DNA of 63,011 nucleotides, counting the filler, from Collodictyon triciliatum (taxonomy: Eukaryota), in NCBI GenBank assembly GCA_043381765.1. It is 11 parts of 11 records of this genome, joined end to end, with 100 filler letters (N's around TTAATTAATTAA, not from the genome) between each part and the next. Parts side by side here need not be neighbours in the genome. Positions count along the whole stretch, not along the records: positions 51,746 to 58,108 come from JBHJMP010004516.1; 10 more parts are not named here. One strand, given 5' to 3'. Numbering within the stretch: the stretch's first letter is position 1; each line of letters starts with the position of its first letter. Shown here one piece after another: positions 1 through 63,011 of the stretch. The translations under genes were made by a program, and so were the position numbers. The notes beneath the pieces are model-generated. The model made no database searches and had not been told where the DNA came from. It worked only from the letters and a program-made list of their open reading frames with translations.

Positions 1-159
1 TTCCAAGCCATATCGCCCCCCAACTCGAGTCATGCGAGAACAACTTCAAAGCAACCATCCGCCTTCTCTCCTCCATCCCTTCTTTTGCCCCTTCTTTTGG
101 GGATTCAAAACTTTCTCGAGAGTGTGATGCCTTACTAATGGTTCTTATCTTCGTCTTTT

Positions 160-780
160 CAATACCTCACAGCTCAGTTTGTTGCTCTATACTCGCAGCA
201 TACACACTCACTTCTCCCTTGGTAAAAGGCACACGAAGGAACGAGTTGCGATCGAATAACTGTAAAAGGAAATAAGATCAATGACCTATCTTTGCTGGAC
301 ATGCGTTTCGTCGGTGCATAGAATCCCACGTAAACGAATAAAACTCCTTCGGGTCGATGCGGCGTTCGTTTGCCACTGGACCTTGACCATCTACCACCAG
401 GGTATTTTCCGCTCTATGCTTTGTGTGCTTTATGGACAGCCTACTTGTCTGACGAGCTAGTAGAGCGCCTGATTCCTGTTACTTTTGAACCCAGTGATTT
501 TGCGGCGATTGCTTTCTTCGGCTGTTGTGGTGCCACTTGCGGCTGGCCGACTTTGGCCGACTTTGCTTTTGCCTCTTCTCGGCTCATAAATATATCATCG
601 TCCTGGTCAGCGTCTGCACCCGTGCTCTCATTTTCGTAAGTGTCTGTGTGGTGACTGACGAGGTTGTTCCCAATCGACGCCTGGACAGAAATTGGAGGGG
701 GAAGCTGGCGAGGAAGAACCGGCGCTACTGATTTAGATTTCTCAAAGCCAGGTATCTTGAATGTCAAGTTGACCGATGAG
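160..780 (-). CDS. Exons of an unknown low-complexity protein, possibly the 3' part of the coiled-coil gene to the right
   Basis: Open frame SSVNLTFKIPGFEK...RRSTSSSDK continues after a plausible 31-nt GT-AG intron as AENTLVVDGQGPVANERRIDPKEFYSFTWD. No family recognised; boundaries approximate. Confidence 0.4.
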
Positions 781-1029
781 ATAATATATCACAATCATTA
801 ATGAATGATTCAAAAGTAACAACAACAATATAGCCATTACACTGCGAGCATTTTTTCCTTCTTAAGTTCATCAATAACATGAGACTCGAAAAATGGTTTG
901 AAACTACTGATAATAGATAATAGAAAATAAAATAAAAAAAGGAGAGAGAGAGAGAGGGGGGACAGAAGAAAAGCAGAAGCATTAATTGGGTAATCGATAA
1001 AGAGAATAATTAGACCCTGGCTCCTATTC

Positions 1030-2307
1030 CAGACACCGACGACTCTTTCCTAGGAACCTGGGTGATAGTAAAGTTTTTGAATACCTGGCCAATAGTATAT
1101 TACTTCACTGGATCCAAAGGAAAGAAAACATAGAAAGACATTTTATGCTCGTTATTTGATTATGGCAGTCTACTGTTGGGCCGCCATCAAGTATGAGAGA
1201 AGCTTGTCTTGGTGTCGGGTCTCCTGTCCTTGGATTACTGAACTGCTAAACGAGAGGACGAGCTTTCAGTTGATTCAGGGAGTATATATTCATTCTGCTA
1301 TCAATAAAAAAAAATATTCCCTTTATTCGATTCAAAGCGTAGCGAATTCTGCTATCAATCATTAAATTCACACTATAAACATTCGTTGACTTTTGAGCTT
1401 CTTTGTAAAATGGGTCTTTATTACAATTTTTCCGGGCCCTTCAATATATCATTATTATTTTTTTGGTATTGGTGAGGCTCGTGATTTGGGATTGTAACTT
1501 CTGTTGTCTCTAGACAAATTTTATTATTTGGTTAAAAATGTGTATTCAATTAACTTTTTACCCCTGGGGAATTAGGTCGCTCTTTAACAGTTTGCGGAAG
1601 GCTCAGATGGCTGCTTCGCATTTGCCCAGCTGAAACACCCCCGAAGGAAGAGACACTGCCTGTTCCCATACCATTCATCGCCCCACTTCTGTAGGAACCA
1701 ACCAGACGATCTTCGATTACTTCGATCATCATGAGAATATCTGTGTTTAATCATGTAAAAGATGAAAATGGGAGATGAAAGAGTGTGTTATTGAATAGAT
1801 TAGGAATATATAACAGGGTCAGGTGGGCATATTATTATCAAGGTAAACATACATTCATTATTGAATGTTAACACTTCTTACTCTCAGTCGACATGTCATT
1901 ACTGTCTATGGCCGCCCCATTTGGGTTCTGATTTGCCAAACATAGCGAGGGATATTTTAAAAATAAGTTACATTAAATTGTTTCTTCCTTAATTTGATTC
2001 AAAATTACATTAAATGTTAGGTTTTTATATCCACACGGGTTGAAAGGCGAAATCAATCAATATTATAAAAAAAATTGCAGTAAAGCAAAAGCAACGTTTT
2101 CTAGTCAAAGAGAAGGCCTTAATGTGATTTACAAAGGGATTGTCAGCTGACTTTGATTACCTGAATTTGACAATGCCTTGAGAGAGAGTATATTCCGGCT
2201 CTAGCATTAGCAGCAAGTTTGGCTAGTTTTGCACATTCAGCAGATAGGTTTTCTCTATCAAGCTCGGCTTGGGCATACCTAGACTGAAATATGATATCAG
2301 CCCAAAG

Positions 2308-2338
<31 letters not shown>

Positions 2339-4060
2339 AGCATTTATCACTATTTACTACATCGATTTCGAATTGATTTGGTTTTTTATTTGGTTTTTTA
2401 TTTGGTTTTTTATTTGGGTTTTTATTTGGGTTTTTATTTGGTTTTTTATTTGGGTTTTTATTTGGGTTTTTATTTGGGTTTTTATTTGGGTTTTATAATA
2501 TTAGTGTTATTATTGCTGGTATTGTTCATTTATTTTTTAGAATTATATGACAAACAGCTCGATTCATATTACTTGTAACAAATCATGAAATCATGAAATA
2601 CTGTTGGGTTTGATTTATACAGTCAAAATTATTACCTCAAGGTCTATTAGTCTCTTGTTCATCGCCGTTTGGCTTTGGGACCCAAGCGTCTTAAACTCAA
2701 AAAGCTCTTTGCTGAGTTTCTCCATCTAAAATTGTGATTTAATCGTTGTAAAAAAAACTCCGTTTATATGCATTGACAGACATGGTTCCAAATATAGATG
2801 CTTCTGTTATGAGGAAAATGAGACTTTTGGTATTCCGCCTTCACTATTACATCTTTTCGCAGCTTGTCATTTTCCAAGGTAAGTTTTGAATTCACATCAG
2901 CTAGACCATCCGTCGCATCTTCCGTGTTTATAAACTATTTAAAATTAAGTAAGCTTGAAAGAAAAACATTAGGTGAAATAGAAAGGAGGAAAACGAATAA
3001 AATTAGTCGTTTATTTTCAAATTTCATTACAATTTGAATGGCCTGATCTATTCCATCCGCTTTCACCATGCTCTGGATTCGCTTAAAGGCTCTTTCAATA
3101 ACTTCTAGACGACTCTGACGAGGCAAAGATAGAGAAAATAGAGAAAAGAGTGTTTAATACCCGTACAATTAAGCATCCATAAATTGTTGTATCAGTTTTA
3201 GTAACCAACTTCTGAAAAGAAAAATTAAATAGAAAAATCATAATTGGAATATTTTTGTTCTTTGTATCAATTTGGCTACTTAGATACTTGTACCCGTGCA
3301 ATTTGATGTATACTCTATTTTGAAGTTCGCTTTCGATATGTTCAATTAAAAAACAAAAACAAGAAGCCATGTGGATGATTTACCAAAGAGGCAAAATGAC
3401 CCGCCTCCTGGGTGATGAACTCAAACCCTTTCTTTCCACCTTTTGCCAAAGTTAGAAAGCTAGCACATGTTTCAGTAGGGGGAGACATCACATTCGTTCT
3501 ATTTTCAATCGCCAAAGATCTGCTGTAGATATGCTCTTTGACCTAGTTAAAGTTAATTTCGTAAACGGATATTTTAATATTATATGAGGATATTACCACG
3601 ATTAAAAAAAAAACTCCATAATATTTTAGTGGGAGGGGTAATACGTCAAGATTGTAAAATTTTATGAATATCTTATTGAATGTAATATTTTTGAGTGCGG
3701 CTCTGCAGAAAGTTTTTTTTTACAGAAAAAATGATTGAAACCACAGTTATACTTTTTCATCATTATCAACAAGCTTTTGGAGAACTTGAATTTCAGCTTT
3801 CCAGCACTCCTTAGAGGCTTCAAAATGCTTGCATGTGCTGGTAAGCTCTGTGTGGAGCGCATGCAATGCGGTGGTTCTGAGCGTTGAATGAATAATTTTG
3901 TGATTCCCTTTATTTTATTTGTTTTCAACGATTATGCTTTTTTGTTATGTTCTTAAATGAAAAAAATCAAAAAGAGTTACATAGACGCTTAAGTATAGAT
4001 TCATATACATATATATTTGGATAAAGAAATTCTTTAGAGTTCAACACGATATCGAACACG

Positions 4061-4099
<39 letters not shown>

Positions 4100-5214
4100 A
4101 TAGAAAACTCAACTCCATTAGGTCGAGAAAGGAGGGAAAATTAGAATGTAAAATATTAAAACATAAGAATACGTATTCTGAAGCCTTTGTTTTAATCTAA
4201 TACACTCTGTTTCTAACCCAGCTACCTCATCCATAACCTATATATTGTTTGATATTTGGAAAAAATCGGTGAACATCCCCATAACGGATGATGAAATATG
4301 ATTGTTCAGATTATTTCACAAAATCAAGTTGTTGTTTTTTTTCAATTTGTGCGAGATAGGTGGCATTGCCTATCAGTCATTCTTATTATATAAAAATTTA
4401 AAAAAAAACCCTTCAAAAAATTGCACTGATAGAGTATTGAAAAAAAAATATTACCAACCTTGTCATGAGTGATTCTAAGCCTCCTATTTTCCGATGAATT
4501 GTCATGGACCATCGCTACATATTTCTCGTATTGGGAGCGGCTGATTGAAAAAAAATATAGAATATATTCAATCATATCTAACAATAGGCGGTGGACATTA
4601 AAAATGCAGATATCTAAATTACGGTCCTTACGATTGATCTAGTTTTTGTTGCAATACGGCGAGCCTTTCTTCTAGTGACTTCAATTTTCTCTTTTCTATC
4701 TTACTGTTCATTTCCTGATCGCAGTGGGATAATGATTCGCGAATAAAAAAAAATAAAAAAAATAAAAATAAAAAAAAAGGGAGAGAGAGAGAGATTGATT
4801 TTAGGTGTTAAATCTAATATGGCCTATGTTTATACAGTATGTTCTTGGCTGTATTCATCGCATCTCTTAAGCATATTATAATCATAATGAAGGCTATGGT
4901 ACACAAATATTCGATGAATAATATTGAAATTTTTCATCCTTCGTTCAAATATCATCTATATCTACTCTAGAAAAATTATGAGAAAGGGGAACTTGAGAAT
5001 ACGATCAAACCTGCATATCGTGAACAGACCGTCTTTCCTCCTGTAGTTTGACTGCCATCGAAGAAACAGTCTCTTTAATCCCCTGGTTTGTGTTATTGCG
5101 ATTGTCTATCTTCTTTCTTAGGTCCATTATCTGTAAATTTAAGAATAATAATAGGATTATTTTTTAAAATATTGCGTAAGAAATTTGCAGATAGTTCAAC
5201 TGCTCTAGATTTGC

Positions 5215-5311
<97 letters not shown>

Positions 5312-5953
5312 GTTTTGAATCTAATTTCTTCGACTATATACATGGTAAACCCAAGCGGAATGAAATAATGTCAGAATAATCTTTAATTCTTACAGAGTCT
5401 TCCATCTCAAGCATCTTCATATTTACTGAATGACCATGATTTCTAGTGACAGAGAGTGTATTTGCTTCGCTTGACTCGTATTCCTGTGCCTATTCAGCAA
5501 TAAATTATGAAAGGGTGAAAGATATGTAGATATGAGACTAACGTAGCGAAAGGGCTTCTAAAATTGCAGAACCACGATACAATTCAATTTTATGGAACGC
5601 TTTTCGTGAGAAAAAAATTGGAAGGAAGGGAATCTTTAATATATATATATATATTGTGTCTTGTAACTCCAGTGAATTATATTGATGAATTTTATTTTAT
5701 TGCACAAGATACTGAAGTAAAGAATTGATATTTAAACGAAAGCAAAGCCAAAAAGAGATAATAAAAAAAAACAAGAAAAAAAGTTGATCCAATATTTAAC
5801 CCTGCTTTGCGGTCGACTTCTGGGGAGTGTACGAGAGTTTGTAACTCCGACGTTGAATGATTTCGTCACCACTGATCTTGTGCGAGAAAAGTTTGACGTT
5901 TCTGAGCGAGGTGAGGATCCAGTCGGAGATAAAGCTTGTTGTTGGGTAATCAT
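1030..5953 (-). CDS. Multi-exon coiled-coil protein resembling outer dynein arm docking complex subunits (ODA-DC; CCDC114/CCDC63/CCDC151 family)
   Basis: Spliced exons around 2850-3120 give AFKRIQSMVKADGIDQAIQI|FINTEDATDGLADVNSKLTLENDKLRKD, matching the family pattern AFxxIxxxxxxxDIDxxxxxFIxxEDxNxxLxxxxxxLxxExxKL. Further heptad exons include MEKLSKELFEFK and RYAQAELDRENLSAECAKLAK. Ends approximate. Confidence 0.5.
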
Positions 5954-6319
5954 GGACTGTAAAGTTGATATTGTTCATATATAAAAGTTAAAATAATGAA
6001 TAACTTGAGCATTTCTCCTTGAAACATTTTTAATAGAGAAAATTGTATTTTGCACGAATAAATGTAATAGTAGATTCCTAACAACACTCCAAAAAAAATT
6101 AAAATGATTTGTTTCAGGTGTAAATGTACTGGTGTTGAAATGATTAACTATATATTATTAAAGAAACGTGTAAAAAAAAAAAACAATGGATACCTTTGCT
6201 GGATAAGACGATTCCATTTGTAATAAGCTTAGTCCGAAAAGTAGATGAATTTTTAATTTTTTTTTGAAAGAAAAGGCTTCTTTAACAAAGATTTTTGATA
6301 AACATTCAATATCAGGATA

Positions 6320-6373
<54 letters not shown>

Positions 6374-6473
6374 NNNNNNNNNNNNNNNNNNNNNNNNNNN
6401 NNNNNNNNNNNNNNNNNTTAATTAATTAANNNNNNNNNNNNNNNNNNNNNNNNNNNNNNNNNNNNNNNNNNNN
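6374..6473. other. Artificial contig spacer (44 N + TTAATTAATTAA + 44 N)
   Basis: The identical 100-bp spacer, with stops in all six frames, recurs at 12847-12946, 19319-19418, 25793-25892, 32261-32360, 38724-38823, 45186-45285, 51646-51745, 58109-58208 and 61136-61235. Genes on either side of a spacer are not known to be neighbours. Confidence 0.98.
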
Positions 6474-9400
6474 ACTTTCTATGCACGCTCGGCTCGCGTT
6501 ACGGCTGGTCACCAAACCATGAAAACCCATCTGAATGGCATCCAGACACGGACTTGAAGTTTCCATACCTCAAGGAGATTAGAGGCCTCAGTGTGACTGA
6601 CTACGAGGTTCATATATCAGTTTATCCGCTTGTAGTCAAATATTCGTATTTATCACTATCAGTCTCTAACATCAATGATATCAAATAGATTGTTCACGGT
6701 ACTCTGAAAGAAAATCCTGTTGCCCGACGTGCACTCTTCTATTCCCGAGACGAAGAACATGCAGTCAACCATGTTGCTGAAACCGATGCAGAGCGTGCAT
6801 TATATCGCCCAGTCAATGAAAGGGACGTAAGCAGAAAATAATTTTGGACCATTTCTCTTAATAATATTTCAATAATTTAAAAGCATATATGAACCTTAAT
6901 TTCAGAGAGGAAACCAGGGTGTATTGAAAGAAAAGATTGGAAATGTGTTTGAAGTCAAGCCATACAAGACACCCCAGCAGCTCATCTCGATGATGGTTGA
7001 CGATTTGATGGAAGCAATCGACAAGGATTTTCCCGACCAAGAGGTTTGGTTTCAAAGCATTTTTTAAGTATACTCTTTATTATTATAACTTAAGTAATAT
7101 ATTTTGGCTATCTTATTATAATATCAAAACTTTGCAGCATAAAAATCCTGAGGACATGGCGCATGAGCAGTTTATGCGACATCGACTGATTGGATTGGAA
7201 GGAAGAGACACCATCTTGGCCATTTTGAAGGAGAAAGCGATGTTGCAGCTCGATACTGACGGTTCTGATATTACCGTTGTTGGAGCAGAGTCTGGTATTG
7301 GGAAATCGACGATTATGAGCGGACTGGTTCGCGACCTGCACGCGGGCAAAAAGTCGAATATAGTAGTCATCTACCACTTTGTCGGTTGCTCAAACCTGAG
7401 CAATTATGTGGAAAAGTAAGAACAATCGAATATTATAGTAAGTTTAAATATGTTAACTGGTCATATAATATATTAATTGCCATTCGTGATAGTTTGGTGG
7501 AGCGTGTAGCTCGCATTCTTGTTGAAAATGAAGCAATCGAGCTCAAACTTGAATCCGAAGAAGGTTTATTTTTCAAATGTCAAATGTTAATTTATATATC
7601 TTTTGCACAGGATAAATTAAATATGCATAAATTTTGGTTTATGTCTTGTTGCAGAGAAGGACGCAGTGAAGAAGGGACTAGACTACATACTCATGCTTGC
7701 ATCACGAAACGAGTCAATTTAACAATATTTATTTTTAATTAACCAAATACACTATCTGACAAGTCAATCAATACAGAAAAAAGCAGGTTGTCTTGGTCAT
7801 CGATGCATACAACCAGTTGGTCAATTCAGAGCAAAACAAACACGTCCACCGCCTTGAATGGCTTCCCAAAAAGACACCAAAGAACATCTCCATCGTTGCA
7901 TCAACCATCGACACCCACGAATCATGCGAGGTTCGTTAATTTATTTTGAGGATATAATATGCTTGAATTAACCCAATCGCTTTTGAATAGGTTGCCAGGT
8001 CAGCAGGGCTAGATGTTATTCCTGTGTCGAAGCTTGATGATGCCGGAATCAGACAAGCAGCCACCTCGTTCTTCAAGCGCTACAACAAAACCTTGAATGA
8101 GAAACAGATGGCAATGATACTGAGTAAACGTGGTGATACTGGTGATTATAACCAATATTTCGACTCTAATTTATTTTATTTCTAGCATAAATATTTTAAT
8201 GATGAATATGAAAACAGGGCATCCACTCTACCTGCGCATTGTGCTGGATGAGCTTCGTGTGTTTGGAGTGTACGAAAAAGTAGATACCGAGCTTAGTGAA
8301 ATGCTGGAGACTAAGGGAGTTGTCAATTTGTTCGACCTTGTGATGAGTCGCTGGGAAAAGAAATACGGTTTTGTGATACATCTAAAGTGGTTCTTTTAAT
8401 ATGATTCTTATTCACTTGCATAAATTCTAGGAAAAGATATTGTTCGTCTGTCCATCAGTGTCCTTTATGTGTCGCGCGTTGGTCTTGATGAAAACGAGCT
8501 AGACAAATACATGGAGCACCGACTTAACCAAATTCATATGCAAATCAACCATGCGACATGGTATATCGATTCCTGTGATATGATTAATACATGGGTTACT
8601 TTTGATAAATTGAATTTTTTATTTTAGGAAATCATTTCTTTTTGTCTTGCTAGACTCGCTCTTTGTGAGGAATGGGAGGTGATACAGTTATTCATAATTA
8701 TTTAATGGTCGTAATTGCTAATCACAATGTCTTATATTAGATACGCGTTCTCTCACCAGCTGCTGGCACAATCCATCAAAGAGCGATACTTTAAGGATGA
8801 ATCGTACACAAAAAATGAAGCACGTGAATATGGATTGTGGCTGCTGGGCGAATACGGCTCTGCGACTGAAGACAAGAACGTTGTTGCCGAAATATGTTAC
8901 AATCTGGGAATTTCAAGAGAATATGATAAACTGGTGGACTTTATGAAGAGTGAAAAGGTTGGTGGATTTTAATTAGTGTTTTTATTTTTATGAAATGTGT
9001 TGTAATATAATTTTTAGGTTGTTATGAGCATGCTGGATGACAACTATCGCTTCGAGTTTTATGAATGCTGGAGAGCGCTGAATAAGAACGGTTATGACCA
9101 CAAAGTCGTCTATTGTGAGTTGGCCAAGGTGATAAAACTCAATTACACATATATCAATAATGGATTCATTTTAATGGGTATGTACAACAGCAACTGAATC
9201 CTGCTGGCTCTGCGTTGATTGATTACTTTCAACAAATACAAGAAAATGCCTTTTTGATTCCGATTCTTGAGCATCGCATTTCTGTTGAGACGGATGAGGG
9301 TTTGGTCAGTTGATTTGTATATTTGTGAGTGTTGCTAATATTGGTTTATCTATATTAGGTTCGAATGGAAAAAATCTGAATTTTCTGGGAAATGTTTATT

Positions 9401-10963
9401 ATCAACTTGGAAAGTATATTTTATTTGGCCACGTTTTTATGTCTAGCATTAACATATAATTTAATAGACATGAAAAAGCCCTAGAATACTATCACAAATC
9501 ACTTGAAATTAAACTGAGCGTGTTTGGAGAAAAGCACCCTGATGTCGCAGAATCATATAACAACATTGGAGTCACTTATCGTCAACTCGGGAAGTATGTT
9601 TTTTTTCTATTCTATATTATTACGTTTACTTATTGACCAGCTTATCATTTGATAGGCATGAAAAATCCCTGGAATACTATCACAAATCACTTGAAATACG
9701 ACTGAAAGTGTTTGGAGAAATACACCTTGATGTTGCGATATCATACAATAACATCGGGGTGGTTTACTATCAACTTGGAAAGTATATTTTCTTTGAATAT
9801 TCGTTAATGTTTATCCTTCATTAATTTTTTATTTAATAGATCTGACAAAGCTCTGGAATACTATCACAAATCACTTGATATTAAACTGAAAGTGTTTGGA
9901 GAAATACACCCTAATGTTGCCACTTCATATAACAGCATAGGCATTGTTTACAAAAACCTCAGAAAGTATGTTTTATTCTGTTATGTTTATGCTCGTATCT
10001 TCATTAAATTATTATTTAATAGATATGAAAAAGCTCTAGAATACTGCCACAAATCACTGGAAATCCGACTGAAAGTGTTTGGAGAAATACACCCTAATGT
10101 TGCCATGTCATATAATAACATGGGAGCCGTTTATCGTCCACTTGGGATGTATGTTATACATTTGACTATCTATTATTTGAATCGAATTAAGAGGGAAAAC
10201 ATATTTAGCTATCTATCATCTCTATTTCTGAACTTATTATTGATAGGCATGAGAAAGCCCTTGAATACTACCACAAATCACTTGAAATTCGATTGAAAGT
10301 GTTTGGAGAAATGCATCCTGATGTTGCAGAATCTTATAACAACATTGGAGTGGTTTATCGTCCACTTGGGATGTATGTTATACATTTGACTATCTATTAT
10401 TTGAATCGAATTAAGAGGGAAAACATATTTAGCTATCTATTATCTCTATATCTTTACGAACTTATTATTAAATAGGTATGAAAAAGCGCTTGAATTCTAC
10501 CACAAATCACTTGAAATTCGATTGAAAGTGTTTGGAGAAATGCATCCTGATGTTGCAGAATCTTATAACAACATTGGGGTGGTTTATCGTCCACTTGGGA
10601 TGTATGTTATATATTTGACGATCTATTATTTGAATCGAATAAAGAGGAAAAACATATTTAGCTATCTATTATCTCTATTTCTTTATGAACTTGTTATTAA
10701 ATAGGTATAAAAAAGCGCTTGAATTCTACCACAAATCACTTGAAATTCGAGTGAAAGTGTTTGGAGATTTACACCCTAATGTTGGGAATACATATTACAA
10801 TATTGGTGGCCTACTTATGACCCAGAAGAAATACCAAGAGGCTGTGGATATGTACCAAAAAGCCAACATGATTTTCAAGACTGTTTATGGAACAGACCAT
10901 TCCGAGACCAAAGACGCAGAAAAGCAAATGATGAGTGCGCAGAAGATGCTGCCTAATAAGTGA
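6474..10963 (+). CDS. DUF4062-like / NACHT-type P-loop NTPase / TPR protein (nephrocystin-3/TTC41-like architecture), 5'-partial, multi-exon
   Basis: Motifs in order: FLCTLGSRYGW and GLSVTDYEI (DUF4062-like), Walker A GAESGIGKST (near 7282-7311), Walker B VVLVIDAYNQL, GHPLYLRIVLDELRVFG, YAFSHQLL. These are followed by kinesin-light-chain-type 42-aa TPRs (YHKSLEIRLKVFGExHPxVAxSYNNIGxVY). Stop at 10961-10963. Confidence 0.88.
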
Positions 10964-11639
10964 CTGGTCTGTTATCCAATCACATCTAAACAACCCATTC
11001 ATCCATCCGAATACGCTCACTTTTCACAAAGGCAAGTAAAAGTGAGCCCTATCACGGTGACCGCCGAACTGAATGAATGCAGATGATTGCTAGCTTGCTT
11101 GCAGAATATGTATGAAAAGAAAAGAATAAAAAATCAACTTAACCTTATCAGCAGATGCCGATAAACGCGATGCATATCCTGTTTGTTTGATAATAGATCT
11201 TGAGTATGTATCGCAGGCTTAAAGAAGGGTTTTTTTTTATTCTTTTATGTGCTAGGGGCTGTATGCTTTTATTTGGTTTTTCATTTGATTTTTTTATTTT
11301 CGTTTCGTTACAAGTCACAAGGTTAGCTTCATGAACACAATCCTTTCTCTTTTTTTTTTTTTTTGAGCATAGTGGTGGGATTTAGCACTACGTGCACTGC
11401 TTTGCCTGCCTTTGTTCTGTGCTATATTTTTCATTGATTGACTTGGAGGTAGCCCATACCCTGACTGATTACATGAATACCTGTTGAATCTGCGATTGTT
11501 TGGTGTGATTATTCGGTGAAGTGCTTTGTTGTTTTGTATGTGTTATTCCCTTCAATCTGTGCAGGCTGGTGGAGATGTTGGATTTGGTTCGCTAGCCATT
11601 GTTCGCACTAACGCTAATTGGTGGCCGGGTGGCGAAGTA

Positions 11640-11840
11640 GTAGTCAGTTATCAAGAATTTCATCCTGCGGTTTGGCCTGCAGCATGGGTCTTGTAATTAC
11701 ATGAGAGATACAAGACGAGGTTTAATCTCTTTCTCGGTTTCTTTCCACATGCCTCTTCTTACAGGGTCTGAGTAATGGAGAACGTGCAGATGGCGAAGGA
11801 AGCTGTTGAGAAAAGAGATTTGTGTGAATGTCATTTAGCC
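11640..11840 (-). mobile_element. Degenerate dispersed repeat, probable non-LTR retrotransposon ORF2 3' end
   Basis: The reverse complement aligns by eye with 59196-59393 (shared CAAATCTCTTT..., CTGCACGTTCTC, GACCCTGT, TTAAACCTCG, ACAAGACCCA, CCAAACCGCAGGATG). This copy has an in-frame stop. Confidence 0.65.
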
Positions 11841-12576
11841 TTTCTTAAACGATTCGCATGTGACCATCTTTTGCTTTCGGATATTGGAATACGTGTTCAC
11901 TCGCATCGAAGGAGAACTTTACATTTATTCACTGTGTTGGTCTGCGAGTATTGCAGGATACCTATATAACATTGCTTGGTTTCCTGCGCCCAAAGAATGT
12001 AGCAGATTCAGCCCACTTGCAATATGAACTTAGAACATTTTCTGGTCAAANNNNNNNNNNNNNNNNNNNNNNNNNNNNNNNNNNNNNNNNNNNNNNNNNN
12101 NNNNNNNNNNNNNNNNNNNNNNNNNNNNNNNNNNNNNNNNNNNNNNNNNNNNNNNNNNCAACGCTGAACTATCCCATCGAACTGCGATTTCTTGCTTTAT
12201 GAAGATTATTTTTATTTCCTTTTCTAACAAAGAGACATTGATCCTGTGCCAAATGAAGACCAATACCCTATCCCACTAGTCTGATGCTGTTGTTGAGGCG
12301 AACTCTACGGAGACGGCCTGTTGCGATCGAATATGTTGCTGCTTTTTTACTCGATTCTCTACATTCTCTGCTCCTTCCCCATACACGTCGGACTTTTTTT
12401 TTTCTTGAGGACTTTTCACAAAAGAACGCGTTTACAAGAGAGACAGCTTTCGTCGTTGCTTTTTTTTCTTTCTCTTTTCATATATTTCTCGTTCTCAGGA
12501 ACACATCCTTTCGCGCCCCATTTAGATCATCCAAGCAAAGTTACCCGACAACCCTCCACAACCCACGCGATCTAGC

Positions 12577-12632
12577 ATGTCTGGATCTGGTTCTGCGCCA
12601 AAGCTCTGCGCAAACAACTGTGGATTCTACGG
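12577..12632 (+). CDS. First exon of an A20(/AN1) zinc-finger protein (ZFAND5/SAP-like), partial
   Basis: ATG...MSGSGSAPKLCANNCGFYG followed by a GTAAGT donor. LCxNxCGFYG is the A20 zinc-finger signature. The rest is off-contig. Confidence 0.85.
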
Positions 12633-12959
12633 GTAAGTCCACAACCCAGCCTCTGCCTCTCAGCCACACCCTTCGCCAAAAAACCCTGACAAAAGGCTCT
12701 ACCTTTGTCTAAAGCAACTTTTTAGCCGATAGCACGTTTATTTTAAACAAAAAAAGAAACAAAAGAAGAAACAAAAGAAGAAACAAAAGAAGAAACAAAA
12801 GAAGAAAAAAAAAAAAAAAAAAAAAAAAAAAAACAAAAAAAAAAAANNNNNNNNNNNNNNNNNNNNNNNNNNNNNNNNNNNNNNNNNNNNTTAATTAATT
12901 AANNNNNNNNNNNNNNNNNNNNNNNNNNNNNNNNNNNNNNNNNNNNTATGCTAGAGCAG

Positions 12960-13036
<77 letters not shown>

Positions 13037-13056
13037 GCTCATATAAATCAACCTAG

Positions 13057-16000
13057 GATTTGTACTGCTGCGAGCTGAGGACAATATCATTCTGTTCGAC
13101 ATCCAACAACAAAAGGGCGTTGCTGATGTCACTCTTTCTGGAATCAAATACGTAACTTGGTCTCATGATATGTCATATGTGGCACTCATCAGCAAGCATG
13201 GTTTGACACCCATGATAATGTTATTCAAATTAACCAACATAAACACGATTATTTTTTTTCCTTTCTTTTTCTCTTTCCCTTCACCCAGCCACAGTTGGGT
13301 CTGGGGGCTTATATAATATTTTCAATCAAAGTTTTTTCCTCTTCTAGTATTTTTAAAATGTAAATTATCTAGTCATTACAATCGCCAATCGAAAACTGGA
13401 GGTATTATCCACGATTCATGAAACAATCCGTGTCAAAAGCGGTGAATGGGATGATCAAAATGTCTTTGTATACAGCACTCTGAGCCATCTGAAATATGTT
13501 CTTCCGTGGGGGTGAGTGGAATCAGAGATAGCCATATTCGATATCGATTGCTTTGAGTGAATTGCCCTCCTTCCTATTAGTTCACATAACATCTGTTACA
13601 GGTACTTAACTTTGACCTTCCTTCTTTTTTTTTTTCTATCAGAGACTCAGGTGTTCTGCGTACTTTGGAGACACCCCTCTATGTTGTCCGAGTCAAAGGA
13701 AAGCATGTATGGGCTATTGATCGAGACAACAGAATTCGCAACGTTCACATCGACAACACAGAATTCATGGTAAAAATCTCGGTGAACTTGACAAAGAACT
13801 TATTTGTAGAAAGGTAGCTTCAGTAGAACTAATGAGTCTTTTAATTAATCAACCAGTTTAAGGTAGCCTTGGACCAAAAGAGATATGCTGAAGTTCTTCA
13901 CATGATTAGACACTCAAGATTATGTGGGCAGGCCATGATTGCGTATCTTAGGAAGAAAGGCTACCCAGAGGTTAGCGACAAAATCACTTTCATGCAGCTC
14001 AAGTTCTTCCACTGTCATATCTTTTTCTTGCTACTAGATCGCTCTCCACTTTGTGCGTGAGGACAAACTTCGATTGGATTTGGCACTTGAATGTGGAAAT
14101 TTGGAGGTTTGTCAGGAGTAGTTACTTTTCATCGGAGCACATCAAACACATTCTGTTTGCGCTTCCCCCAGCCCTATCCTGCTGCATATATGTATTATTT
14201 TTAGTTTGTTTCTTGACAAAGATACCTATCAACCCAAGGTTGCATTGGAGGCTGCTAAGAATCTAGACGACAAAGATTGCTGGAACAGATTGGGTGCCGA
14301 GGCTTTGAAACAAGGAAACCACCAAGTAATTGACTGGCTGTAACTTTCTATCTGAATCAGTTTTTTGATTATTTTACTTTATTAAGGTTTTTTATGACTT
14401 AGATGCGCTCTTTTTTTTAAAAAAAAAAAAAAACATTAAATTTCAGGTTGTTGAGATGTCTTATCAAAGAACAAAGAACTTTGAAAAACTCTCCTTCTTG
14501 TATCTCATTACAGGGAATATCACAAACCTATCGAAAATGTTGAAGGTATTCCTCTCATTTGCAGTTATTTAGTTATGCAGCCGCATTTTATCATAAATTA
14601 ACCATCATACGCTCGTTGTGATTATATGACCTTTTTACTAGATTGGAAAAATGAGAAATGATATTATGAGTCGCTTCCACAATTCTCTTTACCTTGGTGA
14701 CGTTTCCGAGCGTGTTGCTGTTTTAGCTGAGGCTGGCTTACGTAAGTCCTCTGGACAGTTGTTAAAATAAATCGTCAAGAATTACCATTCAAAAAATAAA
14801 CGTGTTGACAGATCATAATTTTCAAATAAATAATAGTACAACTCGCTTATGTTCTTGCCTCTACAAACGGACTGGAGAGTGAAACCACTGTTTTGGCGCA
14901 GCATTTGGGAGAAATTCCTGAAAACTACATCTCCCATAGTAATGTCCTGATTATATTTGGTCATTATTCGTGAAATGTATTCCCTTTTTTTGAAAACAAA
15001 AATAACAAATACAATCGCTCAATTAGAGCCCCAGCTTTTTGTTCCTCCAATACCCATATTGAGAGATACCAATTGGCCTCTGCTTACGATTTCAAAGAGT
15101 GTCCTTGATGGTAAATGCCATTTTTTCCTTCATTTTTTTTCAAAAAAAAAAAAGACTTCATTCTTAAATCTCCATATTATTTCTTTCCTCAAGACATGAT
15201 ACTCCTCCAAGTGATGTGCTGTTTACACTTTCCAAGAGAAAAAAAACCCAAACATTATTTATTTTTTTTAAAAAAAAATCGAATATTAACCAATATGAAT
15301 AGGCCCTGTTGAAACACCTAGTAAATCTGATACTCTCTCTGCTGCGGCTGCTTCAGCTATTCATGTATTCTTGCATTTTCTAAAAAACAAAAAGAAATTG
15401 ACAAAAGGGAGAAAATTTTATTATTCACATATATATATAATGACCAGGATGAGGCCACAGAGAGTGGCGCATGGGGTGAAGACTTGAACATCGGAGATGA
15501 TGGAACCACTGACGAATCGCATTATTTGCCAGCAGAAAACGGAGACAGTGGGTGGGATGATGACATCCAGCTTCCTGATGTGCAGGTTATTGCAAATCAA
15601 GTAGTTCCACAAATCAAACCCTCATAATATCCTCTGTCTGAGTGGAAGCAAATCTCACGGTGATAGCTGATTGCATGCGTATTTTTTTTCTCTCCTTTAA
15701 TTTAGCTGGCAAGCACGGCAGGTTCTTCTGTAGGTGCTTCAGGCGGTTTTGTAATGCCCAACGGCGGAAGCAGCTTCTCCCAGATTTGGTGTCAAAACTC
15801 TTCATTTGTTGTTGACCACGCAGCCGCAGGATCCTTTGAAACAGCGATGCAATTGCTGAATAAGCAGCTCGGTGTCATCAACTTTGCACCTTTGAAGCAA
15901 AACTTTCTCTTTTCATACATGTCCAGTGCCAGCCAACTCGGTGGCATGATGTCTTCTCCCTACATCGCATACCCCATTCAGCGCAATTGGGCAGATGCTG

Positions 16001-17341
16001 GGAAAAGAGGTGAATGTTTCTGATGCCTCATTCTTACTCGCCTGGTTATACTTTTTTTTTAAAAAACAAAAAAACAGAAAACAAAACAATAATAATAGTA
16101 ATGATGACATGAAACACAATGATTGATTCATGTATGCATTCCTTATATAAACACCATGGATTTCATTTCAGGTGGCCTTCCCGCAAATCCGTTTTCGCTC
16201 GTCGAACTTGTGGAAAAATTAAAGGCCGCGTACTTGGCTACAACCGGCGGGAAGTTCGCTGAAGCACTTTCCCTATTCACAAATATCATACATGCCATCC
16301 CATTCTTGATTGTATCCAATAAGCAGGAGGTGATGGAGGTATGTAATATAAAAAAAATATGTGCTTTGAGGAGGCCTGCATTGTCTTACAGTACTCAGTC
16401 AAAGCTGCAAAACTGTTTAGGCGAAAGATTTGCTTGGAATATGTCGCGAATATATCACCGGTATCAAGTTAGAATTAGCAAGAAAGGAAACCCAGGACGC
16501 CACCCGACAAGCGGAACTCTCTGCTTATTTCAGTCACTGCAACATTCAACCCGTTCACTTAATGCTCAGGTTTCAATCCCACATTATGAGTATGTATACC
16601 CCCAGATAACTGCTTCGAGTTGTTGCCGTACAAAATAATTCCTGTCTATGCGAGATTATATCAACCTATGGACTGTATATAATATAATCTATTGCCAGTT
16701 TAATGATTTCATACATATATTTTATCGTGAAATAGTCTCCGCTCAGCCATGAATGTCCATTTCAAAATCAAAAACTTCTCGACTGCCGCATCATTTGCAC
16801 GCCGATTACTGGAACTCAATCCAAAGCCTGATGCAGCCACGACGGTCCATGCAGAAAATTAATAATAATAATAATTAGATTTTAATATACGCGAAAGATG
16901 GATTTGTATATCTAAACCATTCTATTTGCGCGTATAATACGTAGGCTAGAAAAATCTTACTATTGTGCGAACAGAGCAACTTTACACAAGAACAGGTTTG
17001 CTTTCCTCATTATCAAAACTCAAACAAAATCATTTGCAGACTTTTTCAAAAATATTCTTTTGTTGAAATAGCGCAAAGAATAATATGGTAATACATTAAT
17101 GGGAGAAGAGACACCCGTGTGGTCCATGTAACCAACAAGTTATGAATAGAAAATCGACTATGACGAGCGCAATCCATTCACCATCTGCGGCAAATCGTTC
17201 CAGCCGATTTACAAGGGGAAGCCAAACGAGCGTTGCTCTTACTGCAACACATCGTACCTGCCCGAACACCGCGGCCATGTTTGCAGCATCTGTCAAATCG
17301 GTCAAATCGGAGCAGAATGCTCTGGTCTTCGCATCATTTAG
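13057..17341 (+). CDS. COPA: Coatomer subunit alpha, 5'-partial, multi-exon
   Basis: Motifs [94 protein letters not shown] and the C-terminal [20 protein letters not shown]...SGLRII*. Confidence 0.97.
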
Positions 17342-18766
17342 TGCATGTCCGCCGAGGGAGAAAAAAAAAAAAAAAACAGAAAGCAACACGATATAATTGA
17401 CAAAAGGCAGCATATGTGCCAAGGACAAAGAACTGATGCACCAAAAAGGAAGTAGAGAAAAAGGATAAGCAATCACTTCCCTTTTTTTTTCTCTCTCTCT
17501 CTCTCTCTTTCCCACATTCTTCAATTTCAACGAAAAAATAAAATAATATTTTCGGACAACTAAACGAAGCCAACGAAATAAACAAACAATGAGGTCGATT
17601 TCTTTCCGGTTTGCGCCAGAAGTATGAACTCGGTATTATATATTATCTGTTTTCCCGTTTGTATACTGTTTCATCGGGCTCTTGAGAATGTTGCTGGCAG
17701 AGCAGAAGAATATTTATGGACTCTCATTCCCATAAACAAACGTCTGTGTTGGATACCAATTCTATAATCAGGCAATATTGGCGAAGATATTCCTGTCTGC
17801 GCAAAAAGACAAAGGCATCGGCCATTTTTTAAGATTTGTCCGTGCACATCAAGTCTATTCTTTCTGGATGCAATGAGCTTAGATTTCCAAGTCAATCTTT
17901 TTCTTTTATGGATTTTGTAAAAAGTAAAAAAAAAAAAAAAACTTGCACTTAAATGAGAATAAAAACCAATGAGTTTGCGGAAATCTTTTTCTTGCGGAAT
18001 TGTAAGTGGGCTCCGCGATGTCAAGAGTGACTACTGTTTTTTCTTCTTTTATTCATTCATTTCTATTTGATTGCCAAAGTCATAGAATGACTATATTGTG
18101 TTCAGCACCCAAGAAGCAAATGCTTACTTTACCCGCTTTTAACGATGCCTTCGCTGCATGGTTTCTCGAAGGTGTAATTCGTCAATCTTGCAACGCTTGA
18201 TGGAGGCAGGCAGGAAAGCACAATTCGATGGATTATTATTATTCAATGAAGAAAATTCATCATTTTTTTTTAATGAAATCCAAGTCAAAGCAACGCTGGG
18301 ATGAATATTTTTGTCGTGCCTTCTTTTTCGTAAAAGCTTGTCGCTCATCAACCATGTTTTAAAAACGACGAGACAGACAAAAGTGAACGAAGGAAGCCCA
18401 GGATATGACAGTTGTCATTGAATGATGTGAGAATGATTGTGAATGAATGAATTTGTGGTAATTCGGAGACTAACAGAATCTTTTTTCTAGTAGAAAATAA
18501 ATGAAAACACATATTATGACCAACTAATCAAGGTCGCCCATCACAACAGGAAATCAGTTTGACATTGCGAGGATGTATCAATCCAGTTTTTTTACATGGA
18601 AAAAAAAAGCGAAACCAATGCAAATCTGTGGCTGTGAGAGAAATAGGAAACTGGTTTATGAGAAAAAAGAAAAGTGAAAAGTGAAAAGTGAAAAGTAAAA
18701 AGAATAAAAGAATTGTGCTGTCTGAATCATGTGATGTATTTTTAAGTGTAGCCTTTCGGTTGTGTC

Positions 18767-19092
18767 TCATGCCTTTGGTGCATCCGAGGCACTTGATGAT
18801 GCTGCTTGCTAAATGAGGCCGAAACGAAACAAAACAAATAGAATTCAATAATATAAACATCTGCATCGTTTATTATATATTTATTTATTTAGAATGAATC
18901 ATAAGTGTGATTTTTGGGATTGTGAGTGTAGAGATACAAGTATAAAAGAAAATTGCTTATTTACCGATTTAAAATCCTGGAGCGACTTGAACTGGTCTAA
19001 AGCTGCCTGCAGTTCAGGAATGATGCGAAGAGGGAAAGATTGCTTTCGGTAAATGAGGTAAGCTTTAAACTTCTCAAGTCCATACAAATTTC
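18767..19092 (-). CDS. LARP1: Last two exons of a La-related protein 1 (DM15 domain C-terminus)
   Basis: Exon 18965-19092 encodes GNLYGLEKFKAYLIYRKQSFPLRIIPELQAALDQFKSLQDFKS, matching the LARP1 motif LYGLEKFWAFLKY...L..FRRLEDF. Final exon 18767-18808 encodes QAASSSASDAPKA*. Splice phases are consistent. Confidence 0.82.
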
Positions 19093-19094
19093 CT

Positions 19095-19139
<45 letters not shown>

Positions 19140-19150
<11 letters not shown>

Positions 19151-19318
19151 AGAAAGCAACACGATATAATTGACAAAAGGCAGCATATGTGCCAAGGACA
19201 AAGAACTGATGCGCCAAAAAGAAAGTAGAGAAAAAGGATAAGCAATCACTTCCCTTTTTTTTTTCTCTCTCTCTCTCTCTCTTTCCCACATTCTTCAATT
19301 TCAACGAAAAAATAAAAT
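19140..19318 (+). repeat. Near-identical second copy of the COPA 3'-flank (about 17366-17544)
   Basis: About 180 bp are identical apart from two substitutions (GCACCAAAAAGG vs GCGCCAAAAAGA) and homopolymer/CT length. The copy begins at a long poly-A run. Confidence 0.95.
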
Positions 19319-19418
19319 NNNNNNNNNNNNNNNNNNNNNNNNNNNNNNNNNNNNNNNNNNNNTTAATTAATTAANNNNNNNNNNNNNNNNNNNNNNNNNN
19401 NNNNNNNNNNNNNNNNNN

Positions 19419-19650
19419 TTTTCGACTTGATGTCCTCAACCAGGCTTGTCCATTTGCTATCCGATTGTGGACCGAATATGATACCAAGATACTTGAGTGG
19501 ATGTGACGGTGACTTCCACACAATGTTTCCTGGAAACACAAGTCCATCCTGAAAACCGAAAAGAATTCCATCTGTCTTGTCATAGTTGATTTTACCGCCG
19601 ACAGCTCGCGTGTATTCTTGCATGCATTTGTTGAAGAGTGTGGGTGGATC
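19419..19650 (-). mobile_element. 5'-truncated non-LTR retrotransposon (L1/Tx1-like) reverse transcriptase fragment
   Basis: CMQEYTRAVGGKINYDKTDGILFG...PLKYLGIIFGP...WTSLVEDIKSK contains the RT motifs G.KIN..KT and KYLG. The frame runs off the contig end. Confidence 0.85.
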
Positions 19651-20213
19651 ATTTATGATTTGCAGAAGAATGATGAGCAATAAGTTGGAAATAACAATCC
19701 AAATGGATTAGAAAAAAAAAATAAAAATAAAAAGAGGCAGAACAAGATTAGATTTATTTTGGTCAGTCCTTAATTCAGTATAATTAAACCCATCGCAAGT
19801 GTATATTTATTCATAAGATAAATTTCTCCATGGCAGAATAAAGTGGTCGTTAATGTGAGGGCATGAGCGAATCATTATAGAAAAGAGAGGTGCTGATTTC
19901 AGCCGTAAAGTGAAAAAGTCAATCAGGAGTGATAAGAGAAGAACAATAGATTGAATCGAATAAAGGAAAAAAAAAAAAAGAGAAGAACAATAGAAAAAAA
20001 TAGTAAAAGAAGAAAGGAATAAACAACAGGCTATGTAAATAAACGCGTAGATAGGGACAACGGGAACGGGTAAATACTCATGTGGAAAAGTAAAGAATTG
20101 ATAGCATGCCAGATTCCAATGAGTTGCTGGGGGTCAGTGTCTATAAGATCCATGGATATCTTTTCATCTATTATGAAACTCTTCCAACCAGGTTTATTTT
20201 CTTTCGACGAGGT

Positions 20214-20986
20214 CTACATGATTTGGCAGCAACTATTCCAAGTGCAATAAATAAGTGAATCAGGAGAATATTGGTGGGCGCTTTTCTTCTTCTTTGATTT
20301 GGTTGTTGCTGGTATTATTTGACATATCATATAATGTGGAATGAACATCAACCATGTCGATTTGTCCTGATTCATCGTGTCACAGTAGACACAGCGGAAA
20401 GAGTTCGATGTTACTTCATTAACTCCTCCACAGTTACGACAATACTTTGCAACCTACAATTATGTATTCATCTGTTGATGCAAGGAGATGACTTAAATAT
20501 GCTGGCCATACATTTTATCTTTGTTTTGTTTTTTCCCTTGAATCAGATAAAGGAATTTTTTTTATCTTTGCCTTGTTTTTCTTTAACAAGTGATACATAT
20601 AATCCATAAATAAGCGAGAACCAATATGATTCACCTTAATTCTAATGCGCATACAAAAAAAAAAAAAAAAAACGCGATATACTTACATGAGGGTTATGAG
20701 GAGAGGAAGGAGATACATCATAAATACCATACAAACCATTACTATCTCATAAGAATTGTAAATACCTTACGAGCCGATCCTGGCCCTCCATTTCCCTCTG
20801 CTCAAAACAATCATGTCAAAAACAATATAGGCATTAGGGATTAGTATAATCCTGACTTTTCTTTATGAAAAAACTCGGAAGGAAAATAGAGGTAGACAAA
20901 GGAGGGAGCTGCTTACGCTTCGTGTCGATGGTTTTGTAACTGACATAGTCAACCCCTAGCAGAGACTGAGTTTGATCCGTGTTCAT
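20214..20986 (-). CDS. Small (~60 aa) zinc-ribbon protein ending in a CaaX prenylation motif; four exons
   Basis: Predicted splice product MNTDQTQSLLG..|REMEGQDRL|VAKYCRNCGGVNEVTSNSFRCVYCDTMNQDKST|CCCQIM*. Exons 20353-20453 and 20214-20232 are phase-compatible; the 5' exons are less certain. Confidence 0.6.
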
Positions 20987-21894
20987 TTCTGACAACTGTT
21001 TACTTTTGAAGTGGCTTCGGACAAGGCAAACTAAAAACAAAGCAAAAAAAAAACAAAAAAAAAGTATATATAAAAAACTTGGCTGGGCCAAGCCATACTC
21101 GCTGAGCACCCGCAGTGGGGAGAAGGGCGTGCGATCAGGAAGGAAGAGAGCGCAGAGAAATACCGACTCTTTCAGCTATCTGTGTCCTCATGGCATATTG
21201 TCAGAGGCCGACTCTCACGCGTTTGCTTCCCACGAAGGAGAATCCCTCGAATCAGAAACGCTGTCGGGGGCGTGTTTTTCCTTGGCAGCGCCATTGTGTG
21301 TGATGCACTCCCCTCGTGACTTGCGACTTTCAAGCATATCATCCATTTGTGGAATATAGGTGTTTGCGTTTTTAAATCTTATCTTTGGCAATTTTCCAGG
21401 ATCTACCGGGCCTGGGGGTTTAAGAGAAATAAGATTAGAATAAAAACAAAAACAAAAACAAAAACGAAAACAAAAACAAAAACAAAACAAAAACAAAAAA
21501 CTTGTGCAGATAAAGCAGAACCCCTAGCAGCGCCTGGTCAACCCTGCTTCTTTTTTTTTTTCCAGCTCTACCACAAGCCTTCTCGCACCTTCAAATAAAA
21601 GATGGCTCGTAGCCAGACGACAGCCCCAAGGAAATTATCGGGGTGGGTTCATGGCCCATATCTACGTCCCAGCCTGCTCGAAAACCCAAAATTCTTTACT
21701 TTTCATCAGGGTCCCCTACCCAAACTCCTTTTTTTTCTTCTTCTTTCTGTGGGGCTTTATTATGTGGTTTTTTAGGGGCCTTCAGACGTCGTTCATGTTT
21801 CCTTTAGTCCTTTCTTCCATGCAAAGGTGGTCACAGTTCCATGTAACATAGCATCATAGGCCTCAACACTAGTTTCGACCCCATGGAATGCTCT

Positions 21895-24148
21895 TTAGTA
21901 AGCCACCATGTATAGAGCACCACGGTACCACCCGTGAACACTATCATAAGGAGCCCCGACTATAATGCCGTCATGGTTGGTGGCAACAGAGTATCCGAAC
22001 AAGTCAGAGCCATCTTGAAGCCCCAGAGAGTATCTTGTCAAGGACCAGTACCCGAATCCGGTGTTTTGCACGACATAAGCAGAGCCTGTCATAAAAGAAA
22101 GAAGGATATACCCTAGTAAATGCTATGATATATCAAGAACCTGATGATAATACATTAAATAGACCTTACAAAAAGAACGGGCGATTTCTATTAGATTTAT
22201 AATATATTTTCATGGTTACCCCTGGAGTTGTAATAGCTTCCGTAGTATGAATAGGAGGTGGCACCAACAACGAGGTATTGTTTCTCGCGGTTGTATGCCA
22301 GCGACACACCGAACGAAGTGACATCAGCATTATTCGGAGTGATGTAATTAGCCTCGTCGAACGTGCCGAATTGGTTGAGGATGTAGTGGTACACCGACCC
22401 ACCCATGTATGTGTATTCTGAATCTTCATATGCTGCCACGAACAGATTACTTCCGTCAAGGATGACCTTGTTTCCAAAGTAGTAAGAAAACGAGCGACTG
22501 GGATAGATTGATTGTACAAGAACAGCGGAATCGAATGTGTACGTAAACACATAGACTATCCCATAACCAACATCACCTGACACAACCAACAGTCCACCAG
22601 AGGCAGAGACTGAGACACCAAATCCCTCGCCATACCGAATGTTTGGAGACTTAACTTCCAGATATCTCGGACCACGCACACGGTCAATCGACTTTGGATA
22701 ATGGTATCCGAACACAACACCACTAGATTCGTATCCATTTGTGTTTGCATAAGGGGAAGATATGAAGGTAAAGTTACCATCCATAGCCATAGAGAATCCA
22801 AAGTATTGGTATGATTGCTCAATTGGGGACGTCAGGATGAATTTTCGAGTGTAGCGATTGGTGGCAGGGGAGTAATGGAATCCATAAACAGCAGACTTCT
22901 CTGTCCCGGTGTCCCAGTCATAGAGGGATTTTGACTGAATGAGGAGGCGTCTGTTCTGAAGAACGACATTTGTACCAAAGTAGCTCGAGGAGACCTTACC
23001 AAGATACTGGAAGTGTTGTTTTAGTGTCCATCCTTCAGGCGACGTTTGAAGAATATACACCTTTCCGCAAGGAATACCGGTTTGGCTGAACTCCGAACAG
23101 AATGGTTGTGTCACTGCAGCTTCATTTCCATCAGCAGAGACAGAGTAACCAAGTTCATTGGACTTACCGTGGATGTTGCGATAAACCATGGCGTTACCAG
23201 GGAGAGACGGGCTCTGTGACGGGGTTGGTGAGGCTGTATTACTCTGGGATTGGGTAGGGGTCGATGAATGAGTCGGAGTAGGAAATGAGTCTCCTGTAAA
23301 AAAAAAAAAAAGAGTTAAATTTAGATTATGTGCGGATGGTTCCCTATTATTTGTATTGTCCTTGTAAGTTTTTCTCTATAAGATTAGAAAAAGTAAAAAT
23401 AAAATAAAATCATAGTGCAGAGATAGAACGTAGTCGTACCAACGTTCCAGACCCAAACACCAGGAACGCCGATGTTGGACTCGTATGTGGCACGGTTAAC
23501 TTCACCACGAGAAAAATCCGGACTGAAGTAGCTGTAGCCGTCTCCGAGATTGACACCGATTGTGTAGAGGTAGTCTGGCTGATTTAGGCCGCCATCAGGA
23601 TAGTTGAAGACAACAAAGAAACTCGACTCGTCAGTCACAATAGCGGCTTGGAAAGTGTTGTGGGGATATGTTATGACAGGGAACATCCCAACTTCATACC
23701 AAGTAGCCAGGTAAATACGCGAGGCGGTGAAGGAACTGTGAGCTCCACTAGGATCACTGGTGCGGATGAAATCCTCGTATTGGACTGAGTACATGCTGTT
23801 TGAGGGAATGATCTCATAGTATACTTTCCCAGCTCCGTCCCCACTGCTGCCTCGAGTGTCGAGATCGGCCCAGAGTGGCGCAATTAGGGCACCTCCACTA
23901 GTAGTTGGGAAAGGGATAGAACTTGGAGAAGTGTTGTCCTCACCGAGCGAAATGAGTCCATTCGTGCAGACATAGATGCTATTGAAGGTCTGGCCGAAGA
24001 AGTTTACGTAGCCGCTTAAGCCTTCACAGTAGTCATCATTGGCGGTGATGTACGCAGCTGTATTGTCCAAGTTGTAGGGCAGAAGCTGAGTGGCTGACAC
24101 ACAGACAAGCACACTAGCGACTACAGCGAGTACAGCACGATGATGCAT
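21895..24148 (-). CDS. Secreted NIDO-domain + S/T/P linker + FG-GAP repeat (integrin-alpha-like beta-propeller) protein
   Basis: Signal peptide MHHRAVLAVVASVLVCVSA. NIDO motifs NSIYVCTNGLIS, LIAPLWADLDTR, NTFQAAIVTD and SNIGVPGVWVW. FG-GAP repeats FGFSMAMDG, FGVSVSASG, FGVSLA and FGYSVA...IIVGAPYD. Exons 23440-24148, 22220-23293 and 21895-22085 are in compatible phase. Confidence 0.88.
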
Positions 24149-25099
24149 AATGTTCTCTTGCTTCACTGATGGCCTCAAAGCGAAGGCAAGTAGGATCGCT
24201 GTGAAACATGAAGGTGAGTTGCTTGTGTCTAGAGCCACAGCGGGGTTGAAATGAAGTACTGAAATTCTTTTTTTTTTTTAATGGACATATAACGTAACCA
24301 AAAGAAAATATTTAGAGCATGTGGAGTCTAGGCTTATATCTGGTTCAACTTTAAAACAGGGCTTGTGTCCGAAAGTGTGAATGGAAAGAAAAAAATAATA
24401 TAATAGGAGAGGGGGAGAGAGAGGATGCTTCGATGGAATCGTAGCACTGGTGTGTTAGTCTTGTGCCGTTTGAGTTTGATACATAACCACTCTATGTCTC
24501 TGTGATTGTGATGGGGAACAAGACTGAGGCTCGAGTGGCAGGTGCCCCAGATCATTCTTTCTCTGTCCGATCTTCCGCGCTTGTTTGAGTTTTGTTAGTG
24601 ACAGGCCAAATGCTGTGGTTGCAGATTCTGCGCAATTGCAGCGGGCAGGTAGGTTTGGGCCCCCTGCGGTTCAGCCGCCCTCCTTTTCCTTCCTTTTATA
24701 CCCGATTGCCTGAGACTTCTTCTGCCTGTGAGGGCGAGTGGCTTTTCTACTTGCCGGTGTCTGGCGTCGCGGGGGCTTGGCAATGATTTGAGAATGTTCC
24801 TAAACTTCACTGATTGGTTTTCTTTCCATGAATATTTGAATGAACTTGGCTTTCTTGCACGGCAATCATGTAATCGCGTTCTGGAAAAAGGCAAATCTAT
24901 AATGAAGCAAGTCCCGCAGCAACTATTCCAACCAGTAAAAGCTGTGTCTTCCTGCGTGACTGCCTTGTGTGGATGACAAAAGTGGTAATGATATTGGCTT
25001 CTTCTGCTTCTATTTTTTTTGGTGGAAACCGCGATTTCCGTCCGGTAGGTAAAAGTTCCTTCCGGCGGTGTGTGGGCGAATGAAAATTTCACAAGTTGT

Positions 25100-25792
25100 G
25101 GACTTTCTGCAAGGCACCCGATCACTTACCCGGACCGAAGAGTTGTGGGTTGCCAGGTCGTTGGAATGGATTCAGAACTACGGTCAAACCCGCCCTCGTG
25201 GAAGGCACCACCCAAGACAGCACGGGTAGGCTTATGGCCTTTGCCTGATCGCCTTCTGCACTGCAGAAAACGCCCGAAAGCTTCTAGAGTTGAAGCAGTT
25301 AAGTTTGACCGATAAGCAGCTTCAGCAGAAGTAAACCAACAGAGACCTCGGTGATGCTCTACCAACTATCGCTGGACGCGTGGCCGCAACTCCTTTGTGA
25401 GGAGCTGAATCCGTTCAGACCGACCTATGTGGACATCAAAAAAAGGACAAAGGCTTCTTCACAGACACGGCCGTGGTGAAGCTTCTTTGTCGGAAGAACA
25501 GCTCCCTGCAAAGTTTACAGTCATGAGCAAAAAAGTGTCCAAGGCGCATCCTCAAAGAGCGTCCGCCAGCCGCGAACAACGAACGACAAGTAAAAGCCCC
25601 ACAAGAGAATACACCTGCCAAGCAGACAAGCAGGAACGGGGTCAAGGAAGCCAAGGCCAGGCAGCAACAGATTTCACAAGACTCACAGCAGATACGCGCA
25701 TACAGCGACAGCGACGATGACATGGAAGGAAATCTCGGTTCCTCTTCAGAATCCTCGCACTCGAGCCCTCCACCGCCAACACCGGACAAGCT
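25100..25792 (+). mobile_element. Degenerate non-LTR retrotransposon ORF1-like relic
   Basis: GC-rich, intronless and frameshifted: AYGLCLIAFCTAENARKLLELKQLSL, LCEELNPF..., GFFTDTAVVKL, LPAKFTVMSKKV, then a low-complexity tail. This resembles the RRM-type ORF1 of LINEs. Confidence 0.5.
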
Positions 25793-26004
25793 NNNNNNNN
25801 NNNNNNNNNNNNNNNNNNNNNNNNNNNNNNNNNNNNTTAATTAATTAANNNNNNNNNNNNNNNNNNNNNNNNNNNNNNNNNNNNNNNNNNNNTTCTTTTT
25901 TTTCTTTCTTTTTTTTCTTTCTTTTTTTTCTTTCTTTTTTTTCTTTCTTTTTTTTCTTTCTTTTTTTTCTTTCTTTTTTTTCTTTCTTTTTTCTTTCCCT
26001 CACC

Positions 26005-26480
26005 TGTACTGTAATGCCCGTTGGTTCCACGCTAACTACAAAGGCCGCCTTTCTTGTCATTCTTGCACCGCAAAAGGCGCGCCACATCCTGTGCGAAAAG
26101 CAAGGGAAGATCACAGAGGTCTACACTACCCTGCAGCAGGAGTTTCTGAACGAAGGCAATCGCGTCCCACCAGCGCGCTTTGGGGAGGTTTGTATTCTCA
26201 AAGACAATCTACTAGCACACCAAAAGAACCACCCCAGAGCCGCGTCAAACAAAGAGAAAATGCAGGCTATATTATTGTCGGATGTTTGTCTACTTTGCAG
26301 GGGCGACGCTTCCTTTTGCTTCAGGGTTCTCTAAAATAACACCTATCCTCTCAGCTCGCGCAAAAGTACTCTGAATGCAGCTCTGGAAAGAAAGGCGGGG
26401 AGCTTGGTTGGTTCCCGAGAGGCAAAATGGAGTAAGTATTCTCATAACACCCCACTGGCAGCTGGGGCTTGAGGCCATGT
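26005..26480 (+). mobile_element. Degenerate non-LTR retrotransposon ORF2 C-terminal relic; further GC-rich TE-like debris may extend to about 28030
   Basis: KITEVYTTLQ...LLSDVCLLCRG resembles the zf-RVT/cysteine-rich region of LINE ORF2. Interrupted by stops. Confidence 0.4.
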
Positions 26481-28039
26481 ATGGAAGTAGTTGAGCGCAC
26501 TATCTATCCGGAACGTGCAGACTTTATTCATTCGGTGCATGTTTATGGTCGAATGGTGTTATCATAACAAGGCGACGGGATGTGCGCTCTTTGATTTCTT
26601 TTTTCTACTTTTTTAGTTGAAGTTCTTTTCATTTACTTTCTGTATTATAACTGTAAAAATCACCAGGGGCAAGTTCCAGGAAATCGCCTTCAATCTTCCC
26701 GTGGGCGCATGCAGTGAGCCATTCAAAGGCGGGTTGGTGCTCTTCTTTCACAGGCGAATGAATGAATGAATGAATGAATGAATGACATATGATTGAATAT
26801 TAATGACGAAAAGGACGATACGATGCATGTCTAAGAAAACTCCTTGCAATATCGCTGATCCATTCTTGAATCCCAAACACCCTCAGCTTCGGATACCACA
26901 TCATCCTTTGCGAAGGCCGAAAGGCCTAAGGGCACACCGACCAAAGCGCCCGACCCAATAAACAACAAGGCAACCCAAAGCACAGCATTCCGCGAAAGAA
27001 ATCACACAGATACGCAGCGTGAGCCGCACCTCCCTTGGGTTGTCCAGATATGGTGGTGATGTGGTCAGTGCGGCTGGTGCCATAATTGTCTTCTATATGT
27101 GGATTTGTTACGCATGCCCACATCGCAGCCTCTTGTATGGCGACATAAGTCCTGTGCGTCGTAAAATCCTGTCACTGCAACACACGCGCAACCATCCGAA
27201 GTGTATCTCTGCCCAGCATTCCCACCACCCATAACTTTCAGTGAATCAATCGTGGGATATTCTAGGTACCTGCTTTGATGACGTGGGTTGTGTGGGCATC
27301 AGGCAAAACACATGAAATATAAGCAGTCGAAGGGCAAACCATAACCAAACAACCGCTGAGTCGCTGCGTTGTCCTTCACAACAAAACGCTTGCCTGCTTC
27401 TCAGCGCCTGAGGGGTACGCCAAACCGCGCAACCCCACACAAGGCTCTGGCTGTTCAGCAACTGGGAAACATCACACACTTCCCCCGCCTTTTAACAGCG
27501 TATTTCAGAGTTGGGGCTCTGCTTGCAATGCTTGCGTTGCCTGGGCGGGTTATATCAAGTGCTCTGGTGCAAAGTAAACCTGGTGCTGTGGATGCAAAGG
27601 GCGAGCCGTGAGGCAAAGGGTGCGCCAAAGAAAAGGGTCAGGGGGTCGGGTTTCTGCCGGGATGATACAAACATACCCTTCCAGTTTTCTTTTAAACAAA
27701 TTAATCACCACGATAAATATGAGGAACGAGGGAGTGAAAAAAAAAAAAAACAACAAAAATTGCTGGATAAAGAACTATTTTCAAACCTAAACAACTTTCA
27801 TCCAGCCATTTTGAGGACTATATAAGCAACGGTCTGTGCAACGAGTCAGCGGTGCTCAAGACTCGCGTGGCCTTCGTGTGAATATATTTCATTGCCAAAG
27901 TCCAACTACACCCACAATACAAGAAGTGCGGCCTGGAAATTATGACGCACAATAATCGCCCCGTTGGTTTATTTCCATGATGGAATCAAACATCGCAAAC
28001 GAGGTGGCCGCAGTGATAAGGCGTGATGATGTCTAAAGA

Positions 28040-28480
28040 AATACAACACAATCAACAAAACACTCTCCACAACAGAATACAGCACAAGATAATAGAATGC
28101 AAGTAGAACACAATACAGTAAAAGATAATAGAATATTATACAAGACAATAGAATACAATAGAATACAACAGAAGATAATACAGTAAAAGACAATAGAATA
28201 TGATACAAGACAATAGAATACAACAGAATACAATATAATATTATACAAGACAATAGAATGCAATATGATATAATACAGTAAAAGACAATAGAATATTATA
28301 CAAGACAATAGAATACAATAGAATACAATAGAATACAATAGAATATTATACAAGACAACAGAAGACAATAGAATACAACAGAAGATAATACAGTAAAAGA
28401 CAATATAATATTATACAAGACAATAGAATACAATAGAATGTAATATGATAGAATACATTAGGATACAATAGACTAGAGCG
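28040..28480. repeat. Degenerate pentamer-based minisatellite (ATAGA/ATACA/AGACA)
   Basis: Tandem 5-mers with a higher-order unit such as CAATAGAATATTATACAAGA. Confidence 0.9.
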
Positions 28481-29977
28481 CAATATAATATAAAATAATA
28501 TATTTTTCCCTCATTCGATTCAAAGCATAGTACAATATAAATTTAGCTTTTAATTAAAACCTGTATACCCACACTCACAAGCTCAACAACACAACAAAGT
28601 ACAGCGCAGCACAGCCCATGAGAACAACGCACCGCCCACGAACCACCACACTGCTGCGCTGATATAAGTGCAACCCCCCTTCACCCTTGGAAATATCACC
28701 CGCTCACCCATTAGCGAACCCCCGTCCTTATTCCGTTGCTGCCGCGCGATTCAAGCCTGGCGCGTGGCCTGACACTGGTATGAATGTGCCTCGATTGAGT
28801 ATTCTTTTTGTGGTTGTGCAGATTCACTTTGCCTATTTCGTCGAATCGGGCAAAAAGATGGCCTGCAGCATATAAATATGCATGCGTAGCTTCTATTTTC
28901 ATTGGCGCTTTTCCTCTCTCGGCCTTGCCGATTGCATCTGCCACATCTGCATCGTGATTGTCTGATTCTTTTCCTGCACACGAAATGATCTTTGTTGATT
29001 GCATCGCGCTTCAGATCCTTTCTCTTTCCCTTTCCCTCTCTCTTTTTGACTTTTCTTTTTTATTCCCTTTCTTTTCCTTTCTGCTTGTCTTCTCCATCGT
29101 TGATTCAGGCGGCTTTTGACGGATTGTTCTGTCACGAACGTTTTGGAACGCCTTTGTTTGCTGTCCGATCCGCTCATAGCTGATTATTCTCTTCAAAGCC
29201 GCACCTTTCTGTTCGACGAGCTGCCACCCTTGTGTTGATTCGATGAATCTTGGCACGCCTGTCATCCCAGCCAGCCAGTCTTTCCTTTTGTCTTTCTTCT
29301 CTTTCCCCTATATATCGCCCATTTTTTTATCTGTAATATTCTTATCGTCCATACTTTTTGTGGTGTTGCGAACAAGTGTTGCTAGTCCATTTTCCGCATG
29401 ACTTACCCTACTTCTTGAGACATGGAAGCACCCTAATGCAAGCTTCTCAAAAAAGAATACCTTTTTTTTATCTTTTAAACTGGTTAATTGACTTAAAAGT
29501 ATCTTTCTATTTTTTATTTTTTTATTATTATTATCATTTTATTTTTTCTTTTTTACACACACGGTCGTATCACCGTATTCAATCTAACTGGCATGTGTCC
29601 GCCACCAAAGAAGCTTCAAAACACCGTGATTTACTCGGCTCTTATCTCCCACACTATACGCCAGTGCCGTTTCTCGAGACTCGACAAGAGAAAAGACAAA
29701 AGAAAAACCCGAGACAAAGTAAGCGTACTTTTTTATAATGATGATTAAAAAAAGATAATGTATGTGACTTCTTTGACTCATCCCTCGAACCTAAGAACCC
29801 CACAACTCGTGAATGATGACTCCTTTTTTTTCTTCTTCTAACCACAAAAACAGATTAGTCCACGAAATAAAGGGTAAAAAAAAAAAAAAACGAAATTGGA
29901 GTGCACCTGACTCAGAAAAATCAGTAAATCGTGCGCAAGCCAGCAAACAATAGAATCCTATATACACGCGCCCAGAG

Positions 29978-31756
29978 ATGAGCCAGCCAGCCTCAAACAC
30001 ACGCGACCCCGCAAAACAGGCTGCAGGCCGAGCCCAGCGGAAGCGCAGCAAGCCGCGTGGGACACATGCAGAGCCACACGACAACAGCACCAAGGATGAC
30101 ATTCTCTACAACCATGGGTCGAGCATAAGGAAACGTCCATCCAAATCCACTGTCAACGAGACCGAATCCTTGCCCGCACACCACCCAACAAAGCCTCCCC
30201 AATCGCAGACATCTTGCAACTCAGCATCGGCAGATGCAGACATCTGCGAGACCGCGTCTGCAAACACATCGTCTTTCCTGTCCATCCACCATTTCCACGA
30301 AGCGCAAGACTCGCTTCACCGCCACTATCTCTACAGAGACATCAGCCCTTCGCAAAGAGACCTGGCCAGCTCAAACCCGGACACAAGCACCACACTCAGA
30401 CACATGGCTCAGAGTCCCGTAAAAGGCTGCGGCGATGTGGTTGCCAGTTCGACCGCAGCGTTTTCGATGGCGTCTGTCCAGACATCCCCGCAAGTAACGC
30501 ACGCACCCATCGCATCCATCCACGGGCCGTTTTACACCTTCGCGCCCTTCGATATGGCCCACGTACTTGCTCTCTTCTCATCACCCCACACTCACTGCTA
30601 CCTGTCTATCTTAAAGACAACTCCACATCCACATCCACATCCACATCCACATCCACATCCACATCCACATCCACATCCACATCCACATCCACATCCACAT
30701 CCACATCCACATACAATTGCGAAGACTAAAATTCGACTGGGCACCCACAAGCAACAGAGCAACGGAGCGACTGCGGGCCACCCACCACAACTGCAGCTCC
30801 AATCCCACTCATATTCGTATCTGCACTCGCACTCAGCGTCGCAGCCACAACACTCCATGTCGTTTCCTTTCATCCAGCCGCTATACTTGACGCCGATACT
30901 GCCTTGTCCACAACAACCCGTCGCCTTCGGCCCGGTTGCATCGCACTACGCACCATCACAGCACCAATCTCTGCCACATCACACGGTCCACCACGTGACA
31001 TCCTCGGCACCCATCATCATCTATCCAGCCGTAGCGATACACGCACAGCATCCGCACTCGCACCACCCAGCCGGAAGTGCGCCTCCGACTGACGAACACG
31101 CTGCAAAAGGCCACGCAGCCGATGCGTATGAAACTATGGTGGCACCCAACACTACGTCCACACCAGAAGAAACAATCAGGGGCGATTCCAGTGTGCAGAC
31201 ACAGGGCACTTGGTTAGACATGCTGCCTGATGAAACAAGACATGCGCCCGAGAGCCCCGCCGCCCCGCCAGCCAAGCCGGAATCTGCAGCCACAAAGAAG
31301 CCTCGGCTGCGCTCAAAGTCGACCAAACCCAAGGCGCTGAATGGATTTATGCTCTACAGCAGCGAGAATAGGAAACACGTTTTGGCCGCAAACTTATTCC
31401 TCAGCACAAATGACCTGGCTGTTGAGATGGGCAAGTATGATTTCCATTTTTCATTCTCTTTTCTTCCCTTTTTCTCGCTTTTTTTCCTTTTTTGTCTCTG
31501 TTTTTTCCTCACTAAATCCTCCAGCAAGCAAATAGACAATTCCACCTCTACCCCGCACAACGCACATATGCATACCCATCATTACTGCGCCGTGTTACAG
31601 ATTTTATACATTTTCTTGCATTATATATATATGCGCCCTAAATCATATCCCAGGCGGTGGAACGCACTCCCTGACGATGTGAGGATTGGTTTCAAGCAGA
31701 GAGCAAAGGAGATCAATATCCTACGCAACAAGGCGCTTGAGCAGTCCAACTCATGA
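29978..31756 (+). CDS. HMG-box transcription factor (SOX/TCF/MATA-type) with a disordered His/Pro-rich N-terminus; one intron at 31435-31653
   Basis: KPKALNGFMLYSSENRKHVLAANLFLSTNDLAVEMGK|RWNALPDDVRIGFKQRAKE forms an HMG box once the 219-nt GT-AG intron is removed. A (CCACAT)n repeat at 30623-30712 encodes poly-(Pro-His). Confidence 0.88.
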   Translation: MSQPASNTRDPAKQAAGRAQRKRSKPRGTHAEPHDNSTKDDILYNHGSSIRKRPSKSTVNETESLPAHHPTKPPQSQTSCNSASADADICETASANTSSFLSIHHFHEAQDSLHRHYLYRDISPSQRDLASSNPDTSTTLRHMAQSPVKGCGDVVASSTAAFSMASVQTSPQVTHAPIASIHGPFYTFAPFDMAHVLALFSSPHTHCYLSILKTTPHPHPHPHPHPHPHPHPHPHPHPHPHPHPHTIAKTKIRLGTHKQQSNGATAGHPPQLQLQSHSYSYLHSHSASQPQHSMSFPFIQPLYLTPILPCPQQPVAFGPVASHYAPSQHQSLPHHTVHHVTSSAPIIIYPAVAIHAQHPHSHHPAGSAPPTDEHAAKGHAADAYETMVAPNTTSTPEETIRGDSSVQTQGTWLDMLPDETRHAPESPAAPPAKPESAATKKPRLRSKSTKPKALNGFMLYSSENRKHVLAANLFLSTNDLAVEMGKYDFHFSFSFLPFFSLFFLFCLCFFLTKSSSKQIDNSTSTPHNAHMHTHHYCAVLQILYIFLHYIYMRPKSYPRRWNALPDDVRIGFKQRAKEINILRNKALEQSNS

Positions 31757-32166
31757 ACACAAAGTCCTTGTGCGTGAAACATTGATGCCAGCAGATATGG
31801 TTGTTGCTTTGTTGAATCCAGTTACTCGTGCCTGCTTCTTTATTTTTTTTTGTTTTGTTTCTTTTCAACAGTTTAAACTCGTGCCTGCTATCTTTTCATA
31901 TTCGTAACCCTCCTCAGTTATCCTTACACATTTATTCTATGTATTACGTATACTCCAAACTATCCGATTCGATGCAACAAATCGCCTGCACGAGTGTCTG
32001 GAAGGAGCACTACAATAAACAGTTCATGTGCATCTGTATAAGTGGGAGAAACACCTCATATTACTCAAAGTAAATGCTTTATCACTTCTGATTAGTTAGA
32101 ATATTATAAAAAGTAGAATGTTTGTTTCTCCCTGGTTACATTGAAAGTCAACATTTAAAAGCTGTG

Positions 32167-32260
<94 letters not shown>

Positions 32261-32773
32261 NNNNNNNNNNNNNNNNNNNNNNNNNNNNNNNNNNNNNNNN
32301 NNNNTTAATTAATTAANNNNNNNNNNNNNNNNNNNNNNNNNNNNNNNNNNNNNNNNNNNNAAACAAAAAAAACCAAAAAAAACCAAAAAAAACCAAAAAA
32401 AAACCAAAAAAACCAAAAAAACCAAAAAAACCAAAAAAACCAAAAAAACCAAAAAAACCAAAAAAACCAAAAAAAACCAAAAAAAACCAAAAAAAACCAA
32501 AAAAAACCAAAAAAACCAAAAAAACCAAAAAACCCAAAAAAACCCAAAAAAACCCAAAAAAACCCAAAAAAACCCAAAAAAACCCAAAAAAACCCAAAAA
32601 ACCCAAAAAACCCAAAATAAAACGAGTTTGTAATACTACCCATCTGTAGCGTAAGGTAAATTAAGCCCGCTGGAATATGAAATACAAAAAGAATTAACAC
32701 CTTGATATATATGAATGTCATCATATGATTCGAGAAATTCAACTAGATTGGTATCTTTCATTTACACGCAGCA

Positions 32774-35700
32774 GATTCCACCGTCTCATCAGCAAAGCCT
32801 TTGCCGCAACGCAGAGCAAGTCGTTCTTATTCAGTTGCGCATCCAGTTGCTAAAAATACAGTAGAATCAGATGCAAGTATCGACCGCATGAACCATTTTC
32901 TTCCCATTCGTCCATCTCTCAATCAATTAGATTCGGACACTCAGACTGGTTTGCACATTTCTACCTCCACTCATTTTCTCTAGTGTATATATTGGTTCTT
33001 AAAATTTAAAACATGGAGTTATGAAAGTGTCTCTCAGGCGGATTTTTTTTAGCATATGCAGCTGCACTCACTAAAATGCATATTGTAAATCATGGTTCAA
33101 TTCATTTTTTTCAGAATATGGGAACCCTCTTGATTTAATCACAAATCTATCCAAGGAAAGAGACCTAAAAAGCGGGACTGATAGACTCACTTATACGTCA
33201 GCATTCTATATATTCTGAAATAGCAAATTGATATATATATCAAATTTATCTATTTTATTTTAATTTGGAGCATGCCTTTGTTACATCGCCATATTATATG
33301 TATCTTAATTTGATATATGATCCATCAGAAGGGAACAGTTAATTCAAGAAATAGAATCAAGCGATCCAGATAAGGCTAATATCCGTGAATATTGCTTGTA
33401 TTATGAAATCCCCGCAGAGCTGTACCGTAAAGTATGGGAGGTAAGCCGAGATTTTGATTGATCTATGGAGGCTTTATGGATTAATATTTCACTTGAGATA
33501 TTTCTAAACCTACTCGTGCAGATATGTTACGAACTTGATGACCAGCGAACAACATCCTGGGATGGTCTACTAAACCACCCTTATCAACAAGTAATTTCCA
33601 AGCAATGTGAGGCACTAGAGAAGTACGGAGAAGGTTTTTTTTTTCTATCTTCCTTAGGTGTTTTTGCCTCTTTGGACTAACTCTCACCATTTGGATTGCC
33701 ATGCAGAATTTTCCAATGAACTCCTTCGTTCGGAATTGGAACATGTTATAACTCATTACTGCAAGAGACGATCTTTGAGCAACCCCGATGGAATCGCTGA
33801 ATTACTCGCCCCAATAGTGAAGTTGATTAAGCCAGTTTTCCCTGTGTAAGAAAATTGGTAAATTAGATAAAGCCTTCCAAATTTACATATGGGACGTACC
33901 ATTTGCGAGCATGGAAGATGATTTGTAAATATTCAACTATATTTCTACAACCTGATCTTAATTAATTGAAAACCTACATAATCTAGGCCAGTTAAAGCAG
34001 ATGAACCCCAAGGTTGCAACATGTCATGCATACTTATTGCAATTTTGCCATCGCATTCACATGCTCCTCCATATACACTAGGAAAATTTTAATATGTTAA
34101 TATTTTTAAAATTAAGCATTATATCACCTTCACTAGAATCTCCAAATTTTCCTGTATATGCAAATGCTTTCTACTCTTTTGCATCCATTTATTTCCCGAC
34201 AAAATTTATTGACGCAGCGGACTCTTCAAAGTGATTTTTTATTTTTAAAAATGAAATATGAATATTGAATTTGCGATTCTCTAAAAATCGTTGCCCATGT
34301 GTGTTTATCCCATGAATATGAAAAGGTGCATGAAGCTACTATTTCGATTACTATGCAACTATCACGATCCAAAGCTGTGCTGCCACCTAGAAGGCCACCG
34401 AATTGATGTGAGCGACATAGTTTATCCGATGGTAAGGAGGCATTTTCTGTGACCTTTTCTTTATTTCATAAATTGAGCCGCTCAGAAAGAAAAGTTTAGA
34501 TGTTCAGAGATGCTCAAAACCATCCTTGTAATTTTTGCATTCCGAGATGAAATAATCACAGTTTTAACTCCTGAATGCAGATTTCGACATTGTTCTTCAA
34601 TTTCTTTCAAAGTGATATTGTCCAATTTATTTGGACACAATTTGCTATTCTAAATGACCCATCGTTGCCATTTCTGTTTGCTCTAGTAATCTTGATATCA
34701 TCCAGGTAATGTTGTCGTTTCGTTCTCTTTCTTTTTAAGAGTATAGAGTGTTTATTTGAAGTATTTCCATTTTGAAAACACGAATATGCTTCATAGCATT
34801 TCTGCTATGGATTATGATTTGATATACTCATTCACCTATCCATTAAGACACAAGATAATGAGCCTCTCTGAACTCCAGCTAACTGACTGGCGGAAGGACC
34901 CAGCCGGTCTATTAGAACCTGATGATACTAAAGAAGTGCGAGGTACTCTTGGATTGAAATACTATTGTAGCTTATTATTTTCTTGATTGTGCCTTAAGTG
35001 ATGATATTACTTCTTGGAACAATACTATGCATGTGACATACCATTGCATCCCCTTTCAGAATTTTTGCATAAGGCAATAGCTGTGGGCTCAATAACACCC
35101 AAGGGATTTAAATATTTCTTCAATCTTGCATCCCAACAAGTGATTTGATTTTTATTATTGTTTGTACCATTACTAATACAATTATTACCTTATCTTTATA
35201 CAATGTACACAATGAATCAAAAAATGACATAATTGCGCATGTGGAATATATAATTCGTTGTAAGCTTTTTTTTTTCCCTGCAAAGTACAGTCTTCATTCG
35301 AAAGTGATGGTTTGTATGACCAATTAAAGGCCATGGCTTGTTTTCCACTGACAGAAGCTGAAGTGATATTATCAAATCAAATCAGCTTGAACGAAACAGT
35401 ACTTTTTTTTTTTTTTGTTGTTGTTGTATTTTTACAGTTATTTTTTAGAACTTAAATAACAATATCCAACCAAAAAGTTTTTCGTTCGAGACGTCCATCA
35501 ACTATGTATAGTCCAGTAATTTTCAAATGCAGGATGAATCCGTCAAGTACTTTATTGTTGATTGCCGAGCAGCAAGCGAATTCAGAGCGGGAAGAATTAC
35601 TTCTGCCTTTCATTTGGACCCGTCTTTTCTTTTGAAAGTATTTTATTTATTTATTTATTTATTTATTAATTTATACTACGGACGAGCAATATTGGACAGC

Positions 35701-38163
35701 TTTGCATGTTACAAAATTGGTTCATGTTAATACACACACTAAAATTACCATATAATATCACAGGATAAGCAAACTATGGAACAAACAGTAAAAGGATTTG
35801 TATCGATGATACGAGAAGACCACATTTGTTTTTATGGGTCAGGGGTTATCGAGAACGACTACGAAATGAATACGGTAAAGTCTTTTTTCCAGTTTACTCT
35901 CACCTTTATCAAGTATCTTGACATTTATAATCAACGCTTTTTGTATAATGCTATAGATAATATTCCAGTTTCTTAAACAAGGGGTCCACCACATCGGGCT
36001 CCTCAGTACTGGGTATAAAGGTATATTAGAAGTATATCTTAATGGATAAGTGAAGCAGCAAGATGATTTTGTAAAATTCTACCAGAAGATGCTTAAAAAA
36101 GCACGTGGCATTTTTCTTGATTTATTGCTGCTTTACATTCTTCCAACCTTTTGAACACAACTTTCCCTAAATTTTACTTTGACAACCGAACACCTGATAT
36201 TCATTTTCCTCTCCTCGTCCAGGGTTACACGCCATGTATGATAAGGGAAAAGTCGATTTTGAAGACCATAACCCTGCGAAATGTGTTGTTTGCTGTGACC
36301 GATACGCGAGTCGAAAAATGCAGGAGCAAAATGTTTGCTTTGAAAGTTCAAATATATCATCATCGTTCGTCTATTTTAACAAACAACCTGAAAATATTAA
36401 ATGTGTTTTATACTTCTTAATTTGGTTTAGTTTAGTTTAGTTTAGTTTAGTTTAGTTTAGTTTAGTTTAGTTTAGTTTAGTTTAGTTTAGTTTAGTTTAG
36501 TTTAGTTTAGTTTAGTTTAGTTTAGTCTAGTTTAGTTTAGTTTAGTTTAGTTTAGTTTAGTTTGGTTTAGTTTAGTTTAGTTTGGTTTAGTTTAGTTTAG
36601 TTTAGTTTAGTTTAGTTTAGTTTAGTTTAGTTTAGTTTAGTTTAGTTTAGTTTAGTTTAGTTTAGTTTAGTTTAGTTTAGTTTAGTTTAGTTTAGTTTTA
36701 TCTTTTCTATAACTACTTTTATATATTAAATATTGTCATTAGAATCATTTTTTTTTATCATTTTATACAATTATTATTTATAGTATCATCATCATTTATT
36801 CAATTTACTGGTTGAAGATTGATGAGGGGGCCCAGCTTCCTGCCATAGCTTCAGAAATCAAATCAAAAATTAGCAACGGGCTTAAAGATAGTTTGTCGAC
36901 TGTTAAGGCCAAGGTCTCTGAGGCAAATACCAGCCAAATACAAAGTAAACAGCTTAACATTTTCCTTTTCTCCAATCCCAAAGAATATTTCATGATTGCT
37001 TTCTATAGTTCGGCATCTTTCAACTTACTGATGAAGTGTTTCAAAATCGTTCATGAACAGGTTCTGTGACAGAGTCATGGACTAAAATTGGTAAATCCTT
37101 ATCGTCATCTTTATCCAAATCACAAAGCGCAGGGGAGGGCATGCTATCCCGATTTAAAAAAACGATGAACGAGCCACCATCAGGTTGTGTCTGTTTATCA
37201 ATATACATTTAAAAATTATCGAACTATATTTCCGGTCTGATAACATGAAACTGTATAGTACAGGGCTAACATGATAATTTTGTAAATTAGTTTCATCCAC
37301 AATAAAATCTAAAACATCTGGTGAAAAGCGAGCCCAGGATAGTGTCCGGCCGATATCAGCTGATTCAGTTATGCCGATTCCAAAGCAAGAAGATATTAGG
37401 GTATGCTTTTTCATGCCCATTTTTCTCTTTCTGAAATAAACACCAACATATGCATGAAGTATGTGCATTTTGCTCCTTATATATAATCCCATTCACTGCC
37501 CTCTCTTTTTTATTTGCAAAATATCAACATACCAATACACTATCAGGTTGAGTTATGGTGCCAACAAAACAATGCCAAAATATTTCTGGGGTCTACAACT
37601 GTTACCAAAGGCACAACTGAGTTTCGGTCAGTAGATGGTGTGATATGATATTCAACATGGGTTTTACACAACTGATATTGACCTCGAAGGGAAATGAATT
37701 CAAATCGTTCCTTTTTTTTTCATCGTCTACTGGATAGCTTACACTTTTTTTTAATATTGTCTCGCGAACTAAGTTATATTTATATGTATATGTATATATA
37801 TTTAGATATATCGCAGTTACCGAGGATACTATTTATATCCTTTCTGCGCATCCCACACGAATGGGGTGGGCAACAAGTGAGATCAAGCACATGATAATAG
37901 AGATTTCCTTTGAGCTAAAGCATTTTATATATTTAACTTTTCTTTGTTCTGTTTTTCTAGTATCCTCCAAACATGAGTGCTCATCGTTGGCAAAACTTTC
38001 ATCCGGCAAGACCGATAAGTCGATTATTCGCCTTGAATTCTTGGGTGACTCGCACGCTGTTTATCTGTTTCAGGTAGATCAGTATCAAGAATTGATTGAC
38101 ACCATCCAAGCTGTGATGCAGAAGGATTCACCTCCGCTGGAACCAAAAAGCCAAGATGAATAA
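32774..38163 (+). CDS. TBC1D23: TBC1D23-like protein (TBC + rhodanese-like + C-terminal PH-like domain), multi-exon
   Basis: TBC motifs IPAELYRKVWE and LFRLLCNYHDPKLCCHLE. Rhodanese-like motifs YFIVDCRAASEFRAGRITSAFHLDP, HICFYGSG and TGYKG. EDHNPAKCVVC. C-terminus IIRLEF...ELIDTIQ. Start uncertain. Confidence 0.88.
36416..36697. repeat. (TTTAG)n microsatellite in a TBC1D23 intron
   Basis: Near-perfect pentamer array. Confidence 0.95.
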
Positions 38164-38823
38164 ATTAAAAACCAACCCTATGATTGGACTTCTCATCAAA
38201 GCGTACATAACAACCCAACGATTGAAAAAAACCACAAAGTCATAGTCTTTCTTTTTCCCAGGAATTTATTGATATGGGTATGATGGGTTTCCAAAAGCAG
38301 CCATTTCTTGACATCATTGTTTATGCAGATAATATACCTATTATAGATATGTTTAATGAAGATTCACTAAAACTCACTGCAACAAATCAATCGTGCGTCC
38401 CTTATTTCGATTTCTGAAGCGGCCACGATATTCTCTATATCGCACATCCTTCTAAATGGTTCTGCCTGTTACCCACATTATCCGCCCGGTACCATCAAAG
38501 GCAGAAGAAAATAAGAAAGAATAAAAAGAATAAGAAGAATAAAAAGAAATAGATAAAACGGAATAAAACAGAATTAAAAGGATAAAAAATAATAAGAAAG
38601 AATAAGAAAGAATAAGAAAGAATAAGAAAGAATAAGAAAGAATAAAAAGAAATAGATAAAACGGAATAAAACAGAATTAAAAGGATAAAAAATAATAAGA
38701 ACAAAAAAAAAGAACAAAAAAATNNNNNNNNNNNNNNNNNNNNNNNNNNNNNNNNNNNNNNNNNNNNTTAATTAATTAANNNNNNNNNNNNNNNNNNNNN
38801 NNNNNNNNNNNNNNNNNNNNNNN

Positions 38824-39844
38824 CTGTTCCGTTAACATTGTACGCATATGATTTCGATGAAGATATTCCAAGAGGCACAGGGTCAACTAGTCCTCGTAGG
38901 AAGTCAAAGACTACAAAGCGATTAAGTATGGGCTCAAATGTAGAGTACAGGTAGAATATTAGAAATTTTAAAAGATAACATATCCTGAAGTTGCCTGGTT
39001 TATGATAAATGTTTCCATGCTTTTTACAATGTAAATATGATTATTAATATGCTTCAGAATTACAATTCCCCTTTCTGTTGTTGATGAAGGGCAGTCTTTT
39101 TCAAAGAGTCCGACAATTGATGAGAAAACAGGTTGCCTGATTATGCTTGTCCATCTTAAGTCCAAGAGAAAAAGCCATAGCTGAAACCATATAATACCAC
39201 GCATCAATCAGATTGCTCACTTCAAAATGTTACCACGAAACAGAAGCCCCACCAACTTCAAGTTCGTTCGAAAAGGGAAATAGGGCAGCCGATTATGAAG
39301 CAAAGCAGCCAGAAAATGTTACTCCAGAGAGAAAGCAGAATGTTTTGATTCATCCACAACAACCACAAAACAGAAACGAAGAAATTGTTGTGGACGAACT
39401 GGACAGAAATGACCACGAAACGAGGTCATTTTTGGCCCATTTTGAATCTGCTGTAAATGATTACATTCACGGGAAGTGGGATTTGGCTCGTGATTCATTC
39501 GAGGTACAGTTGAACTCTTTGCTATTGTTCTATGTAATGTTTTGACACCTGATTTTTTTAAAAAAAAAAAAAAAATCGAAGATGAGCGCACTGTAACTTT
39601 TCCTTGAGATTATTATTTTTATTGCTCACAACCAGAACTTGACACCCTTTTGAGAACAGGGACACCATTCGAGAAAAGCCTAATATACCTCATTTGTTAT
39701 CAGCTTTGTTTAAAGAAACGCCCCAACGACGGGCCATCTTTAGCCCTCATTCGGTATATGGAGCTCAATTCATCAAAAAGCCCGTCGGGGGAATGGAATG
39801 CACCGAAGGAATGGCGAGGATACCGAGTCTTTACAGAGAAATAA
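38824..39844 (+). CDS. C-terminus of a class III adenylate/guanylate cyclase, 5'-partial
   Basis: SVPLTLYAYD...FESAVNDYIHGKWDLARDSFE|LCLKKRPNDGPSLALIRYM...APKEWRGYRVFTEK* is the typical post-catalytic tail of protist and bacterial-type class III cyclases. Confidence 0.8.
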
Positions 39845-40029
39845 GTCCTTCTGATGTGATTTTTTTTGAGTCTTCTATGCTTTTTTTCTCTCCCTTTCTT
39901 TATGTCTCTCTCTCTCTGTTCCACATTTACTATCTCTCATTTCTGCTACTCGTAAGGATAATTTTATACCTCATTCTTTTTACGAGCATCTGAGATATTG
40001 AAAGATTGTTCATTGTAATCATAAATATC

Positions 40030-52423: not shown

Positions 52424-52548
52424 TTATTAAACTCTACAGTCCCACCACAGCAAGAACTGCGTTTGATATGGTCGACTGTATGCTTCCATATTCTCTCTAT
52501 TACTAACACGATAGTCATAATCAATGATATTATTGAAACTGGTTCCAT
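52414..52548 (-). CDS. 44-aa putative viral membrane microprotein (not in the ORF track)
   Basis: MEPVSIISLIMTIVLVIERIWKHTVDHIKRSSCCGGTVEFNNNI* has an N-terminal hydrophobic helix and a basic Cys-Cys motif. It starts 18 bp after the MCP stop, preceded by AAAAAAATATATGCTATATA. Confidence 0.75.
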   Translation of the reverse strand: MEPVSIISLIMTIVLVIERIWKHTVDHIKRSSCCGGTVEFNNNI

Positions 52549-52566
52549 TATATAGCATATATTTTT

Positions 52567-54168
52567 TTATTCGACTTTATAAACCTGTTGATTATTTTGT
52601 ATTTCTAGCACGGCATCATATAGCGAGGCAATTATAACATTGTAAGTTGTTGGTGCCCCACCAGTTTGAAATTCCAATCTCAAGCTAACCAGTCCTGACC
52701 CTGATGCAGCTAGGTCGACTCCTGCAACCTCCCCCTCGGAAATGTCCAGTACTTTTTTCATATTGAAAGCTAAAATAAAATTACTTGGAGTAACAGCACA
52801 CACTTCACGCATATATCTTAAGCCAGTATCATTTAGACGAGCACCAGCTAAATCAGTCTGTGGGTTAGCAGTATTTCTGGCATAATTTGCATTAGGGTCA
52901 AGTGCAACAGTCGCTTGATACGCAGTCCAACTCTGACCATGATGAGAATATGCGGGATATATATTAACATCGGATATTCCACCAGTGTTATTAGCTCCAG
53001 TATGAAACAGGTTTTGAACTGTGCCATATCGAGGTCCTATAAAATCTTGCCCGGAAAAGCTCCACACGCCCGCTGTCTCACTTCGTAAGTAAGCAAGACC
53101 TAAAGACTTCTGCAGTTCTATAAATGCATGCGCACTCTGATTAGTGCAGTCTAATGGTGTAAGTGGATAATAGAATGAACCTACTTGAAGCTGGGCCGTT
53201 TTCAGATTTGGAAAATGCAAACGGTCACGGCCCGCAATATTGAACTTAGCCTGCTCATTAACTGCAAAAAACGATATAAACAATGCATTGAGCGATTTCA
53301 CGGTATCATTAATATTATATGTTATCGCATTAGTTCCAGACGGCAATGAATAAAGGCTTGTCCTAAACGTCTTAAAGGGAATTGTTAGGCTTTGGCCACG
53401 TGTTATGGCAGCCGCCAATTGTGAATGATAACTTGGCTCCATTCTAACTAAGTCATATGTCATATAACAATTAGTCAAAGTATAAGTGCAATCAATCGAA
53501 GCACCAATATTATTAACATTATCTCGAGTGTAACACACCATACACTCATTGGCAGGTGCCAGTTCAATTTCTATTTGGAATGCTGTGACGCTGTCAATCA
53601 ATGAAGTGGATAAAAGGCCTGAATAGTTGGAAATACCTGACAATCGAAGGGGAAATGCATAGTTCCTTTTGGCCAGAGTACTATCAAATACATTTACAAT
53701 TGCACCATTTGCATCTTTACCGCTTCTATGATATAATATACGTTCAATTGTGGTGCCAATACCCATTAGGGCTTTACCGGGACAGTTGTTGTGGTCAGAT
53801 GATACCATATTCATCAACATACTGTCAACGTAATTGTATCTTTGTATATCTTCAATTAAAAACTGCGTCCCCTTTCTTATTTTTAAATTATGAATAATAC
53901 TTTCTATTGAATTACAAAAATAAATATCTGTTGTATTGATGGCACCGTTTCCCACAAAGGAAGGTGTGACGTCACAGTGAAACATAAGAGTATCCATATC
54001 GAGCTCCATACCTGACTCGCTCGGTATGTTAAACAAAAGTCGGTCGACATTTCCAGGGCCAAATGTACCCGCATTGAATGGAGAGATACGTGTAGTGTGG
54101 CGAGCCATTACAGAATCATTAAAGTTTTGTACGCGTTTGTATCTTGCTTCATTTGGTAGTTCAGACAT
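52567..54168 (-). CDS. Major capsid protein, double jelly-roll, Polinton-like virus type (533 aa)
   Basis: N-terminal RISPFNAGTFGP...LLFNIP...LDMDTLMF and SIESIIHNLKIRKG..LIEDIQRYN. Middle FQIEIELAP, YTLTNCYMTYDLV, SLNALF, QLQVGSFYYP and AFIELQKS. C-terminal FILAFNMKK...GVDL...YDAVLEI. This is the motif order of PLV major capsid proteins, and the gene is intronless. Confidence 0.88.
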   Translation of the reverse strand: MSELPNEARYKRVQNFNDSVMARHTTRISPFNAGTFGPGNVDRLLFNIPSESGMELDMDTLMFHCDVTPSFVGNGAINTTDIYFCNSIESIIHNLKIRKGTQFLIEDIQRYNYVDSMLMNMVSSDHNNCPGKALMGIGTTIERILYHRSGKDANGAIVNVFDSTLAKRNYAFPLRLSGISNYSGLLSTSLIDSVTAFQIEIELAPANECMVCYTRDNVNNIGASIDCTYTLTNCYMTYDLVRMEPSYHSQLAAAITRGQSLTIPFKTFRTSLYSLPSGTNAITYNINDTVKSLNALFISFFAVNEQAKFNIAGRDRLHFPNLKTAQLQVGSFYYPLTPLDCTNQSAHAFIELQKSLGLAYLRSETAGVWSFSGQDFIGPRYGTVQNLFHTGANNTGGISDVNIYPAYSHHGQSWTAYQATVALDPNANYARNTANPQTDLAGARLNDTGLRYMREVCAVTPSNFILAFNMKKVLDISEGEVAGVDLAASGSGLVSLRLEFQTGGAPTTYNVIIASLYDAVLEIQNNQQVYKVE

Positions 54169-54198
54169 ATTTATACAAAGAAAATATTTTTTTATAAT

Positions 54199-54543
54199 TT
54201 ATTTAAACGCGGCTTGTCCAAAATCATACGCACGTTTCAAATCCTGAATCCCTTGCCCGGCCCGTTGCGAATTAAAATTTTTAAAATCAATATTACCCAA
54301 TGTTGAAAGTCCACGCCCCAGTGCGTGTGTTGCATCAATTGTATTCACCAGTGGATTATAAACAGTTGAGGCAAGTTGATATATTGGGGTTGCCCTGACC
54401 GCAAAATCCAAGACCCCACCTGAAGCTTTATTGACTTCATCATATTTTCTGTTGATTGTATTCAAACGACTGCTGGCTATCTCTGCTCTATTGATTAAAA
54501 ATCGTCCTACACCTCGTGCTATTTTTCGTCCATCGAATCGCAT
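54199..54543 (-). CDS. 114-aa putative virion protein with a basic amphipathic N-terminus
   Basis: The likely start is the ATG at 54543 (MRFDGRKIARGVGRFLINRAEIAS...), which avoids overlap with the divergent gene. The protein is Gly/Ala-rich and helical and ends 30 bp before the MCP ATG. Confidence 0.72.
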   Translation of the reverse strand: MRFDGRKIARGVGRFLINRAEIASSRLNTINRKYDEVNKASGGVLDFAVRATPIYQLASTVYNPLVNTIDATHALGRGLSTLGNIDFKNFNSQRAGQGIQDLKRAYDFGQAAFK

Positions 54544-54576
54544 AATATAACTAAGATTTTTTTTAATTGTAATAGT
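54544..54576. promoter_or_regulatory. 33-bp divergent intergenic region, putative bidirectional viral promoter
   Basis: It lies between the ATGs at 54543 (-) and 54577 (+). The minus strand reads AAAAAAAATCTTAGTTATATT-ATG, similar to the leaders of the MCP and 44-aa genes. Confidence 0.55.
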
Positions 54577-57500
54577 ATGGTTCGTCCTCCTCCTCATAAT
54601 TGGCCTTTTAAACCACAATATACACCAGATGAGTTACGAGACTGGTCAGCTGCTGAATTGAAGGCTTATATCAGAAGACATTATCCTGGTATTAAAGCTG
54701 CTAGTAAAGGAGAGATGACTGACGAGATTTTATTGGCGCAAGGTAATCATCCAAATCAGCATCAAAGAGACCCTTTTTTATTGAGACAAAATATAGAAGC
54801 TTTGGAGGAAAGATTGGCTGATGCAAATAGGCAATTAAATTTAGCTAATGCCCAAGTAGCAAATATTCCACTAATTGCACAACAAAATGCAGGACAAATA
54901 GCGGCTGTTCAAGCGCAAGCAGCTCAGTTACAACAACAGATTCAAGGTTTACGTTTGGGTATAGTTGCAATGCAACAAAACCACGTTCAACAAATGGCTA
55001 ATTTTGCAGCCCAGGTAAATGTTGCAGCTCAAGGTGTTATAGCACCATTACAACAAAATAATCAAGCACTTCAAGCTCAAGTGCAACAACTTAACGCAGG
55101 ATTTTTAGCACAGAACGCACAATCAAATCAAATAATACAAAACTTACAAGATGTGATAAGGAGAAATCAGGCAGGGCAAGTGATACAAGCGCAATTTCTT
55201 CGACATAGGTTAGCTGTCGCAAATCAAATTAGTCAACAAATGTTTCAAATGCTACAAGCACAAAATGCAAATTTAGGAAATCAACAAATTCAAGACCAAG
55301 CACAAATAGCTGCTGATGCAGTTAGAATAGTAAATTTGCAAGCTACTATAAATAATCAATTAGCTCAAATAAACCAAGATGCAGCTACAATATTAAATTT
55401 ACAAGGACAGACACAAAATGATGCAGCACAAATAGCGAGACTCACTGCGCAGAATGCACAAGACCAAGCTACAATTCAGAATTTACACATACGAATACTA
55501 GCCCAGCGGCGGGAGCAACGACGTACGATTGATGCATACAGAAGTGATATGAGGCAGTTGCTTCAAGACAATCAAGCACAATATCAATTAATTGGACAAA
55601 TGAATGTCGCTATACAACAAGACCAAGCAACAATTCAAAGATTGGGTGGCTTTTTACAAATACATCAACAAAATGAGGCTGCTATGAGAGCAGATATACA
55701 AAGACGGCAGACTATTATTCAAAATTTAAGAGCAACTATTGCAGGACACGAAGCAGAAATTCGAAGGTTAAAAACAAGCGAACGTAATTTAACACGACAA
55801 TTAAACCAGGAACAAGCTAATAATAATCAGTTGACAGCTGATAATCGTAGATTACGAGGTGATGTAGCCTTAAATAGACAGGATATACAAATACTTACCG
55901 CTCAAGTACAACAAGAGCGACAAAATGTTCAAGCAGCTCAAGGTAATTTATTAGCTGCTCAACAGCAACTAGTAGCAGAACAAGCGGCGCTTGCGGCATT
56001 GCGTGTTAATTTAGCTGCTCTTCAAGCACAAATGGTTGCAGACCAAGCAACTATACAAAATTTATTAAATGCAAATCAACAATTTAATGCCCAACATCAA
56101 GCGGATGCACAACTAATGCAACAAATGGCAGCTGGAAATCTCCTGTTATTGGGAGGAGCAAATCAACTTGAAATAGATCTTCGTGCTTATATTAATAATT
56201 TATTGCAATTGATGGACCCAAATATAAACGCAAATATATTAACACCTTTAGTGCAAACATTGGCACCACTATATCAAATGTTAAATAGGGCACCTCCAAA
56301 TATACCTATTATTCGTGGAGCCGCTCCAGCTCCTCCTCCAGTGCCACCCGCACCACCTGCAGCTCCAGGAGGCCCACCACCACCACCAGCTCCAGGAGGA
56401 GGCGGAGGTGTATTACCCGCATTTCCCCCAGGCCCTCCCGGTGCATTAGCACCTCAACCCCCATTGGGTCCAGGAGCAGGAGTCATAGGAGGAGCCCCCT
56501 TGCCAGCATTTGTCCCGGGTGGTCCCGCACCGGTACCACCAGCCGTCCCACCTGGACCTGGTGTTCCTATTGGACGGCCTTTACCCCCAGGAAATCCAGC
56601 TTTACCCGCTTTTCCCCCAGGCCCTCCCGGTGCATTAGCACCTCAACCCCCATTGGGTCCAGGAGCAGGAGTCATAGGAGGCGCCGCCTTACCACCATTT
56701 ATCCCGGGTGGTCCCGCACCAGCCCCCGCCCCAGCCCCCGCACCAGGCGGCCTAGCTGGAATTGGATTTGCAGGACCTCAACCACCACCTATTGCCAGGC
56801 CTGTTGCGCCAGTGGGACCAGGAGCAGGAGTCATAGGAGGCGTCCCCTTGCCGCCATTTATTGGTCCCGCACCAGCCCCCGCACCAGCCCCCGCACCCAA
56901 CCCTCCACCAAATCCACTCGTCCCAGGAAGAGGTAGGCCTCCAATAGGACCACCTTTGCCGATTGCACCGTTTGGTCCACCCCCAGTGCCACCCCCGCCG
57001 AATCCCGCTATTGTTATTCTTCCACCCGCACCAATTGTACCCGCACCAATTGTACCCGCACCAGCCCCCGCCCCAGCCCCCGCTCCAATTGTACCCGCTC
57101 CAGCCCCCGCACCTAGACCAGGTCCGATTAGAGGACCTAGACTTGTTTTACCGCCAGTGCCCGCACCCGCACCAGTGCCCGCACCCGCACCAGTGCCCGC
57201 ACCAGCCCCATTACCCGTGCCCGCACCAGCCCCATTACCCGTGCCCGCACCAGTACCGATACCCCCTCCTGCTGTAGTTGCTCCTCCACCGGCCCCAATG
57301 ATAAATAATTTTCTTGGTGATGGTATGGCAACTAGACGAGGCAAAGATGTTAATAATTCAAGTAATATTCAAAGTTTATTGGATGATGTCGAATATGCAT
57401 TTCAATCTATAGGTAATCTAAGCGAAGAAGTTAATCCACCACGAGTAATTAATACATTCCCATATGACCTTCCAAGAATAAGAAGGCGAGGACTTCGAAG

Positions 57501-57987
57501 TCCAAATGATATCAAAGATGCGCTTAATCGAATGGGGATGGCTGATTGGGGAGATGTCACGGCTAATCCTAAGAAATTAATATATTTTTTAAACAACATG
57601 AGTAACCCTGAATTACCATTGCAATCTATGGTATATCAAATGTATAAAAATAACACATTACCACTCGTATATGATCCTAAACCTTCTGAATATGATACTA
57701 TTACCCCTACACGCATTATATCAACTTTACCAGGTAGTGAAAAAAATAAATCGATTTTAGTAGAACCTAACAAAGAGGCTAAAATAGTAGGTGTAAAACC
57801 AAGTCGAGGAACTATTATTCGACGAAAGGGTATCAATTATGAAGTTAATGATGGTGGTAAGAAGATGACTTTTGGTTCACATCAAAATGCTAGTTATTAC
57901 GTTAAAAATAAAAACAAATCTTATTTTGGCCCTAGCACATTTTTAGGAGACCAGCGATTAAAAACTCGCGGTCAGGTTCATTTATAA
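54577..57987 (+). CDS. 1136-aa viral protein: HeH/Rho_N-like N-terminus, long Gln/Asn/Ala coiled coil, Pro/Gly/Ala-rich region, basic C-terminal domain
   Basis: Uninterrupted 3.4-kb ORF. It has TPDELRDWSAAELKAYIRRH...ASKGEMTDEIL at the start, recurring QDQATIQNL heptads, polyproline and (AP)n tracts, and a globular-looking last ~220 aa. Confidence 0.9.
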   Translation: MVRPPPHNWPFKPQYTPDELRDWSAAELKAYIRRHYPGIKAASKGEMTDEILLAQGNHPNQHQRDPFLLRQNIEALEERLADANRQLNLANAQVANIPLIAQQNAGQIAAVQAQAAQLQQQIQGLRLGIVAMQQNHVQQMANFAAQVNVAAQGVIAPLQQNNQALQAQVQQLNAGFLAQNAQSNQIIQNLQDVIRRNQAGQVIQAQFLRHRLAVANQISQQMFQMLQAQNANLGNQQIQDQAQIAADAVRIVNLQATINNQLAQINQDAATILNLQGQTQNDAAQIARLTAQNAQDQATIQNLHIRILAQRREQRRTIDAYRSDMRQLLQDNQAQYQLIGQMNVAIQQDQATIQRLGGFLQIHQQNEAAMRADIQRRQTIIQNLRATIAGHEAEIRRLKTSERNLTRQLNQEQANNNQLTADNRRLRGDVALNRQDIQILTAQVQQERQNVQAAQGNLLAAQQQLVAEQAALAALRVNLAALQAQMVADQATIQNLLNANQQFNAQHQADAQLMQQMAAGNLLLLGGANQLEIDLRAYINNLLQLMDPNINANILTPLVQTLAPLYQMLNRAPPNIPIIRGAAPAPPPVPPAPPAAPGGPPPPPAPGGGGGVLPAFPPGPPGALAPQPPLGPGAGVIGGAPLPAFVPGGPAPVPPAVPPGPGVPIGRPLPPGNPALPAFPPGPPGALAPQPPLGPGAGVIGGAALPPFIPGGPAPAPAPAPAPGGLAGIGFAGPQPPPIARPVAPVGPGAGVIGGVPLPPFIGPAPAPAPAPAPNPPPNPLVPGRGRPPIGPPLPIAPFGPPPVPPPPNPAIVILPPAPIVPAPIVPAPAPAPAPAPIVPAPAPAPRPGPIRGPRLVLPPVPAPAPVPAPAPVPAPAPLPVPAPAPLPVPAPVPIPPPAVVAPPPAPMINNFLGDGMATRRGKDVNNSSNIQSLLDDVEYAFQSIGNLSEEVNPPRVINTFPYDLPRIRRRGLRSPNDIKDALNRMGMADWGDVTANPKKLIYFLNNMSNPELPLQSMVYQMYKNNTLPLVYDPKPSEYDTITPTRIISTLPGSEKNKSILVEPNKEAKIVGVKPSRGTIIRRKGINYEVNDGGKKMTFGSHQNASYYVKNKNKSYFGPSTFLGDQRLKTRGQVHL

Positions 57988-58018
57988 ACAATTGTTACTA
58001 TTAATAAGAATTGTTTAT
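57984..58018. terminator. Bidirectional hairpin overlapping the stop codons of two convergent genes
   Basis: ATAAACAATT (57984-57993) pairs perfectly with AATTGTTTAT (58009-58018), extended by TTA/TAA after one mismatch. Each arm contains a TAA stop (57985-57987 on +, 58015-58017 on -). Confidence 0.75.
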
Positions 58019-58107
58019 GGACTTACGACACCAACGACATACCAGCGACTGTCTGCTGTTACTGTGCGACGATAATTTATTACATCAACAACTGTCCCAT
58101 TTACTAA
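58015..58107 (-). CDS. C-terminus of a further convergent viral gene, truncated by the contig end
   Basis: Open frame ...LVNGTVVDVINYRRTVTADSRWYVVGVVSP* is beta-strand-like and ends in the shared hairpin. Confidence 0.65.
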   Translation of the reverse strand, partial: LVNGTVVDVINYRRTVTADSRWYVVGVVSP

Positions 58108-58210
58108 TNNNNNNNNNNNNNNNNNNNNNNNNNNNNNNNNNNNNNNNNNNNNTTAATTAATTAANNNNNNNNNNNNNNNNNNNNNNNNNNNNNNNNNNNN
58201 NNNNNNNNTT

Positions 58211-58243
<33 letters not shown>

Positions 58244-58253
58244 TTGTTGTGTG

Positions 58254-58286
<33 letters not shown>

Positions 58287-59079
58287 AAATGTCGACCAGT
58301 CCTTTTACCGTAGCAATTTATAACTGGTCAGAATAATGTGAATGTTGCGTGATAGACTTTGATGGCTGAGAGGTTGAGCATACAAATACAAGGTGAAGGA
58401 TTACAAGCAATGGCAGGGAGATGCATCGAACTGATACCAAAGGAATTGCCTGTTGTTTTTTCTTCCTTTGTCTTGTCTTGTCTTGTCTTGTCTTGCCTTG
58501 CCTTGTTTAACATATGATGCGTTTGAGGATATAAATTTGTAATTGGGTTGAGATTATTCTTTATCAACTAGAATTGGAACAGGTACTTCGCATTAGAGGT
58601 CTACAATCCAGTAGAAAATAATACAAATGGAATCAAAAGGGACAGAAGAAACAGAAGGCAGAAAAAAGAGAAAATGTCAAACACCACTTCCAAATCCCAT
58701 ACACAAACTCTAACTCTTATAATCCCACATTTTGTGGAGTTCGAGTTTGTGTTCCTATCGTATTTTGTTTGTTTGTATTTATTGTTTGTTGGGTATCTAC
58801 TCGCAATCTTACTTTGAATTACATCACATATGTCAGAAATTCCGGGAGTTCCAATGTATCCAAAAAAAAAAAAATCTGCGGATAATATCACATGATAGAG
58901 GTCAATAGTTGAATCAAATTTTTTAAGCAGTTAAAGGACATGATAATTTATGTTGCTTACATTTATTTCTATTGGACATCTCTACCCAGGCAACCTTGGA
59001 TAGCATGTGCTGTATTTTTTAATTCCGTATTTCATGACATCTTTGTAAAGATACGAGTTACTTAGATGTATACCCAGAT

Positions 59080-59400
59080 GCAAAACATATTGGGCAGTGG
59101 CGCGATACCATTTGCTATGGACTATGTGAATAGCATGCATATACGAACGCAAAGTAAGACTCAACAAACCAGCCACCCCTTCCTGACAATATACTAGATG
59201 ACATCTACAAATCTCTTTCCTCAGCAGCTTTCTTCGCCACCTGCACGTTCTCTACTACTCCGACCCTGTGAGAAGAGACACGTGGAAAGAGGCTGAGAAA
59301 GACATTAAACCTCGCCTTGTATCCCTCATGCAAGCACAAGACCCAGGCAACAGACCAAACCGCAGGATGCAATTCCTGATTCCCGACTACTTACCTGGCA
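59080..59400 (+). mobile_element. Degenerate non-LTR retrotransposon ORF2 3' end, same family as 11640-11840
   Basis: YWAVARYHLLWTM*IACIYERK...QISFLSSFLRHLHVLYYSDPVRRDTWKEAEKDIKPRLVSLMQ, interrupted by stops. A homologous copy lies elsewhere in the window. Confidence 0.6.
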
Positions 59401-59645
59401 TTTGGCTTTCAAGTAGCAATCATTGTTATAATAGGAAACAAGAGTAAACACTATTTCTCTGCTGCACAATTTTTTTTTAAAAAAAATAGTGACGGTTAGA
59501 ATATAATAATAGGATAGATATGACATCTCAGCCTTAAAAAAAAAAAGGGAAAAAGGTGCGATTGGCAAAAGATTTTGTTTATAAACACCACCTAGTTGGC
59601 TTTCATTAATTTCGAGTGCATGAAAAGAGTGCAAACAGGTACGAG

Positions 59646-60212
59646 TCAAAGAATCAGAATCAACAATAACACAAGCATAATTTTGAAGCCGATAATATCG
59701 ACGCGTGCCCAAAAACGGACTCTCTTATTTGGATGATTGTAATAGAAGAATCCACCGAGACATATTGGAAAGAAGAAAATTCCAACCATGAACCTGGCAT
59801 GCAATCATGAGTATTGAAGTACGCCAAGTTTGAACAGATTACTCATATTGCATTTCCAATTAATAAAAAAATGAAAAACAAAAGAAGAAACCCTTACAAA
59901 GAATCATTTTGCGCACGCTGAAAATAAATTGGGATTGGAATTGGAATTGAAATGAAATGCTATTTTGGGTATTACTCACAAAACCAATGGCACATTGTCG
60001 CAATCATCATCAGATGATTGAGAGGATGAGTTGGACTTTCTTCGTGCAACCACTACGTGACTCTGTGGCACAATCGGCTTCATAGGGACGGACGCATGAT
60101 TTGGTGGGACATATCCAGGTGGATAAATACTGTCTTGAGCCGGGTAAGGGTTGTAGCCCAAAACAACGGGTTGTGCTGGAAATCCAGAGGGCGGCTGCTG
60201 GGGGAGGTTCAT
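59646..60212 (-). CDS. Small protein with a Pro/Tyr-rich N-terminus and two hydrophobic segments; two exons
   Basis: Exon 59980-60212 encodes MNLPQQPPSGFP...DNVPLVL and exon 59646-59793 encodes FMVGIFFFPICLGGFFYYNHPNKRVRFWARVDIIGFKIMLVLLLILIL*. Splice phases are compatible. Confidence 0.75.
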
Positions 60213-60767
60213 TTTCGTGTAGCCTGAGTGATGTGAAAACAAATCTGATAAAGAAAGTCTCCAGTTTGGATTCGGCCCAGGAACTGGTCAGCGAACGAGA
60301 ATAGATGTTTTTGTACATATATAATTTAAATGAGAAAACAGTGAGAATGTATTAATATCATTACTGTCTCTGCGCATGTATGTGCTATTTATAGATGTTT
60401 GAATATATTTTTGTTTTTTGTTTTTTTTTATTGTTTTTTATTGTTTTTTATTGTTTTTTATTGTTTTTTATTGTTTTTTATTGTTTTTTTATTGTTTTTT
60501 ATTGTTTTTTTATTGTTTTTTTATTGTTTTTTNNTTGTTTTTATTGTTTTTATTGTTTTTATTGTTTTTATTGTTTTTATTGTTTTTATTGTTTTTTTTG
60601 TTTTTTTTGTTTTTTTTTGTTTTTTTTGTTTTTTTGTTTTGTTTTTTTAATGATTGTTTTTAATGATTGTTTTTATTGATCGTTTTTATTGATTGTTTTT
60701 ATTGATTTATCAGGATATTCAACAGGTAAAGTTGGGTGTAGGATGGTAGGATACTTCTGTGACAAAC

Positions 60768-60916
60768 CGAAGCACTGTGCGGGGATCACCGTTCTTTTCA
60801 TAGATTAGCGCCTGACCTTCCTTTGGCCAAGTGAGGGAAGAGTTGGTGCGAAGTTGTGCATAATGCGCGTTGCTTCGGCAAGACTTTGGTACGAGAGAAG
60901 CAGCAAGGCGAAGCAT
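60768..60916 (-). CDS. First exon of a mitochondrial trans-2-enoyl-ACP/CoA reductase (MECR/ETR1-like), partial
   Basis: Transit-peptide-like MLRLAASLVPKSCRS... followed by QALIYEKNGDPRTVLR, the ALxYxxxGxPxxVL start of this MDR subfamily. Confidence 0.65.
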
Positions 60917-61362
60917 CTTTCCTTGTGTGCTTTTTTTTATTGTTTTCATTATTTTGTTTATTATTGTGTTTATTATTGTGTTTATTATTGTGTTTATTAT
61001 TGTGTTTATTATTGTGTTTATTATTGTGTTTATTATTGTGTTTATTATTGTGTTTATTATTGTGTTTATTATTGTGTTTATTATTGTGTTTATTATTGTG
61101 TTTATTATTGTGTTTATTATTGTGTTTATTATTGTNNNNNNNNNNNNNNNNNNNNNNNNNNNNNNNNNNNNNNNNNNNNTTAATTAATTAANNNNNNNNN
61201 NNNNNNNNNNNNNNNNNNNNNNNNNNNNNNNNNNNTTTTTTAATGTCTTTGGGAAAGGTTTCAGTTTTTTTTTAAAAAATTTGAAAAAAAAAAAAAAAAA
61301 AAAAAAAAACGAAATCTTTCTTGAATGTTTATGTCGTTATAATCCTTTATAATGCACTAGTC

Positions 61363-62684
61363 TACCTCAACTTCACCCATCTCGATGCGAGTACCCAGGG
61401 GCATTTGGATTGCAAATACTGTGTGGTCTTTGGCCAGACTGCAGTTCTTGATTTCACTTGATCGGAGGAATACCCTAGTTTATTTATTGATTTATTAGTA
61501 TTATTTTTCCTTTATTCGGTTCAAATATTATCGGTAGTAGTATCATTATTGAGATTGATTTAATGCATTTGTCTGGAAAATACACCATTTAAAATGGTTT
61601 CTTTTAAAAAGGATGAATTTGGATACCCTTCTTGCTCCCGAATAGCTTTGGCCTTTTCTGCCTCCTTCCTAATTAACTCATCTAGCATATGTTCCTCAGT
61701 TTTCAGCTTTCCCATCTCATCTTCTAATTTTAAAATTCTTGGGCAGCACTTGCCAAGATAGGGGAATTTGTCCCTTCTATTGAATGAACAAAGTTATTTA
61801 GATATAAAAATGTAATAAATAATTTAAATAAAAAGGCATTTCAAAGACCAACAACTACTTCATAGAAATACGTCTTTTTTATTTAAAAAGTGAGAGAAAT
61901 GATTGGGACTTTAAATAATGTTGTATATATTAATGGACTGTGTACAACACTTGTTTAAAGGCAGGAAAAATTCGCGGTCATCAGATTTAGAAACTTTACT
62001 TCAGACTAGCTTTGTTCTTGGATATTTTTTCGAGATAACCTATTCCCTCCAGTACATTAATGATGTCGTAAATCCTACGTTTCTTGACATCCAGTATATT
62101 TGCCATATAATTGATATCGATTATGTCCTCTTCAGATTTCTGCATCATATCCATGAACCTTTTCGTAAGTTGCATCAGTGATGATTCTGACCGAAGATTT
62201 CCTTTTACTGTTATGAAGGGAACATCAAAGACTCATTCACTATAGCTGAAGAAAATGAAAATGAAAAATTGGCAGCACCAAATGGGGATTTCAAGCAACA
62301 TTGGTGATATAAGGGTAAAGTAGAAATACTTCTACCATCCAAACAGTTTGTCATACCTACAGTCGCAGAGCTGGATGGGATTGTACTCGAGTCTGTTATC
62401 TATTGTTCAGGCGATGTAAGACATGTGACATGTATAGCCTATACATGTTAATTGGGGGAACGAGAGAGAGGAAAAGAGGAAAAGAGGAAAAGCAAAACTC
62501 GACACACATAAACAAATCCTGAATGAGCTCTATATTTATTCCAGATGAGTGGAAGCGAAGGCAATATAAGGAAACATAATAAAACTGCGCATAATTGTTT
62601 GGGTGTGCAAAGAAGGTTGTCACTATACCGTGTGCCTCTCCACCTGCATCGAGTAGAGTCGAGAATGTGGTGGGTATCCTTCAT
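61363..62684 (-). CDS. E2F: E2F-family transcription factor, multi-exon, 3'-partial
   Basis: Winged helix RSESSLMQLTKRF...IIDINYMANILDVKKRRIYDIINVLEGIGYLEKISKN, coiled coil LEDEMGKLKTEEHMLDELI, and marked-box start HTVFAIQMPLGTRIE. Confidence 0.93.
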
Positions 62685-62747
62685 TCATGACACCCGACTA
62701 GATAAATGCCTTTGAAGTACAGTCGAACGCACTTTAGTCGATCGCAA

Positions 62748-63011
62748 CCTGTCTTTTTTTATGTGTCTTTTTCTTATGTGTCTTTTTTTATGTGTCTTTT
62801 TTTTATGTGTCTTTTTTTTATGTGTCTTTTTTTTATGTGTCTTTTTTTTATGTGTCTTTTTTTATGTGTCTTTTTTTTATGTGTCTTTTTTTATGTGTCT
62901 TTTTTATGTGTCTTTTTTATGTGTCTTTTTTATGTGTCTTTTTTTATGTGTCTTTTTTTATGTGTCTTTTTTTTATGTGTCTTTTTTTTATGTGTCTTTT
63001 TTTTATGTGTT
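62748..63011. repeat. Minisatellite (ATGTGTCTTTTTTT)n at the window end
   Basis: Tandem 13-15-bp units with a variable T-run. Confidence 0.95.

Follow-up and report, generated by a model that had tools for sequence, protein, structure and literature searches.

A length-variable coiled-coil protein with a conserved basic C-terminal domain encoded beside the major capsid protein gene of a putative freshwater polinton-like virus

The viral contig and its capsid gene neighborhood

The giant open reading frame (ORF) described here is the largest gene on a viral contig of 6363 nt, which occupies positions 51746-58108 of the window, i.e., the whole stretch of 63,011 nucleotides that was analyzed (Table 1). 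The window consists of separate contigs chained by artificial linkers (N44-TTAATTAATTAA-N44), and therefore the eukaryotic genes found nearby are not physical neighbors of the viral genes. The same caution applies to similar scans, in which animal-type genes may seem adjacent to a viral gene as an artifact of contig concatenation alone. The giant ORF is a real gene. It is not an assembly artifact of this record, because, with an identity of about 96-97%, independent freshwater metagenome contigs match positions 52343-57033 and 57220-58001; at the left end of the viral contig, 600 nt (51746-52340) are barely covered by the four metagenome runs compared.

Table 1. Features of the viral contig and of the giant protein that it encodes (positions count along the window).
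Feature	Position	Strand	Remarks
Artificial linker	51646..51745	.	Left edge of the viral contig
Conserved 44-aa ORF	52414..52548	-	N-terminal segment hydrophobic; immediately downstream of the MCP gene
Major capsid protein (MCP), 533 aa, predicted double jelly roll	52567..54168	-	39 homologues; structure model; Foldseek; BFVD
Small basic protein, 114 aa from a Met conserved in relatives	54199..54543	-	pI 10.3; immediately upstream of the MCP gene, same strand
AT-rich divergent intergenic gap, 33 nt	54544..54576	.	Separates the giant ORF from the small-protein gene; similarly short in loci L002 and L004
Giant ORF (P0001), 1136 aa	54577..57987, stop included	+	ATG to TAA; independent metagenome contigs span parts
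N-terminal 65 residues	54577..54771	+	Helix-pair-like pattern at residues ~15-55; HeH/SAP identity unproven
Q/N/A/L/I-rich heptad coiled coil, residues 66-565	54772..56271	+	Composition; 3.5-residue periodicity
Uncharged Pro/Ala/Gly/Val spacer, residues 566-912	56272..57312	+	Tandem repeats; strain-variable length
Conserved basic C-terminal domain, residues 913-1136	57313..57984	+	Sole part with detectable relatives
Artificial linker	58109..58208	.	Right edge of the viral contig

Judged by its structure model (pTM 0.71), the product of the 533-codon gene on the opposite strand is a double-jelly-roll MCP, the type of capsid protein by which a polinton-like virus is recognized. In a Foldseek comparison with PDB structures, the model matched the MCPs of SGIV (E 4.8e-17) and Sputnik (E 1.5e-14) and also those of PBCV-1 and mavirus, and its matches in BFVD were capsid proteins of NCLDVs, virophages and adintoviruses. 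The MCP is acidic (pI 5.8), its homologues range from 507 to 597 aa, and the contigs that bear an MCP or a member of the giant-ORF family are at most 17.2 kb long among those listed. The ORF at 54199-54618 is probably to be read as a protein of 114 aa that starts at 54543. The first-pass annotation, made from the DNA alone, had paired the giant ORF with capsid genes in the plural; the MCP bears out the capsid part of that description and is the sole capsid protein shown there. No tRNA gene was found on the 6363-nt contig, and neither a penton protein nor a packaging ATPase was found on it, the contig being truncated and the module incompletely seen; a polinton-like virus would be expected to encode both on a genome of some 15-40 kb.

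A large ORF, a short divergent gap, the small basic protein gene and the MCP gene follow one another in this order in all five metagenome loci that have DNA upstream of the small gene. The large ORF is complete in two of the five loci (1015 aa in L002 and 467 aa in L004), with the C-terminal domain present in both, and runs off the contig in the other three. In L004 the family gene is flanked on one side by the small-protein/MCP pair and on the other by two more ORFs (265 and 359 aa) of unassigned family, and no replication gene was seen beside the family gene in the loci read. Because it adjoins a double-jelly-roll capsid gene in a conserved arrangement, we regard the giant ORF as viral and not as a stray host gene. 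Its product is best read as a putative lineage-specific protein encoded within the capsid gene cluster of a freshwater polinton-like virus.

Organization of the giant protein

Residues 66-565 are rich in Q (21%), A (17%), L (12%), N (11%) and I (8%) and contain a single Lys in 500 residues. Their hydrophobic periodicity peaks at 3.5 residues, as in a heptad coiled coil, and not at 3.6 (z = 10.95; none of 500 shuffles scored as high), and the same test gave no signal in the proline-rich region (z -1.3) or in the C-terminal domain (z 1.4). Helix breakers are few over this long stretch: it holds six prolines, three of which fall within its last 18 residues (548, 557 and 564). The unit DQATIQ occurs three times, at residues 296, 349 and 489. 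A tally of the a/d register for the oligomeric state covered just 13 positions each, too few to be informative.

Residues 566-912 consist of 40% P, 18% A and 14% G, with K, D, E, S and T absent. This region is made of tandem units of 12-24 nt together with a repeat at a spacing of 189/159 nt, and is translated mostly into (PA)n, PV and a GPGAGVIGG-containing repeat that carries neither charged nor hydroxyl residues; it has 53 overlapping PxxP patterns. Metagenome strains that are ~96-97% identical differ in length by 192 nt (64 codons), and among the length changes listed for the proline-rich region in these strains all are net multiples of three, i.e., the reading frame is kept. The heptad region with its near absence of Lys, the recurring DQATIQ units, the Pro/Gly/Ala-rich region and the basic C-terminal domain (net charge +11 and pI 9.7 for residues 913-1136) had all been noted in the first-pass annotation and are borne out by these measurements. 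By simple arithmetic, the rod and the spacer together could reach about 180 nm.

The same annotation had also seen a HeH/SAP/Rho_N helix pair in residues 15-55, but this assignment found no backing: residues 1-70 returned no SAP, HeH or Rho_N family from Pfam at E <= 10 (only DUF1192 and DUF7669, E 0.15-0.18), and BLASTP detected no similarity between the N-terminus and those of the relatives. The best PDB match of a profile built from four N-terminal sequences was the 30 kDa subunit of vaccinia RNA polymerase (E 0.043). One relative, P0052, has a match to SAP_new25 near its N-terminus (E 2.2e-5) that remains below threshold (24.4 bits; cut-off 26.3).

The conserved C-terminal domain and its relatives

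Only the C-terminal domain has recognizable relatives. Its profile retrieved 16 proteins at E <= 1e-3, 14 of them at E <= 1e-10, from 1.84 billion representatives, and in each of these 14 the domain extends to the very C-terminal residue. The family amounts to about 14 clusters, with protein lengths from 467 to 1448 aa. The giant ORF has the two features that mark its members, a basic C-terminal domain of ~170-220 aa and a gene that diverges from those of the small protein and the MCP. With P0048, the closest relative, similarity is limited to residues 910-1122 (30% identity, E 2e-19 by BLASTP). The basic character is consistent, with pI values of 9.6-10.1 in the five sequences compared over this domain alone, and a C-terminal Tyr is nearly invariant (14 of 15 aligned sequences): the other 14 sequences end in K/Q-A/T-I/V-Y and the window copy ends in QVHL, with Leu in place of Tyr. 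The relatives read have coiled coils of the charged E/K/Q type, with rods of 400-700 residues, and a far shorter Gly/Pro-rich stretch before the C-terminal domain, so the Q/N composition and the long proline-rich region are peculiar to the window copy.

The whole protein matched no Pfam family at E <= 0.01 and gave one weak coiled-coil match among PHROGs. Pfam searches with fragments of the C-terminal domain found nothing under E 0.037, its comparison with PHROGs gave only families without an assigned function at E >= 0.026, and the single match of its profile among PDB sequences was fibrinogen gamma at E 0.85. The structure model of this domain, whose confidence is modest (mean pLDDT 58.9), ends in a three-stranded sheet and a helix. 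Foldseek found no match to the model in the PDB at E <= 1e-3, a wide fold search (VIA) gave generic helical bundles with a best Z of 4.6, and the small sheet-and-helix part scored at noise level with PTB and AP2 domains (Z 3.3-3.6), including a weak tie to the AP2 DNA-binding domain (Z 3.3, rmsd 2.6 over 43 residues). The ESM Atlas yielded nothing usable for the window's C-terminal domain or for P0054. A likeness of the last 45 residues to sheet-and-helix DNA binders of the MBD/AP2 type was considered; it found no profile support and was set aside. A complex prediction for the MCP and the C-terminal domain, made with alignments not used and with the fold of the partner uncertain, gave a score of 0.00 and a mark of 0.34, from which no conclusion is drawn.

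Scans of viral_contigs and genome_contigs found no relatives, nor did a word-based protein search with residues 915-1136 among proteins of near lengths, and no description of the family was found in the polinton-like virus literature searched on coiled coils, SAP domains, virion proteomes and core genes. The protein matched no described family, in keeping with the first-pass annotation, which had likened its architecture to no standard PLV core gene, and the C-terminal domain has neither a sequence nor a fold match in the PDB. The protein family appears to be rare and undescribed, and the functions considered below are proposals.

Possible functions

We propose, with a probability of about 0.4, that the giant protein is an elongated virion-associated fiber or tether that is docked via its C-terminal domain. 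The ~500 residues of the heptad region would form a rod of coiled alpha-helices that, if continuous, is some 70 nm long; this rod would be extended by an uncharged Pro/Ala/Gly spacer that has been enlarged by tandem duplication and differs in length between strains. The basic C-terminal domain of ~170-220 residues, the sole conserved part, would dock on a conserved viral partner, candidates being the capsid vertex or face, an internal membrane or the genome. The protein would be oligomeric and incorporated into the virion, with the fast-evolving rod and spacer pointing outward, away from this partner, to make up a long, flexible fiber or tether. The double-jelly-roll neighbor, the recurrent gene arrangement, the confinement of conservation to the C-terminal domain, the strong heptad signal and the "Fiber" label that other coiled-coil ORFs bear (see below) speak for this proposal. 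The family span of 467-1448 aa, the 64-codon strain difference and the frame-keeping changes all fit a length-tolerant projecting stalk, and the conserved hydrophobic 44-aa ORF after the MCP gene was counted as further support. The fibers of adenovirus and sigma1 of reovirus anchor by the N-terminus and not by the C-terminus, which counts against a fiber, as do the modest model of the C-terminal domain, which matched no known fold, and the truncation of the contig.

The basic C-terminal domain and the sub-threshold SAP match of P0052 would, for their part, suit nucleic-acid binding better than the distal tip of a fiber.

A more elaborate version of the fiber or tether proposal, which we consider doubtful, is that the C-terminal domain is a new fold that anchors a new, C-terminally docked coiled-coil fiber, in which the spacer would act as an elastin-like or polyproline entropic spring whose length is tuned in each strain, by repeats gained or lost in frame, so as to reach a host structure; alternatively, in a polinton-like virus that contains a membrane, the protein may act in the manner of a golgin, tethering and capturing host membrane or chromatin. 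As a virion fiber, if it is one, the giant protein would be a candidate host-attachment determinant in a virus group without a known attachment protein, and could serve as a handle to link these viruses, which are uncultured, to their hosts. Because nothing similar was found in current libraries, the C-terminal domain offers a clean target for determining a structure.

An assembly scaffold or MCP chaperone is possible but rather unlikely. Such an elongated helical protein would grip the MCP via its small basic C-terminal domain and be absent from, or transient in, the particle. The tight and conserved adjacency to the MCP gene, the conserved part that is small, basic and C-terminal opposite an acidic MCP, and a variable repeat region that tolerates indels are all consistent with such a role, but the rods of the relatives far exceed the capsid radius expected for a virus of roughly 17 kb, lengths among the relatives vary threefold, and no homology to a known scaffold or chaperone was detected in Pfam, PHROG or the PDB.

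We consider it unlikely that the protein is associated with the genome, either as a core protein or genome-to-capsid tether or, with still less likelihood, as a terminal protein, with DNA held by the basic C-terminal domain and, in some members, by a SAP-like N-terminal motif. The basic pI of the C-terminal domains, the sheet-and-helix end of the model with its weak AP2 tie, the SAP_new25 match of P0052 and the C-terminal Tyr all point in this direction. Against it, the SAP motif is unsupported in the giant ORF itself, the fold ties are at noise level, the window copy lacks the terminal Tyr, the gene sits with a capsid gene and beside no replication gene in the loci read, and a rod and spacer of such a length would be hard to fit in a small capsid.

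An intracellular role in host manipulation or condensate formation, in which the Q/N coiled coil and the proline-rich region would drive phase separation or recruit SH3, profilin or WW proteins in a viral factory, seems quite improbable. The low-complexity Q/N-rich and Pro-rich composition and the many PxxP patterns would suit it, but these features are restricted to the window copy, and what the family conserves is the C-terminal domain and the position beside the MCP gene. The formin-FH1/WASP mimicry that was suggested at first is likewise disfavored: FH1/WASP regions have several runs of at least five prolines beside FH2 or WH2, and the spacer has one PPPPP and one PPPP, with FH2, WH2 and other Pfam domains absent. 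We take the spacer to be more akin to Ala-Pro rigid linkers or elastin-like spacers.

The first-pass annotation had grouped fiber, scaffold and tape measure together, and a fiber or a scaffold indeed remains the most plausible class. A capsid-size tape measure would also be long, extended and encoded beside the MCP gene, but it is highly improbable, because the lengths of the relatives vary so widely beside MCPs of nearly uniform size on the short contigs listed, and near-identical strains differ by 64 codons, i.e., length is not constant among viruses with like capsids.

Comparison with known systems

The giant protein resembles the formin FH1 and WASP proteins in being proline-rich with many PxxP patterns, and differs from them in its few proline runs, in the absence of FH2/WH2 and in that the long version of the spacer is missing in its relatives. 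The scaffolds of the P22 gp8 type are elongated helical proteins that bind the coat via a small basic element at the C-terminus, and pB602L (B602L) of ASFV and the 100K protein of adenovirus are capsid chaperones, the former with a hypervariable tandem-repeat region. Like P22 gp8 and pB602L, the giant protein is encoded by a gene that adjoins an MCP gene, and shares with them an elongated helical form and a small, basic C-terminal part; the members of its family, however, are far bigger proteins and vary more in length (467-1448 aa), and no homology to them was detected.

The adenovirus fiber and reovirus sigma1 are elongated oligomeric appendages with N-terminal docking and a globular receptor-binding head. 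The giant protein is like them in having one conserved, putatively docking end, the rest being variable, also in length, and unlike them in that conservation lies at the C-terminus, just ~65 N-terminal residues are outside the coiled coil and no Pfam family matched.

A further parallel is found among the MELD viruses, i.e., the midsize eukaryotic linear dsDNA viruses, and adintovirus-like viruses, whose coiled-coil ORFs are labeled "Fiber" on genome maps (Starrett et al., 2021; PMC8502044). These ORFs were so named by likeness to coiled-coil or tail-fiber proteins and are experimentally uncharacterized (PMC8502044). The giant-ORF family differs from them in having its own basic C-terminal domain, without a Pfam, PHROG or PDB match, and is likened to them by description and not by sequence. 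Both are long coiled-coil ORFs of small eukaryotic dsDNA viruses with double-jelly-roll capsids.

Contig limits and anatomy of the giant ORF

The window is interrupted by ten 100-nt linkers that recur about every 6.46 kb and leave pieces of 6360-6374 nt each, except one of 2927 nt. The linker 12-mer TTAATTAATTAA carries stops in all six frames, which we take to be the customary device for chaining unplaced contigs. Because the linkers split the window into separate contigs, adjacency across them is artificial and, with linkers at both ends, the giant ORF sits on its own contig of 6363 nt. The ORFs with caspase, NIDO, FG-GAP and HMG-box matches lie on other pieces and are therefore not its physical neighbors. 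Among these Pfam matches, those to NIDO (E = 9.1e-30) and FG-GAP (E = 5.1e-10) are clear, that to the caspase domain (5.8e-5) is just above its own cut-off, and a 592-aa ORF on a piece of 51% GC matches the HMG-box weakly.

Coordinates of features in the window
Feature	Position	Strand	Description
Linkers	6374-6473, 12847-12946, 19319-19418, 25793-25892, 32261-32360		N44-TTAATTAATTAA-N44
Linkers	38724-38823, 45186-45285, 51646-51745, 58109-58208, 61136-61235		N44-TTAATTAATTAA-N44
Eukaryote-type ORFs, other contigs	22197-24238	-	Pfam match
	49479-50141	+	Pfam match
	29978-31756	+	Pfam match
Viral contig	51746-58108		6363 nt
Palindrome	52245-52288		22+22 nt
Direct repeats	52324-52385		two of 31 nt
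Hydrophobic ORF	52414-52548	-	44 aa, directly downstream of MCP, same strand
MCP ORF	52567-54168	-	533 aa
Small basic protein	start 54543		114 aa, pI 10.3, between MCP and giant ORF
Giant ORF	54577-57987	+	1136 codons, ATG to TAA
ATG-initiated frame	58018-58108	+	runs off the contig

The giant ORF is about twice as long as any other ORF in the window. The first-pass annotation had described a Q/N/A/I/L heptad region with almost no Lys and recurring DQATIQ units, a Pro/Gly/Ala-rich region and a basic C-terminal part, and each of these is borne out. Residues 66-565 (Q 21%, A 17%, L 12%, N 11%, I 8%, R 7%) contain a single Lys and three DQATIQ copies, at residues 296, 349 and 489. The spacing of I/L/V/M/F in this region peaks at 3.5 residues with a mean local power of 0.717, against 0.204 +/- 0.047 in shuffles (z = 10.95), none of 500 attaining the observed value; the peak, stronger at 3.5 than at 3.6, is the signature of a heptad coiled coil and not of separate amphipathic helices. 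Residues 566-912 (P 40%, A 18%, G 14%, V 8%) lack K, D, E, S and T altogether, and their DNA consists of tandem units of 12-24 nt and a longer repeat, with starts 189 and 159 nt apart, encoding three times a unit that contains GPGAGVIGG. The C-terminal domain (C-domain, residues 913-1136) is of ordinary composition, with a net charge of +11 and a pI of 9.7. By arithmetic, the coiled coil would be ~74 nm long when extended, and the spacer would reach at most ~108 nm.

Natural populations

Part of the viral contig is found in 17 runs from 12 studies (best share 0.37), 16 of them labelled freshwater, reservoir, lake-water or aquatic metagenome and one without an organism label; no RNA run is listed among them. 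In the four runs compared, a 4441-nt contig spans 52343-57033 and another 57220-58001, at roughly 96-97% identity to the window by counts of other letters. The frame is kept in every one of the Pro-region length differences listed, a tally outside which five further indels lie: two skips, one of 216 nt interrupted by 24 letters and one of 199 nt interrupted by 7, each give a net 192 nt (64 codons), and the others are +3, -3, +24, +12, -3 and one 2+1 pair. These in-frame changes indicate that the giant gene is kept coding even as the length of its spacer drifts. The metagenome contigs cease to match the window 14 nt beyond the giant ORF stop (from 58001), and what seems to follow there is another, variable gene. 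In the window, an ATG opens a frame 31 nt past the same stop.

Relatives and the capsid gene cluster

A single scan of metagenome contigs with an alignment of the major capsid protein (MCP) gave ten loci, five with DNA upstream of the small gene. In all five, a large divergent ORF starts 33-101 nt from the small gene, and the C-domain is present in both complete ones, L002 (1015 aa) and L004 (467 aa), whose last ~220 residues are 24-29% identical to window residues 913-1136. The C-domain check covers these two loci; in L001, L006 and L008 the contig ends within the large ORF. A profile built from the three C-domains matched 16 of 1.84 billion representatives at E <= 1e-3, 14 of them at <= 1e-10, and in all 14 (proteins of 492-1448 aa and a few fragments) the match reaches to the very C-terminal residue. 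A word-based search added P0072-P0074, including P0073 (1363 aa) on a 17215-nt contig and P0074 on a 5703-nt contig; judging from equal contig sizes, these two would share contigs with the MCP relatives P0033 and P0022, respectively. Neither Pfam domains nor names were found among the C-domain relatives.

The region ahead of the C-domain is without conservation among relatives. In BLASTP against the closest relative, P0048, only residues 910-1122 align (30% identity, E = 2e-19), the next segment having an E of 0.14. The front part in most of ten full-length relatives comprises a variable N-terminus, long charged E/K/Q coiled coils and a Gly/Pro-rich segment that is tens of residues long. Given these other front parts, the Pro spacer of 347 residues and the Q/N/A coiled coil are peculiar to the window lineage.

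Upstream of the 467-aa member, L004 carries on its plus strand (1-2210) a partial 88-aa ORF, a 265-aa ORF and a 359-aa ORF, none with a Pfam match; the C-terminus of the 265-aa ORF resembles that of the 467-aa protein. They are candidate vertex or spike proteins from the same morphogenesis module. Position 6075 of this locus is the start of a GIY-YIG-like ORF.

For the MCP ORF the protein collection contains 39 relatives, none of them named, on contigs reaching 17.2 kb. The AlphaFold model of the MCP (pTM 0.71, mean pLDDT 67.6) matches double jelly roll (DJR) MCPs in Foldseek searches of the PDB, namely those of Singapore grouper iridovirus (E = 4.8e-17) and Sputnik (1.5e-14), then PBCV-1 and mavirus, and NCLDV, virophage and adintovirus capsid proteins in BFVD. 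The start of the small basic protein, set by alignment with four relatives, is separated by 33 nt from the giant ORF ATG, with similar short gaps in L002 and L004. The hydrophobic ORF has a hydrophobic segment at its N-terminus, then basic residues and a Cys-Cys-Gly-Gly motif, and is kept, with substitutions of coding pattern, in L002, L003, L004 and L005; its product may be a small membrane protein of the virion. On the downstream side of the capsid cluster lie a perfect palindrome without a loop and, after it, two direct repeats; a terminator, an origin and a structure of the genome end are possible readings. Metagenome contigs give low coverage left of ~52300.

The C-terminal domain and the N-terminus

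The C-domain was modelled with modest confidence (mean pLDDT 58.9), better for helices at residues 18-117 and for a sheet of three strands with a helix at 172-203 (domain numbering). The model has no PDB match by Foldseek at E <= 1e-3; against all representatives its best Z is 4.6, to generic helical bundles, and the sheet-helix part ties at Z 3.3-3.6. No usable match came from the PDB profile search, ESM Atlas, Pfam or PHROGs. All five C-domain-only sequences compared are basic (pI 9.6-10.1), and 14 of 15 aligned C-domains end in a near-invariant K-N-L/I-S-Q/K-A/T-I/V-Y, where the window protein has K-T-R-G-Q-V-H-L.

The HeH/SAP/Rho_N motif that had been proposed for the N-terminus failed in Pfam, BLASTP and PDB profile searches alike. 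Residues 1-70 have no HeH, SAP or Rho_N match in Pfam at E <= 10, BLASTP does not align this end of the protein with the N-termini of relatives, and the best PDB match of a small profile of N-terminal motifs is a poxvirus RNA polymerase subunit (E = 0.043). In the window protein the motif is a pattern resemblance only. A SAP-like motif may nevertheless be present in the family, because P0052 has a sub-threshold match (SAP_new25, E = 2.2e-5, 24.4 bits vs. a cut-off of 26.3).

Possible function

An elongated virion-associated protein would be expected to show this combination of a conserved end, a variable rod and spacer, a fixed place next to the capsid gene and a small hydrophobic protein in the same cluster. 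A rod of ~74 nm with a spacer of up to ~108 nm is much easier to reconcile with an external fibre or tether than with an ordered component inside a virus of ~17 kb. We therefore tentatively favor an external fibre or tether, with a probability of about 0.4. As to mechanism, we infer that the conserved C-terminal end would dock onto a conserved viral partner, while the rod and spacer would be free to vary both in sequence and in length.

The gene position beside the MCP and a basic C-domain facing an acidic MCP (pI 5.8) would also fit a scaffold or chaperone, which we consider unlikely. Genome binding, to which the basic C-domain and the SAP-like match in P0052 point, is rather less probable still. 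A host-manipulating or condensate role is improbable, as it draws only on a composition that the family does not share, and the formin mimicry suggested in the first-pass annotation loses ground. So does a tape measure, which conflicts with the length variation and is very improbable.

Comparison with known viruses

The giant ORF is a real viral gene, conserved but rare, and what is unusual about its product is a low-complexity body joined to an orphan C-terminal domain. Literature searches on coiled-coil, SAP-domain, core-gene and virion-proteome topics of polinton-like viruses (PLVs) gave no description of the family; the cluster may already be listed in supplementary tables. In the sections consulted, MCP, penton and ATPase are given as core PLV genes and most PLV genes as hypothetical (Bellas and Sommaruga, 2021; PMC7805220), and section 9 of the 2026 framework preprint by the same authors (10.64898/2026.06.19.733378) treats replication modules and methyltransferases only. 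The terms coiled, fibre, tape measure and scaffold are absent from the available portions of these two texts and of 10.64898/2026.10.13.758929. On genome maps of related small dsDNA viruses, ORFs resembling tail fibres or other coiled-coil proteins are labelled "Fiber" in the part consulted (Starrett et al., 2021; PMC8502044), so that long coiled-coil ORFs of such viruses have been noticed already, if generically. The giant protein groups with the uncharacterised coiled-coil "fibre-like" proteins of small DJR dsDNA viruses.

What the first reader, a model, noticed from the sequence alone, without database searches (positions are those of the whole stretch)
57984..58018. Hairpin-rule-like terminator shared by two convergent viral genes
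Seen: a 10-bp perfect stem, extendable, whose arms each contain the TAA stop of one of two tail-to-tail genes. A second AT-rich stem overlaps the stop of the 44-aa gene (52383-52423). Established: Mimivirus and its virophage Sputnik end transcripts within such palindromes. Inference: this element may be transcribed by a giant-virus machinery, meaning a virophage-like lifestyle and possibly host defence, rather than by host Pol II. The stem is shorter than typical Mimivirus hairpins.
Basis: partly seen in the sequence, partly recalled or inferred. Interest (0 to 1): 0.72.

Follow-up and report, generated by a model that had tools for sequence, protein, structure and literature searches.

The report
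Shared gene-end hairpin, Polinton-like virus
A small DNA virus that has inserted itself many times into a single-celled eukaryote's genome closes its blocks of genes with a short fold-back signal like the one giant viruses use to end their messages, which hints, without yet proving, that it borrows a giant virus's machinery.

Summary
The hairpin is real: 15 of 17 arm positions pair, and the two TAA stops sit at the base of the stem. It lies in a Polinton-like virus (PLV) integrated many times in this genome (91 capsid matches). Both arms persist in 24 of 26 copies examined, even where both flanks are unrelated. Environmental relatives keep the fold with different letters. Hairpins mark the ends of gene blocks, not every gene: the capsid gene has one in 5 of 5 copies where it ends a block and in 0 of 25 where it is internal. 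Structural genes carry an AT-rich TCT start motif resembling giant-virus late promoters, and 12 host genes show neither signal. The best reading (about 0.6) is a two-way mRNA 3'-end signal read by a giant-virus-type machinery, which also acts as a joint for swapping fibre genes. No RNA data or helper virus was found; the element fails the tested virophage-family criterion; host defence is untested. The scan had already noted this PLV family, its promoter box and its terminal palindromes on other contigs; the notes I saw did not describe the block-end hairpins.

The parts
57984..58018 (.). Two-way block-end hairpin filling the whole gap between two convergent genes; TAA stops at 57985-57987 (+) and 58015-58017 (-) form the base of the stem; 10-bp outer stem, G.G 1x1 mismatch, 3-5-bp inner stem
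54577..57987 (+). 1136-aa Gln-rich/Pro-rich protein with a C-terminal domain shared (27-41% identity) with the long gene of other copies; function not established
58015..58108 (-). Last 30 codons of a probable fibre/spike gene, cut by the contig end. 'Fibre' is inferred from its place after the penton-like gene, its variable length and its swapped C-termini; no Pfam or PHROG hit
54199..54543 (-). Basic 114-aa protein (true start probably 54543, not 54597), homologous to the 119-aa protein upstream of the capsid gene in other copies; no 3' hairpin
52567..54168 (-). Double jelly-roll major capsid protein, 533 aa; internal in its block, no 3' hairpin
52414..52548 (-). 44-aa protein with a hydrophobic N-half and an SSCC motif, conserved next to the capsid gene; last gene of the block
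52383..52423 (-). One-way block-end hairpin at the stop of the 44-aa gene (11 pairs, 1x1 mismatch, 4 pairs, 9-nt loop); no convergent partner gene
54541..54562 (-). Start-anchored AT-rich T[AC]T promoter-like motif before the basic gene
54166..54187 (-). Same motif before the capsid gene
52546..52567 (-). Same motif before the 44-aa gene; its AT-rich part overlaps the capsid stop codon
52245..52288 (.). Perfect 44-bp TG...CA palindrome: the element's terminus, matching 42-45-bp palindromes at both ends of other copies
51746..52100 (.). High-copy host repeat flanking the insertion (at least 40 places at about 90% identity); not part of the virus

Best explanation
The hairpin is a two-way mRNA 3'-end signal of an integrated Polinton-like virus. 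SHOWN: the element's genes lie in short co-directional blocks; nearly every structural gene has its own start motif, but only the last gene of a block carries an AT-rich hairpin that begins at its stop codon; where two blocks meet tail to tail, one hairpin fills the gap and serves both. SHOWN: the fold, not the letters, is kept between distant relatives, and several unrelated hairpins share one shape (8-11-bp outer stem, one 1x1 mismatch, 3-5-bp inner stem). INFERRED: transcripts from several starts run to the shared hairpin (nested 3'-coterminal messages) and are cut there and polyadenylated by an RNase III-like enzyme and poly(A) polymerase of the Mimivirus kind, which none of the element's scanned genes encodes, so a co-infecting giant virus supplies them. 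SHOWN as a pattern, INFERRED as a process: being the only conserved sequence between two fast-changing genes, the hairpin is also the joint at which long-gene and fibre modules are exchanged between copies.
For: Both arms in 24 of 26 loci. Window versus C3494: 33% / 100% / 31% identity for left flank / hairpin / right flank, random baseline 31%. The homologous junction in metagenome contig L130 pairs with different bases at five stem positions. Fold z <= -2 against dinucleotide shuffles: long gene 13 of 25, helicase 9 of 14, small gene 11 of 24 distinct ends, against basic 0 of 24, ATPase 0 of 9, 109-aa gene 0 of 7, penton-like 1 of 12; capsid gene 5 of 30, all 5 in the AT-rich clade where it ends a block (similar counts by a pair-count score). 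A third clade (capsid 27% identical) has a stop-to-stop 13-bp hairpin after its capsid gene, there again a block end. Hairpins after the small gene need no convergent partner (window, L040, L058, L130). Start motif W6-T[AC]T-N7-10-T(A)ATG: 109-aa gene 9 of 9, penton-like 7 of 8, fibre 5 of 5, basic 19 of 21, capsid 14 of 20, small 8 of 12, against 8 of 1747 other viral ATGs and 11 of 2121 host-window ATGs. Host actin/histone genes: 0 of 12 starts with the motif, 0 of 12 ends with a hairpin. Literature (passages): hairpin signal not conserved in sequence, cut by RNase III-like R343, and a polycistronic Mimivirus cluster (PMC4402537); hairpins at 16 Sputnik gene ends (PMC6723459); a PLV that depends on a giant virus for transcription (10.1101/2022.07.28.501842).
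Against: No transcript end is known. The integrase and its convergent partner end blocks but mostly lack hairpins (1 of 7 and 2 of 9 at z <= -2), as does the 142-aa gene (0 of 7), and about half of long-gene and small-gene ends miss the z cut-off. The published Mimivirus late pattern with <= 1 mismatch is met by only 4 of 20 capsid and 4 of 12 small-gene starts and by no other class; the window's genes have 2 or more mismatches. The window element has no AAAATTGA. The plus-strand fold has a 7-nt loop, over the Mimivirus limit of 5 (PMC8557863). AATAAA overlaps the stop of 21 of 30 capsid and 13 of 14 helicase ends. Copies are related by descent, so the counts are not independent events; the start motif and the hairpin shape were read off these same data; the host control is 12 genes of two families whose poly(A) sites are unknown. 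Compensatory changes in palindromes can also come from template-switch repair (established knowledge, not tested).
Confidence: 0.6

Rival explanations
1. The hairpin is a 3'-end or read-through barrier, but it is read by host machinery (Pol II pausing or a host RNase III/Dicer-type enzyme). The element is then an autonomous nuclear PLV with promoters of its own.
For: It explains block-end placement and structure conservation equally well. The start motif differs from the Mimivirus pattern. AATAAA lies at many stops. The elements are integrated in nuclear DNA.
Against: 12 host genes show neither hairpins nor the start motif. AATAAA is missing from long (0 of 25), basic (1 of 24), ATPase (0 of 9) and integrase (0 of 7) ends; at capsid and penton-like stops it doubles as the AT-rich part of the next gene's start motif, and at helicase ends it is buried in the stem. 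Intergenic gaps of 6-30 nt leave little room for Pol II promoters and 3' UTRs (inference).
Confidence: 0.2
2. The palindrome works at DNA level, as a cruciform or protein-bound recombination joint that drives fibre and long-gene swapping, and is kept symmetrical by template switching; any RNA role is secondary.
For: Module breakpoints fall at the hairpin on both sides. Duplication and insertion scars lie right beside it in C5233, C820, C3494 and C4089. The element uses DNA palindromes at its ends.
Against: Hairpins of the same shape but unrelated sequence sit at other block ends where no swap was examined, always from a stop codon, and presence follows block position in the capsid gene. The kept central mismatch weakens a cruciform. 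Any conserved island between variable genes collects crossovers passively.
Confidence: 0.12
3. There is no selected fold: each gene ends in the same linear signal (TAAA plus an AT-rich tail), and two convergent copies only look like a palindrome.
For: Most genes of the element end in TAAA, and five basic-gene ends read TAAACAAT like the hairpin arm without a partner.
Against: Arms differ between junction types yet match within each. Pairing beyond the stops is reached by 7-128 of 20000 shuffles in 6 of 7 junctions, and by 1050 in the seventh. Hairpins exist with no convergent gene (52383-52423; L130).
Confidence: 0.08

Closest known systems
Mimiviridae 'hairpin rule' polyadenylation signal (also Pithovirus, Marseilleviridae; PMC4402537, PMC5413956, PMC8557863: passages read; Byrne 2009 itself not held)
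   Same: AT-rich palindrome right after the stop codon; structure kept without sequence conservation; size meets the Pithovirus threshold (stem >= 10, loop <= 10) and, on the minus strand with one mismatch allowed, the Mimivirus one (>= 13, <= 5).
   Different: It lies on an integrated Polinton-like element in which no RNase III or poly(A) polymerase gene was seen; it marks block ends only; a 1x1 mismatch 3-5 bp from the loop recurs; cleavage and polyadenylation are not shown.
Sputnik/Zamilon/Guarani virophages and transpovirons (PMC6723459, PMC6510173, PMC11998528, PMC7031253: passages)
   Same: Small dsDNA element with giant-virus-like start motifs and terminator hairpins, read as dependence on the helper's transcription.
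   Different: The capsid has no hit to the Pfam virophage capsid families and no maturation protease was seen; RVE integrase and many nuclear copies; the start motif has an 8-nt rather than 9-nt spacer and tolerates G/C.
Polinton-like viruses that depend on giant viruses: PgVV-14T (10.1101/2022.07.28.501842) and Tetraselmis PLVs (10.1101/2025.10.09.676808); passages
   Same: Double jelly-roll capsid, A32-type ATPase, SF3-type primase-helicase, fibre-like gene, no protease seen.
   Different: PgVV uses the early AAAATTGA motif and single-gene transcripts; neither text contains the word 'hairpin'. Here a late-type motif and block-end hairpins dominate.
Halocafeteria endogenous PLVs/virophages with terminal palindromes (10.64898/2026.07.28.741278; passages)
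   Same: Palindromes at the outer ends of the terminal repeats, in elements with RVE integrase and non-pPolB replication genes.
   Different: That text concerns DNA termini, not gene ends, and does not mention flip/flop cores ('flip' 0 occurrences), which are seen here.

Membership tests
Hairpin-rule 3'-end signal | AT-rich hairpin just downstream of the stop codon, stem >= 13 bp and loop <= 5 nt (Mimivirus) or >= 10 and <= 10 (Pithovirus) | tested here: met
   Pithovirus threshold met on both strands; Mimivirus threshold met on the minus strand only and only if one mismatch is allowed; whether the original definition allows it was not seen
Hairpin-rule 3'-end signal | Enrichment at gene ends over coding sequence and shuffles | tested here: met
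   Met for block ends
Hairpin-rule 3'-end signal | Present at the end of most genes | tested here: not met
   Internal genes 0-1 per class; integrase 1 of 7, its partner 2 of 9, 142-aa gene 0 of 7
Hairpin-rule 3'-end signal | Structure conserved without sequence conservation | tested here: met
   L130, L129 and other clades; within the main clade the sequence itself is strongly conserved
Hairpin-rule 3'-end signal | Poly(A) added inside the hairpin after cleavage by a viral RNase III-like enzyme | not testable with these tools
   Needs transcript ends or an enzyme assay
Polinton-like virus | Double jelly-roll major capsid protein | tested here: met
   Model pLDDT 70.6; Foldseek E 2e-15 to iridovirus, Sputnik and PBCV-1 capsids at 8-12% identity
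Polinton-like virus | A32/FtsK-HerA packaging ATPase | tested here: met
   PF04665 E 1e-8 in sister copy C2077; that gene lies beyond the window's contig end
Polinton-like virus | Single jelly-roll minor capsid (penton) protein | tested here: inconclusive
   255-aa conserved gene before the fibre; no Pfam/PHROG hit; Atlas neighbours are unnamed viral clusters; fold not obtained
Polinton-like virus | Integration module and terminal repeats | tested here: met
   rve integrase, E 3e-6 (below the curated cut-off) in the main clade and 9e-13 to 2e-10 in C962 and C1853; shared terminal repeats at both ends, 17 termini with different outer flanks; target-site duplication not testable, no copy seen whole
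Virophage in the strict sense (Lavidaviridae/Maveriviricetes; PMC9952930) | Virophage-type major capsid protein detected by profile | tested here: not met
   No Pfam family at E <= 1, virophage capsid families included; the study group's own profiles were not available
Virophage in the strict sense (Lavidaviridae/Maveriviricetes; PMC9952930) | Maturation cysteine protease | tested here: inconclusive
   None among the element ORFs scanned; no copy was seen complete
Polinton/Maverick | Protein-primed family B DNA polymerase | tested here: not met
   The replication gene is a DUF5906/primase-type helicase; no pPolB among scanned ORFs
Mimivirus late promoter | Pattern [AT]8 T[AC]T N4 [AT]5 [AG]TA[TG]A with <= 1 mismatch (PMC6510173) | tested here: not met
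   4 of 20 capsid and 4 of 12 small-gene starts, 0 in other classes; window genes 2-5 mismatches
Functional virophage (helper-dependent, host-protective) | Replicates only with a giant virus and lowers its yield | not testable with these tools
   No helper identified

The most novel reading that the evidence does not exclude
This PLV lineage is a giant-virus parasite whose block-end hairpins encode a sequence-independent ruler (a 1x1 mismatch 3-5 bp from the loop) for a giant-virus RNase III complex. The same hairpin is the fixed joint at which a host-resident population of dozens of copies reshuffles its fibre tips, and the genomes replicate by hairpin transfer, as the flip/flop terminal palindromes suggest. 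Gene-end shape plus start motif would then predict which PLVs need a helper, and of what kind.
Probability: 0.25. Interest if true: 0.75.

Novelty: new variant of a known kind. Interest (0 to 1): 0.52.

Why it matters
The replication strategy of most Polinton-like viruses is stated to be unknown (abstract of 10.64898/2026.07.28.741278). So far shared promoters have been the main sequence clue to helper dependence. A 3'-end signal is a second, independent clue, and here it comes with a natural control: the same gene has or lacks the hairpin according to its place in a block. The recurring mismatch gives a concrete guess about how hairpin-rule enzymes pick their cut, which PMC4402537 leaves open (a missing 'ruler'). 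A terminator that doubles as a swap joint would explain how fibre diversity arises among integrated copies. If the signal proves to be host-read, it is still an unusual 3'-end mechanism for a nuclear element.

Tried and rejected
RNA evidence: no RNA holder was listed for window 52300-58108, so no reads were laid. Giant-virus markers in G000 (PF04947, PF04451, PF19244): no match, but the controls were blank too, so these say nothing. Capsid alignment against viral contigs: 77 pattern matches, none confirmed. The hairpin pattern in viral contigs gave one match, in a phage-like contig with terminase and portal-type genes and no gene ends at the site: chance. ATPase relatives L217-L221 (23-35% identity) are so AT-rich that their palindromes are uninformative; not counted. 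Rfam: one match at E 0.89, ignored. Bacterial promoter/terminator scan: at shuffle level. An in-frame start motif inside the long gene (57306-57327) suggested a nested gene, but only 3 of 20 copies have such a site, at different places: rejected. T-runs as terminators for hairpin-less genes: integrase 4 of 7, others scattered; not convincing. My pair-count score is lenient to G-U pairs and gave at least one false fold (L067), so the energy test is the one to trust. G-U versus A-C asymmetry as an RNA-versus-DNA test: too few one-way cases. Sequence search of the capsid against PDB, Pfam and PHROGs: nothing. Byrne 2009 was not held. No model of the penton-like protein was obtained. Supplements of the papers were not opened; hairpin lists for PLVs could lie there.

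Full report
1. The observation. Window 57984-57993 and 58009-58018 form a perfect 10-bp inverted repeat that extends to 17-nt arms with 15 of 17 positions complementary. Folded as RNA, the plus strand gives 13 pairs, one G.G mismatch and a 7-nt loop; the minus strand gives 15 pairs, one mismatch and a 3-nt loop (z -3.2 and -4.7). The TAA of the 1136-aa ORF (54577-57987, +) and the TAA of a minus-strand frame (58015-58017) pair with each other at the base of the stem, so the hairpin is the whole intergenic gap. Holding the stops fixed and shuffling the 27 bases between them, 11 of 20000 shuffles pair as well. The second stem, 52383-52423, is also real and holds the stop of the 44-aa gene. The window is a chain of separate contigs joined by spacers; the finding lies on G000:C4516 (window 51746-58108), which ends 30 codons into the right-hand gene. 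That stub is a true gene end: ORFs of 454-540 aa with the same C-terminus stand in other contigs.

2. What the element is. The 533-aa ORF folds as a double jelly-roll capsid protein (pLDDT 70.6; Foldseek E about 2e-15 to iridovirus, Sputnik and PBCV-1 capsids at 8-12% identity) and has no Pfam, PHROG or PDB sequence hit. It has 91 matches in this genome, many of them fragments, and 39 public relatives, the closest 94% identical. Sister copies add an A32-type ATPase, a DUF5906/primase-type helicase, an rve integrase, a 255-aa penton-like gene and a variable fibre-like gene; 'penton' and 'fibre' are inferred from position and variability, not from a family hit or a fold. No protease and no pPolB were seen among the scanned ORFs. 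Seventeen termini carry 42-45-bp TG...CA palindromes with different outer flanks, on both the capsid and the integrase side; the window's is 52245-52288, beside a high-copy host repeat. So this is a Polinton-like virus integrated at many sites, about 18 kb long (inferred from two partial copies; none was seen whole). The host is a eukaryote with introns, actin and histones; its lineage was not determined.

3. Conservation of the hairpin. A DNA search with 57500-58108 found 14 other contigs, several matching only the hairpin. Of 29 matches to the long gene's C-terminus, 26 were examined and 3 dropped because they stop short at contig ends. Both arms are present in 24 of 26 loci, in 22 of them within 66 nt of the stop (read by eye). 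The hairpin is an island: window versus C3494 gives 33%, 100% and 31% identity for left flank, hairpin and right flank, against a 31% random baseline, while window versus C2610 gives 44%, 88% and 100%. At least five fibre C-termini combine with three long-gene types, and small duplications or insertions lie beside the hairpin in C5233, C820, C3494 and C4089. In metagenome contig L130 the same junction folds with different bases at five stem positions; L129 keeps it with a G-U pair.

4. Gene ends were collected from all fetched loci, made unique by sequence and folded against 100 dinucleotide shuffles each. Ends with z <= -2: long gene 13 of 25, helicase 9 of 14, small gene 11 of 24; basic 0 of 24, ATPase 0 of 9, 109-aa gene 0 of 7, penton-like 1 of 12. 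The first three close a block of co-directional genes; the last four are internal. The capsid gene is the natural control: 5 of 30, all five in an AT-rich clade where it closes a block, and 0 of 25 where it is internal; a third clade has a 13-bp stop-to-stop hairpin after its capsid gene, again at a block end. Against this pattern stand the integrase (1 of 7), its convergent partner (2 of 9) and the 142-aa gene (0 of 7). Copies share ancestry, so these counts are not independent events. Several unrelated hairpins share a shape: 8-11 outer pairs, one 1x1 mismatch, 3-5 inner pairs.

5. Start signals. A start-anchored motif, W6-T[AC]T-N7-10-T(A)ATG, precedes the 109-aa gene (9 of 9 distinct starts), penton-like (7 of 8), fibre (5 of 5), basic (19 of 21), capsid (14 of 20) and small gene (8 of 12), against ATPase 1 of 5, integrase 4 of 8, helicase 0 of 9, 8 of 1747 other viral ATGs and 11 of 2121 host-window ATGs. 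In the window it sits before the basic, capsid and small genes but not the long gene. It resembles the CroV late TCTA motif and the two-part Mimivirus late promoter (PMC5294985, passages), but the published Mimivirus pattern (PMC6510173, passages) is met with <= 1 mismatch by only 4 of 20 capsid and 4 of 12 small-gene starts. Host actin-family and histone genes show the motif at 0 of 12 starts and a hairpin at 0 of 12 ends; three actin-related rows whose ends were intron borders were left out of the end count. AATAAA overlaps many stops (capsid 21 of 30, helicase 13 of 14) but not long (0 of 25), basic (1 of 24) or ATPase (0 of 9) ends; at capsid and penton-like stops it is the AT-rich part of the next gene's motif.

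6. How it most likely works. One start motif per gene and one hairpin per block imply nested messages that share a 3' end (inference). In Mimivirus the hairpin is not conserved in sequence, is nicked by the RNase III-like R343 and then polyadenylated, and a polycistronic cluster is known (PMC4402537, passages). None of the element's scanned genes encodes such enzymes, and the host genes sampled do not use the signal, so a co-infecting giant virus is the simplest source (0.6). A host-read signal (0.2), a DNA-level recombination joint (0.12) and twin linear signals (0.08) remain. Nothing here bears on host defence. By the thresholds quoted in PMC8557863 (passages) the hairpin meets the Pithovirus size on both strands, and the Mimivirus size on the minus strand if one mismatch is allowed.

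7. Comparison and novelty. Hairpin-rule signals are known from Mimiviridae, Pithovirus and Marseilleviridae (PMC5413956, PMC5871332, PMC11814242; passages), from Sputnik (PMC6723459) and from transpovirons (PMC7031253). Helper-dependent PLVs are known, but the PgVV-14T and Tetraselmis preprints do not contain the word 'hairpin', and the entomopoxvirus PLV paper uses it only for DNA telomeres (PMC11296320). Terminal palindromes are described for Halocafeteria elements (10.64898/2026.07.28.741278, passages). Searches for 'hairpin rule' + 'virophage', 'polinton-like' + 'hairpin' (one listed, 6 read as passages, one more in its journal version, the rest seen as listings only) and two wider combinations showed no report of 3'-end hairpins in a PLV; subscription papers and supplements were not searched. 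The element does not meet the virophage capsid criterion of PMC9952930 (passages) as far as Pfam can test it. Earlier notes of this scan, read after my own analysis, already record this PLV family, its promoter box and its terminal palindromes on other contigs; some doubted integration, which the varied flanks now support for the family.

8. Verdict. Observation confirmed; interpretation partly supported. A new variant of a known kind: a hairpin-rule-like signal restricted to gene-block ends in an endogenous Polinton-like virus, with a recurring mismatch and a second role as a module joint. Interest 0.52; it would rise to about 0.75 if poly(A) sites and a helper were shown.

Noticed in passing
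window 52245-52288; L019, L030, L032-L035, L042, L044, L057, L062, L165-L174: Element ends are 42-45-bp TG...CA palindromes. The unpaired 11-nt core occurs in both orientations (flip and flop) at both ends in two subfamilies exactly and in three more approximately, as expected of hairpin-transfer replication.
   Followed up: partly
window 52321-52385: Two imperfect direct repeats of about 31 nt, each with a small inverted repeat, between the terminal palindrome and the small-gene hairpin; no DNA match elsewhere in G000.
   Followed up: no
L040, L058/L030, L034 (after the small gene): The Mimiviridae early word AAAATTGA overlaps the 5' arm of the small-gene hairpin, ahead of the 142-154-aa gene (3 of 6 distinct starts): terminator and next promoter fused.
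   Followed up: partly
integrase, 193-aa and capsid upstream regions: TGCG/CGCG 20-60 nt before the start in 8 of 8 integrase, 6 of 6 193-aa and 10 of 20 capsid starts; Bodo saltans virus has a weak late motif TGCG (PMC5871332). No background count was made.
   Followed up: partly
helicase upstream regions: A [CT]TT[AC]AA[AG]A word 25-66 nt before 8 of 9 helicase starts; found after the fact, unassigned.
   Followed up: no
C2008/C4329 versus C1998/C5043: At least two clearly different primase-helicase types occupy the same slot in the main clade, and the window copy joins a divergent long gene to a fibre end 95% identical to C2610: modular exchange is general.
   Followed up: partly
L217 (IMGVR_UViG_GVMAG-M-3300013132-26_000001): A 12.9-kb contig named as part of a giant-virus bin carries this family's ATPase (35% identity) and homologues of genes of the AT-rich clade: probably a PLV binned with a giant virus, a lead to the helper.
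   Followed up: no
window 57306-57327: In-frame promoter-like motif before the last 220 codons of the long gene; not conserved, although C2416 and C1228 carry that domain as a separate ORF.
   Followed up: yes
G000:C26 (L058, about 4000-6000): A 60-70% GC island in otherwise 35-45% GC host DNA about 1 kb beyond an element end.
   Followed up: no
window 22197-24148: Host ORFs with FG-GAP and NIDO domains on another contig of the window.
   Followed up: no
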